Shown one piece after another: positions 1 to 64,000 of a stretch of 64,000 bases of DNA. This DNA comes from Minutocellus sp. GHC0000111. Taxonomy: Eukaryota. The position numbers were made by a program, and so were the translations under genes. Within the stretch, counting starts at the first letter, position 1. Each line of letters opens with the position of its first letter. Location: positions 1,860,001 through 1,924,000 of the forward strand of contig OZ361257.1 of the NCBI GenBank assembly GCA_977018835.1. Direction: 5' to 3'. Below the pieces are notes generated by a model that was not told the origin of the DNA, ran no database searches, and saw only the letters and a program-made list of their open reading frames with translations.

Positions 1-526
1 CTCTCAACGAGCCGACCTCGTCGAAAAAGTTCAGGAAGCAAGCACGCACGTGCAGGCAGGTCTCTGAGCAGTCTTTCAAACGCAAATAGCGAGAAGAAAA
101 GAAAATCGACTGATGGCAATATTACTTGGCTCGTTTCTTTTGCGGGCCAATCTATTTTCAAACGCATTTTCGTAAGAAAAGGAATGTCGAGGCGACGGCT
201 AAAATATTCACAGGATCGTCACATCATGCGTGCAGCGAGATGTTCCAGACCTTGGGCTGACGTAAGGGACATTTCGATATCTGCTCAAGGCCTACGACAT
301 TCGGCGGATTTTGCTGTGCGAACCCTATTGATTTGATTTGGTCTTTCCGCCGTACGTAAAGGTTCGCACTCGACTAAACGGAAGAAAATGGGCCAATCTG
401 CTCGGATCCGGCAATCGATTCCAACATCGGCCAATGTCGTCGTCGACGCGCAAGAGCGAAAATTTGGGCCATAACGTAGCGAGGAGGAACACCTTTCCAT
501 TTCTTTCAGGTTCGATAAAAGCTAAG

Positions 527-1924
527 ATGAAGGTCCAACTCGTCCCGTCGCTGGTCGTGGCGGCTACTTTCGCCGTCTCGCCGGCCCACGCCCAGAAAAA
601 TCTGCGCCGTCTCGATCCCAACAACAACAACAATGGTCAGAAGAAGGGACACGTATTCAAACCCATCAAGGAAGGCAAGGTCGTCAGGGGTCATCCCGAC
701 GCCCCGGGTCGCATCAAGAACTCCTATCTCGTCGAACTCAAGGGATTCGACGTCTCCGATACCAGCAACTCGTACCGTCATCTGAAAGAAGAGCAGTGCA
801 ACTTTGACATCTTCAAGGCCGAGGTTGAAGCCAAGTGTGCCAACTCCGTCCAACCCCGCGAGGGGGAGCCGGGCGTGTGCGACTACACCTTCAAGGGCAA
901 CCCGAAGGCCATCGCCGATTGCTGCGAGGCGCTCGACGACGTCGCCCTTTGCGAGGAGGATGCCGAGGTGACGCCGGATACGCTCTCGTGGGGGCTGGAT
1001 CGTCTCGATCAAGACGTGGGTACCGACGGTACCTTCTTTATGCACGATTCTGCGTATGGGGATTACAACGGCAACCAGGCCTACAATGGTGAGGGTGTGC
1101 ATGTGTACGTCATCGATACGGGGCTTGATGGAACGCATCCCGAATTTGCCGGTAGAGTGAGCACCGGTAAGGATATTATTGCCAGCGAAATCACCCTGGC
1201 CGGCGTCGCCAATGACAGCTGCTCGCATGGCACTCATATCGCCGGAACTTGCTGCGGTGTCACCACCGGCGTAGCTCCAGGAGTCATCATCCAACCAATC
1301 CGCGCGCTGAACTGCGGTGGGAGCAACTCAAACATTAAATCAGCCCTCCACTGGGCAAGGAAGCGACAGATTGAGCACTATGCTCTCGCCGATGGGACCA
1401 TCCCCATGGGCGTTGTTCTCATTAGCTTTACTGGCGGATACAGCCGCTCTGTTGACAATCTCTCGAGGCGTGCCTACGAGGAGGCCAACCTCATTCCAGT
1501 CACATCTGCTGGGAATGATGGATCTACTGCATGCGGCAGGTCGCCAGGCGGTGCATCTGTGATCACCGTTGCCGCGTCAGACGAAAACGATCAGCGGCTA
1601 TCATACTCCAACTATGGATCGTGCGTGGACATTTTTGCCCCAGGAAGCAACATTTATAGTTCGCTTCCCGGTGGCGATTTTGGAATCGAATCCGGTACAA
1701 GTACCGCGGCACCAGCAGTCGCAGGAGCGCTAGCTCTGGTCATCGAGGAAAAGTTTTCGGACGTGGGAGATGGTTCCGACAATGTTGGAATAGGAAGCAT
1801 TTTTCAACGATTGAGAAACAAGGCCCTCGAAGGCAAGCTGTCGGATCTGGAGGGCTCGCCAAACCTACTGTTGAACATTCGATATCACAAGGAGTGGTAT
1901 GACAAGTGGGTGCTGGGACTTTGA
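527..1924 (+). CDS. Secreted subtilisin-like serine protease (S8, proteinase K/aqualysin-like) with signal peptide and prodomain
   Basis: ATG at 527 begins signal peptide MKVQLVPSLVVAATFAVSPAHA, followed by NLRRL. Motifs: WGLDRLDQ, VIDTG (Asp), HGTHIAG (His), SAGN oxyanion, YSNYGSCVDIFAPG and SGTSTAAPAVAG (Ser). Confidence 0.92.
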   Translation: MKVQLVPSLVVAATFAVSPAHAQKNLRRLDPNNNNNGQKKGHVFKPIKEGKVVRGHPDAPGRIKNSYLVELKGFDVSDTSNSYRHLKEEQCNFDIFKAEVEAKCANSVQPREGEPGVCDYTFKGNPKAIADCCEALDDVALCEEDAEVTPDTLSWGLDRLDQDVGTDGTFFMHDSAYGDYNGNQAYNGEGVHVYVIDTGLDGTHPEFAGRVSTGKDIIASEITLAGVANDSCSHGTHIAGTCCGVTTGVAPGVIIQPIRALNCGGSNSNIKSALHWARKRQIEHYALADGTIPMGVVLISFTGGYSRSVDNLSRRAYEEANLIPVTSAGNDGSTACGRSPGGASVITVAASDENDQRLSYSNYGSCVDIFAPGSNIYSSLPGGDFGIESGTSTAAPAVAGALALVIEEKFSDVGDGSDNVGIGSIFQRLRNKALEGKLSDLEGSPNLLLNIRYHKEWYDKWVLGL

Positions 1925-2228
1925 GCTGAAGACCAACAAAACAATTTATATCTTGAATGATCCTCTAGCTAGTTGGAAGACATGCAGCGGTGCATGAAGA
2001 GTAATAAAACAACAAGCAGGGACGCAACTCCAAAAGCACCGTGCCGTCCGTCTTTACGATCTAGCTAGATGTACTCCTTGAGTTACATATCGCATTACAG
2101 TGGTATAGGATATGTAAGCAAAGCAAGTGTCTTCAAAATTTAAATCTTAATTTTTTATCATATGTACATGATCATCAAAAATGGAACATCGTCGGGGTCT
2201 ATGAAAGTGCTATGCTTTTTATTGCTTC

Positions 2229-2960
2229 TTACCCGGCCCTCGCGGCCAGTAGCTTCTTTTTGATACCCTTGACAAGATTGACTTGTGGGATCATCTTGTG
2301 TTGATGACGGGTGTGCTTGGCCTCGTTAATCTTGGCAACACGAATGGCGTGCTCTCCGTCCATAATTTCTCGGAGGGTATACCCAAACCTCTCGATGAGG
2401 ATAGTCCGTCGTTGTTCCGCCGATAATGGATCGGCTGATCCACAGTGCGCATCGAAGCTCGACACGCGACGGGGCGGCTTATCGACGTAGGTGTTGGATA
2501 GGATGAGCGGAGGGCCATAGTTGAGGCACGAGCAGTTGGTCGTATCGCCCATCCTTAAGTCGAAGGAGCGAGTGTGGACGTGTCCGAACTGGACGGACTT
2601 CTTCTCGGAGTTTGGGGTTGATGCGGACTCTGATTTTAATATTGACTTGGGCGTGCTTTCGTGCAAAGATGATGATGCGATGGACGAATCGGATGTGGAT
2701 AGGCTTGACGTCCTTTTGCTACTTCTGTTGTCATACTCGTCGTCAGTTGTTGTATCGGATGCGGTCGATTGCATGGAATATCTGGGTTTATGAGCATGGA
2801 CCGCATTTTCCAGCTGTTCGGGTCTGTTCTCCTCGACGAAGTTCTTCGATTCGGCTCTGATTTTGTCCAGAAGAGAACTTCCGTTTGCGCCGCCTGAAGC
2901 GCCGGGAAAAAGCAACGAGCACGTCGCTCTTCGACTCTTGGGTACTCGTCCGAGGCACAT
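2229..2960 (-). CDS. Hypothetical protein, Ser-rich, with a KKSVQF...MGD...GPPL motif of the kind common in diatom-specific families
   Basis: 243-aa ORF with ATG and an AT-rich 3' flank; no catalytic motif recognised. Confidence 0.6.
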   Translation of the reverse strand: MCLGRVPKSRRATCSLLFPGASGGANGSSLLDKIRAESKNFVEENRPEQLENAVHAHKPRYSMQSTASDTTTDDEYDNRSSKRTSSLSTSDSSIASSSLHESTPKSILKSESASTPNSEKKSVQFGHVHTRSFDLRMGDTTNCSCLNYGPPLILSNTYVDKPPRRVSSFDAHCGSADPLSAEQRRTILIERFGYTLREIMDGEHAIRVAKINEAKHTRHQHKMIPQVNLVKGIKKKLLAARAG

Positions 2961-3492
2961 GATGGATTCTAATTCCTCAGATATCTACGTAGCTACGTAG
3001 CTCGCTGGCAAGCACTCTACTCTAACATACAATAATGGATGGCCCACGTCGGGAATGTAATTGCGGCCGCCCCGCTGCAGCCATCAAAATTCTGCCAGGC
3101 TCTTGATCCGCACTGTCTTCTTGGGCTGGCGTTCGGGTTGGGATCATTGGCCTGACTTTGGCCTGCAGCACAAGTGACAGTCGCCGCGGCGTCAACTTTC
3201 ACATTACCCCAATATCTTTTACGAGGGTCCTCCAATACTTTTTCCTTTGCACACGTGCAATGTCGCCTGAGGCTCTTTTTGAGTTCTTGAGGCTCTTTTG
3301 AGTTTCTGGCCTGGACTGATGGATTTGATGCATTCTCTGATTCTCATCGGGCGGTAATATCGATCCACGGCAATAATATCTACCAATGGTAACTCAGCAG
3401 AACTGCACATTGGCTGAGCCCGTTGAATACATTGGAAGTGCACATGAATAGCAACTTCTGATTGAGCTGGAGGAATCGGCAGAGCATATATC

Positions 3493-5135
3493 ATGTGCAT
3501 TACCAAGCCCCGACGTCGCGTGAAGACGCTGGCGGTGCCGTCGTCGAGATTCATATCTTTGCCGTCGTCGCCTTTGTCCAAAGAAGGTTCGCATCGACAC
3601 CATGCAACAACCACACCCAAGACTGACGAATCTAAGATTCCCTCGCTTCTTCTCCATGAAAAGAAAGATAAATCGCAGCACGCTTCGCCTCCGTGCGTCC
3701 CTTGCGTTGTTGGTTCGTCATCGTCAGAAAGTTCGCTTTCTACTTTTGGCCACAACGATAACTGGGCAAGCCATTCTATTGTCACCAACGACACACCAGA
3801 GATACTTGCAAGTAGTCCAGGGAGCAAGATTGTTGATGATTCGTGGCCGACTCTCGGCGCAGTGTTCGATGAGATTGAGGTTCAAAAGAGTCGGCTCGAG
3901 GCTGAACGGAGGTTGTTCGGTTTGGCAGCCTCAGAAGCCGAGCATCTATGTGCCACGGCTGAGACGAAATTGGGTGAAATAGCAGATCAAGGGACAAAGA
4001 TGCCGAAAAAAAAGTCCCCAAAGAAGCTCAAACATGACTACCGGGATATCCCCGAGTATCAGGATCGCTCATGTGAGCCTATTATTGACTCCAAAAAGTC
4101 ATCGAGCAAACGCGTGTCCTTCCCACTCAAACTGCACAGAGCACTTTCGGAGATCGAGGCCGATGGTTTGTCCGATGTCGTTGGCTGGCAACCACACGGG
4201 CGTGCCTTCACGGTACATGATACCGATCGATTTCGGTCGGAAATACTCCCCCGATACTTCGATAATGCCAAGCCAGCTACTTATCTCAGGCAGCTCAATC
4301 TCTATGGCTTCAACGGCTGCGTAAGGGGGCTGATCGCGACGGATATTATCATGGTAAGTGACATGAGAACATCGAACAAAGTAGGTGTACTTCTTAAAAT
4401 ATCTCTCAGACATATCTAACGATTATCACCCAACTCCTGGTGTATATTTGCTTTCTTTCTGATGCAGAATACTTCCTCAAGGGTAGAGAAGATCTTACCG
4501 CCCTCATGTCGAGAACGAGGATCAAAGGTACTGGTATCAGACAGGCTTCCAATCCCGATATGGAGCCTAACTTCTATCGTATGAAACCCGTTGGCGCTGC
4601 CAGTTGCAATCTAAGAGAAGAAAAAGCGCCGCCATGCCCTTTCAATGCGATTGACATGGAAAGGAAACGCTCAGCCGCCATCATCCAACCTTCTCCAGAG
4701 CTATCGGCGACGTCTTGCAACGCTCAAGATGATGATATCAGCGACGTCGGTGAACAACCCTCTTCATCGGCCATGTATGAAGCTTACCTTGAATCATCTC
4801 CGCCCGTGGCTCTACCACCGGTATCAGGGAAGGCCTTCTTGGAACATAATGCGGTTTCGTTTCTTCAGAAGTCTGCTCAGCGTTCAGTTGAAAAGGACGC
4901 ATCAAATGCCCCGCCTCTTTTCCCTCCAACTCCTTACCAACGCCAAGTTAGCGATGATGTTTCGATGGAGGACTCCAAGCCAGCGGCCATGGGAGTCACC
5001 CTCGATGAGCTTGATACCTTTTTCAGTGAACTAGACGAAGATCTGGCGTTCCTTGCCGAGGAGGGTCAAACCAATCATCTTGAGGATGATGTCGCTTTCG
5101 GCCATCTGCTTGATCAGATGGTTGGTGATATTTGA
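3493..5135 (+). CDS. Heat-shock-factor (HSF) DNA-binding domain protein; intron 4354-4467; 1-bp deletion at ~4312
   Basis: FPLKLH...VGWQPHGRAF...ILPRYF...RQLNLYGF, continuing after a frameshift as RLRKGADRDGYYH|E-YFLKGR across a GTAAGT...GCAG intron. Confidence 0.88.
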
Positions 5136-5250
5136 GTCTTTTTCTCGTACGCTCGCACACACACATCGGAAGCGAAGATTGCTTCCTTCTCACATTTTTA
5201 TGAATATAGTGTATATAAAAGTAAATTTACATGAACATTTTATAAGAGAA

Positions 5251-6306
5251 TCAAACCATATACTCAGTGGGTGGGACATATTCTTGGCCCGCCGGACCAT
5301 ACAAAGACTTGCCGCCATTGAGAGCCCTTTCATACTCAATTCTGCTGGCCATTGAATAGACATACCGCGACATTTCATCATTGTCGGAGAACCCTCCAAC
5401 AATCTCCTTGGGATTGAGAAATTCATCTCCATTCCTTGGTCGGCAATCAGTGCATATCAGATGCATGGTGAGATGTGTGGGTACTTTACCATCGGCCTTC
5501 TCCTTTCCATGCTCTGTCACGCTCTCTGGCACTAGCATCCAGGCCTCGCTTACTTTAAACACGCTCTCCTGGCACTTGCCACATATTGCGATGTGGCGCT
5601 TCTTCTTTTTGCGGGGTCTGTGAACATTGGGGGTGGGAGGTTTCAAATGCTTCGGTGGCGACCTGTCATTTACAGATGTTGGTGCAGCCTCCTCGTCCTC
5701 CTCTTCGTCACTGCCCAGCTTTGAGCCATCAATGCTATTGTGTCCAGCGATAGTGTCATCTTCAAATGCAGCATCTGGACTACCAGTATTGCCGCTCGTA
5801 ACGCTAACGACCCCACCGTCGCCTTTCTTGACATGCACCTCCTTCACCGGAAAGCCTTGACGAGCCGAGTTGTCGTTGTCTTCTCGGTGGAGAACAGCAG
5901 CCGCAGCCGCTGCCGCCGCCGCTGCAGGTCTTTCACCATCAGCATCTTGTTGCCGATCTTCACTATGTATTGCTTGGTCTGTACCAACTTGGTTTTGGTT
6001 CTTGCTACAATCCCGACGCACTTGCTCAATCTTCTCCAAGCTCCGATCAAGAAACAAAAGATGACTTCTCAGCTTCCATGACTTTGCCCTGGCACTCATG
6101 TCTCCACTGACTTCAATCTCTTCCAAACGACCCTTCACTTCGTCACGTATCGATCGAAATGGTGGGACAGACTGATCGATGAGCTGGAGGAGATCTTGAT
6201 CCTCGTGCTTCGACTTCATGTTGGGAAGTTCGGAAAGAAAATCTGTCAGGGAGACAACGTAGTCGTTTGCAACCGTGGCCTCGAATGTTTCGATGTCGGA
6301 ACTCAT
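5251..6306 (-). CDS. Hypothetical protein with N-terminal coiled coil and C-terminal CxxC...CxxC putative zinc-binding motif
   Basis: 351-aa ORF; CGKC and CTDC pairs after basic RKKKKR. Confidence 0.65.
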   Translation of the reverse strand: MSSDIETFEATVANDYVVSLTDFLSELPNMKSKHEDQDLLQLIDQSVPPFRSIRDEVKGRLEEIEVSGDMSARAKSWKLRSHLLFLDRSLEKIEQVRRDCSKNQNQVGTDQAIHSEDRQQDADGERPAAAAAAAAAAVLHREDNDNSARQGFPVKEVHVKKGDGGVVSVTSGNTGSPDAAFEDDTIAGHNSIDGSKLGSDEEEDEEAAPTSVNDRSPPKHLKPPTPNVHRPRKKKKRHIAICGKCQESVFKVSEAWMLVPESVTEHGKEKADGKVPTHLTMHLICTDCRPRNGDEFLNPKEIVGGFSDNDEMSRYVYSMASRIEYERALNGGKSLYGPAGQEYVPPTEYMV

Positions 6307-6627
6307 TTTCTGTGCTTCGGATATTGAAGAACAGCGTAAATCGTTGTGAGAAGAATGATGTGGGATGTGGACGAACCTATTTGAAGTGCATGATGTGACT
6401 GTGCTTGACTTGCTTCGGGTATCTTGTCGTCTTCTTCAGTGCTGGGAAGGGGTATCCCCTTTTTATCGGCCCCTGTAAATATTTTGCTTCATTTCTTGTC
6501 AGTTTCGTCCGCCGCTGTCCAGGCAGCAGCAGCAGCACATGATGGCCTGACTCGCGTATCTCACCGCGCACCAGCGTCTCCCAATAACCACCGGCCGGCC
6601 GTTGGCGTCTTTGGTTCGGCTGCGGCC

Positions 6628-7792
6628 ATGAGCTCTTCCTTGGGCAATAGATCTGCTGCCGGTCGAGCTGGAGCCCATGACGAGCGTCAGCGGAAGAAGC
6701 CGCGCTTGCTCAAGCAAGGGAACCTTACCGCTTGGCTCAAGTCTCCCTCCCCCTCATCATCACTCGTGCAGTTCGACCCTCGTTGCCTTCTCGTCATCGG
6801 GGGCGATTCCCTCACACATGTGCTCAGATACCTCGCCCCTCGAGATGTGTGCAACTCTGAAATGAGCTGCAAACTATTGCGCCAGGCTGCCGCTCCGGTT
6901 ATTGACGGAATGATACGAGAAATGAACGCAACGTGCGACAGCGTGTCGGTCGGCCATGGAAGTCTGACGAAGCTATCTCGATACTTGGCGGCCAAGGAGA
7001 TGACCGATCGAGTGAGATCGCACCTTACGACGCACACATCAAACGCATTGCGAAATCAAACATACAGTCCAGACGGATACCAGATTCGGTGTAACCCATC
7101 CTCTTGCGTCGGCTGCGAGTCCTTCCCGCAGATCATAGATAAGTCTGTGTTCGATACCGATGGCAAGGAATATGAGTTTTATCTTTGCTTTTTCGATGTT
7201 AGAGAGCCAAGGGCGGCATACTTCCAAGGATTTGTTCCTGTGCAAAAGGGAGAAGATATCCCATTCAGTTTCTATGTACAACTTTGGGATGTCATCAGCA
7301 AATCAAAATGGGAAGGAATGAAGGAGAAAATTTACCGACAATTCTGAGGACCTGCAGAGATCGGATGGCCGTCGTTGGCGTGAGAAGTGGGAGACTGCTG
7401 GCGGTTTCGATGTAGCAGTAGCTGTTGTCGCTGTTCACAAGCAACGGTGCGAGGCATCCTTCCTTGGCGCAGCAATGGAATTCATTGACTTTGATTTTTT
7501 CCTCCTTTGGGGTGATACTATTGGAGTGTCTCCAATGCGTCATGTAAAATGCGATGTACATGACTATACATACATGGATGATCATGACTTGTCGTGTGTT
7601 GATCGATCAAGCCCGTTGCATCGTTTTCGTACAGCAGCTACCGATTTTTGGCTTGAGTATAGGAATGCAGACAAGCGACAAAATTCGCATGATGTAGGGG
7701 AAAAGAAAACGTTTCTACTCATTGTCCGGTTCCACGGTGACAAGAGAAATGATGGCGTTGGTTGGGTTGGAGGGAAGCATGTTGATGATTGA
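6628..7792 (+). CDS. F-box-like protein with a frameshift at the A-run ~7327-7330
   Basis: LLVIGGDSLTHVLRYLAPRDVCNSEMSCKLLRQ resembles an F-box. Removing one A at ~7328 gives an open frame (KFTDNSEDLQRSDGRRW...) that runs into ORF 7475-7792. Confidence 0.6.
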
Positions 7793-7853
7793 TGAATAGA
7801 GCAAAAGGATGCATATTCCTATATCTAAACATAATCGATATGATTTCAGAAAT

Positions 7854-7960
7854 GCGAAGCTCCAGCAAGGTGCGCAGCTCAGTCGTAAGAGCGAAGCGCC
7901 GGCAAGGCGCGTAGCTCAGTTACAAGCGGAGCGCCGGCAAGGCGCGCAGCTCCGTTACAC
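7854..7960. repeat. Three imperfect 35-37 bp tandem units (CCGGCAAGGCGCGYAGCTCAGTTACAAGCGGAGCG)
   Basis: Visible directly at 7862, 7899 and 7934. Confidence 0.8.
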
Positions 7961-8076
7961 ACCGACGGCAGGCAAAAGGAGGAGCAAAAGAGAACGACCA
8001 CGCCCGACGGGACTCGACCGCAGCAAAAAACACGCCGGACGAACTCGACCCGCAGAAACCACCAGATCGAAGTCTG
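7955..8076 (-). pseudogene. Partial, rearranged duplicate of the tRNA-Arg 3' half and its 3' flank
   Basis: 7955-8017 is identical to 8375-8437 (63 bp); 8031-8076 is a second degraded T-arm/anticodon copy; the D-arm and 5' acceptor strand are missing. Confidence 0.8.
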
Positions 8077-8418
8077 GAAAGAAGGTAGTCCGGAGAGGTG
8101 ATGAGTGAGGCGGCAACAAGTCGGGTTTGTGTCGGAGATGAAATAAACAAGTGATGGAACGGTGTGAACAAGCGCCTGTGTGCAAACACACAGACTTAAA
8201 TGTACTGCATGAGTACATTAGTGGAAAGTAGATCTATAGCCAGCTTCCATCATTTGTTGTTTTGTCTCCTCGCCGAAAATCCCAAAACCCATGAACCTCT
8301 CACCAAAACGACCAAAACTCGACAACCAGACGTCCAATAAAGACCGCGATTGAACCAAACAACAAAAGAATACCTTACACACCGACGGCAGGCAAAAGGA
8401 GGAGCAAAAGAGAACGAC

Positions 8419-8490
8419 CACGCCCGACGGGACTCGAACCCGCAACCACCAGATTCGAAGTCTGATGCGCTACCATTGCGCCACGGGCGC
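8419..8490 (-). tRNA. tRNA-Arg (anticodon TCG)
   Basis: Minus strand GCGCCCGTGGCGCAATGGTAGCGCATCAGACTTCGAATCTGGTGGTTGCGGGTTCGAGTCCCGTCGGGCGTG folds into a cloverleaf with GTTCGA T-loop; T-runs lie downstream. Confidence 0.95.
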
Positions 8491-9080
8491 GTTGCCGTGT
8501 GAACGAAATGATGCATCACGCGTAATAATCGCTGTGTAAGACAAAAGAATTTCGCGGTTTGCGCGCACTGCTCAACTTTCTCGACCCGGACCCTTTCGAC
8601 CTTCGTCACGTGCCACTGCCGGTCCAGCTTGACTTACTTATCAGGGGTGCCTTGGGGACATTGTACATCTCTTGCCGCTGCCGTATCTTCCCTTCAATCA
8701 TCAGCTCTCGTGGGTAGGAGCACCATTTCCATATCGCCACTGATCAGCCAGCGCCATTCCTCAGACATTCGCTTCCCGGCACAATCAAATCAAATACTCG
8801 TGACTGTCTGTCTCTCAACGCTTTGTAGCCTATTCAGTACCTACCTCCCCTTCCATCATTCTGGCCGGTCTCTTATCTTCATCCAATCCTCGCCATCTCC
8901 TGCCCCTTGGCTCCTGCTCGGTCCCGTATCTTTTTCTGGCTAGCCAATCTCAAATAAACAGTCGGGCGGCACAACTCGTGCTCGTTTTCTGTCCTTCCCA
9001 TCCCGAAAGCCATTTGCAATTGCACAAGCTTCAAACCACCCACCCACCCAACCACCACAACACACCACACCACGCCCAGC

Positions 9081-11094
9081 ATGTCCCACTACTCGGACCA
9101 CAACAAGCGCAAGCGCTTGTCGGCTGCTGTCCCCGATGGATCCGAAGCAGCACTTGGCGGTGGTGGGGGCGGTGCATCGCCTCGCTCAACCGACGATCAG
9201 TTCGACGACTACTACCGCAGCCCCGCCAGCGCCATATCCCAAAGCACAGGCGGCGGAGACCGAGGTGGAGGTCGCTTTTCCGACGCGGCTTCCTACCATT
9301 CGCATCACTCCCAGCGGTCCTTTGCATCGCATGGCTCCCACCACTCCCACCCGCACTCACACCGACCAGCCGGCAGGGGGGCAGCACGCCCCGCACAACT
9401 ACCGTGGCTTTTCGGGCGGTCCGGACGTCGGAGATGGCAATTCCACCATTGCCACGATAAACTCGGCCGACTTGGTCAGTCTGAAGCGGGATCGGGAGCG
9501 GGAGGGTCGATGTTCGGAATGCGGTGCGCAGACGCACGAATTGAGGGTCGATCCAAGGACGGGAGCACGGACCAAGGAAGCGCTCAATGTCGAGGGCGAG
9601 GTTCGGAGGGGCAGGTACGTGAAGTTCGTGGCCTATTTATGCACATGTGCTTGCATGTATGTCATGAATACGAAAGAATCGAGTGCCCATGCATTTGCAA
9701 TGCGTTTTGAATGCAAGCATGACGCCTCCTTGCTATTGGAACCTTTGATAAGCAACATTTTTCTTCCATATCTTATTGTCCAACCTTGGCTCTCTTCCCC
9801 CAAAATTATTTCCCCACCTCCCCCCCATCCACATAGATGTCTCTACTGCTACCCTCTACCGACGAGACGCAGTCAGGCAGACAATTCCCAGGCTATTTTT
9901 GGTGGGGTGTCACAGTCGCACAGGTCGATACATAGTCACCATCTCATCCCCGATGCCGCCGTCTCGCATACTTCGTTCAATTCGGCACCCGTGGCGTCTC
10001 ATAGATCTGGCGGCGGTGGTGGTGGTGGACAGTACGTTTCGTCTTCTCGCTCTGTATCGTCGGATCATCAGCAGCATCTCACTCAGCAGCAGCATTACGC
10101 CATGAACTATCACCAAAACAGTGCCAGTGGGAGCATGGCCAGCTTGGGAAGTCTGGGTGATATGTCGCCGAGGCATCATCCCACCCACGGACGGCATCGT
10201 TTGTCGGACTTGCCCGATACCATTGAATCGGCATCGGTGGCCTCGAACCCGTCCATTGCCTCGACGACCAGTGCCGCTCAACTGGCGGCCGACCAGGTGG
10301 CCATTGAGGATGCCATCGCTCGCTTCGAGACGGAAAATGCCGATCTGTGCGACATTTTGGCGACCATGCGGCGGTTCCCCCGGTCGGTGCGGGTGCACGA
10401 GCTGGGGTGCGAGAAGCTTTGGATCCAATCTTGGGACGATGAGAACTCCAGTGCCATTGGTAGGGTGGGAGGTATCCCCACCATCATTGACAGTATGCGA
10501 ACGCACGCCGGTAGTGCTCATTTGCAGCAGTGCGGTTGTGAGGCATTGCAGAATTTGGCATTGAATGATTATAACCGCGAGGTCATTGCCGAACAGGGTG
10601 GTATCATTGCTGTTATAGATGCCATGGGCCGCCATTGGGATGTCGCCGGCGTACAGCAGTGTGAGTCTACCGCTTTTATTCTGCGGAGCCTTTGTTTTTA
10701 GCAGAGGAAATGTTGATGTCTTGGGGGTTTGGCATTACGAACAGATACGGATTCTTTTTACCAGTATAGATTGTCTCACCCTCGCTCTATTTATCGGCAT
10801 ATCTTGCACTCTTTTCTCACAGGCGGATGCACGGCACTTGCAAACATTGCCGGTGGAGAGGCCGGCGGAGACAACCGCGTTGCCGTGGCCGATTGCGGTG
10901 GTTTGCATGCAATCCTCAAGGCGGTACAGACATTTCCTCAGGACGAAACGGTCCTTCGAAGCGCTTATCAGGCTCTGCGATCCCTGGGGTACAATCCAAC
11001 ACAAGAGCTTGAGCGAGCGCAACAATTACAGGAAGAAGAGCAGTCCGCAGACGACGACGACGACGAAATGGGTGAAGGTGGCGGGGGAGACTGA
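9081..11094 (+). CDS. Armadillo-repeat protein with N-terminal CxxC...CxxC motif; introns 9615-9836 and 10661-10822; frameshift at G-run ~9376-9381
   Basis: GRCSECGAQTH...RGR|CLYC. ARM-like repeats: GGIPTIIDSM...GCEALQNLA and GGIIAVIDAM...C|GCTALANIA. The GT-AG junctions restore the frame. Confidence 0.8.
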
Positions 11095-11397
11095 GTTTGA
11101 TTGGACTTGGGAAGGAGAGGACTTGTTGGCTGTGCATATTTTCTTTTGTTTTCATGTCGTGTACTAAGTAATTCGGTCTACCAAGGTAGACTCCATTGGT
11201 TGTAAATTTGAACAATAAATATCGCAAAGTCTGTCTCATTCTATTCAGCAAATAGAACACCATCACTGTTAATTCTCTAAAAAACTTGAGAAAGACCAAG
11301 AGGCACCATAACGACCCTCAAGATTTGGATTCGAATGGGAGCAAATACATACATGGAGTCAGACCACACGAATCGAGCCTGTTCCCTCAATGAAATG

Positions 11398-12097
11398 GGT
11401 AGCGCTACCTTAGGTATCACCCACTGAAGGTATACAAAGCTTGGACGAAGGACTCCTCTAATCCTTGGGTCCCTAGGGGGGCTATCATCACTCCCGGGGG
11501 TCAACGACGCCAAAATCTGGGATTCTGGACGAGCTGTTGATATTAAAATCTCGATCTCATGAGTACAAACTCAAACATAGTAGCATAGCGCTACCTTAGG
11601 TATCACCCAAACAAGGTATCTAAGGCTTGGGCGTAGGTTTCCTTTGCTACTTGGCCTCCAACGGTGACTGTGGTCGCTCCCAGGGGTCGATGGTGGGCAT
11701 TTTTGAGATTCTGGGCGGGCTGTGGATATATAAATCTTGACTTTACAAGTACAAACTCAAATATAGTAGCACAGCGCTACCTTAGGCATCACCCACACAA
11801 GGTATCTAAGGCTTGGGCGTAGGTTTCCTTTGCTGCTTGGGTTCTAACAGTGACCTGTTATGTCTCCCGCGGGGGGTGACGACGCCAAAATCTGGGATGA
11901 TTCTGGGGGGAATGGTAGCGCATAGATCTTGCCCTTTCGCGTACAAACTCAAACACAGAATCATAGCGCTACCTTAGGTATCACCCAGAGAAAGTATCTA
12001 AGGCTTGGGCGTAGGTTTTCTCTGCTACAAGGGTCCCAACGGTGACTGTTATGACGCCCGGGCCCGACGACAAAAAATCTCCCACGGCGCATCGAAG
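11398..12097. repeat. Tandem array of ~3.7 units, period 186/186/192 bp, each with a TACCTTAGGTA palindrome
   Basis: AGCGCTACCTTAGG recurs at 11401, 11587, 11773 and 11965; GTACAAACTCAAA and GATTCTGG also recur with the same period. Confidence 0.9.
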
Positions 12098-12274
12098 TGC
12101 TAAGAGGTCCTAAAGCTAAGCTAGATAGATGTAGCTAGTAGAGGTTAACAGGACCTACGTAGATGAAAAATGGGCCATCGGAGATGTCGTTGGCCCATGG
12201 ATCAACGGTCAGGAGAGGGCACTGAGTCAGTGGTCTGATCACCGTACGTACGTACGTATCCCACGGTGTCAACA
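12098..12274 (-). repeat. 3' LTR (177 bp)
   Basis: Identical to 18114-18309 except for a shorter GTAC microsatellite and G at 12268 versus A at 18303. Confidence 0.95.
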
Positions 12275-12322
12275 CACCCTCGCAGATCAATGACTAGTGC
12301 CATTGAATCTACATGTAGAGTC

Positions 12323-15300
12323 CTAATTGGAATCTACATGTAAGTAGACTGGTCGCATGTCGACATGGTAGCGGGCGGGATGGTGCTTTGTAAAATAATC
12401 GGCCAAATTTTGCGCTCCTTTCCGCCAGCACACCTGGAGTTGTCGTCGTTGCTCTGTGCGATCTTGGACCCAGTAGAATCTCATGTCCATAGCCTTAGAC
12501 CGTCTTTGCTTGACGGTTTTATTGGCGATTCCAGATGTTGTAGAGTTGTCAACGACGATAGCAGTAGGGGGCTGCGGGTGACCCATTTCTTCTAGTGCTG
12601 CCCGGATTGGTGCTGCATCTTTCATGTTGAAAAATAGTCCTCCCAATTCGGCTTCAGCGGCTGAGGACATTGCATGCTTGATGACATTGGCATTGACGAG
12701 GATGGCTCCATTCATTGGTGGCATGGGATCACTTGAGTCAGGCTGGCGGTGCGGGTCCTTAGGTCGGGAGCTTAGGTAGAAGCACCCTCCGAGCTTGCTT
12801 CTTGATTTCGGGGCTGACAAGCAGGAGGCGTCGCCATGCACATGCAGGATCATGTCTGACTTGACGCATCGAATGACTGCGTCGGGATGGGTTGCAAGGT
12901 AATCTAGAAGCTTCTTGGCATCTTGTCGAGTGCGCTCGGTAGCTTTGGATTGTTCCGCTGAGATGCCATTGAGCGCCGGTAAAATTGTTGAATCAATTGC
13001 TCGACCACAGTGCAAGGAGCTGCCCACCACCTGTTGAATTTCGTTGATGCCTTTGGCGTCGAGTGGTGGTGAGTCGTCTTCCGGTTCTGGCAGCTGGGGT
13101 CCCGGGCCATACGTCGGACGACTCCATCGACATGGCGCATGCTCGGGCCGTGAGGGGCGGTCGTGTTGGAACTTGTGGCGCATCTCCTTGACGTAGTTAG
13201 GCATGGATAGATCCACCCATTTGGCCTCGTTGTTCCACTCGAGTTGAATGCCACAATAAAGTCGGCCTTCCCAATCGGCAGTAATCTTATGCTTGGAGTT
13301 GAGGGCCTGAATGAGATGGTCTGTATGCTCTTTCCCGACATGCTTTACTCCAAAATCGTCAACGGTTAGGCAAAAGGTAATTGGGCGGGTTTTGTGCCTC
13401 CAAAGGCCGGCAGCACGCTTGCAAGGGAAATAGCCATGGGGTTTGAGATGCTTGACAAGTTGATCGTAGGCTAGGCGCCCTGCCTGGGGTAATCCATACA
13501 TTCCGCCATCGATTCTGACCAACACTCGACCACCATTATTTACTTTGTCGTGGAGGTCGTAGGCTTCCATGACTTCGTCGGGGATGAGAGCTACTGGCGC
13601 CCACATCCATTCTGGCTCTGGCATGGTGCTATTGAGATAGAAGTCACTGATATCAATTCCCATGAAACGAGCGTTGTCTGTAGAGATGACGCTGTTGAAA
13701 AGTAACTTTGCAGTCAACATTTCAGCGGTCGGGGTCGAGACTGTACCAGGGTAATGAATTTTGTCGCCTCCTGCAGTCCATCGAACTCGATTGGGATTTG
13801 GTTTATGGGAGCGATAGTCGGCGACAATGCGGAGGTATGTGGCTTTTTCCCCCGAGGCAGTTCGGACCAGTGGACGAAAGCCATTGTATTGGAGGGAATG
13901 CTAGCACTGTTTCCAACTCGGCCGTCCGTTAGCCGTCCAATTTCATCGATGTTTGCTTGAATGAATTGGTCCCTCATGTTCGTTTTGAGGAGGTCGCGGT
14001 GTTCAAGCATTGCACCAGTATCGGGATGGACGACGGCGTTAGCAAAGTGTTGGAGGTTTGGTAAAGGCGAGAAAGCTGCCATGTTGGCCACGTGGTGGGT
14101 GCTACGACGAGATGATGGCCGTGGGGGAGGGTTCCGATGTGGAATGCACCCTCGCTGACGGTGTGATCGTCGTCGAGGTGGTTTGGCGGTCGATGGTTTG
14201 GACTTGCTTGTCGATTTTGCTGGAGCTGGTAATGTTGGAGTGGTATCGATCGTTGGAGACTTGCGTTTACGTTGCCGACGGGAGGTGGGGGCATTGGAAC
14301 TTTGATTGGATGTTACGACGGTTGCATCGTCGTCATGATTATCATCATCGTCGCCGTTGGGCTCGTCTACTACAGCCAAAGGATTGTAGTAGTTGGAAGA
14401 AACTGACGAGCGAGGTGGCGCGTTGGATCGACGTGATCGACGGCTTTTAGTGGTGGCTGCATCACATGTGGAGGATTTTGCCACCCTCGGAGGTTGCTGG
14501 GGCTGAGGTAACGGAGCGTTGGGGTTGGAGACAAGGTGACGGCCTACTTCAGTCTCGTTCATCTCTTCTACGTCGTCGTCCTCGTATTTGATTTTGTAGT
14601 ACTTATACTTCTTGTCAAATGCAACGACTCTACCCTTGTAATTGCGATCTCCAAACACTTTGGCGACGATGGTACCGAGGCGGAATCGTTGGGAGTCGTC
14701 ATCGTTCTCCAGCACCCTCGGAGCTGCGGTTGTCTGCATCGTCTCATCAGAGGCGGAGGTGGCAGATTCTGCTGGGGTCACGCTGTTGAAAATCTCGGAG
14801 AGCTTTTCTAAAGCTTGACGATGCTCGTCTCGAAGGGGAGCAAGGGGTGCCGCTGGATGTGGATTCTGTAGAGCGTGCAGGAGTTCATGAGCTGCGACTA
14901 TTGCTGCATCGGCCGACGACGTTTTGGGTACCGGAATCATTTTGGGGAGCCAGACGAGTGTGTTACCAGTGCGTTCCGCCCGAGTTTCCTCAATCCAAAC
15001 CTTGTAACACCGGTAGTGTTCCATGGCTGGACCGACATAGTACCCATCAACGCCATGCGGGGACCAAGAGCCGCGTGCCGAGGGCATCTCGTGAAAGATG
15101 ACCTTGCATCCGAGGGGGCCGAGAGGCGTGCGATTGAAATCAAAGCCGCCATTGAGTTGCTCGTACGCTGATAGTCGAGGGTTGACTCGGGATGCTCTCA
15201 GGAAATTGAGGGTCATTACCGCCTGCTCCAGCAATTTATCCCACAAGATGAGGGGAAAGTCGGGATCGGTACCACAGAGAATCGCAATGAAATGATTCTT

Positions 15301-16509
15301 AAAGGTTCGAATGGCTCGTTCGGCCGCATTTCGGCGGTGGGAGTGCGTTGGGGTCAATTGAAAATCTACATCCTTTTCTTCCATGGACTCCTTCAGCTCT
15401 CGACTCACTTCATTATCCAATCGTTGCAATTTTGGGCGAAATCCTCGCTTGGAGAGGTGTTCGAAAATAGTTTGGTGCGCTCGGCGCATTTCCGTTCCCG
15501 ATCGGCTTTTCATTGGTTCGGCCAAGATGCTGTTGGAGTCATAGTCATAGACGACCATTATGTACTGGTGGCCAGAAATAGACGATGCCAAGAAACGGCC
15601 GGGCTGATCTGAGAAGATCTGGCCCGTTATGTCATGACAATCAGCAAAGACATAGTTGGTGCGCTGTTGGTGTTGTGCCGGGTGGAGATCCTGCTCGGTT
15701 TCGTCCACCCCAGGGAGAGATTTTGGCGTAGCCATCGACCGTTTGGGCTTGGTCGACCTGATGTTCTTGCGCTGCTGGTCTAAGTGACCTTTAATCATCG
15801 GTATCGACTGTGGCATGTGCTTACGTACAAGCTTTGATGTGAGGCCTGGCCAAGATCTATAATATCTCGCATCGATTGCTTTGCACCAGGCAGACAGCTG
15901 AGGACTGCCAGCACACCAATGTAAAAAGGCTACACGTTCCGGAACCGTCTCCTGGGCAATTGCGGCGTTGGCAGCATATTGGATGACGTTGGGGCCGGGG
16001 AGCGGCGACATGGTGGGCGAGCAATTTAGATCTACCATCCACAATTTCGTTGAGGGGTCTCGTTTACCTTGCAAAATGACGGCATTGTCCTTGGCGATGA
16101 CTACCGAATCCTTATCGAAAGTGGCAACACATCCATCGTCACACAGCTGCCCAATCGATAGGAGCGATGATGCCATATTATTGAAAATATAGGCCTTGCT
16201 AGCCGATGGGGAAACCCCAGGGAGGCGAAGCGTGGCCTCGTGGGTGTTCGTCATTGTGCTATTGTCCGGAAGGGTGACGCTGATAGGAATTGCTGTCTGT
16301 TGGACGTTGAAAATAGGGCCATCGTGCGACAGGCATTGGGGCTTCTGGACAAAATGTCCCGTCGTTCCAGTATCTGCTGCGAGGACGATTGGCTCTTGAG
16401 TTGGAGGTTTGCTTTTTGACGTAAGAAAAGCTAACGAAGGCGGGGAGGAGGTGGATTCAGACACACTGTCCTCTATTTTATGCTGATTAACATCCACCGT
16501 CCCTCCCGC
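12323..16509 (-). pseudogene. pol: Copia pol: aspartic protease, integrase, Tudor-like insert, reverse transcriptase, RNase H; frameshift ~13845 and many missense changes
   Basis: AADTGTTGHF (PR); SDQPGRF, RLDNE and RRNAAERAIRTFKNHF (IN); GMYGLPQAG and VDDFGVK (RT); SAAEAELG, DNST and NLADYFTKHH (RH). Confidence 0.95.
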
Positions 16510-17806
16510 TCAGTTACGACGCGAGCTACCACCGCAAGGATTGTACTTGGTGGCGTTGTCAACGTGGTTGGGCCCTTTGCAAGTGCATTCAAAGCTGGGG
16601 TGGTTGGACGAATAGCCGCACGTGTGGCAATAATGGCCTCTGGGGAGGATCGACTGCAGTTCCCGCTTCTCCTGGCGGTTGAGGTTAGGACCTTGGCCTG
16701 GGAAGTGGCCGGCGCCGTTCTGCTGGCCACCGCCGCGGCAGGTAGCCTCCACTGCCACCAGTGTGGTTGCGTCCCTCACGCAGAACGCGGTTCTCGGCCT
16801 TGAGTGAAGCTATTTCTTGGCGAAGTTTGGCAATGGTGTCATCCTTCTCGTTGCTTTTTTTTGCGAGGTTCGCCATCATGGCTTGGTTGGTCTTGAGGGC
16901 TTCTTCGGTGGTGTCAGCCAAAAGGAGATCGGCTCGAGAAAGAAATGGATCGTCCGAGGCCGATGAGGCCAAATTCGCGCCATGACATCCTGCCGCTTCG
17001 GTGGTGGTATTGGCCATCTTCTTATCACACCAATCGCGGAAGTCCGACTGCATGTTGGCCCACGTGCGTTCGGCCTCCGGTCTGTCGTCCCAGTCCTCGC
17101 ATGCCTTCTTTGCCAATCAATGAGAACCTGCACACGGAGCGGTAGAACTTGGAGACCTTTCGCTTGTTGGTGAAGGGTTCGCCGGCCGTTTCAAACGCCT
17201 TGAAGACTTTGTTGAATGTGGCGATGTGGGTGTCGATGGGTCCCCCGTCGCACTGCTTCTCGAGCTGCTTCTCTAATTCCTCCTTCTGAGTCTCGTTGAA
17301 TTTCAAGTAGCGATCGGCAATGCTGTCGATGATTTGGCGGATGGTGACTGGCTGGAAACCGAGCATGTCATCTTCGAGATGATTGATGTAGACGGCGTCG
17401 ATCGAGTCGAGGAGGAGATTCTTGAGCGCCGTGTTGACTTGCTCGTACAAGTTGCAGTGGCCCTTTTCGACGCAACATCCCCGGATTGCACGACGATCGC
17501 GTTGGTCTAGATTGGCCACGGCGGGAATGGTGGGGCTGGGGCCAGGATTTGCCGGAGGCGCATGTGGTCGGCCGTTACTTTTGGTGGTGTGTTCGGCATC
17601 GCTGACGACGAGGCCCAAATGGCCGAGGTCATGGTCATTGCACCCTCTGCTGGAATGCTGGCCGCCGCTTGTTGAAGCTCCTTGAGCGCTTTGGCAACAC
17701 GCTCGCGTTGGGGAGGTTGTCCTGGGTCATTCATACGTGTGATTAACTTGGTGGGGAGAATCGGCGCTGCGCCGAGAGGTTGGCCAAAAACTGCGTCGGG
17801 ATTCAT
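16510..17806 (-). pseudogene. gag: Copia gag with C-terminal Cys/His knuckle; at least 3 frameshifts (~17640, ~17120, ~16740)
   Basis: AASIP...GHLGLVV, PANPG, ALKNLLLDSID, RTWANMQSDF and YCHTCGY...HPSFEC...H...AT..N..GGS are spread over four ORFs. Confidence 0.85.
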
Positions 17807-18113
17807 GCTGGTGTTTCAGTCAGCGAAGACAGAGGCAGCACGGCGGTGTTGCTGCGAGACGTGTGTGATCGACAGAAGGTTCGATCCAGAGAAGTGTGAT
17901 CGATTGGATGGGTCGACCTGGTGAGGACTTTCGGGGAAGGGATTGGATCGTCGTTCCAATGTTGTCGAAAGAAACGGTCGTTTTGGCCGATTGAAGATGT
18001 GTCGGTTTTTCTTGCGTGAGACGAGTGAGAACCCAAGGACACAAAAACCGGTGAGAGGTAGGTGCGAACCGAAATGGGGCGAGCACGGGTGGAAAAGATG
18101 TATCACGTAGGTC

Positions 18114-18309
18114 TGCTAAGAGGTCCTAAAGCTAAGCTAGATAGATGTAGCTAGTAGAGGTTAACAGGACCTACGTAGATGAAAAATGGGCCATCGGAGA
18201 TGTCGTTGGCCCATGGATCAACGGTCAGGAGAGGGCACTGAGTCAGTGGTCTGATCACCGTACGTACCGTACGTATGTATACGTACGTACGTATCCCACG
18301 GTATCAACA
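18114..18309 (-). repeat. 5' LTR (196 bp)
   Basis: Direct repeat of 12098-12274 with TG/CA termini; contains the ATGGGCCA...TGGCCCAT and AGGTCCT...AGGACCT inverted repeats. Confidence 0.95.
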
Positions 18310-18484
18310 CGAAACACTCGCCTTAAATTTAGAAGCACTAAACTCAAATTCAGGCACTAAAAAGCAAGAGGTTGTGAGGACCCCTATTTCAGAAATAGGA
18401 GTTTTTGTCGAATTTTGGTCCCGCTTTTCTTGTTTGCCAGAGATGCTTCGCACGCTTGCGTCGCTTGCTTGAAAAGCACATCAT

Positions 18485-19687
18485 GTGTTCATTTTCTCAG
18501 CAAGATACCGATACCATGAACAAAGGTTCGCGGAGCGGCAAAAAAGAGTCATGCGGTACAAGAGGGACGTGGCAAGCGGCAAACAGAAGGTGTATAATTC
18601 CAACGATAAAGCACGTCGCCAGCATCTGTTAAGGGAGGAGAAAGTATCGAGAGCTCGAGAGTTTCTCAAGGCCTCCAATCAAATGCACTTGGAGGGGGCG
18701 GTGACGGCGACCATACGGGCGCTTCCGAAGCGTACTCAAGTCAAAGACCCCGTGATTAGGTCCTGTATTCGCAAGTGCGAGCGCGATTACGAGCTCAAGA
18801 ACTTACTGGCCGCTGCTCGCTCCTCGGATGCAACACTGGTCGCCACCGCCAGCATCATGGCCACGGGAAATGAGGATGCATCGGGCGAAGATACACTGGC
18901 CGTTTCTACGGGAGGGCGCACCAGTGCACAGCCTGATGGCGTTGCAGTGGCTGCCACGGCTAAGCAGGACGCAGCCAACCAAAGCGATGACGCCGATGCT
19001 CCTGCGCTGATCACGCCACACAAACCGGAGGAGGACGCATCGGGAGTTGAGAATGAGAAGCAGTCCAATGACGGTAGCAGTGTCTTGGACGACGATGACG
19101 ACGACTGCATGTACTGTCACGACGACGATTCCATTGACGAAAAATCGATCGATAATAATCCAAGCGGGGTTGGACTGCACTCATCGTCGAATGCAAAACC
19201 TGCACCATTGGTAGCACCAAAGGAGGAAGGCCAGCCTTGTTTTGTCTTGATTAGCAACATTGCCTCAACCGAACAACACCACCCATCGCCAAATCTATAC
19301 TGGCCAGCCCTTTTGTATACTTCGCGAGATGCTCTTCAGTCCAATTTCTCATTCCAAAACAATAATGACAGATTGTCGGTCCAAGTGGAATGCGGGAAGA
19401 ATGAGCATGCCTGTGGTATCGGTAATTATTCAGCAGGAGAGGTCAAGGTAGCGATCCTCCTGGGCAACGACGTACCTCCCTGTCGTACAAGAAGCGTTCC
19501 TGTTCCTGTTTCTCATGACTTTGGGGTCATGTCTTATCATTGCGTTTATACAAAAAAGAAGGCGAATGGCTTGAGAAACTGGAAAGGTTATGCTGATAAT
19601 AACAAGTTTCTCGAGGCCTTGGACATGTTGGAGAGATACGTGGTCTCGAAGGACTCGACCATCCTCTCATTGATGAAGTACACGTGA
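18485..19687 (+). CDS. Hypothetical protein, probably a 3' exon or 5'-truncated gene
   Basis: 400-codon ORF that starts at a pyrimidine-rich TTTTCTCAG acceptor-like site just downstream of the LTR element; weak YWPA motif. Confidence 0.5.
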   Translation: MFIFSARYRYHEQRFAERQKRVMRYKRDVASGKQKVYNSNDKARRQHLLREEKVSRAREFLKASNQMHLEGAVTATIRALPKRTQVKDPVIRSCIRKCERDYELKNLLAAARSSDATLVATASIMATGNEDASGEDTLAVSTGGRTSAQPDGVAVAATAKQDAANQSDDADAPALITPHKPEEDASGVENEKQSNDGSSVLDDDDDDCMYCHDDDSIDEKSIDNNPSGVGLHSSSNAKPAPLVAPKEEGQPCFVLISNIASTEQHHPSPNLYWPALLYTSRDALQSNFSFQNNNDRLSVQVECGKNEHACGIGNYSAGEVKVAILLGNDVPPCRTRSVPVPVSHDFGVMSYHCVYTKKKANGLRNWKGYADNNKFLEALDMLERYVVSKDSTILSLMKYT

Positions 19688-19795
19688 GCGGGTACATCGC
19701 ATTACGTAACATAATAATAGTAATAATAATAATAGATAACGATATAACCAACAAGATTTTCTATATGTACATGCCACCACCCGCCGAAACTGGTA

Positions 19796-21511
19796 TCAAC
19801 TGTTATCATTCACCCAATTGACCATGAAATCCATCGCTTCCCGTCCTTCTGGAATGAACATGCTGAGCAGGGGCCAAACGTGGCACATGTATCTCCAAGC
19901 ACCACAGGTTACCTTCACCCCAGCCGCTCGGGCTTTATTTGCGAGTAATTTGTTCTGATCATAAACGGCTTCGTGTTCCGATAGCACCAAGCAAAGTGGG
20001 GGCAGTCCCTCGAACGAGCGATGTACTGGCGATTCTCGTCTACGGACAGCGGCATCACCAAGTCGGTCAAAGTATTGGAGTCCCTCCTCGATTACACTCT
20101 GATTGACGATGAGATCATGCTTGATGTATTGCGTGAAGGATCCAGGTTCCGTGCATGCTTCCACTGTATAGTCAACAAATGGACTAATATGAGAGCAGAA
20201 GAAGAAGAAGATAATAATAATAAGAAGATAATATAAAAATAATGAACGTGAGAACGGCAGGAGAATTCCTCATCGCTATCGCCGAGGCGACAAGATATTG
20301 TTGCTCAACAAACAAGCCAGTAAGTACGGGCGTCCTTACCTCATCAGCACTCCACCGCAGGGATTGACGAGCAGCTGCTCAAGTTCCATCCGCCCTTTGC
20401 TCTTGGGGATGTCGCAACTTGGATCGTCGAAACTGGTACTCGCGCCGATGCCAAGCTCCCTTCTTCGTTCAGCAAGAGTCTGAAACAATCTCACCACGAG
20501 ACCGCCACCAGACGAAATGCCGAGGCAAGTAATATTTTCTGGCTTCACACCTCTCACAGTCACCAGATATTCGTATGCCTGAATGACATCATGGAGAGAA
20601 TCAAAGAAGGAGTTTTCCGGCAATAACCGATAGTTGGGCAAGAAGACGTCCATGTCGCCGCACCGCTGGCTAAACTTGTCCGCGATGGGAATATTGCCAT
20701 GGCTGTCGCCCGCCAGGTATGCTCCGCCATAGAGCCAAAACAAAACTTTATCGGAAGGTTTGGTGGGATCGTGCTGGATGTAGTATCCCGTCACAACTGT
20801 CGATCCTTCCGCTTCAGTATCAGTGATCTCAGTTGCAAGCATGCAAGTGTCTTTCATGTCGTACGATATTTCCTTCACAACGGCCTTCGGACGCTTCACC
20901 ACCCGACTTCTACCAGCAGTGCCTGTGCCATGCGTTCTCAGGCAGTGCGGATATGCTTCGGGTGGATGCCAAACACTGAGCTGACTGAGCGAAAAGCGCA
21001 TCCGATCGATGGTCACGGGGAACAGCCGACCCCAGTGCAACAGCGTGGTCAGCGCATGATATTCCAGAGAGGCATCGGGATGAATCCCAGTCCTACGACC
21101 AAGTATGAGACTGTGAAGTGGGAAATAAATCATCCATCCAAGCTTCGTGATGCGCTGTTTGAAGGACAACGGGAGTCGACCAAAGATGGCAAACAATTGT
21201 TCCTCAAATACCGAAAAGATGTTGCTCAACGATCGGAACAGCCCACGGATCTGGCCGTTATCGGGATCGATGGGAAGGCCAAGATTCAAATTGAGCGTCT
21301 CGTTGACTTCTGCGGCTGATAAACGACGAGTGTAAGCCTTGCGTCGGGGAGTCATACTAGTATCATTCGCATCATTTGTTTCATTAGCAAGATTATTTGA
21401 TGGGTTCATGTCAGCAGGAGGCATCTCGAACGGGTCCGTCGACTCGCACCGAACATACGATCCCCGTCGATTGCCATGCTTGCTGTCACGAACAATTACC
21501 GTGGAAGCCAT
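19796..21511 (-). CDS. Alpha/beta hydrolase, HSL-family esterase/lipase; intron 20184-20339
   Basis: LFWLYGGAY (oxyanion), NYRLLPE, GISSGGG (nucleophile), LM|SPFVD and MCHVWP (catalytic His). Confidence 0.9.
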
Positions 21512-23063
21512 GATGCCAGATATCTCAACAAAAGCAAGCGGTTGGAGGCCAGCGGCAGCAACGGTATCAGCCCACAATGCTAATGGTGACCTTGTGGCCT
21601 TGCATCTTGCATTGAATTCTTCATGCACTCCCGAAAAGCCAAAATCTCTGCCCAACGTCCGTCAAAATCCGTCGACGGGCGGACCAAATTTGCGGCCACA
21701 GAACCCAAACGAGCTCAGTTCCTTTGATCGATGGAGGTGGTGGATGGCATAGGAGAGCGCCCCGCTGCCGACCGCCTCTGCGCGGTATGCGCGGCCGAGG
21801 GCACGTCGTCACTTTTTTGCACGATAAGTTTTCTTGGGAAATTCCCCGGATGTAAGGACTGAGAGAGTCGGCTCGAAAGAGTTTTACCGGCGCGGACGCC
21901 GCTTCCCTTTTCATTGTGCGAAGACGGTCTTTCCGGAGACAAGAGCATTTCTCATGGGATAGTTCGGCTCCGTCAACCAGCCGCCATCTGCGTGTTTTCG
22001 AATGCGCATATTGAGCAAAGTTATGCCATTTAGAACTCAACGGGGGTCACTTACCGCCTCTCGGTCGAAGGAACTCACCCCACGTGATATCGGAGCGGTC
22101 TCCGATTGCAGGCTTTCAATTACCTGCAGGGGCTTGATCAAAGGCCCAGTGGTTCGACTCCACCTTGCCATAACTTGTAGCGGTCGTTTCGGAAAAATAG
22201 ACTTGTAGATTTATGCAGCAGCATGAAATGCCGGCCATCTGGGTGTGGCAACTACCGGCAATGGGTCTGCACCGGTACCATGCTATGACATAGCATTCTC
22301 TTCTCACAACGCCCTCTTTGCTTGTATTACTAAATTTATTTTGATTAGATTCATTAGCTACGTAGCTAGATCTAGCTAGCTAGTGCTGTCCAGCTCCGAG
22401 CTCTCATCATCGCCGAGCAGGTGGGCTGCTTGGATTGATTCATTGAAATCAATAAAAATAAGTGAAGCGGCTTCCAGGACATACAAAACCAATACCGACA
22501 AATACAGAAGAGCCAGCCTCGAAAATCTTTTCCCAGCCCCTTCAACCCAACAACGCCGGCAGTTGAAAGATCCAGACGATCCATTCCTTCCCAGCAAACC
22601 TGAAGGAACCACTGGGTGCACCGCCGAAGCACCAACATTTTGCTCACCTCTCTAAAAGTTGACAAGATGCGCTGTGCCAATTTCCTGACTTGCGCTTTCC
22701 CCTACAAATGTTGACAACAAATCTCGACGATGAGAGAGTTGGCGACCGATCGAGGGCGTCTTTCAGCGCTTCGTGCAGCGCACTTTCCGCCATCTTTTCC
22801 ATCCGACCTCGATGTGATGCGTTGAGAACCATCACTCTGCCAACAAGCCTCCATCACTTTTCGAACAAGGTATAAGTTATCAAAGCTCATCGAATGTAAA
22901 ACAATGTAAGTCAAATTGATAGTACTGATTGAATAGCCAGCTTGCTTACGCCTTCAGCACAAAAGTTGCATGTTGAAAAGATATCAATTGATAGACCGAA
23001 TAAAATCTGTTCATATCTCAACGAAATGTTTTTCCCCTTCACTTTGATAATATTGCAGCCAAT

Positions 23064-23672
23064 ATGAAGATCGCAAACACTGCCCTTCTTCTCGCCGCCA
23101 CTATCGGCGCTGCTTCTGCCAAGGGCAGTCCTCTTCGTCGTGCTCGCAATCTTCAGAATGACGACATCGAAGCTGACAGACGAAACTCGGCCGGCCAGCC
23201 CTTTGATGGCGATCTTGGCACTGTCACTCCCGTGGCCGGGGATTGTGTCTACGATTTCGATGACGAAGACATGTTTGAGGTTCTCACGGGTAGCCCTGCG
23301 GCCATGACTTGCGTTGGCACTCGTTGTAACCCCGAGCTTCAGCATTACAATGTTGTCGGCGTCAAATTCGAGGAGCTCAAAAAAGACAAAATCCTCGCCG
23401 CATACTTCAACGTACACTGCCCCAGCATGGAGGTCGGATTCGGTCTTTCCTGCCCCCCCGGCTTCAACGTCGCGGCACTCTATTCACTGTCCTTCAATGA
23501 GCCTGTCAGTCTAGTAGGTGACTGCTCCAACGTCCCCATCGACTCAACCCAGTATCTTTCATCTGGAAATTATTGCATCTTCAATCAGTTTTCGATTGAC
23601 GATACGCAGACCAAGTTCAAGTACTTGTGCGTGGCGACGGATTACAATCTCTACGACATCAACTGGGATTAA
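23064..23672 (+). CDS. Secreted Cys-rich protein, paralog A; probable 5'-UTR intron 22906-23058
   Basis: Signal peptide, LRRARNLQ propeptide motif; clearly homologous to 25546-26157. Confidence 0.85.
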   Translation: MKIANTALLLAATIGAASAKGSPLRRARNLQNDDIEADRRNSAGQPFDGDLGTVTPVAGDCVYDFDDEDMFEVLTGSPAAMTCVGTRCNPELQHYNVVGVKFEELKKDKILAAYFNVHCPSMEVGFGLSCPPGFNVAALYSLSFNEPVSLVGDCSNVPIDSTQYLSSGNYCIFNQFSIDDTQTKFKYLCVATDYNLYDINWD

Positions 23673-25545
23673 CTGACGGTCAAATGCATTCAACAATGCA
23701 GCGGATTGATGGGTCGTAGCAGGAAACATTGATTTTGAATCCTGCTGTAAAGCGACAATGCTTCCATCTCATCTCTATATCTCTATAAAATTTATACATT
23801 ACATCTATACACACGATGATATAGTCCATCAATTCATGTGCTCGCATCATACTTGCTATCTACCCCTTCGTTGGCAACCAGTAATGCCATGGCGCATCGT
23901 GCTTTGCCGTCAGCAACATTTATTTTACCTCGTGAAAGATCTGCCATGCCATCTTCTTATATTTTTTTACATTTTCTACTTCCATTGGCAGTTTTCGTTC
24001 ATGAACCAATCTCTATCCAATTCCATAGCATGACAGCAGCCTTCATCCCATGGTCCTTGATTCTTTGTGCACTTCTCACACCATCTGCAGTTGCAAACGA
24101 TGCACATAAGGCTGCACAAGGATCATGCCATTTTGGAGCATCACCAACAATACCCAGTCCTCTCTTCATCATTGCGATACGCGATGATGCAGTCCTTGCA
24201 TGTAAGGGTTGTTCGCTTATCGCACGAATCATCATCCTTAATTTCCCTCATGCTAACCTTCGAGCATTTGACTCCTGGCTGATATACCTGAGTTTCTCCA
24301 TCGGGCAGCTCTTCCACCTGCGCGCCTCGCTGGTTCAGATATTTTCTGTACTCACGCACGGCGATCGCACAGGTCTTCTCGTCCAACACAGCAAGCTCGA
24401 AACAAAGCGCTTTGTCCGGTTCTACATGTAGCGCAGTGTCGACATTACGGATGCGACCCTCGATGATACTTGCGATTCGCTTCGTATATGAAGCGGGCAT
24501 ACGACGTAGGTGACCGTAATTGAACTGCCGCATGCGTTCGTCGCGGTGACAGGTTCAAGTCAGAGAGGTTCTCTTCCGTGAAATTGCCATCTTCGCCTTC
24601 TCGGTCTTCTCCCTCACCAAATTCTGATTCATGCTACGCCTGCTTGGCGCGACGGGGGTTCGCCTCCACCTCGCCGGTTGGATGCTTGTAGGTGATCTCT
24701 CCTCATCCATAATACGTAGTAATAGGCAGTGATACTGCCGATTTCTTGCCATTTGAGTGACCGTGGCGCCTCCGGCCAGTCATGCAGTCACCTCTTGCCC
24801 CAGTTCTGGATTGATTTTTGTTCGGTAACTCTATTGGAAACTCGGGTTGTGATTTAAGACAAATAACCACCAAGTGTCAAGACTTTTCAGGACACCCAAA
24901 ACAAATCTTTACAAATCGAGGAGAGGAAGCCACCTTGACCACCTGTCGACAAGACGGTCCTTTCACGCCGAAATACCGGCAGTTGGAGAAATTCAGACGA
25001 TCCATTCGCTCCCAACAGCGTCATTTCAGCCACGGGGTGCACCGCTGAAGCTTCAACGCATCCAAGTTTTCGCCCAACTTTCCGAAATTTGACGAGATGC
25101 GCTGTGCCAAAGCTGGATCTGCGCACACTCTCACAAGACGGATCGTCGCGTCTTTGACAGCAAATACTGGAGGATGAGAAAGTTGGCGACGGATCGAGGG
25201 CGTCTTTGCTTGCTTCGTGCAGCGCACCCATCGCCGTCTTTTCCATCACATCGCAAAATTATGCGTTGAGGATCGGCACTTCTAGACGAATCAACCCCTC
25301 ACTTTTCAAACAAACAAAAACTTATCAAAGCTCATCAAACCAGGAAGGTACATGTAAGTCGGAAAAAGAAACGAAAGCGCAGTGTTGCATTGATTTATCA
25401 GCAATAAAATATGTTCACCCCTTAACTTTATCGTACGATTTGAATATCAACGATCGATGTTATGTTTGCATTCTCACTCACGTAATAATTCCCTACATCT
25501 GTATATATACCATATATCCAGTTCCACCTAAAAATTACAGCCAAT

Positions 25546-26157
25546 ATGAAGATTACCAACTCTGCCCTCCTCTTCGTCGCCGCTATCGGCGCAGTCTCTG
25601 CCAAGGACACTCCTCTTCGTCGTGCTCGCAACCTCCAGGACACTACTATCAACCCTGTCGATGCTATTGAAGCTGATGGTCGTGGCAGCAAGAGCGGTGA
25701 GCCCTTCGACGGAGATCTCGGCAGCATCACCCACCTGAAGGGAGACTGCTTCTATGATTTCCCCGACGAGGACAACTTCGAGGTTCTGTCTGGAAGTCCC
25801 GACGCAATGACTTGCATTGGCGAGCGATGCAACCTCTCTCTCGAGCACAATCGCGTTGTTGGTTTAAACCTCGAGGAAATCAAGGAGGACGAGAAACTTG
25901 TAGGCTTCTTCAACTTGAACTGTCCTGATACATTCAAGGCCTCCTTCGGTCTTAGCTGTCCGATTGGGTACAATGTCGAGAAGATCTTTGCCCTTACTAC
26001 TGCCGAAAAGCTCGTCGTTGACTGTGAGCTTGGCGGCAACGGAAGATACTGCATAGTGAAGGAATTCGACTACAAGTTTGGTTTCCTGAATGGAGTCAAG
26101 ATGCCCTTTGAAGAGTTTGGCTCCTTGTACAAATACTTCTGCAAGAAAATTTATTAG
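25546..26157 (+). CDS. Secreted Cys-rich protein, paralog B; probable 5'-UTR intron 25354-25540
   Basis: Shares PLRRARNLQ, PFDGDLG, GDCxYDF, FEVLxGSPxAMTC and FGLSCP with paralog A. Confidence 0.85.
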   Translation: MKITNSALLFVAAIGAVSAKDTPLRRARNLQDTTINPVDAIEADGRGSKSGEPFDGDLGSITHLKGDCFYDFPDEDNFEVLSGSPDAMTCIGERCNLSLEHNRVVGLNLEEIKEDEKLVGFFNLNCPDTFKASFGLSCPIGYNVEKIFALTTAEKLVVDCELGGNGRYCIVKEFDYKFGFLNGVKMPFEEFGSLYKYFCKKIY

Positions 26158-26822
26158 GCGTCCAACTGTACCATTAGCCAGCAGATGCTATGAACGAAGC
26201 AGCGAGTATTCAAGTCGTCTCAGAGTTAGTTATCTCATGACATCTTTTTGTAAAACTCACTAGCTAGCGCCATACATATTCATACACATTCTGCATGCAT
26301 GTATCGAGTAGATTTACGTGCACTATTTTTCTGCAAGTGTTACTATATTGAATTATATAAGCGGCCACATATGCGTGATTGCCTTTGGCAAACATGGTTG
26401 TGGTCTCTCTCTATATACTACTACTACTATCTACTGCAAGCTACGTAGTATACTGTAACGTGCAGGTTCTCAATATCGACTTTATGGAACGCTTGGAAGC
26501 AAATGCTGTTTGTTATCTGACTTCCCTTCTTTGACTCGCTGCTGCAATGGCAGCGGGAGATCTCGTCCGTGCTGCAGCGATAAGCGGTTAGCGGTAAGCC
26601 GTAAGCATTCCGTATGTTAGACAGGCTATCTACTGTCCCACGAGCAGCGAATTGATGCGTCATAGCAGGACACATTGATTTTGAATCCTGTTGTAAAACG
26701 ACAATGCTTCCATCTCATCTCTATAAATACATCTACATGTATATTGCACCTAGTAGGAATCCTATATACACACTATCAACTATTGATATAGTCGATCAAT
26801 CTACATTCTCGCACCATCCATG

Positions 26823-27703
26823 TTATCTACTCCTTCGATGACAGCTTGCTGCTGCAACAGCAGCCGGAGATCTCGTCGAGGGACGAATGCGCAAGTTGCC
26901 CTTGGCCGCCACGTACTGCTTGTTGTTGGACTTCTTCTCACTACCAAACAATTTGCTCAGATTGCGAATCAACGAACCATTGCTGTTCCGGCGAACAAGC
27001 TTCTTGCGTCGCAATACGTGATTCTGAATCCGTGCTCGGACACCCCTGGATCGCAAATCGCGCTTGACGTTGCGCGAGAACAGCGTGACGTACTGATCGA
27101 CGGCGTTGACATCGGTCGGGTCGTCGAGGATGCCGGACGCGCTGCCGACGTTGAGGATGGTGCCCCCGTCGCCGCGGGTGGCCATGTCGTCGGCGAACAT
27201 GCTGGTCAGGGTGAGGACCGTGTTCAATGTAGGACCCAGCGCGGTCGTGTCGTCCTCCAGTACCTAGGTATGCGCCGGGAGGTGTTGGTATCGTAGTGAC
27301 AAAAGTCGGAGTTGCAGATCATGAGATCGACCTTGAGTTTGCGTTGGACGACGATGGTTCTGTACAATTGTTCGGCGGCGGCCGGTCCAGACGACAGATT
27401 GGCCGCATGCGTCGACACGTCGATCTGGTTCTGATGCTGATATCGCAACTGGGCGGCAAGGTCGTCGAGGGGCTTCTTGCGCCGTCCGACGAGGATGAGG
27501 TCGTTCCCCTGGGAGGCATGATGGTACGTGAGGGCCAGACCGGGACCGGCGGTAGCGCCGACGATCAGCACGACCTGCCTTCGATCGATGCGATCGTCGC
27601 CGCGGTGGGCGCGAGAAGACGAAGAAGGAGATGCAGATTTCGTGCTGCTTGGTGGGACGACGGCGGCAATGTTGTTCGATCGGAGCGAGAGATTGTAGTT
27701 CAT
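26823..27703 (-). pseudogene. Short-chain dehydrogenase/reductase-like gene, frame-broken at ~27260 and lacking YxxxK
   Basis: LIVGATAGPG, LILVGRRKKPL, VDLMICNS and GTILNVGSAS; split over ORFs 27224-27703 and 26823-27227. Confidence 0.7.
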
Positions 27704-28052
27704 GCAAGGCGAGTCAGAGTGGAGTAGAGTGAGGATGTGTAGTCAATTCGTGCAAGTATCTGGTTTGTCCTTCATGGGCGGGGGTGGATGGGCATAAAAA
27801 TGAGTGATACCGAAATGTGGTACTACTGCAGTACCACTCGGCACTTCCAAATCGAAGCCGACCGATCTCCATGACTACTGCCTCACGCACTCTTCCGCGA
27901 AGAAGTCGATGGAAAAGGGGCCTCGGGGATTTTGAGCTTGCTTGCGTGGCCAAGAGACCTTGAAAGAGCGTGTTTGCTGTTTTGGGAACAATTCCCGAAT
28001 CGGTCGAGCTGCTGCTCTGTGCTGGAGTCGTTGTTTTTTCCGAAGGACAGAG

Positions 28053-31000
28053 ATGGCCAGCGGCAATACTAACCACACCAAGACGCACAGGCGCCTCCGT
28101 CCGAGGCCGGCGGCTTCGTCGTCGTCGTCTTCGGGTGCACCGGCGGCAGCCCAGGGCGGGAGGAGCAGCCGCATGATGTTGCTGTCCAACGCATCTGCGG
28201 CCGGCGGCAGCCGACGGAACAACATTGGCAGTAGCGGCAGCAGCCGACGGACGAAGGCCGGCGGCAGCCCCAAGAGGTCCTCGACCATGTCTCAAATCAC
28301 CACCGCGTCGTTCCAAACCCACCAGACGGCCTCGCAGCCGTGCGATTACGAGGCCCCCCTCAACGAACCGGTTGTGAGAGGGCAGCCCAAGTCCAAGATG
28401 AGACGGAGCCGGGCCGGGAAGAAATTTCGCAAGCGGTTGCTGTCCTCCTCGCAGGGCGGCGGCGGTGGTAGTGGTAGTGGAAGTAGTGCGTCGGGCAGGA
28501 GCGGATACGAGGGCAGCCGGAGCAGCGGTGCCTCCTCGAAGACGTCGGCGATGAAGCGCTCAGCGAGCGACGGGTCGGTCTACCTCCTCGGCGAGCAGTC
28601 CGATAATCGGCGTGCAGGAGGAGCCTCCACAGCCATGATGAGAGCCAAAAGCGAGGGGGACACCGGATACTACTCCTCGTACAGCGACGTGGAGGAGCAT
28701 GAGGACGACGACGACGACAACGCGCGGAGCATGGATTCCGCCAGCCGTGATCTGGGCAGCGACGAGATCGACGAGTACGCCAACCCCCAACCCCAACCGA
28801 CACCTACTACTGCTACCGCCAAGAATCCGACCTCGTTGGCGGCCCTGGATGTCATGCGACCACCACCCACGGCGTCCACTGAGTCCAACTTAAGCCTCAT
28901 CCCTCCAACGGCCGCCGTACCATCGGCCAAGGAGCTCCTCCGTCGGTCCAACGAGATGCAGGACGAGGTAGAATTACGGAAAATGCAGGACGAGTTGCTG
29001 CTGCGAGAGGAGGAGGATGCTACCGGTGCCATTAGAAGGACGATGATGGGTGAAAAAGAACAGAAGGTGGCAGCCGCCAGGCTGGAGATGGACCTGACGG
29101 CTCCCAAATTTGGGGGCGATCACCATGGACATGTCGCCGATGCCGACGATGTCATGAGCAGCCCCGGCGGTGGTGGCAGGCCCAGCGAGCTCACCCACGC
29201 CACCGACAATCGCACATCGAGCCTCGTGGATCAATTCGACGTTGACGATGTCATCAGCGTCGTCACCTCGGCCACACCGTACGCGTCCAATGTGGAGATA
29301 CGAAAGCTGTACGAGGAGGGCACCATTACCAAGGCCGAATACACCCAGATGGTGCAGGCCGACGAACGGTTCGAGATGGCCAACTTTTTGGGTGTCGATG
29401 CCGCCGATGCCGCGGCGGCCAAGCAAGGGTCGGCGATGCCCTCGACAGCTACTGATAGATCTGCCTCTGCTGCAGCACCCGCACCCGCAACCACTTCTGC
29501 TTCCAGCAGGGTCAACCCCTACCTGCCCGTCTCCCGTGTGCCGTCGGACGAATCATCGTCGCCTCCCGACATCATCCCCACACGCACGGAAGACACCTCC
29601 GACGAGGCCGTAGTCCACCAGTACAGCTCCGAGAGTACCATGCAAACGCCCGACAGCGAAGATCTGAGCCACGCCGTCCATCAGGTGGAGGCCCGACCTC
29701 GGACCACCACGCCCATCAAGCCCCGTCGCGGATCGATGTCCGATACCAGCTCCCACCGGGAGGAGGCTAACGCCGCCCGGTTGGCGGCCGCCCGGCGTCA
29801 TGCCATGCGGAGGTTGTCCTCCACAGGAGGACCGACTCCGCAGAGGACGAACCGCCAGGAGGAGCACGACCAGGCTGCTGTCACCGCCGATGCCAACGCC
29901 AACGCCGGCACTGGCGAGGTCCGACCTGGCATGGCTCGGCGTCGTTCGTCCCTCGAGGTTGGCGACGAGGTTCCCAACCCGTACGGCCGTCCGTTGCCAC
30001 GTGAACATCTGTTCTCTGCGCGGCACATTCAGGGTCGACGAGCCTCGTCGGGATCTTCCAACGCCGATACCAGTGGCGACGTCTCTTCGATCACACCGAC
30101 GTCCGAGCCGCGGCGCAAGACATGGTCCGGCGCCGGCGAGGGGAGTGTGTCCGAGGAGACTGGTAGGAAGCTCCCCGGCGGCATTGCCAAGGCCGCCTTC
30201 CAACATGGCCTCGGTACCATCGAGAAGAAGGGCAACGGTGAGTTTACGACACCGGATGATCCAGTAGCTCCCGCCTCCAAGTTCAAGAATCCCTGGGCAC
30301 CTATGACCAAGGGCGGCAACCAACTCAAGGGCAAGGGTGCTATGGGCAAGAAGGGCGTCGGCGGCGCGTCTGACCTCATCGAGCGCAATACCATCTCCAC
30401 GGCACCATCTTCGAGCAACGCCCGTCCATCCGGCGGGGCCTGGGAGGTCACTCAGGTCGAGGAGGGCGGCGACATGACGGCTGAGGAAATTGAGGAGCTC
30501 CAAGCCTTTAGCCAAGCTGCCAAGAGCTGGAGCAAGAAGAAGGGCAAGACTAAGAAGGGCAAGAAGACTTCGAGCGCCGTCGCCGCCATCCTCGGCGACG
30601 TGCAGGAGGCCCAAATGGACGAGGAGGATGAGGGAGGCATGACGCTACCGCAGGGCCCTGATGCCTCCGCGTCGCTCGTGATATCCCGACCACCGGCGAA
30701 GTCGAAGAAGCCCAAGCGATCCCTCAAGGCCGAGGCCGAGGCTGCTGCAGACCAGCGGATTCAGCGACTCGAGAAAGCGTCAAGAGCTGCTTTTGCCGCC
30801 GAACGAAGACAGCAAGAGGCCGAGGAGGCCAAGCACTACACTTGGGATGAGAGAAACAACACCAAATCGTCCGCGAAAGATACTGCCCAGCGTTCCAAGA
30901 ATGCTACTTCTGCCAGGCCACCGGCAAAACAGGACGGCGACGATTCCCTCGACACGGAAGAGAGGGCAATGACGAGGAGGGTACAGCAATTGGAAGCAGA

Positions 31001-34000
31001 GACCGGTGCAGCTGTGTCTCGGTGGGCAACTGTTGGTGATACGACAAGCTCCTCTGGCTACGCTTCATCCAGCATTTATCATTACAGAGCCAGTGAAGCA
31101 ACGATGGATACTGGACTCTCTTCGTCTGTTCAGCCGTCAACGTCTGATCACTACCGCACAAGCGAGGGTTCTTTGCAGACTGGTCATTCGTCGCATCGTC
31201 CATCAAGCACTTCGACAAACACCAACACGTCGAGCTATCAGAAGCCCTCCAAGGCTTCAAAAAAGACTGGAACGGATTGAGTCTGGAATTGAGTTTGAGG
31301 AAGATTCCAGGGAGGGTGTCGCCGCCGACGGCAATTTATATCCCATCGGCGAGGACTCCACTCAAGCTTCGTCGTATATTTCCAAGGAGCAACAGAAGAA
31401 GCTGCAGCGTGTCATGAACAATGCTGCCAAGAGGCACATGTCTCATATGTCTAGTATCTCCAACGATGTGAGCGTGATGACAGATAGTGGCAATGATCTA
31501 ACAGTAGCGACTGAGCCATCGTTCATAGATGCCGAAAGCGAAGCCAAGAAGAGCAATGATCTCCGCTCCGAGGGACCTCCTGTGAACGATACTGAAGACG
31601 CCGAGCTGAACCCTTTGACGACATTTACTGAGCCTCTCAAGAGTCCCAACACGGATGTTGCCGTTGCTCAGAGCAAATCTGAAAAGGCGAAGGAACGCAA
31701 TTCCAGTAGGCTCTCCGAGGCTACTGCCGATCAGAGCGCTGTTTCTGGCTTGACCAATCCGTCCGTGACTGCATCCGCAGGTGCGGGCTTATTTCCTGTT
31801 GAATCACTGAAAGATGTAAATAAGCCAAATGTGGTACTACCAAAGCAGGATGGTTCCAACTCCTCCCCTGATTACGAAAAGATTGCCGTCGAGGAAAATA
31901 TTTGGCGGCATATCAACGAGCTCCTTGATGATTGTTTGAGCATAATGGACGGGCCTGGTGAAGACTCGTCCAGTGCGTCTGGCACATATGTCTCTGAAGG
32001 AGTTGATACCGAGACGGTGACAAGCCGAATGACACGAAAGTCTCATGATTGGGATCTGCTTTCTCAGATTGGTGCCGGCGAAAGTGAAAGCGTTGTCCAA
32101 AAGCGAGGCCGACAAGTGAAAATTGACGAAATTGAGGAAATCTCCAAGGCCAAGGCAGCCCTGGCTTCGTTCAATGATTACTTTCATGATTCGACGGAGA
32201 GCTTCCGCAGTGGTGCGACAGAAGCCTTTGAGAAAACTTGGGCTGTGGCGTCGCGTGCTTCTTCGGTGGCTTCCTTTGGCGAAGATTACACATTGGCTCA
32301 AATCGAAGGAGGTACCGCTGTCGACGAAGTGTCGGAAACGAAGGATGATGCTCGGCTGAAGACCAATGTGGCAGTATCGAGAAGTATCCTCCGCGGATCG
32401 TTGAAGGAATTGTCTCGTCGCAATATTGCCATTGACCCCAACACTGATTCGGAATCTATCGGTGCAACAAGAGAGCCCATGAAGAAGAAGGATACTACGA
32501 GGATTATGCCAGAGACAGAGGAAGAAATGTGGGTTCGCCGTGGACTGGAAAACATGGAAGATTCCAAGCTCGGGAAGATTGCAATCGATACATTTTCGAA
32601 TGTTCTCGTCGAGTCCATGCCAATTGGAATCCAAGCTGCTATCATGGACCATGCCGACGAGGCCGGCCTCGTGCTGAAAGACGCTGCCGAAATGGATTTG
32701 AATCATATCGATATTGCGCCAGAAAAGAAAGCATTGCTAGCAGGCCCTCATCTTACCCTCTACGAGGTGTTCCGTTGGTCTCTCCAGGTGAACGTGGACC
32801 ACCTCGTCAAGGCAGAAGGGGCCGAGGAACGGAGGAAGAGGAGGGAACTGGAAAAAGAGCGGGCGAAGCACGCGGAAGAAAACGAACAATTCGAAGAAGC
32901 GTTTGAGCAGTTTCTCGGTGAAGCACTGGCCAAGGAAACCGAGAAGGCCGCCGAGGCTGCAATGGCTTCTCCAGAACGGAACTATCTTCCGGATATTCTT
33001 CATCCAATTCAGGAAGAAGGTAGTCGCCAGTTGGGCAGCGATCAGTCACGAATTAGGACGGAATCGAATTCTGAAGATACTGACACTTCGAAGAGTGTTT
33101 TGAGCGTCGCTTTGAAGCTCGGTGCAGTTGCAGCTGAGGAAGACAACATGAAGGAGGAGGATGTTAGGTGAGTTTACAGCCATCGTGTTTTCCCTTTCCT
33201 TTGTGGCCTACCTATTTCATAAGAGACAGATATCTTCTCACTTTTGCGTCCTACTCTTTTTTGTTCTGTTTTCGATCCACAGCACCGACCCTTTACAATA
33301 TCTCTCTACGATACCGGACGATGAGAGTGGAGATGACCCCTTTGAGAGTGTCCTACGCAATAGAAGACGGTCGTCAATGCTTTCGACGCTTGAAGAGGTC
33401 GAGGAGAAAAGCTCATCTGAAATGAGTGACGATGCCAAGCTCAACCAGCTTCTTGGTCTCAATGAGATCCAAAGCCAAGACGAAGGAGAGTCGCAGGAGT
33501 CTCATATTCCCAGAAGGGAATCCCTTACACCCGCCGCACTTGAACGGGCGGCTGGCATTCGAAGCATCTCTAACAGTAGCGACTTACAGCGATCATCGAG
33601 CGGCACTACCCAATCAAGCTTGGCAAGGCCATCGACTCTATTACAAGGAGGCATCGCCAATGCAGCAGCAAGGCACGGGCTCATCCGTTCCAATGGAATG
33701 AGTTCGCTTCACGCCAATTCCTCGTCATCGCAAGGAATGTCTCGAACATCAAGCGGTATGACTCGGGAATCCAGCGGTATGACACGGGCATCCAGCGGCA
33801 TGACAAGAGCCTCGAGTTTGACTACCTCGACATCAGGTCCGGGTATCTTACGATCGAGGTATTCATCTCGTTCCTCTTCTATGGGAACACCTTTACAGCG
33901 AGAGCGGCGAGCTTCAGATCCGGTATCCACTTCGACCTCGCGTCAGGAATCTTCTGTCACTGTCGAATCCAGCGAGAACGAAGGTCGTTCTGTACGTTTT

Positions 34001-34846
34001 GCCATGCCACGTGGGCAGAATATTAATCGAAGTGAAATCGATCGAATGCGAGAAGAGTTTGGACTTGTTCGGGACATCGAAACGAAGAAATCCGACCCAT
34101 TCGAGAAAGCCATTTCTGACTACAACCAGTCCTTCAGTCGACCATCTGAAATCAGCGAAAGCGCTACCCGCCTCGTCAAAGAGCTTCAAGAGATGAGGCG
34201 AAAGGAGGGAACAGACTCGTCTCAAAAGCGCTTGTTTGTATCGTCTCGATTTCAACCAAAGATCATCAATGAAGGACAACAACAGTGCAAAGTGCTCGCA
34301 GACTATTCAACGAGATCAAAATCAAGTCTGGCTCACGACGAAAACTTTTGCAGAGACCTTGTCTATGTTTGCCGAATCCGCCAAGCTCACATACTTCTCG
34401 AATAGCTCGAGTTCAAAGACCCCCGGTTCGAGTAGCGCCGGTACGAATGGATCAGGAGGTCGAGCAACGATGCACCTTTTGAAAATGACTCGTCGGCATA
34501 CGCATCTAGTTCGGCATCAGGCACAACCAACGCGCATACTCTAAGTGGAAGTGATACCTATTTCACCAAGGAAAGCAGCAAGGACCAATCTGCATACGAT
34601 CGAACCGGGCCACAGCGTGTTCCCTCACCCAAATCGCTTTGTAGTTCAATATCATCCGGACTAGACCATCTCAGCGGCAGCGAAACATACGCGAGACACA
34701 GCAGCAAGGACAGCAGCGGCAAGGACCCCTCAAGATATTCTTCGTCGCAGACCCCTGCTATCTCATCTACAACCCTTGTTAGCAGCATATCTTCAGGATT
34801 CGACTTCGCGCCGGAACCATCTACACTCGTTGAAATGACCAAATAA
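28053..34846 (+). CDS. Very large low-complexity, likely disordered protein (~2200 aa); intron 33168-33282; indels at ~31260, ~34342 and ~34459
   Basis: ORFs 27942-31280, 31006-33171 and 33161-34405 plus the open frame to TAA 34844-34846 join through single-base indels and one GTGAGT...CACAG intron. Confidence 0.7.
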
Positions 34847-34951
34847 ATAGGAGAAATCCCGTTACTAACATGTACATAACCAAAATAATCATGCTTTTGC
34901 AGAGAAATTTACTAGATCCTCTTGCATTACTCTTCCATTAGGGTTATCTAG

Positions 34952-36605
34952 CTAGCTCGACTTGATAAGTGCCTCCGATTCCTCATGAACAGCATCGACA
35001 AAGGCACGGACGAGCTCGGGACTTTCCTTTCCGCCCAGTCCCTCACCAAGGTTGGCCACCAATCGCTGCAGTCCAAGGTCTTCCAACAATTGCTTCGCCG
35101 TTGCTCGAACAGTGTCAACCGTCTTGGTACCCTCCTCGTCCTCAATCAGCTCCCGTGGGTCGTAGTTGCCCTGCAGACCGGTACGGCCGCCAACAGTCGT
35201 CCGCGCGGTCGCTCGGTTCACCGACCCATCAATCGTCACAACATCGTACCCCAGCTTGGACAAGGCCTCGTTCGCGAAACTGCAATGCATATATTTTGGT
35301 GGCAAAATAGAGTAAAGTGTGAGATAATTGAAAAAAAAGAAAAAAGAAAAGAACTTACGAATCAAGAGTACATCGTATACCAATGAGTAAACTCACCTGG
35401 CACCCCGAGCAAAGACCATGAGGGGAACGTCAGGAAATCGCGATTTCAGCTCGGTGGCAATCTCCTTCAGACACGGCAGAGCAAATTCATCAAAGTTCTT
35501 CTCGTCAATCATCATCCCCATGGCCTCAAACAATTGCAGCATGTTGGCCCCGGCCTCGACCTGGGCGGACATGTATTCGATGATGATTTTCGTCAACACA
35601 TCGAGCAATCGTCGGGAATCTTCGGGATTCTCGGCAAGCCACTGGACACCGATGTCGTTGTTCTTTTTCGAGGAACCTCCGACCATGTAAAACAGCAACG
35701 TCCACGGTGCCGCGCTGAATCCAATGAGGGGCTGGGCCATGCCCTCCTCGGCCATTTTGGTTTTGATCAGCTTGACGGATTCAATGACATGTCCCAGCTT
35801 ATCGGCGACGTATTCGGGCGTCATGGCGGAAACGTCGGGGATGCGCTTGGCCAGATCAGCTGGGTCCTTGATGGGGTTGGGCACCTGAATACCAACGCCG
35901 CCCGGCATGGTCACCTCGACGTTGAGGGCTTCGGCAATGACGAGAATGTCCGAGAACAGAATGGCGGCATCGACGGGATAGCGATGGAGGGGTTGGAGGG
36001 TGCATTCGGCGACGTCCTGGGTGGGCGAAGAAATAGAGAAAGAATGCACGAAGCGATGAGAAACACATGCAGAAAAGGATTTCCAAAGCTCACACATAAA
36101 GATCAATTCATGCCAACCATATCATCATTGAACACATGACATCGGCATGTATAATACTAGTATCACATTACATCACATGACATACCTCGGGATGGGCCAG
36201 CATGTCCAAAAAGTTGCGTCCGGTCTTCTCCTTGTACTCTCTGTACTCGGGCAAATGTCTACCAGCCTGGCGGAACAGCCAGACGGGCGTGCGCTCCACG
36301 TCCTCCCGGCCCAGAGCGGCACGGATCATCAAATCGTTCTCGGGAAGGGGCGGGGTGATGTACTGCGTTGTGCCGTTTTCTTCGGCCGGAGCAGAGGCAG
36401 CGGCGGCATCGGACGACATGAAATCCAGAATGATCTGACGGGTCAGCTCGAGATCTTCCTCGGCCGAGGAGGCGGCGGCTGCCAGAGCCAGAGGCTTATG
36501 AACAGACGCCGATGTTGATGGGGAAGCTGCGCCCGAAGCGACAAATCCAGACGCCGACGGGGCCAGGAAGAGGAGGGCGGTAGCGGCCGAAAGTAGGAGC
36601 TTCAT
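34952..36605 (-). CDS. hemE: Uroporphyrinogen decarboxylase, plastid-targeted; introns 36017-36185 and 35280-35396
   Basis: [43 protein letters not shown] and ANLGEG; presequence [21 protein letters not shown]. Confidence 0.95.
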
Positions 36606-36945
36606 TCTTTTTTGCTTGGAAAAATATATCAGTGTGCGCCAGCGACAGACCAACAGAATCGTGATGCAGCCGAGTATCTTCGAGATAGCTGGAGCAGCGC
36701 TACTACAGCTGTGCAGAAAACATGTGAGCGGCCTTCCACCATCATCGTTGCTGCGCCCATCATGCCGCATCGGCTGTTTTCCTCCCAGCCTCAGGTTCAA
36801 CATACGTACTTCTTTCGAAATGATGACCATGACGTCATGAATTTTGACACGCCGGCTCGTGATAACCCGGAACCAACCAGAGGTGTCCCCGAAATTCGCG
36901 TTCAAAACCCCCACGCCACAACTCCTCCAAACGAACTGCCCGTCC

Positions 36946-37005
36946 CTTGCCGACTGTCCGTGAGAGGGGATCAGACTTGCCGACTGTCCGTGAGAGGGGA
37001 TCAGA
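36946..37005. repeat. Perfect 2 x 30 bp tandem duplication in the divergent hemE/RING intergenic region
   Basis: CTTGCCGACTGTCCGTGAGAGGGGATCAGA occurs twice in tandem. Confidence 0.95.
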
Positions 37006-37908
37006 GGCGCTGCGAGCCATTGCGTTTAGCGAACAAAGGTAAGAGCTTCTTGGTTTGATAAGTCTGGCATCTGATGGGAATCTGCCGAGTCCGTATCTTG
37101 CGCCCAACATGTCTTGTGCTCGTTTTTTTCCGAACGCTCGACACATAAATCCCGTCCCGCGGGAGCAGCGAGCAGACCGTGTCGTGTCTCTCTCTGTTAT
37201 TGTGACCCAAGAGCGAGATGGAGATGCAAGGGAACTGCAACGAAAGAGTGTTTTGATTGCCATGTTTGTTTCGTTTGTGTGGTACTGGCTAGTAGAGCAT
37301 TTGGGGGGGGGTGCAATTGCCTCTCGGTCGTATCTTGAGTCAGGTCTCCGCTGCGATTATTTTGGACAGCACACAGCACGGCCAAGCCAGGCGAGGCCAG
37401 GTCGATCGGGCCATAAGTATGCGATCACCCAAAAGTGTTGTGGAGATCAGGCACCGTTTGATCGATGATTTGGGCGTGGCTTTTCTGTGAAAAATTGACT
37501 CGCGACTGACTCTTCTTACCCAATCGGAAGATAAGACCGAACCAACAGGTCATGTCACGTCACGTCAGTTCCGGGAGGGAACGACTCTCTTGCCACGAAG
37601 CTCTTGGGGAGAATCGTTGTCGGGCATGTTCATGTTCGCGACCAATATGTCGCCACTTCATTCAGACACAATAATTCAAGGGGGCTGACTTCTTTGAACT
37701 CAAGTCACATCGGTCTGGAAAGCAGGCTGCAGGCATCAGGCATCATACTCACCATCGTTTTTCCTGGATTCCTTTCTCTACTCTCCTATCACACAGATCA
37801 GATCGATACAATCATTCGCGGAAAAATAGTAATGCCGAAAAGCCAAACGCTACGTGCAACTGAAATTCCAGTCATTTCGAAACACAACACATACATCACA
37901 CAAACATC

Positions 37909-39789
37909 ATGAGCAGCCCCCCGCGGTCGTCCCGGTCGGAGGTCGGATTCGGTGGCGGGGTCGACCTTGCCTCCCCGCACTCGCCCTACCTGGATTTTGT
38001 CTCCATGGCCACGCGGTACCCCCCGGGCCATCCTCTTCACGGGGCTCTTATCTACGGTCGTCGGGGGTCCTCCTCGTCCACCGGCAATTCCAATTCCGAC
38101 AGCGATTCCATGCCACCCCTCGAGGAGATTGGTCGGTCAAATAATCGTACTTCTGCTGCCGCTGCTGGCGCTGGCGCTACGGCTTACAATCCCGCTACCG
38201 GTACTTCCTTACCGGCAAGAGTAGCAGGCATCACGGCAATGAGAGAGTTGATCGCCCTCGGCCTCAAGGATGATGACAGCGATGACGACGACGACTCGGT
38301 CGTTGAGATTGTCGACCTGCCCGATGCCAATTCGGCCCACGATCAGGGCAATGGCGGTGGTACGGCATCTGCAACCAACATGGCCCGGAGGAGACGGAGC
38401 CACAACAGGCCTACCGCAAGTGCTGCTGCTGGTGCATCTTCAGCATCGGCTGCTGCGGCATCTACGTCTGCCTCAGCCGCTACTGCTGCTGCTACTGCGT
38501 CGGCGGTAGACATGTCGGTGGCACGGAGAATGCCAAGCGGGGGGCTCAAGACGACCGGTCTGGACAGTGAGGACAACTCCACCCCCGCCAAGAAGCCTGC
38601 TGCGGCGGCGGGAAAGAAGCGCTCGGCCGACGAGGTCGATGACTCGCCCAAGAAGAAAGAGGGGGGCACCGATGATGCCGACGACAAAGATGCAGACAAG
38701 AAGAAGGAGGCCGAGCAGCACTGCTCCATCTGTCTGGACGTGCCGTCCCGCGAGGAGGTTACCAAGCTCAACAAGTGCGAGCATGTCTTTTGCTTTGGGT
38801 GTATCGAAACCTGGGCCGATCGGGAGAACACGTGTCCGCTGTGCAAGGTTCGCTTCACCAAGATTGAACGTGTGAACAAACCTCCACCCTCCAAGCGTCG
38901 GAAGAAGGGCGGCGGTGGCAGGGGCAGTGGTGCTGCCAAGGCCACGAAGCGAATCAAGACGCGCGACCAGCGAGAGGATCTGGTATCGGCCAACCCCCTC
39001 GAAGGTCTCTTCGCCCACTTGGAATCCACCGGTACCATGCCCCGGTCCATTGCCCAGCTCATCTTTAGCGGCCTGGGTGGTCCCAACCCCTTTGGAGGTC
39101 CGCGTCGCTTCCAAACCGCTAGCGCTGCCGCCCGTCGTCACCCCGCCACTCATCGGAATGACGCCACGCCGTCTTACACCGTGGCTCGTGATCCTGCCAC
39201 TGGACGCTTCACTCGAGTTCCTCGGAGACAGTCGTCTGGATCGTCGTCGCCTTCTCCTGCCGCTGCCTCAAGCGGTGCTGCTCGTCGCAGCACCCGCAAT
39301 GGCGGCTCCCGTGGTGCCGCCGCCTCATCGTCATCAACCTCGGGGGCAGCAGCTGCGTCGTCGTCTTCCTCGCGATCGGCACGCGCGGCACGGTCCGGAA
39401 CCAGCGCAGCTCCTCAAGTGTCGGTGACCCTCAACAGCTTCGGCCCAACCTCGTTCAACCTTCCCGGACCGCCATCGCCAGACTTCCGCGGTCTTGGTCC
39501 TCCCCGCGCCTTTCGATTCTTCCAAGATTCCGATGAAGACGACGATGACTACGAGCCACCCTTTGCACGTGCCGGCGGGTACGACAGCTTTGTCCGTCGG
39601 GCTCGAGCCCAGCAAGGACGTGCCCAAAGTCCCCTCGCTCCCGACAGTTTTGTTGTGAGGAGAGAAATGCGCATGCCGCCCACTCAGGCGCACCTCGCTC
39701 CGGCCAACACCGCCGACACGGCCATTGAGATTGGCGACAGTGATGACGACGACGACGACGACGACAATGAGGTTGTCGTTTTGGATTAG
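37909..39789 (+). CDS. C3HC4 RING-finger E3 ligase with SIM-like motifs
   Basis: CSIC...CEHVFCFGC...CPLC; VVEIVDL, IEIGDSD and VVVLD are flanked by acidic runs. Confidence 0.88.
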   Translation: MSSPPRSSRSEVGFGGGVDLASPHSPYLDFVSMATRYPPGHPLHGALIYGRRGSSSSTGNSNSDSDSMPPLEEIGRSNNRTSAAAAGAGATAYNPATGTSLPARVAGITAMRELIALGLKDDDSDDDDDSVVEIVDLPDANSAHDQGNGGGTASATNMARRRRSHNRPTASAAAGASSASAAAASTSASAATAAATASAVDMSVARRMPSGGLKTTGLDSEDNSTPAKKPAAAAGKKRSADEVDDSPKKKEGGTDDADDKDADKKKEAEQHCSICLDVPSREEVTKLNKCEHVFCFGCIETWADRENTCPLCKVRFTKIERVNKPPPSKRRKKGGGGRGSGAAKATKRIKTRDQREDLVSANPLEGLFAHLESTGTMPRSIAQLIFSGLGGPNPFGGPRRFQTASAAARRHPATHRNDATPSYTVARDPATGRFTRVPRRQSSGSSSPSPAAASSGAARRSTRNGGSRGAAASSSSTSGAAAASSSSSRSARAARSGTSAAPQVSVTLNSFGPTSFNLPGPPSPDFRGLGPPRAFRFFQDSDEDDDDYEPPFARAGGYDSFVRRARAQQGRAQSPLAPDSFVVRREMRMPPTQAHLAPANTADTAIEIGDSDDDDDDDDNEVVVLD

Positions 39790-39909
39790 TCCAATTTTGA
39801 AATCGAAGGCCATGAAAAGAAAAGACATACAACACTGCGATAACGCAGCCATGACAACGTTAATAGATAACTTGATACCTTTAGATATATGCAGTAACAT
39901 CCTAGCTAG

Positions 39910-40878
39910 CTAGTCTATTTCATTGTGTTCTGCGGACAGTATCTTCTCTATAGCCTGCGGAAGTTCTGCCAAGGAAGATATTCGTTCGGTCACCTTCTCC
40001 TCGGCTTCGGCTGCCATGCGCTTTCTGCGTTCAATCTCTTCCGCCGATGCCGTGGAGTAAAATGGAGTAGCCCCGTCCTCCTCCTCGTCTTCTACCATCT
40101 TGTACCACACCGCCTTGGCCCCACACGCGGCACTGGCACCGACATCGTTTGCCAGATCATCCCCCACGTGTATCCAGCACTTGTTGTCGTCCTGTCGCAA
40201 ATCGTGACCAACCATGCGTTGATATTTGTCCAATGTCGCCTCAAATATGCCTGGATGCGGCTTTCGATGAGGGAATACACCATCGTCTTCTCCGCTAATT
40301 GTGAAGCTGAAGTACGGCCGCAGTGTTTCTCTCATATCGAGCGGATCTCCACGGCCATTGGTCACGGCAGCCACGACGGCCTCTGGATGTTGCTCCTTGA
40401 CCCGTTCGAGCATGTCCATCGCATCGGGATACAGGTTCCGTTCGGCGGCCTCATGTCTGGCTTGCAACCAAACTTCAAATATCTTTCGGGATACAGATTC
40501 GTGCAACGCCTCACTTGTTGCCAGGTGGGGATAATGCTCCGCCAACGACCGCTCCAGCTGCGATTGGATGGCGGCTATGCGCAGATTGGTGTAGGTTATC
40601 GGCGTTTCTGTTTTGCGAAGTTCATTTCGTATGGCCTTGGTGGCCGAAAGGACATCTTCGTTGGTTATGGAGGGATAGCCATGGCCGACTATCGAGGCAA
40701 TCATTGCCTCGTTGGCTTCGGCAACCACCGGTCCACAGGGAAATAACGTATCGTCGAGGTCGAACGTGAGCAGAGCAAGCGTTGGTCTGCTGCTGGATGT
40801 ACAGGTCGAAGCAAATGCCGCAGCTTTGTGCGCAAACACTGCCGCCGATAGGGCAAGGACTGCTCTTATGTCACGCAT
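39910..40878 (-). CDS. HAD-superfamily hydrolase (YigB/HDHD-like), probably plastid-targeted
   Basis: TFDLDDTL, VTNG, RKPHP and HVGDDLANDV; presequence ending AAA-F. Confidence 0.9.
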   Translation of the reverse strand: MRDIRAVLALSAAVFAHKAAAFASTCTSSSRPTLALLTFDLDDTLFPCGPVVAEANEAMIASIVGHGYPSITNEDVLSATKAIRNELRKTETPITYTNLRIAAIQSQLERSLAEHYPHLATSEALHESVSRKIFEVWLQARHEAAERNLYPDAMDMLERVKEQHPEAVVAAVTNGRGDPLDMRETLRPYFSFTISGEDDGVFPHRKPHPGIFEATLDKYQRMVGHDLRQDDNKCWIHVGDDLANDVGASAACGAKAVWYKMVEDEEEDGATPFYSTASAEEIERRKRMAAEAEEKVTERISSLAELPQAIEKILSAEHNEID

Positions 40879-41136
40879 TATCACCACTGTGAGCAAATCA
40901 GGAGGGATTTGCTGTTCGGCTATCTGGTATCTTCAAAAAATGAGCACATCTCGTGCGTGGCCGCGATGCGATCGGCGAGGTTTGTCTCCTCGGCGACTGT
41001 TCTTAGATCTTCGTGGGGAGGCAAAGATGCGCGCCGCGTTGCTCAACACATCTTATGTCCGTCTACAACAAACTGCCTTTGATGCAACCGCGCAGAGGAG
41101 CAAGAGTGACTAAGTGGTCTTAGCTCTAATTCATAC

Positions 41137-42962
41137 TTGACTCATCTGTTCTCTTGCACTGACATGGTGCTCTCCCAAGAGGCGCTCGATGAGGCCCGCG
41201 CCATCGTGGCCAACATGTCTCTGGCTACCAAGATTGGTCAGATGGCGCAAATCGATATCTCTCAAATCATCTACAAAACCGACGACGGGGCCATCCGACC
41301 CAACCGCACCAAGATACGATATTACTTTGGTGACTTGGCCTTCGGGTCGCTGTTGAATTGTCCCAACAACGAGGATGGACCGCAATGGAACGCGACGGAA
41401 TATCGACAGGTGGTCAAAGCCATACGGGAGGTGACCGACGAATATGGGCTGCCACCCGTCATTTGGGGTCTGGACTCGGTCCACGGTGCCAACTATGTGC
41501 GAGGCGCCGTCATGACTCCCCAGCAGATCAATCTGGCCGCCACCTTCAATACCACCGTGAGTTACGAGGCGGGACGAATCGCCAGCAAGGACACCCGTGC
41601 GGCGGGCATTACGTGGCTGTTCAGTCCCATCCTTGGTCTGGCGCTGCAACCGTCCTGGTCTCGAGTCTACGAAACCTTTGGGGAAGATCCACTGGTGGCA
41701 AGTGCCATGGGAGCGCAGCTGATTCGAGGGATACAGGACGTCCAACCAGAGGAAGATGGTGCGATGCCCACCAAGGCAGCCGCGTGTGCCAAGCATTTTG
41801 TCGGATACAGCATGCCTCGGACGGGATACGATTGGCGAGGAGAATTATACAGAGAAACCTGGTGATATTCGGGATTCGCGTCTTGCACAAGGTCAGATTG
41901 AATTCGTTCGAAGAGTAAAGGCGGAATCAAGCGGAAAGCTGATTTTGATATACTTTGGTGGTCGGCCGAGACTTCTCGGCCTTCTGCCCGATATTGCCGA
42001 TGCCATCTTCATTGGGTTCTTGCCAGGCCCAGATGCTGGCCAAGCTGTTATCGATCTGATAACAGGAAATACAAATCCCAGCGGTCGATTGCCAATGACT
42101 TACCCGAAATATCCAGATGGCGGTGGCGCCCCCTACTTTAGCGGTGTATCCGATCAGTGCACGGTCGGAGAAGGCCCACTGCCACACTGGGAAAATCAAA
42201 GGTGCGATGTCGAGTGGAATTTTGGCCATGGTCTGTCGTATACTTCCTTCGATTATGCATATGGCATCGCCTTGAGCCGCAATGAGATTGCATACTCGCC
42301 GGGACCAGACAGAGGCGCGGCGACAAAGATCAAAGTGGAAACGACAATAAAGAATACTGGCCCCATTGCAGGATCTGAGACGGTTCATTTCTTTGCCTTC
42401 GACAAGACGCGATATGTCACGCCAGAGTACAAAAGACTAGTGCACTTCGAAAAAGTACATCTCGACCCAGAAGAAGAGAAGAAAGTGTCGTGGGATGCAA
42501 CCTTGGATTTATTTTACCACGTGGGTCCACACGATACTTCGCATTGGGTATTGCAGGAGGGAGTACAAATGCAGATTGGCGTGGGGTCTGCTGTAGACTG
42601 TCGCAAGACACCAAGCGATGCTCTATGCTCTGCTCCAATTGGTTGGAAGCTCGAAGACGATGGCATCTACGTGGGATCATGCGATGCAGCATGCCGATTA
42701 TGGGATGAGAGTAAATGCTCGTCTTTCTACGGATTTGATTGGGAAACATGTTGGAATATGTGCACTGGCATTGCTAAAGAAAACTATCCTATGCATGGAA
42801 AGCATGAAGGTTGGGGCTGGAATTATGTCAGCTGTATCGAGTCTGTGGTTAGAGCGAATTCTGGAAAATCGGTAGAAGACAGGGCCACTAGCTGCCCGAA
42901 AATGACCACAATGTGTCGGGACATCTTTCACACAAAGTTTCTGGACGAATACGGAGAGTTGC
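41137..42962 (+). pseudogene. GH3 beta-glucosidase with a large internal deletion at ~41830 and a truncated 3' end
   Basis: KIGQMAQID, GLDSVHG, WSRVYETFGEDP and CAKHFVGY, then an immediate out-of-frame jump to IGEENYTEKPGD, PSGRLPMTYP, FGHGLSYTSF and an FnIII-like region. Confidence 0.85.
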
Positions 42963-43865
42963 CATTTGTACATCGCCGCAGCCTGCCCCTGGGCCCATAG
43001 GACACTAATGGTCCGTGCGCTCAAAGGGTTGGAAGAAGTGATATCGACCACAGTTGTACATCCAGTGTGGCAAAAGACAAGACCGGAGGATGATAGCGAT
43101 GGTCATGCCGGTTGGGTCTTTGGTGATGCCGATGGCAACATGCTGACCAACACCGACGGATTTGGTTCTTTCCCTCCCGCGTATGAGGGCAACGCGCCCG
43201 ATCCAATCTTCAACGCCAAGAGCATTAGGGACATTTATGATGCAGTTGGAGACACTGATGGAAAATATACCGTCCCGATTCTGTTTGATAAGAAGCTCAA
43301 CACAATTGTCAGCAATGAATCATCGGAGGTTATCAGAATGATGAATTCTGAGTTTAATGATTTTGCAACAAAGCCTGAACTTGATCTTTATCCCGAGGAG
43401 ATGCGAGAGGAGATTGAAGCCGTAAATGCTTGGATTTATCCATCACTGAATAATGGCGTCTACCGCTGTGGGTTTGCTACATCTCAGGAGGCATACGACA
43501 AGGCCATTGAAGACTTGACCAATGCGTTCGACAAGGTCGAGGAGATCCTCAAGAAGCAAAGATTTATTGCCGGCGACACGCTGACTGAGGCCGACATCCG
43601 ACTGTTTGTGACGCTGCTCCGCTTTGACGAGGTATATGTAGTGTATTTCAAGACAAATACTCGATCTGTCGCGAATAGTCCGGCCATATTGAATTATTGC
43701 CGCGAGATCTATCAAATGGAGGGAGTGGAGGAAACAGTGAACATGGAGCAGATCAAGGCGCATTATTTCTGTTCTCACCCATCACTGAACAAGTATTCCA
43801 TTATCCCCAAGGGAGGAGATTTCATCAAGTTGCTGGAGCAGCCTTATGATCGTGATAATTTGTAG
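42963..43865 (+). CDS. Glutathionyl-hydroquinone reductase / omega-like GST (YqjG/ECM4 family), N-terminally truncated
   Basis: HLYIAAACPWAHR, YTVPILFD, NESSEVIR, NNGVYRCGFA and RFDEVY; no own ATG or N-terminus upstream. Confidence 0.9.
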   Translation, partial: HLYIAAACPWAHRTLMVRALKGLEEVISTTVVHPVWQKTRPEDDSDGHAGWVFGDADGNMLTNTDGFGSFPPAYEGNAPDPIFNAKSIRDIYDAVGDTDGKYTVPILFDKKLNTIVSNESSEVIRMMNSEFNDFATKPELDLYPEEMREEIEAVNAWIYPSLNNGVYRCGFATSQEAYDKAIEDLTNAFDKVEEILKKQRFIAGDTLTEADIRLFVTLLRFDEVYVVYFKTNTRSVANSPAILNYCREIYQMEGVEETVNMEQIKAHYFCSHPSLNKYSIIPKGGDFIKLLEQPYDRDNL

Positions 43866-44034
43866 TGCTGCAAACATTGCGTGAGAGATGACTTAATTCA
43901 TTGTGCAATTGTGATAGTCTTACTAAAATTTACAATGATACAAGTATAAATGGTCGCCCTTGATAAGATTGTGTGGTTTCTCCATGGTTGTTTGGGGTCC
44001 TACATGTGCAATTGTAGACGAGAAAGAATTCGTT

Positions 44035-44319
44035 TTAAGCCTGGCAAGCCTGAGCAAGGCGACGAGCGGTATCGTCTTCGTCTGCATCCTCTTCGTCGAC
44101 CAAGGCTAGAATTTCTTCTGCGAAGGCAAAAGGGTGGACCTCTCTCTTCCTTGGGCGGAAAAGGTTCGAAAATGTCGCCTTGTTGTCTTTCTGAACAGAT
44201 GGAAGTGCAATGAGGACAGCCGGCGTCGTCGACATGTAGATTTTTGCATCAGAACTGCCGATGGAGGAGGTGGGCGATGGCTTTGGGCTAGCTTCGTTGA
44301 TCATGTTGGTTGGATTCAT
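44035..44319 (-). CDS. Small hypothetical protein
   Basis: ATG-initiated 94-aa ORF preceded by an A/C-rich leader. Confidence 0.4.
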   Translation of the reverse strand: MNPTNMINEASPKPSPTSSIGSSDAKIYMSTTPAVLIALPSVQKDNKATFSNLFRPRKREVHPFAFAEEILALVDEEDADEDDTARRLAQACQA

Positions 44320-45027
44320 ATTGCTTGTATGTTGGTGTGAAGGCGATGGCGTTTGGTTCAGTTTGTAAAAATGACTGTCCTCGATCGAGCAGTCGATTGA
44401 AATGTGGCTGTGGCAGTGTGCATTATTGCTCGGGCGATAATAATTGCGCCCTGATATCATAACTGTTGCGAGAAAGGCTGTATCTTCAGAAATCATTCGA
44501 ATGATTGACCTTGTGGGTGCTGTAAAAGGTAAACCGGGAAATAGTCGTTGCCCAGCGAAGGGCAGGAGTTGTACTTGGCGTGTCCGGCATGTTCCTGCTT
44601 GATTTCTGACTTGTTCCGCGCGAAACCTTTTTTACGCCACGGTAAGTACTCCTAAAATCTTCTCATGATGACTTGAGAGCCCACAATATTTCCGTAAGGA
44701 GTGCTAAAAGGCTCTTTGATGACGCTATCTGGCCCTAACGCCGCACACGCCCAAGTGTTCCAGTCATTCTTCGTGTTTCTGGATGGCGTCAAGCAATGTT
44801 TGCATTAATTTGGCGGTGCCGCGGCTTGCCACCAACTCATCAGCTCTACTAATATCCGAGAAATCAAGTTGTTATCGCGCAATGGCTGTATTCATTATAC
44901 AAACAGTGAACAGTGAACAGCCCACAAGGCAAAACAAAAGCCAGGCCACACATAATTCCATCCCAAACAACATATCCAACGATATCGATTTCCAAGACCA
45001 ACGCCCAACGCCCAACCGACAAACGAA

Positions 45028-45768
45028 ATGAAGCCATCGACATACAAGCAAGGACTCCGCCTGAAAAGCGAGCGCAGTAGTATCAACAGCGAAAGATCCA
45101 TCCGCCGAGCATCTACAAAAGATCTGTCTACATGCACTTCTGCTAAATTGCTATCTTCTCTTCGAACTAGCGACATCCTCACCCGCACCAGCGGCACGCT
45201 CACAGAAAACGACAAGACATGTAATCACCACGACGAGGACTCCCACCTCATCCAAGAAGTTATGAATCTCAAGCTTCGTCTTTCGACTGCTTTGGCACGT
45301 ATCGACGACGAGAAGCACTCCCATCGCCGCCAGTCGAAGCAACTTTCCAACCTCTACAATGAGAACAAATGTCTCAAGAGTGATCTCGAGCGGGCCTGCC
45401 GTCAAATCGTCGACCTCCAGGACAGCGCCGCCCATCCAGAGCCAAAGCCCGATACATGTACATGTAGTCCTACACCAAGCAGCGCCGGCGCATGCACTGG
45501 GCCCACTGAAGATCACAGCGAGCACGACGAACCAGGCCTGCTTCATCGCTTTATCACCTCAAAAATCATTGCAACATCTCCTACAATGTGTTCGAACGAA
45601 GAATCTACATGTGCCTCAAGTTTGGCGAGCTCGTCTACTTCCCGCCGAAGATCTTCACTCATGGAGAGCCTGGCTGATGAAGAACTTCCATCTCTGCCTG
45701 CACGAAGAGCATCTTTTCTTTGTTCGTCACTCGCAGACGAAGAACTTCCAAATAATAATGTGGAGTAA
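45028..45768 (+). CDS. Hypothetical coiled-coil protein with two SLADEELP repeats
   Basis: 246-aa ORF with heptad pattern LIQEVMNLKLRL...LKSDL. Confidence 0.6.
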   Translation: MKPSTYKQGLRLKSERSSINSERSIRRASTKDLSTCTSAKLLSSLRTSDILTRTSGTLTENDKTCNHHDEDSHLIQEVMNLKLRLSTALARIDDEKHSHRRQSKQLSNLYNENKCLKSDLERACRQIVDLQDSAAHPEPKPDTCTCSPTPSSAGACTGPTEDHSEHDEPGLLHRFITSKIIATSPTMCSNEESTCASSLASSSTSRRRSSLMESLADEELPSLPARRASFLCSSLADEELPNNNVE

Positions 45769-46163
45769 AGAAGGATGTCCCTGCATTCTCTTTCCAAGCC
45801 GGAAGACGAAGAATGGCTCGACGAGAGATGCATTCTCAATGGTATTACTATGCAGAAAACGTGCACCGCTAGAAGGGCATAGAACTAAACGTTTAAATAC
45901 GATACTACTGTTGATATCACTAGAATGTAAAATGAAAAAAGTCTTTATATCGTACATGCATTGCACTTTTAGCATAGATAGAAGTAAAAAACCATTCTAC
46001 ATGACATGTATACATAGCGTGCCGTATCTTCAACGGCATGGTAATCTAAATAAACCCTACTATTGATAGTACCACTTACGGAGAAGTTGTCTTTCTTTAC
46101 TGCATGATATCATGGGTCTATGTGTACATGTACATATTGAACGTCTGCTTCATGGTCGTTTAG

Positions 46164-46841
46164 TTACATTTGATTCATGTAGATTTTTGTGGCGGCATCC
46201 TCATCGCGAATGCCACATTCCAAAGCACGACGACGGGCCTCAAGTGAGTGGGCGGAAGAGACCAAGGCAAGGACGCCGGGGGAAAGGGCCTGACTACCTT
46301 GAGCTTTGTGGCATTGCTGCTTTGCCAGAACAGTCTGGATCAAGGCCCGTTGCTTGTTGGTGCTATCGTAACACTTTCGTTTGGAAAGATGTTGCTCGAT
46401 TCCACGAGATGGGGTTTCTTCGAGGGCCAATATCTCATTAGGGAAGAGGGTTTCGACTGGGTTCTTTCGGATGCGACGAAGTAGCTTGACATCGGCCTTG
46501 GCTTTTTCTTCGAAGATGCGAAAGTCTTCGGGTGAGTACCACGCCTCTTGCAAATCTTTGGAAGTAGCGATGAAGACCTTTCCAGAAAATTTAGGACTGA
46601 AGCTGACTTTTTTGGAGATATGCGGTTTAGTAGGTATCATTCTACTGGAAGTAGTTGAAGAAATACCTGGATTCTTCTCAGAAGAAAACAACTTTGAAGT
46701 AGATTCGAGAGGTTTCGCCGGCTTCCCTGACGTTGGCACCGAGAAGGAAATCTGCGATGGTACTTTGCCCAAAGAGTCACAGGTAGAAAATGACTGCGAA
46801 GGGCGACTGTTTAGATAGCTACGGCTGGATCTAGCTTGCAT
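46164..46841 (-). CDS. Hypothetical protein of the diatom-type KKVSF...WYS...RGIE family
   Basis: KKVSF, AWYSPEDF, RGIEQH, VLAKQ and ARRRALECG motif series. Confidence 0.65.
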   Translation of the reverse strand: MQARSSRSYLNSRPSQSFSTCDSLGKVPSQISFSVPTSGKPAKPLESTSKLFSSEKNPGISSTTSSRMIPTKPHISKKVSFSPKFSGKVFIATSKDLQEAWYSPEDFRIFEEKAKADVKLLRRIRKNPVETLFPNEILALEETPSRGIEQHLSKRKCYDSTNKQRALIQTVLAKQQCHKAQGSQALSPGVLALVSSAHSLEARRRALECGIRDEDAATKIYMNQM

Positions 46842-47403
46842 TGTGATTACAATTAATTGGCTTCGAATGTTGAATTGTTCGCTAAAAGTGAGAAAGTTAC
46901 AGAGAGGATGCATTATGGACGCTCGGCTCTGTTCCTGATTGTTCGATGCTGACTGGACGCTGTGCTACGTATGCATTTACTGGATTAATTTTTCACCAGG
47001 ATCGGGTTCACTTGAGGGACTGTGCTAAGTTGCTTTGTATTGCTTGGATTGGATTGAACACGGCTCGGAAACCAGTCGCTTGATTGGACAAGTGGCTGGT
47101 TTCTCTCAGTGTCGCAGGGCCGATGTAGCAATGTCCGGGAAACTTGGGAGGCTCTATGGGTTGCCCGTGCATAGTTGAAACTGTGCTTTGTCGATCAGGA
47201 AAGAAACATTCCGGTGATCAGTCACTCAGCTCAAGAAATGTGTTGATTTGGGGATTTCCGCTCGGTCATCTGCCTTGGTCCTGAATTTGTCACATTGCGA
47301 GATGGGGAGGCTCTTTCGCCAGTCGCAAGAGGCTCTATTTTTGGCACTGTCATGATTACGTCACAAGGTCGACAGTGTTAGTTGCACTAATCATAATATT
47401 TCA

Positions 47404-48753
47404 ATGTCTCTGTCTCAAAACTCAACCATGACCACGCCGCCGCTCCCCCCAGCCCTCTCCCCTACCGCCAACGTCCGGCGCTCCTGCCGCATGCTCATGG
47501 ACGAGCCGGTCGTCGATCCTTTTTTTGACGAACCGTCTGATCTCACACCGACACGTCCAAAAGTTGACGAGGACACAAACACTTCTTCTCCACAAGCGCC
47601 GACATCCCGACGAACGGTGGGCATTTACAGCACCTCCTTGACCAAGCTGGCGGTCAAAATTGCTTCACAGATTGCGGCAGATGACGAATCGACGCCATCA
47701 TCTTCGGAGGCTATCGAATGGGACGCCGACGGGTGGCACTACACCGGCGCAAACTTTGCCAGTAGCACATCCCGTGCCGAGAACGAAGACCAACTTGAGG
47801 TGCAACGCGTCGAGCGCGTACTGTTGTATATTCTCGCCTTGGATGCCATCAATTTTTGCTTCTGGCCAACCGAAGATGACACAGGAAAGTCAGCCTGTAC
47901 CAAAAATATGCTGGAATACGAGCATTTGGCTTCGGCTCTCCGAATGATGGCCGAGCGGGATGACGTGAGAACCGAAGATGGGGCTGAATCCGCTGACACA
48001 TATGCATTCAGCCCAAGAAATCTGGCCACCATGTCGGTAGAATCATTTCTATCGGATATTCAACAATATCTCCCCGGACCAAGTTCAGACGGTGGCTTTT
48101 ACCTCATACCGAATGCGTCGGAACGAGTTCGACTGCTGAATGAGCTTGGACATGGTCTCATCACTCACCACGACGGATCGGCCACCTCCATGTTGCAAAA
48201 GTGCATTGGACCGAGCGGTAAACCCAGCGCCGTGAAGTTGGTCGATGCAATCACATCAACATTTCGTGGCTTTCGGGATGAGACGGTTGATGCCAAAGGC
48301 CGACAGATATGCTTCTACAAGCGGGCTCAGATTGCCGTGGGAGACATCTGGGCGGCATTTTGGAAAGGTCAAAAGGATACGGTGGGAGGGAGACTGACCA
48401 ACTTTGACGATATATCCGAACTGACTACCTTTGCCGACTATCGTGTGCCGCAGTTGCTCCGGCACGTGGGCGTGCTGCGGTATTCCGAAGAGCTTTCGGC
48501 AAAGGTCGATGGAATGGAGGAGATCATGGCGGGTTCGTCTGACGAGCTATTCATCCGAGCTGGTACAGTGGTTGCAGTGGACAAACTTGTCGATGAGGTC
48601 AAGCGCATTCTCAAGAGTAACGAAGCATCACAAGAGAAAGTCCATGAGGTGAATGCCGTCCTTCTTGACTGGCATCTGTGGCAGATTGGCGAGAAGCTCG
48701 ATAGAGAGGGAACACTGAAGCCTCACCATCGAGTTCGGACGGTCTTCTATTAG
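47404..48753 (+). CDS. QNG1: Queuosine 5'-phosphate N-glycosylase / queuosine salvage protein (DUF2419, C9orf64 family)
   Basis: LDAINFCFW, GFRDE, FYKRAQI, FADYRVPQ and C-terminal PHHRVRTVFY. Confidence 0.92.
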   Translation: MSLSQNSTMTTPPLPPALSPTANVRRSCRMLMDEPVVDPFFDEPSDLTPTRPKVDEDTNTSSPQAPTSRRTVGIYSTSLTKLAVKIASQIAADDESTPSSSEAIEWDADGWHYTGANFASSTSRAENEDQLEVQRVERVLLYILALDAINFCFWPTEDDTGKSACTKNMLEYEHLASALRMMAERDDVRTEDGAESADTYAFSPRNLATMSVESFLSDIQQYLPGPSSDGGFYLIPNASERVRLLNELGHGLITHHDGSATSMLQKCIGPSGKPSAVKLVDAITSTFRGFRDETVDAKGRQICFYKRAQIAVGDIWAAFWKGQKDTVGGRLTNFDDISELTTFADYRVPQLLRHVGVLRYSEELSAKVDGMEEIMAGSSDELFIRAGTVVAVDKLVDEVKRILKSNEASQEKVHEVNAVLLDWHLWQIGEKLDREGTLKPHHRVRTVFY

Positions 48754-48799
48754 ACTACCAAACGCACAGAGAATCAATTTGATTTGTCAAGAGGAGAAA

Positions 48800-50908
48800 T
48801 CATACTACTGTGGAAGGATTATTGACTACCTTGAAACCGTTCTCGTCAAACGATGATTCCGTGGAGTTGCTAAACGAAACTGAGAGATACGGATGCTCAC
48901 CCGATAATTTTTCGTCCGATGCCATCTGTTCCGCGGCCGACGTCACGAGAGACTCAACACTGCTACCGCTACTGACTACCTTGGTTGCATGTACAACCGC
49001 AAGACTTTTCCTTGCCCTCTCGGCCCATCGAAGCATCTTTGGATTGGACATGAATTTGACATGTGGATAGAACGAAACGTCATCTGCGAGAACACTGGTT
49101 GTAGACGAAGATTCGGCTGCAGGTGTGCCCGAGCCTTCTGGCATTGCATCGCCGGTGGAATTATCGTTGGGATCCCAGCACGAAGAAATGAGACTGTCAA
49201 AGGATTCTACGGATCCATGGAATGATCCATCGTCATTCGGGAGGGTAGTAACAATCGCTCCAGGAGGATCGATGCCGACTGTTTGGGCCAGAGCATCGGG
49301 TGAAGTTGGTATTTTGGTATCTCCAGCCTCGGAGTTCTCTGTTTTCGAAGGATTTTGAGGGTGTTGGCCAGATGACCCTGGGATATCGGATATTGCGCCT
49401 ACCGGTTGCGTCTTCTGAGAGGATGAAGAGTTATTCGATTGCCACGAGCAGGTACTCCAGCCATCAAAGCTCGACCAAACGCTATCAAGGATGGAAAACG
49501 AAGTCGAACTGGGCTGAAGTGGTCCAACAACTTTGCACTGCCTTTTTGCAAAGACCGCGGAGGGTGGCTGAAGCGGATCCAGATCATCCAAGCTCTTGAC
49601 CTCAAACAAATGCCTCTGCAGTGTGATCAATGATTGGGACGGTGCATCGAGGCCATCACATTTTGTAGATCTTGGCACCGTCGTTGTTTTTGCCTTGTTC
49701 GATGCCTTGGGCGTAGTGTCGCTAAAGACATTTGTGATCTGATCGTTGAAAAGATATTCCGACGACAACTCCATTGACATGCATCCAGGTAGATAAGTCG
49801 GTCTGTTGTCCTTCTCGGTGTATTCGCTGGTGTACGATGAGGGCGTTGGTCTCAGATGGTTGCGATAAAATTCAATCTCTTCGATGCTATCAGTGGGATC
49901 GTTGGATGATTTGTGTTGCTCTACAATGTGGTTTCGTCGAATGTCGGCCCTGCGCAGTAGCAGAAAGGCAACGGCAAAGAAGCATGCGCCAAGGATTGCT
50001 CCTATGAGAAATATAGCTCGTTCTCCTGATCCGGCGGGCTGCGTGGAAGTGGCAGAGGTAATTTCGTTGATGATACCGGAGGTTGCCGTCGGCGCTGTAC
50101 TTGGGCTTGATCGAAGGGGTGGTGCCTGCATCGTACGTGTTTTCGTTGGCATTGGCGTTGATGTAGAGCTTTAACGAGCAGAGGATGGCACGCCATCACC
50201 CTCTTTCTCATCATCTCGTGGAATGATACGTGCCGCGAATCCTTGCCCCTCCGAGAAGACGGCCACGGCAGTTTGCAACTCAGATTCCAATAGCGAAGCA
50301 CCAGGACTGCCCGATTCCAATAGTGTGCTTATGACATCATCAAGGAACGTTCGGAGGAGGTTATTGTCATCGCTCTCTTCGATTCGTCTGCTGCCAAAGG
50401 ATGGAGATATGGCACTGATCAGGTCAAAGTAGGCTGTAGCTTGTAGTCGAATCAGACTGCATGGGCACTGCGGTGAAGCTTCTGAGCTTTCGTTCTCTTT
50501 CTCAATACTATCAAGCTCATGCGTGGGCAGCAGATCGACCTCAATGCTTTGGTACTGCCCAATGCGGACAGCATCGCCGTTTGATGGTAGGGATAGATAC
50601 GAACCGGCAAAGTGGTTGGTAAGGACCTCGTGGAGGGCAGCCTGCACAGTTTGTTGAGCTGATTTGATAGTGCTGGGTGTGAGCATTGGATTCGTTGTCC
50701 ACGGATGATATAGCTGCAACTGAAAGGGCGAGGAATTGACTTGCAGGGTACTTTCTTCTTCGTTTTGGGTGGCAGCATCATTGCTCGGATACGATCGTTC
50801 GTCGTTGGACCAGGCATGGCCGGGGGAGGCGAAGATCAAAAGGATTATCGATACCAGAACGGCGTTGTGAATCATCACGTGACGGGTGGAATTGGCATTG
50901 ATGTTCAC
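48800..50908 (-). CDS. Type-I membrane protein interrupted by one in-frame TAA (50171-50173)
   Basis: Signal-peptide ORF 50171-50908 and TM-containing ORF 48800-50152 are in the same frame, separated by TAA plus 6 sense codons. Confidence 0.65.
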
Positions 50909-51663
50909 AGAGATGGCCGGGGATGGCGGTATAAATTGATACTGTTGTTATTGGTCTACACTTATACAGATAGATGGCAGGTCTGGCAGGGATGATTGAG
51001 ACGACCGACCGACTGGTGACAACTCCTTCCTCCTCCCCTCCCCCATTCCTTTCTTCCTTGGTAGGCCTAGCTAGGATTGTGTGTGCAAACATGATAAAAT
51101 AGCCCACTAGCTACGTAGCTCTAGAAATCTAGAAGAGATAGCTCTAGCGAGTAGATCTACCGGTACTAAACCTGCTATTCAAGATTCACACTCACTTCGC
51201 TCTTCTTCCCCTTGCTTGCGCCCGCTGTTTTGCTCGGCTGCAAACCTCGCCGCATATCGGCGACGTTTCTTCCCGGCACCCTCACACACCGGCCCCCAGC
51301 CCAGCGGCGACCGGCCACTTGCTCGTTCTGCTCCTTCTGCTCTGCACTTGCGGCGGAGGTCGTATCTATCCGACCCCTGCCCGACCTCCGCTTTCTCTTG
51401 TTGATTGAGAAAGCGCGCATCATAAGATACCACCGGAGAAGGAATTGCTTGACTTTGCTGTGCCGTATCCTCTTTTTTGAAGAAAAAGCAGCACATGCAG
51501 TGCCGGAAACCAAACCTGCCTCTCGGCGAGGTTCCGAGCTGGAAGAGCCGTCCATCCCAACAGCCCCAGGGAACCGGACGAACCCAACCAACCAGGGGCA
51601 CTACCCAACGCCATCCCTCCCATCCATAAACCGGCACATACTAGTACCAAATTGATATAAACC

Positions 51664-54600
51664 ATGGGCGCTGGATCCGGCTCCGGCAGCCACGGCGGTG
51701 GAGATCTGATGACCGAGCAGATGCACACGTTATTGGAAATGCTCCGGGCCGCCCAGGCCGACGACATGGCGGCACTCGAGGAGGCCGAGGGTCGGGCCCT
51801 GCAGAACAAGGAGCGCATGCGGCGGGTGGAACGGGAGCGAAAACACAATGGTGACGCCCATCATCGACGGGGTGGCAGTGGCAGTGGCAATGGCCATGGC
51901 CGACCGGCGGTGCAGGGGGCCGACGAGAGCGTGCAGATTGCCCGGGCGGAGAAGGAGGCCGCCCGACGGCAGCAGCGGTTCGAGGCGCGGCAGCGCGAGT
52001 ACGAGGCGCAGCAGCAGGCGCAACAATATGACGAGCAACAGCAGCAATATGACGAAGAAAAATATGGGGAAGACGAAGGGGGGCAGCCAAGCAACGAGGT
52101 ACATCCCGAAGAGTGGGAGGAGGATTCCCGCGACATGACCAGAACGGGGGATTCCACCGACTTGACGAGGGCGACGTACGAGATGGCCCGGACGGTCGAC
52201 CTCGAGGAGGCCCAGGCACAAGCGGCCGCTCAAGGTGCGGATGCCAACCTCTCTGGAAAATCCAACGAGTCCGATCGCTCCGGAAGGCATCGCCGGCTGG
52301 CCGAGGACATGGCCGCCCTCCGCCTCGACGCCGGACACGGACAATATGCAGAAGAGGGAGAGGCGCCGCTCAAACCGCCGGCTCCGTCCCGATACATGTA
52401 CGGTCAGGGCGGGGGGGAATCTCGCCGCCGATCCGACGGGGGCCGATCCGCCGACGATGTCGAGAGGCGCGCCCAGCAGCGAGAGCAGCGGCAGCGCAAC
52501 ACCCGCAGAAGCTATGACGACCAGCCCCTCGAGCCGCACCGACCCTCGGAGCGGGTGCCGGAAACTTCCACCCACGGAGAAGGAGAAGGGGGGAGCAAGA
52601 CCACCGCTTCCGATGATTGGGGCGAGAGGCAGGCCGAGGCGTACATCCATCAGGACGATGGGGATTTGGAACCATACGAAAACGAAGATGAATTGTCGCA
52701 CCACACCCGCGAAGAAATGGGACCGCCGATATCGTTGGAGGACGAGGAGCAGGCCTACCGCTACCAGCAGCAGGCTCAGTTGGCGGCAAGGGACGCCCGG
52801 CGGGACGAGCGGCGGGAGCAGTCGTCGTCCAACGTCGATGCCGACATTCAGAGCCGGGTTCTGCGGCAGCTGGAGAACGACGAGGGAGAGTATTACGATG
52901 AGGAAGACGGGGAGCACTACGACGACGACGACGAGGACGACTATTACGACTCGGACGAATCCTCCGAGATTAGCGACATTACCAGCCCCACCTTCGCCAC
53001 GTACATGGATCCGCCGACCGTGTGCGACGATGGCAGCATCATCTCCCGCGGAGTTAGATACGCCGCCGGCAGTCGCTTCGCCAACATGACGGCCGCGCAG
53101 GTGGCCGCCCTGGCCAATCGGCGGGTCAACGATCGCCATCGGGCCGACGGGCGGAGCGTCACGTCGGAGGACGAGAATGCCCAGGAACTTTTGAGGCGGT
53201 TGGACACGTCCGGTGGTGGTAGTGGTGCTGCAGGTGGTGGGGAAGGTGTGGGCGCTGCCCTGGGCCCAGGCGCAAGCGAGGCCGAGAAGCGCCGGCTGGC
53301 CCGGGAGGAGGAGCCGGAACCGTCGCTGGCCCCGCCGTCCATGGCGGGCTTGGGCAACGGCAGCGGCAACATCCAGCCGCCGTCGTCGCGGGAGATCAAG
53401 CGGCAGCAGCAAGAGCTGGCGGCGGCCCAGCAGGCCGCGGCGGCTGCCGAACGGGAGGCCCAGCAGGAGCAGGCGCGGTTGCTGGAGCAGCAGCAGCAGC
53501 AGCAGCAGAAGGCCCAGGTCGAGGCGGCCATCGCCGCGGCGGAACGGCGGCGGGAGGAAGACGAGCGGATCGAGGCCGAGAGGCGCCGCAAGGCCCAGGA
53601 GGAGGAGGAGGAGGCCCTCCGCAAGGCCGACCAGGAGGCCCGGGACAAGGCCCGGGCGCGGCAGAAGGAGCGACGGGAGCGGCAGCGGAGGGAGATTGCC
53701 GAACGGCAGGAGAAGCAGCGCCGTGCCGAGGAGGAGAGGATGCAGCAGCAGATGCAGCAGGCCATCGACGAGCAAGATATGCAGCAGCAACAGGCTACCG
53801 AGGAGGAGGATAAGGACGATGTCGCTCCTCCCGTCGTCACTCAGCGGTCGACCTCGCCCACTCCTCCAGGGCGTAAGGAGCGACCGGCCGTCAAGTCGGC
53901 ACGGCCGGCAAGACCACCACCGAGTCAAGATCCCACGAGACGTCCTGGTCAACGCCCGGCTCCACCACCAGCTGGGACGAAGGGTAGTCAGCTTCCTTCT
54001 CGAAGACCGCCACCAAGGCGAGCCGGCCAACCTGGCCCGCCTGGTGCACGGCCAGGTCCTCCAGGACCGGGACAGCCAAGTCAGCGCCCCGACAGGGCTC
54101 GCCGTCAGACATCTGTCCCTCGCGATGGTCAACAGCCGCGAGCAGCAACTCGAAAGCCCGGCGAAGCCCGGCCCGGCGGTGCTGCCCCCGGCGATAAGAA
54201 CAGCCGCCCAATGTCGTCAGACAAGCCCGAGAAGAACAAGCGGCGCTCGGCTCTCGGTACCCTCCTCAAGGCCAAGACCAAGTTCAAGGCCGCCGCAGCC
54301 AATGCTCAGGCGACTGGTGGTGAGACATCTCCCCATGCATCTCATTCGTCTCGGACCGCAAGAGCCTCGGGAGGTGCCGGGACACGTCAGAGGGCAAGCC
54401 AACGCGACCCTACTCGCAAAAGCCTTCTCTCGTCATCGGCCGCGCCCTCCTCGCCAGGTCGTAGACCAGCCGGTAGATCAACCCAGAGAGATCGAGCCAG
54501 GCCGACGAGAGGCATGGCCCGAGCTGAGTCGGCAGCATGGAAACAGCCTCTCCGAGAGGAACATATGGAAAAGAAGCTCAATCCAAATGACGATTCGAAC

Positions 54601-55563
54601 AATCTCGACGTCGACAACCTGATGTCAACGATGGGCCAAGATATCGACTACATCTTCCGGGAACTCAGTACCTTTGAACAGGGCCAACAGAAGAAGGCAG
54701 TAGGAGGAACCGATCTGCCGGCGAATCCATCACCGAGAATCGGTGGAAGCGACTCCTCCGATAGCGACGAACAAAGTCTCATTGCTACTGCAAAAATCAA
54801 ATACACTCTCGGCCAGCTTTCCAGTACGTTGAAACAAGACGAGAAAAGACCGCGCGCATCGAGCAACGCCGACCCCCTCTTGATCGACGAAGACGGTTTC
54901 TTGGTTCAGGGAGGAAATCAACCTTCTTCCGATGATGCCTTTGGAGCATCTAGCTTTGCTGGTCAACCCAACGAAGACAAGAATCGAAGGTCAAAACGAT
55001 CCGAATTGCTCGCCGCCAAGCGTAAGGAGCTTCAAGGATACCAAAATCAACAAAAGCTTCGACAGAACAGTCTGCGAAGAATGAGGGGCGGCGTTAATGC
55101 TGACGATGAGCGAGACAACCAAACGCTTGCTACCACCGAAGTAGAAGCCGATGTGCGCAATCGGGTGATGGCCCTAGCAGCGGGCAAGACCGGTAAGAAT
55201 GACGACGAAAGCTCGGTGGGCCTGATACCGAGCGGTGTGCCTGACCTCGACAAGGGGGAGCGCAACTTTAGTACCATCAATTATGACGATGACGACGATC
55301 TCTCCAAGATTGACGCCGTTGAAGCAGCGACCAAGAAGAGGATTGAGATGCTACGTCGTGTGGTGGCAGAAAAGGCTGTGCAACTCTCGGCTGCCGATAA
55401 CAAGGGCGGACGAGGTGGTGCTCATCACCCTGAAGACGATGAGTTGACGCACAAGCTTGATTTTGTCGAGGAAGAGACAATGAAGCAAATTTCAAGGCTT
55501 CGGAAGAGGTACAAGAGCACGAGGAATATGTTGTACAAAAATTTCGTTGCCCTTTTGTTTTAA
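51664..55563 (+). CDS. Large low-complexity coiled-coil / Pro-rich protein (1299 aa)
   Basis: Uninterrupted ORF with E/R/Q-rich helical segments, an ISDITSPT motif and a Pro-rich region. Confidence 0.8.
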   Translation: MGAGSGSGSHGGGDLMTEQMHTLLEMLRAAQADDMAALEEAEGRALQNKERMRRVERERKHNGDAHHRRGGSGSGNGHGRPAVQGADESVQIARAEKEAARRQQRFEARQREYEAQQQAQQYDEQQQQYDEEKYGEDEGGQPSNEVHPEEWEEDSRDMTRTGDSTDLTRATYEMARTVDLEEAQAQAAAQGADANLSGKSNESDRSGRHRRLAEDMAALRLDAGHGQYAEEGEAPLKPPAPSRYMYGQGGGESRRRSDGGRSADDVERRAQQREQRQRNTRRSYDDQPLEPHRPSERVPETSTHGEGEGGSKTTASDDWGERQAEAYIHQDDGDLEPYENEDELSHHTREEMGPPISLEDEEQAYRYQQQAQLAARDARRDERREQSSSNVDADIQSRVLRQLENDEGEYYDEEDGEHYDDDDEDDYYDSDESSEISDITSPTFATYMDPPTVCDDGSIISRGVRYAAGSRFANMTAAQVAALANRRVNDRHRADGRSVTSEDENAQELLRRLDTSGGGSGAAGGGEGVGAALGPGASEAEKRRLAREEEPEPSLAPPSMAGLGNGSGNIQPPSSREIKRQQQELAAAQQAAAAAEREAQQEQARLLEQQQQQQQKAQVEAAIAAAERRREEDERIEAERRRKAQEEEEEALRKADQEARDKARARQKERRERQRREIAERQEKQRRAEEERMQQQMQQAIDEQDMQQQQATEEEDKDDVAPPVVTQRSTSPTPPGRKERPAVKSARPARPPPSQDPTRRPGQRPAPPPAGTKGSQLPSRRPPPRRAGQPGPPGARPGPPGPGQPSQRPDRARRQTSVPRDGQQPRAATRKPGEARPGGAAPGDKNSRPMSSDKPEKNKRRSALGTLLKAKTKFKAAAANAQATGGETSPHASHSSRTARASGGAGTRQRASQRDPTRKSLLSSSAAPSSPGRRPAGRSTQRDRARPTRGMARAESAAWKQPLREEHMEKKLNPNDDSNNLDVDNLMSTMGQDIDYIFRELSTFEQGQQKKAVGGTDLPANPSPRIGGSDSSDSDEQSLIATAKIKYTLGQLSSTLKQDEKRPRASSNADPLLIDEDGFLVQGGNQPSSDDAFGASSFAGQPNEDKNRRSKRSELLAAKRKELQGYQNQQKLRQNSLRRMRGGVNADDERDNQTLATTEVEADVRNRVMALAAGKTGKNDDESSVGLIPSGVPDLDKGERNFSTINYDDDDDLSKIDAVEAATKKRIEMLRRVVAEKAVQLSAADNKGGRGGAHHPEDDELTHKLDFVEEETMKQISRLRKRYKSTRNMLYKNFVALLF

Positions 55564-55644
55564 ATTTAATTATAGATGAGGAGTAATGTGTACGTGCAAA
55601 GCCCGGGATAACTTCCCCGTGGTACATGAATACGAATGTAAATT

Positions 55645-57303
55645 CTATAGCTCCCCGGCTAGTCTACTTGATACTTGCCGAGATAGGAAATTGATTTTGG
55701 ATTCTCTCACAGCCACGCCACTTTCCACCTTTTGTCGATAGCTGTCTTCTGCCCGAAGCTCTGGCCACGGCTGATGTAGAGTCCCAAATCTTGTAGAAGT
55801 GCATGCATCATCTGCCGGTGGCATCGGCGTTGGTGATTCCAGCTTTTCGTTGTCGATTGCGGCTGCGCGATTCGATGGTATTGAGTGGTTGGACGATGAT
55901 TCCAATGGCGAAGATCCGTCCCTTGCAGGCATATTCATGTGTTGAGATGAAATGGACGATGATGCCTTCACATTTATTTCTTGGGGTATTTCAAGAGGCA
56001 CGGACGGCGACTTGCCTCTTTTTACTTTGTTCTGCCGACGGACTGTAGACATCGTATGGGCGGCCTCACTACAGCTGGCTTTGCTCTTGCTGGCAACCGT
56101 TCCATTCTCGTTGGGAGTCTCTACGATGATTTCCAGTCCGACCATGCCCATGCTCGCTCGTTTGGTAGGGCGGTGTCCTTTACCAGATGGTACCTGACAT
56201 GAACCTTGAGCGTCCATGCTGGTAATCTCGACAGAATGCTCGGAGTTTACACATGAAGAGTTGCACATGCTCGGTCGCCTGGCCATGTTATCAGAACATT
56301 TGGCTTCATGCGAGTCTTGGTATGTGGCCAGGATTGCCTCTGGGGTTCCAACAGCTCTAGTAGAGGCCGCGGGTGTGTCCAGGCTTAATTGAGGAAAGGA
56401 AGAGCCAAGGGACTCGCTGATTCCATCCGTAGTGGATTCGGTGCACTCGCTTGCCAGGTTGGCAGATATTTGCATGACGAACGAGAACTGCTTGACAAAA
56501 CTCGTGATGCTTCCCGAACGTTGCATGATAGCATCGTTGCAGCAATTATTCTGTTCGCACTTTTCATGTTGTAATGGCATCTCAAAGGATGAGAACGACG
56601 ATTCGTTTGCCGATTCGTTCTTCTTCTTGTCCTTTCGGAACGATGCTGCTATGTCGTCCAAGACAGCTTGATTCAGCTCGCTTTCCCATTCGATATTTTG
56701 GCCCAGGTGACCGGACATGGCCTCGAAGGCGGCGCTACTGTGGTGATTTGTGGCTTCTGTTGCCATGTCTGCAGAGACTGGGACTGGGTGTGCATGCTGG
56801 TACCGCATATTTGCGTTGCTCCTGGTGGTCGTCTTGCTACTCTCGGCTACAATCTCTTGAAGGGCGGCAAGGTTCGTCGTGGCTACTCTTCTTCGCCCGC
56901 TCTTTCTCCGAGTGCTCTGCTCTTGATAGTACTCTGCGAGATGTGACGGCAATGGAATTTCATTCACGTGTTCGCCAACGATATCTTCGGCGTCTATTTC
57001 GTCGTTCAGAGCGAGATCGCCCAACGCTTCGAGTAGCGACTGCTTCACCTGAGACTGTCGAGTTGCGAAGCTGCTGGACTTTCCACTTGTTTTCATATTC
57101 TGATGCGACGACAAATTTTCCAGACCGCATGTTCTGGGCGCAATGTTGAACGCATCTGGCGGTGCCGATCGGCGAAGTGCGTTGCTCTCTCGGTCTCGCT
57201 GACGATTGGAGAAACTCGACCTCGTCTTTCTGCTCAGATTCGACAGACCGCCGACGCTTTCGACGATGTCCATCCACTCCTCCATAACTCGTGAAGCTTC
57301 CAT
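55645..57303 (-). CDS. Hypothetical Ser-rich protein
   Basis: 552-aa ATG-initiated ORF convergent with the upstream gene. Confidence 0.65.
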   Translation of the reverse strand: MEASRVMEEWMDIVESVGGLSNLSRKTRSSFSNRQRDRESNALRRSAPPDAFNIAPRTCGLENLSSHQNMKTSGKSSSFATRQSQVKQSLLEALGDLALNDEIDAEDIVGEHVNEIPLPSHLAEYYQEQSTRRKSGRRRVATTNLAALQEIVAESSKTTTRSNANMRYQHAHPVPVSADMATEATNHHSSAAFEAMSGHLGQNIEWESELNQAVLDDIAASFRKDKKKNESANESSFSSFEMPLQHEKCEQNNCCNDAIMQRSGSITSFVKQFSFVMQISANLASECTESTTDGISESLGSSFPQLSLDTPAASTRAVGTPEAILATYQDSHEAKCSDNMARRPSMCNSSCVNSEHSVEITSMDAQGSCQVPSGKGHRPTKRASMGMVGLEIIVETPNENGTVASKSKASCSEAAHTMSTVRRQNKVKRGKSPSVPLEIPQEINVKASSSISSQHMNMPARDGSSPLESSSNHSIPSNRAAAIDNEKLESPTPMPPADDACTSTRFGTLHQPWPELRAEDSYRQKVESGVAVRESKINFLSRQVSSRLAGEL

Positions 57304-57947
57304 GGCATGGATTGGAGGGCCTTGTTTGTAGTGATATATACGAAGAATATTTTATATCTCTCCAATCCCGAGTCGTCCGACGTTGATTTGATGGGAGGAT
57401 TTGTGTTATGAGATCAAACGACGTCAATCGAGTTCTACTTGCTTACTTTCTCCTGCAATTCGACTTTGCTTCAGCGCTTCAGCAGGATGGCTCTGGATGG
57501 AATGAACTGTTGTCTCAATGTATGTACAGTCAAGCAAAAGCATAACACAATATCAAAGTTACTTCATGTGATACATGTAGGCCGGCCATGAGCCTCTGAA
57601 AGTGGTGAGGGCGAGAGTCAGAGGGATGTTCCCATTCACAGTTTGGAGATTCTCACAGTCACGGATATCTCGCGGGAAAGTGCGGGGCTTGCAATAGCCT
57701 CTTCTCAAGATTGTCCGAAATTGGAGACGGAGAAAGTCCGAGAGATGGCGTCTGACACAAATTTCCGCGAGATGATGCAGAGCCGATTCGATTCGATTCC
57801 GGTTCGAAGCAGCAAGCCAGTCGACTGCTACATGTACCTTATTTCTAATCCACGCATGTAGTTATACGGAAAGTGCTGCATCTAATAGTCTAATGTCTAA
57901 CACACATTATTGTCGAACTTCGGCACATCATCGCCGGTCAACTGTAT

Positions 57948-58685
57948 TCACCCCAGCCCCGGCGGCACACCCTCGGCCGGCAAATTCCTTCCTCCATTCA
58001 GTCTCCTGATGTGCCCCCCAAGCTCACAGGGAGTTTCCACACCAACATGCCACCATGGCTTGGGCGGTATCACCACAACGCCCATCACATCCTCAAAGAC
58101 CGCCTCGACAAATGACGCGCAGTTGTTCCACGGAGTCCAACCCGTGAACCTTTGCGATTCCATCTCGATGGATTTGGCCAGTCTGATGTTTTGTGCCTCA
58201 TCCAATTGCCGACAATGAATGTAGGGATATTTGTCGACGGACCATGCATCTCTTGCAAAGTTGTGTCTCACGTCGGATCCTCCCAATACATTGCTCAACC
58301 CGGCGTCAATGATGTCGTCATTGAGATCGGGCCAGAGTCCCCACGTGTCGATTGTTGGTTCGGCGTTACCGGTAGTTTGAGTTGGTGGTATTGTTACCCG
58401 CATCAAAGCGGCATGGCCCTGATCCCGCCAAAGCTGCTCGCACTTGTCCCCCTTGGCGAATTCGCTGTAGATGCACAGATGATGCTGCTGGTTGCTGTTG
58501 GCAGTTTGCATCTGCCGCTGGTTTTGCTGCTGGAACGACGAAGAAGCCGACGATGACGCAAGCGGCTCGGTGCCGTCTTCGCCTACTTTGTTTGCTTGTT
58601 CGTTGCGAGAATGGACATGCTTTTTTGCATCGGCGGAGGAAAGCACTGAGGCACCACAGATCAGAACGGATAATTTGCGCTTCAT
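57948..58685 (-). CDS. Secreted protein with permuted papain-like (NlpC/P60-permuted, PPPDE-like) motifs
   Basis: Signal peptide MKRKLSVLICGASVLSSADA; GHAAL, TWGLWP, NNCASFV and ETP in His-before-Cys order. Confidence 0.6.
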   Translation of the reverse strand: MKRKLSVLICGASVLSSADAKKHVHSRNEQANKVGEDGTEPLASSSASSSFQQQNQRQMQTANSNQQHHLCIYSEFAKGDKCEQLWRDQGHAALMRVTIPPTQTTGNAEPTIDTWGLWPDLNDDIIDAGLSNVLGGSDVRHNFARDAWSVDKYPYIHCRQLDEAQNIRLAKSIEMESQRFTGWTPWNNCASFVEAVFEDVMGVVVIPPKPWWHVGVETPCELGGHIRRLNGGRNLPAEGVPPGLG

Positions 58686-59052
58686 GTTGTTGTCCCGCCG
58701 TCGATTTATCGGTCTGGCTGCTAGCGTACGCCTACTCTGCGGCCGGTGCGCCATGCTGGTCACAACCTTGTGACGAGCGAACATTTTTGAATGAATAACC
58801 CTCCAATTCTTCTGTTCTCGGGGATTCCCCTGAAATGATTTTGAGATGCGACCAAAACAAATCCTTTGCAGACACCGGCGCCTGCTTCGTCAGCCGTCGA
58901 AAGTTCAACTTGCCGCGGCGGCATGCGACGGCGACGTCGTAGCAACGAAGCCCATCGATCGATCCTCCAAGCAAGCATTGAATACCAGAGCGGAAGATAC
59001 ACACCACTTCTCTCTTTCATTCACTTATATAAATCAATTTACAACTATAAAA

Positions 59053-60560
59053 ATGGCCAAGTTCAGCGTCCCCGCACTCGCTCTGGCTCTTGCCGTCTCC
59101 GCCTCTTCGACGAATGCCTTCGTCGCCCCTTCGGTTCCTTCGGTAGCCCAGCATGCTGCTGCTGCCAGCACCGCCCTCGCCTCGTCGGCGGTCCTGGAGG
59201 CCCCGCCCCTCTCCCCCGAAACCGCCTGGGGTCAGCCCATCGGCAACATCCGCGACGTCCAGTCCGCCTACCGCTCCACTCCCGCACCGGAATTCGCCCC
59301 GACCATTTCCGCCAAGGACCTCGGCCTCGACCCCACCGACACCGAAGCCCAGCTCCAATACTTCCAGGACAATGCCGCCGACATCAAGAACAAGATGGAG
59401 GAATGCGGCGCCGTCATCTTTCGGGATTTCGACCTGATGAAGAGCCAGGAGGGATTTCAGGCCATGTACGGCGCGCTTGGCATGAAGGTCTGTTTGGATC
59501 CGTTGCACAGCGTCAGTGCCCGACCCACCGTCGATGGGCAGAAGAACAGCCCCGTCTACGAGGCCGTGAACAAGGAGAGCCGTAAGAACTTCTTCATTGG
59601 TAAGTCTTTGGTGGTGTAGAACTCGATGATGCAGGTGTCGGCGCTTTGGGGTTTGCATGACGTATCTTTTCTACGGCAAAATCAAGCACAGCATGTGCTG
59701 CAAATGCAAATTATGTGCTTCTTTTGCAAATTTCTTAAAATTTCTTTCTCATACCCATATCACATCACATTCCAACGCATTACCACCATATGCCAGGCAT
59801 GCACAATGAGTTCGTCGGCACTCGTGCTCCCCGCGCGGCCGCCTTTGTCTGCTTCAAGGCCGCCGAGGAGGGCGGCGAGTTCCTCATCGCCGACGGTCGG
59901 GCCATGTTCCGCGATTTGAATCCCGACCTCGTCGAGAAGCTGTACGATCGATCCATCCGCTATTCCGTCATGGAGCTGCCCTTCTTCGGGTGGATCGACG
60001 GTCTTCCCGAGCCCGTCCAGGGACCCGTCATGGGTGCCATCAAGGGACTGGCCAGTGCCGCCATCAATGCCAAGGTGGACTTCTCCGTCGACCTTCGATG
60101 GGGTGAGGGTGGATACGACAATATCAAGATGCTCCAGGCACGGGCACCGTCCCAGCCCCCCATCGTCCGCCATCCTGTCACCGGTGAGCCCACCTGGTTC
60201 TGCAACGTCCACTCCCACTCCTCGAAGCTGCGCAAGGATCGGGAGGGCAAGTACGGTGCCGAGCGATTCGAGGACGGGGCCTCGCAGATCAACAAGTCGG
60301 ACATGTTCTTTGGCGACGACGGGGATATTTCCGATGCCGATTTGGAGCACATGGACGAGGTGACCATGAAGAATGTCAAGTTTGTCAAAATGACCGAGGG
60401 CGACGTGGTGTTGCTGGACAACTACAAGTGCATGCACGGCCGGAATGTGTTCGATGGCACCCGAAAGCACGGCGTGGCATGGTTCGAGGGATGGGAAGGC
60501 GAGGACTCGCAGCGAGCGACCGCCAAGCCCCTCGAGGAGCAGATCGGACAGGTGGCATGA
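59053..60560 (+). CDS. TauD/TfdA-family 2-oxoglutarate/Fe(II) dioxygenase, plastid-targeted; intron 59600-59796
   Basis: TNA-FVAP presequence; GAVIFRDF, MHNE (HxE), VRHPVTGE and GDVVLLDN..MHGR. Confidence 0.9.
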
Positions 60561-60623
60561 ATCGAGATGAATTCTTCATAAATGCATTTTCTATTAGACG
60601 TGTTACAAAGAAATAGACGAGTA

Positions 60624-61400
60624 TTACTCATCCACATTTTTTCCAGACTTGACGAGAAATTCAACAAGAAGTTGTCTGGTATAACTGCCAAGACTATTGA
60701 CACTAATGCAAACTACTTCCACTCCAAATGAGGAGTCGAGATATAACTTCAGGAAGTCGAAATAGTCCGCTTGATTGTCGACAAGGAAATTTAGGTGCTT
60801 GTCCTTGTCTTTTCCGGTGTTTCTCCAAGTAAAATCGATGCTCAATGAAGAGGGGAATCCTGGGGACGGATTACAATTTATTACTTCTGTGATGATGCTT
60901 TCGTAGATGACGCGAGCCGCACGAAAAACTTGAATGCGATTGCAAACATCTTTCTTCTGGTCTTTCAACTCTTGAAGTGTCCTTTCTGCCTGTTCGATCT
61001 CCTCCGACAATCCGTGTTCTTCTTCTACTAGATTTCCAAGAGCTTTCTCTGATGAGGTCATCGTATTAAGAAAGAGTGAGTTGACATCTGGCACTTCAAC
61101 GTTGTCATAATTGATGCGATCCTCTGGATCAACGCCGTAATACTTCAAGTCATCAATTACAGCTTTTTTGGAGACGTTGAGGGGAAGAGCAACTTTGCCA
61201 TCTCGGAGATAGTCAAGCAAATACTTGAATCGGGCACCGTCCCGCTCAATGTAGACCTCACCATTATCGGCATTGCTTTGTTGCCATTCTTCACTAATCA
61301 TCCGGGTAATCATCACGTCAGGGTGGGCTTCAAGGAGAGACCGGGCCACTTCATACCTCGTCCCACCGACATTGAACTTAACCGTTCCTTTGTTGGTCAT
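60624..61400 (-). CDS. BTB/POZ (KCTD-type tetramerisation) domain protein
   Basis: VKFNVGGTRYEV...IERDGARFKYLLDYLRDG...DLKYYGV followed by a coiled coil. Confidence 0.9.
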   Translation of the reverse strand: MTNKGTVKFNVGGTRYEVARSLLEAHPDVMITRMISEEWQQSNADNGEVYIERDGARFKYLLDYLRDGKVALPLNVSKKAVIDDLKYYGVDPEDRINYDNVEVPDVNSLFLNTMTSSEKALGNLVEEEHGLSEEIEQAERTLQELKDQKKDVCNRIQVFRAARVIYESIITEVINCNPSPGFPSSLSIDFTWRNTGKDKDKHLNFLVDNQADYFDFLKLYLDSSFGVEVVCISVNSLGSYTRQLLVEFLVKSGKNVDE

Positions 61401-61695
61401 CGTCAGGGAGTAATAAAGGACAATGAATAACTAAAAAGAGTCCAAATAAAAAATGATACGCAGATTCTTGAGCCTCGCCGAAAAGTCAGGCGTGTGGAAA
61501 CTCCTACAGGGCTACAGTGCAGTGCAGTGTTTAGCGTGGAATTGATTGACTAGAAATTCAATATCTGAACACATGCAAATTCAATTGTAACGTAAAGAAT
61601 TGGATAATCATTCTGAATTTTCAGAATAAGAAGCCCCTGTCGAGTCAAAGTATGTACAAACGCAAGAACAACACCCACCATTGCCTCTTCAATCA

Positions 61696-62331
61696 TCATT
61701 GATTTTCGCCGGCATTCCCTTGATCGATCTCGCCCAGCAATCTATTTGGAACAACGGCATCCACCATGAAGCATCCTGCGAATATCTCCGTCTCCGCCGG
61801 TACAAATCCACCATTCCGAAATCCATCGACCGTCCCCTTCTCCTCCTTGGTTCGGCTGAGCGCCCACCAATACTCCTTGGGTTCTCCGCGGGGGTCATTC
61901 TGCGGCCAGACTCGGACCAAACATCTCCAACGCTGATCGTCGGGTGTGTGGACCGTCATGACAATCTCCGACCGGGCGTGGTTGATCAAATCAACATATG
62001 CCGGCGTACGGACCATGGCGGCAAATCGAGGCCAAGGCCCGGTGATAGCTCTATTTGCCGGCGAACTGTACTGAAACGTTTGCTGAAGATCGTCGGCCTT
62101 GAGGCTGGCCAGCTGCCATTCAACGATTGACTCCGGTTTTGTCTGAGGGGTGAGGGAGTTGGATGGTCCGTAGAAGGCATAGGCGTCGGCATTGTTCGGC
62201 AGAAGCAGGAGGCAGAACAAAGTGGCAATGGCTACAATTCTCGAGAAAGGAAGAAGAAAGATACGCAGCCGAGGATTACCTAGCGCCGCAGAAACGCGAC
62301 CAGCCGGCGAGATGAATGCAGATGGGGCCAT
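61696..62331 (-). CDS. DUF4864-like (NTF2/SnoaL-like) protein with N-terminal hydrophobic targeting segment
   Basis: PESIVEWQLASL...FQYSSPANR...FAAMV...Y..LINH...FMVDAV. Confidence 0.7.
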   Translation of the reverse strand: MAPSAFISPAGRVSAALGNPRLRIFLLPFSRIVAIATLFCLLLLPNNADAYAFYGPSNSLTPQTKPESIVEWQLASLKADDLQQTFQYSSPANRAITGPWPRFAAMVRTPAYVDLINHARSEIVMTVHTPDDQRWRCLVRVWPQNDPRGEPKEYWWALSRTKEEKGTVDGFRNGGFVPAETEIFAGCFMVDAVVPNRLLGEIDQGNAGENQ

Positions 62332-62800
62332 TTCTGGTCAGCAAATACAAGCTGTTTGGCAGAACTACTCCTTTGTTCTCGTCACGTCGACCGAACAGAA
62401 CAAAACATCACGCTTCGGTCTGTGCCGTCGACGCGACGCGCGCGTCCTTCCGACAGATGCCTCTGACATCAGAAAGAAAATGCTGATTTCCGCAGCAAAG
62501 GGTGGTGGTGTTCGTCCCGCTAAGTGAGTGGGCGTCTTGGTCTTGCTTCGCATTTCCTCAAGGCAGACCGAATGAAAATAGTCTTGGTCTGATACGCCAT
62601 AAACAATTGATTTACAAAAATACTTCAATGTATGACCTGACAGTCTTGGTCATGGAGGTCGATTCGGACAAATATTCCGCACTTCATTCAAACTTTCTCA
62701 ATCTAGTGGGGATGGACTGGAGCTCATAAAACGAGAAATCTATAAAACGAAACAAACCGAACAAACTCTTGAAATAAAGAACAAATCCATTATATCAATA

Positions 62801-63646
62801 ATGAAGATCAATAACGCAACTATCCTGGTCTTGACCACTCTTCTTGCCGCCTCTATGGCTACTGATGACTCGGAAGACACACCCAACCTCCGCAATAAAG
62901 TCAACAACAGCGAGACGGAAGATTCTAAAGATGCATCCAATGCCCAAGCCCGCGACCTAGGCGTTCCTCTTGTATTGAATTTCAACAAAGTCGAATGCAG
63001 AAAAAAGATGGTGGATGTCGAGATTTGCTTCCAAACGGACGATTACCCTAGCGAGAATGTCGTTTGGATTGAAGATGAAGATGGCGAAGTTGGTTTTGAG
63101 ATGGGCCCATTTTCCAAGGCTAACAAGATGTACTGCGAAGAGGAAGAGTTCTGCCCTGGAAAGGTGCGTTGGTAGTCTGCAGGGCGGTGTACTTGCATAT
63201 AGTTTGTTCTCCTGTTTTTGGAAGTTTCTTATCGCTCAACGTCTCTCTGCATTTCTTTACTCAAAAAACAGTATTGGCTCTCCATTGACGATAGTTACGG
63301 CGATGGAACTACCCATTCTTACAGTGAGCTCATTGTCCGAACTCGAAAAGAAAAGCTTCTCGACAAAGTCTTGAGCTTCTCTTTCAGCCAATATGGTCCT
63401 CGAAAATTCGTTGTTCCTGAGGATGGCGGTGGATCGAGCAATACAAATACTCGTACCAATACCAACACCAACAACGGAGGTAGCGGCCCCTATGGTTGCT
63501 GCAGTAACTCCAGCGGCACGCACTGCTGCCGGTGCTGCAAGGATGAGTGTGCCAAGCAGTACAAACATCTGGGCACTGCTGCAAAAAATGACTGTAAGAG
63601 AAATGTCTGCCGCTCGTTCTATGGTAGGCCAGCTTGCAAGGACTAG
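62801..63646 (+). CDS. Secreted protein with TDDYP...DSYGDG domain and Cys-rich tail; intron 63164-63271
   Basis: Signal peptide, RDL motif; the GT-AG junction joins PGK|YWLSIDDSYGDG in frame. Confidence 0.8.
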
Positions 63647-64000
63647 GGAAGTTTACTGTGCAGAATTAGAACTGTCCCTCCTTTATTTGTTATCAAAGCT
63701 CGCGGATGAATGCCAACATGATACTCCGGAACCTGTACTTGTATGAAACCAAAACCAAAAACTGATCAGTGCGATGAAGAAACGACAATAGAAAAGAAGT
63801 AAATTTAAAGCGCCAGGACATTGAAATCCCACAGCAAATAAAATATACAACGTGCCAACATCGTTTGCGATCTACAATTTGGATTTCGGATCGAAACTAT
63901 CCTTCTCATCATACAATGGGCCTCGCAAGTGCTCTTTGAATCTATCGGCATTCATTACATAGTGCTTCGCGCTCTCTTTCAGTCCTCCAATCTGCTCCTC

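Follow-up and report, generated by a model that had tools for sequence, protein, structure and literature searches.

Results

The copia element and its annotated parts

The element at this locus is a Ty1/copia retrotransposon of a diatom, as indicated by an RVT_2 reverse transcriptase, TG...CA long terminal repeats (LTRs), a 5-bp target-site duplication and relatives in diatoms (Table 1; the window is the whole stretch of 64,000 nucleotides that was analysed). Matches with a species name have 65-70% identity and come from centric as well as pennate diatoms. The right copy of the target site, CGAAA at 18310-18314, is one base off the left copy, and a contig from read run X2 contains the empty site, with 12097 joined to 18315. 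The reverse transcriptase-RNase H frame and the frame that we take, from motifs and without a Pfam match, to be protease/integrase-like are out of frame with each other at ~13843. Within the gag-position region, duplications of 2 and 4 nt lie at frame changes near 17645, 17114 and 16737.

Table 1. Features of the copia element, in positions of the window.
Feature	Position	Strand	Details
copia retrotransposon	12098-18309	-	host a diatom
left target-site copy	12093..12097	+	CGAAG
3' LTR	12098..12274	-	177 nt, TG...CA; private TG at 12268; changed TAs at 12131 and 12149 common to the other LTR
reverse transcriptase-RNase H frame	12323..13900	-	Pfam RVT_2
most heavily changed part of this copy	12612..13414	-	14 amino-acid changes at which at least 2 siblings keep the TA residue
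protease/integrase-like frame with Tudor domain (PF21743)	13714..16509	-	9/71 testable TA steps changed
gag-position region	16435..17815	-	four overlapping frames; labelled by position, without a diagnostic Pfam match
5' LTR	18114..18309	-	196 nt; TG at 18147, CA at 18165
nine 2-4 nt tandem duplications (this copy versus read contigs)	13529..18019		13529, 16737/16740, 16900, 17114, 17490, 17645, 17831, 17861, 18018

Transitions at TpA in the element and its siblings

This copy carries TG or CA at 25 of 125 testable TA steps. The share is 16/54 in the reverse transcriptase-RNase H frame, where His or Cys occupies 5 of 21 family-conserved Tyr positions. We compared the element with a sibling set of 55 proteins that are 91-97% identical to its own. 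Among the siblings, 60 of 133 TpA sites were variable by transition compared with 31 of 881 other A/T sites, and the counts by observation were 172/1522 and 45/11361, which amounts to a TpA excess of ~13-fold by sites and ~28-fold by observations; the corresponding p-values are overstated because sibling proteins are not independent, owing to shared descent, fragments of one copy and haplotypes. Outgroup and siblings set the polarity as TA to TG or CA. At 43 Tyr columns the siblings have 305 Tyr, 78 His, 119 Cys and no Arg, the residue that a double hit would leave, whereas a crude estimate expects ~76 Arg if both bases changed independently. Each TA is thus hit once, because a changed step ceases to be a target. 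Tyr is kept in 119 distant relatives, with a mean of 0.9% His/Cys.

These counts, which lie far above chance, bear out the central observation of the original prediction, the TpA changes in this element. It had read a series of codons as one-step changes from TA, and the codons are in the sequence as quoted, with 11 of 13 motifs supported. Siblings keep Tyr, Thr, Ser or Val at GVK-H, K-H-KIT-A, HAP-C, L-HC, IR-C, H-G-DAS-C, KH-A, RA-H..E-H and S-A-W, so that the changed His, Cys and Ala are not residues of intact family members; V-C-W is supported by a single sibling with Tyr, and LE-H-RDL by reads with A at 14001. WT-A-GG fails as a TA change, with Ala also found in both covering siblings and in 17 of 119 distant relatives.

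The load varies along this copy and among copies. This copy is changed patchily, as had been claimed: changes are dense at 12.5-13.5 kb (16/44 versus 9/81 elsewhere, p=0.002) and missing at 14.5-15.0 kb, where this copy has 0/13 and its siblings 14/88. The claim of density in gag holds in part: an RNA contig shows 16 differing letters over 16130-16811 and only 4 over 17400-17851. Across the family, TpA load per copy runs from 0 to 57% and is over-dispersed (chi2 122, df 36), with near-intact siblings (0/31 and 2/51 TA steps changed) at one end. Of the changed states in this copy, 8/10 recur in sibling P0127 and 9/11 in sibling P0129. The signature is hinted at in 3 of the 119 distant relatives. 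Bulk composition does not reveal the TpA changes, since the TpA observed/expected ratio is 0.58 both in the element and in the rest of the window. Eighty related loci (43-56% identity) include no close copy, and their ratios (0.42-0.85, median 0.60) do not separate hit from unhit loci.

Sparing of host DNA

Read variants likewise place the process in the element rather than in host DNA, as originally proposed. Among the 40 of 163 read differences listed for the element, 21 of 28 transitions were TpA-linked (21% expected), compared with 7 of 27 among the best 40 of 376 for the host flank, which were chosen with stricter thresholds (p=4e-4). Transitions and transversions in run X1 stood at 112:7 in the element and 126:89 in the flank. 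Host Tyr codons showed no His/Cys in 12 columns, a result that is not significant alone (p=0.13). An adjacent 186-bp tandem array has no TpA enrichment (10/45 versus 29/119), although it is a weak control because its units are only 60-81% alike. Host duplications of 78-93% identity show ordinary substitution spectra and are too diverged to serve as a strong control.

Sequence motif and strand symmetry

Changes fall mainly at 5'-TAY-3'. In the siblings, 48/70 TAY sites were changed compared with 12/63 TAR sites, and the preference was present on both the sense strand (32/47 versus 7/27) and the antisense strand (16/23 versus 5/36). It persisted without Tyr codons (24/36 versus 9/45, p=3e-5) and in DNA-level events, 21 of 23 of which were at TAY. 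By four-base context, 48% of RTAY, 12% of YTAY, 10% of RTAR and 0% of YTAR (0/200) were changed. TAC and TAT were hit equally often (19.6% and 17.9%). We also considered an ApT context, as for 6mA, and rejected it given this equality of TAC and TAT; in the available text of a 6mA survey, transposons are not enriched in 6mA, and Phaeodactylum is reported to have 5mC only (bioRxiv 10.1101/2024.10.28.620566).

The claim that both strands are hit was upheld, with the same motif at similar rates on each (21.6% and 17.4%) and 76 of 169 events at RTAY sites, which can be read both ways, on the sense strand. A search for strand-coordinated runs found none, as same-strand neighbours made up 142 of 291 pairs (149 expected).

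Discussion

A putative adenine deaminase acting on chromosomal copies

Taken together, these results describe a retrotransposon family whose TAs, chiefly those in 5'-TAY-3', are being turned into TG or CA on both strands, a signature that was likely left by a defence that edits DNA. We propose, with a probability of about 0.5, that a putative host TadA/ADAT-like deaminase acts on silenced chromosomal copies. Such an enzyme would convert the adenine of TAY to inosine, which would pass for G when the DNA is next replicated, and its hits would be dispersed rather than processive. The loss of conserved Tyr, Val, Thr and Ile codons would kill copies while their frames stay open. If copying in trans extends to damaged elements, a young insertion such as this one would start with an inherited load and then add to it.

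A deaminase of this kind has an engineered counterpart in TadA-derived editors, which perform A>G in DNA, as here; ABE7.10 favours 5'-YAY according to the available text (PMC10188366), whereas the 5' base in the diatom copia family is strictly T. Counting against the deaminase reading, an A after C, which YAY includes, was variable at just 12 of 298 sites. It also counts against this reading that sequence does not reveal which base of the pair, A or T, carries the modification, so the original suggestion of adenine deamination, while consistent with the TAY motif, is not set apart from a lesion on the thymine side.

Such a lesion is the strongest alternative, although we consider it unlikely. 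Oxidised thymine mispairs with G; a silencing mark such as 5-hydroxymethyluracil or a further oxidised form at 5'-RTA-3' in transposons would therefore cause T>C on either strand, and since RTA and TAY are complementary, the spectrum would be identical to that of adenine deamination. This family has little CpG decay (15/3040 observations), whereas CpG decay dominates, and the TpA signature is absent, in five copia clusters of other assemblies, as might be expected if the marks differ. Repeats of dinoflagellates are enriched in 5hmU, which reportedly takes the place of T above all in TA and TC, in a paper whose available text does not contain the word 'diatom' (PMC11572971). TC is not hit here, as its complement, A after G, was variable at only 7 of 330 sites.

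Timing of the changes

The LTRs bear on when the changes arose. As stated in the original prediction, their only substitution is at TA/TG (12268 TG versus 18303 TA), to which we add a 19-nt difference in microsatellite length. Two of the three LTR changes seen are present in both LTRs and one only separates them, so much of this copy's TpA load looks inherited, in line with the earlier suggestion that part of it came from a parent copy. Change after insertion is pointed to by the one LTR difference only, which is at TpA. At 18147 and 18165 in the 5' LTR, most read depth in run X1 has TA; in run X2 only a quarter has TA at 18165.

APOBEC3 editing of LTR retroelements and ADAR hyper-editing are one-stranded and clustered. 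The diatom changes resemble them in being deamination-type transitions with heavily and lightly hit copies, and differ in being symmetric between strands and unclustered, with a pyrimidine as the 3' preference. Editing at the retrotransposition stage would resemble that by APOBEC3 in yielding copies that are mutated from birth, with one deaminase acting both on the RNA in the particle (sense A>G) and on the minus-strand cDNA while it is single-stranded (sense T>C); it would account for the shared LTR changes, the over-dispersed burden and the lack of enrichment in the adjacent array, which is not retrotransposed. We nevertheless regard it as quite unlikely, given the same motif at similar rates on both strands and the lack of strand-coordinated runs; the states shared with P0127 and P0129 are explained by descent, and the Bigelowiella natans case described below has, in the available text, no reverse-transcription step.

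Relation to known systems

Fungal RIP, as in Neurospora, inactivates transposons by dinucleotide-specific transitions on both strands, but makes TpA from CpA/TpG; it involves homology sensing, premeiotic timing and dependence on RID. The diatom family shares the dinucleotide-specific, both-strand transitions in a transposon and has the opposite polarity, without C>T changes that make TpA. The original prediction invoked a true analogue of RIP, in which pairing of homologous repeats triggers a TpA mutator. A multi-copy target family, hits on both strands and the sparing of sampled host DNA would agree with this, yet we find it distinctly improbable: a single site distinguishes the two near-identical LTRs, the tandem array and host duplications show ordinary spectra (weak controls, as noted) and the B. 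natans target is single-copy. Repetition itself as the trigger is so far not supported.

The putative deaminase reading has a closer precedent, and the statement that no mechanism had been described is outdated, because a 2026 preprint gives the spectrum and proposes an enzyme. According to its main text, integrated DNA of NCLDVs and virophages in B. natans undergoes TpA hypermutation, which arises de novo on integrated, silent, single-copy DNA at a rate raised ~1000-fold; an ADAT2-like enzyme is proposed but unproven, and transposable elements are named as potential targets (Mettrop et al., bioRxiv 10.64898/2026.01.13.699255). Common to that text and the diatom family are TpA>TpG/CpA changes only, on both strands, in foreign-derived DNA and with uneven activity. 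By the counts given above, restriction to TpA without Arg at the 43 Tyr columns, hits on both strands and, in the sampled transitions, sparing of the host are all found here, and judged from sequence the chemistry appears to match. The targets differ, a multi-copy LTR retrotransposon family here and single-copy viral insertions there, and the preprint's main text has neither the TAY preference nor the 2-4 nt duplications nor any inheritance through transposition.

Our literature search found no printed diatom report of TpA hypermutation; the sole printed case found was that preprint, on viral insertions in one unrelated alga. The present family would extend the process to retrotransposons of diatoms, patchily among copia families, and catches it part-way, with copies at such different loads. 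The four-base motif frequencies can be used to screen candidate enzymes, and the process would bias transposon dating and GC evolution in affected genomes. More tentatively, and doubtful as a whole, diatoms may possess a natural defence that edits adenine in DNA with a 5'-TAY signature, outweighs CpG decay as a transposon killer in some lineages, leaves the 2-4 nt duplications as repair scars, and ratchets up the load over rounds of transposition as edited copies are still mobilised; shared with Rhizaria, it might be an old SAR-wide system from which, if true, natural adenine base editors could be drawn.

We can practically dismiss an assembly artefact, residues common to the whole family and the ordinary decay of a dead element: bulk TpA content equal to that of host DNA and four listed changes that are private to this copy and outside TpA would suit decay, but such readings are refuted by the TpA excess, the Tyr-column pattern and the read variants, as well as by the near-intact siblings and the Tyr kept in distant relatives. 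At 16468, 16482 and 16491, Illumina run X7 agrees with this copy while X10 has TA, and Illumina contigs carry changed bases, which excludes the base-calling artefact that had been raised. RNA contigs of X7 and X10 carry changed bases, although contigs by themselves are no sign of transcription. Repair of the lesions may have produced the 2-4 nt duplications as a by-product.

TpA-directed change in the copia family

The directed change at TpA across this copia family is real and strong. Close copies of the minus-strand copia element were collected by protein searches (91-97% identical, most of them located on 0.2-5.3 Mb ENA contigs), giving a sibling set of 14/14 cluster members for the reverse transcriptase (RT) frame and 41/56 for the upstream frame, which probably come from the same assembly as the window copy. 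Because the siblings are protein fragments with common descent, sites were the first unit counted in our tests, and the p-values exaggerate significance. Columns close to frameshift tails were masked, and sites where all siblings differ from the window were excluded from TpA site counts and from the context and strand tests. Non-synonymous A>G or T>C changes were found at 60 of 133 TpA sites, compared with 31 of the remaining 881. Across 43 Tyr columns, the siblings had Tyr 305 times, His 78, Cys 119 and other residues 44, and Arg never, against roughly 76 Arg estimated if both bases changed independently, which indicates that one hit abolishes the target, a property that any process specific to TpA must have. 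Distant relatives (119 sequences) retain Tyr at 21 columns; there the window copy has five His/Cys, and the relatives' mean is 0.9%. Judged from near-intact copies and an outgroup, which fix the direction, the change is read as TA to TG or CA. In the window copy, 125 TA steps could be tested and 25 had been lost; losses among siblings ranged from 0/31 up to 30/54 and 12/21. This loss is masked in the bulk composition of the element, where TpA observed/expected is 0.58 both within and outside. Among the 13 codon motifs quoted in the original prediction, siblings or reads bear out 11; WT-A-GG found no support.

Oriented on the target adenine, hits fell at 48/70 TAY sites and 12/63 TAR sites (Y, pyrimidine; R, purine), a preference that persists on either strand and with Tyr codons removed. 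The changed share was 244/506 for RTAY, 67/568 for YTAY, 40/406 for RTAR and 0/200 for YTAR, with a mild bias from counting window-changed sites only when siblings supported them. Both strands were hit equally.

Read contigs from four sequencing runs were compared with the window. Transitions to transversions stood at 112:7 in the element (run X1) versus 126:89 in 20 kb of flank, where thresholds were stricter. Among the 40 best-supported of 163 differences in the element and of 376 in the flank, 21/28 and 7/27 transitions, respectively, were TpA-linked (about 20% expected). At three gag-side sites, Illumina run X7 carries the window copy's bases and X10 carries TA. The TpA changes are neither an artefact nor genome-wide. 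No His/Cys was seen at 12 conserved Tyr columns of a host gene, a result not significant alone. A host duplication (22632-23779 / 25062-26725, 78-93% identity) has an ordinary substitution spectrum.

Age, inheritance and distribution

The element, which encodes an RVT_2 reverse transcriptase (Pfam), is a young insertion, because its LTRs differ by one substitution, at 12268, and microsatellite length, and run X2 yields an empty-site contig.

LTRs of the copia element
Feature	Position	Description
LTR	12098-12274	minus-strand copia element
LTR	18114-18309	minus-strand copia element

Sites 18147 and 18165 read TA in most X1 depth, and 18165 in only a quarter of X2 depth. Both LTRs of the window copy share TG and CA at the equivalent sites; these changes are therefore older than the LTR duplication. 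The window copy's changed states recur in siblings P0127 (8/10) and P0129 (9/11), for which the simplest reading would be that copies already carrying damage went on to be copied. TpA changes are also recurrent, because two adjacent Tyr codons in 15 sequences present 7 of 9 possible Tyr/His/Cys pairs. TA loss in the window copy is patchy (16/44 at 12.5-13.5 kb versus 9/81 elsewhere), which may reflect mosaicism from already damaged parents.

Five copia clusters on large contigs, apparently from other assemblies (P0180, P0200, P0248, P0232, P0201; 15/40, 15/89, 15/28, 13/13 and 4/4 members used), showed strong Arg>Cys/His, the mark of CpG decay, with 56-78% of Cys columns shared by Arg. They showed no TpA signal, with Cys at only 2 of 84 Tyr columns. 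CpG decay was faint in the window family (15/3040 versus 10/6457 observations). At the 21 conserved Tyr columns, at least two His/Cys occurred in 3 of 119 distant RT relatives (P0098, five; P0026, four; P0084, two). These three, copia RTs of about 50% identity on ENA contigs, are candidate cases of this process in other organisms and hint at a wider but patchy spread.

Possible mechanisms

The host is a diatom: the glutathione transferase encoded nearby belongs to a cluster made up mainly of Bacillariophyta proteins, and its organism-named matches are diatoms (65-70% identity). The hypermutation, styled 'reverse RIP' in the original prediction, is not RIP. The same change is described for viral DNA integrated in Bigelowiella natans, at TpA only, on both strands and at about 1000 times the background rate, with an ADAT2-like deaminase proposed (Mettrop et al., bioRxiv 10.64898/2026.01.13.699255). 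The hypermutation of the copia family works like that process, with a TpA-only change on both strands; the two differ in their host and target, in details of the motif and in the inheritance of changes through transposition. Our literature search found no diatom or retrotransposon case. We favor adenine deamination on chromosomal copies (probability about 0.5); the TadA-derived ABE7.10 is reported to prefer YAY (PMC10188366), which would be loosely compatible with a TadA-family enzyme.

A thymine lesion or mark is a less likely but serious alternative: dinoflagellate 5hmU lies on repeats and favors TA and TC (PMC11572971), but TC is unaffected here. Strand coordination between neighbouring hits, sought across copies, was absent, and we hold editing during reverse transcription to be slightly less probable still. 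Least credible of the three is a homology trigger. The process had been called repeat-directed, and a multi-copy family is indeed hit, whereas the adjacent 186-bp tandem array keeps its TpA (observed/expected 0.89, 11001-12000) and shows no TpA enrichment among its transitions (10/45 versus 29/119). One unit pair does have 5 of 7 transitions at TpA, and the diverged units make a weak control. This array (11362-12097) comprises four TpA-rich units of about 186 bp arranged head to tail and 60-81% alike, the last abutting the element. Ordinary decay or artefact is highly improbable.

Short duplications and surrounding features

The window copy has the extra letters in 10 of 12 indels listed (12 of 56), which amount to nine tandem duplications of 2-4 nt; one is a 4-mer that contains TA, with CA in its first copy. 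Such duplications go unmentioned in the main text of the B. natans preprint. Siblings (about 13,600 residues) had four single-residue insertions, three at or beside TpA hot sites, and no deletions apart from a gap opposite the window copy's own duplication; control clusters (about 17,000 residues) had one insertion and four deletion events, all small numbers.

A PTM/DIR17-like Tudor domain (PF21743, E 8e-12; 14540-14675, minus strand), downstream of the integrase-like region, is a possible chromatin-targeting module. The target-site copies, CGAAG (12093-12097) and CGAAA (18310-18314), differ in their last base; the left form is present in the X2 empty-site contig, and X1 confirms the right flank. 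A TACG microsatellite of unequal length lies in both LTRs (12252-12263, 18262-18294) and is RTAY-rich but unchanged in this copy. At 27917-27927, runs X1 and X2 carry an allele with 394 extra letters, an insertion polymorphism for which the window has the form without the insertion.
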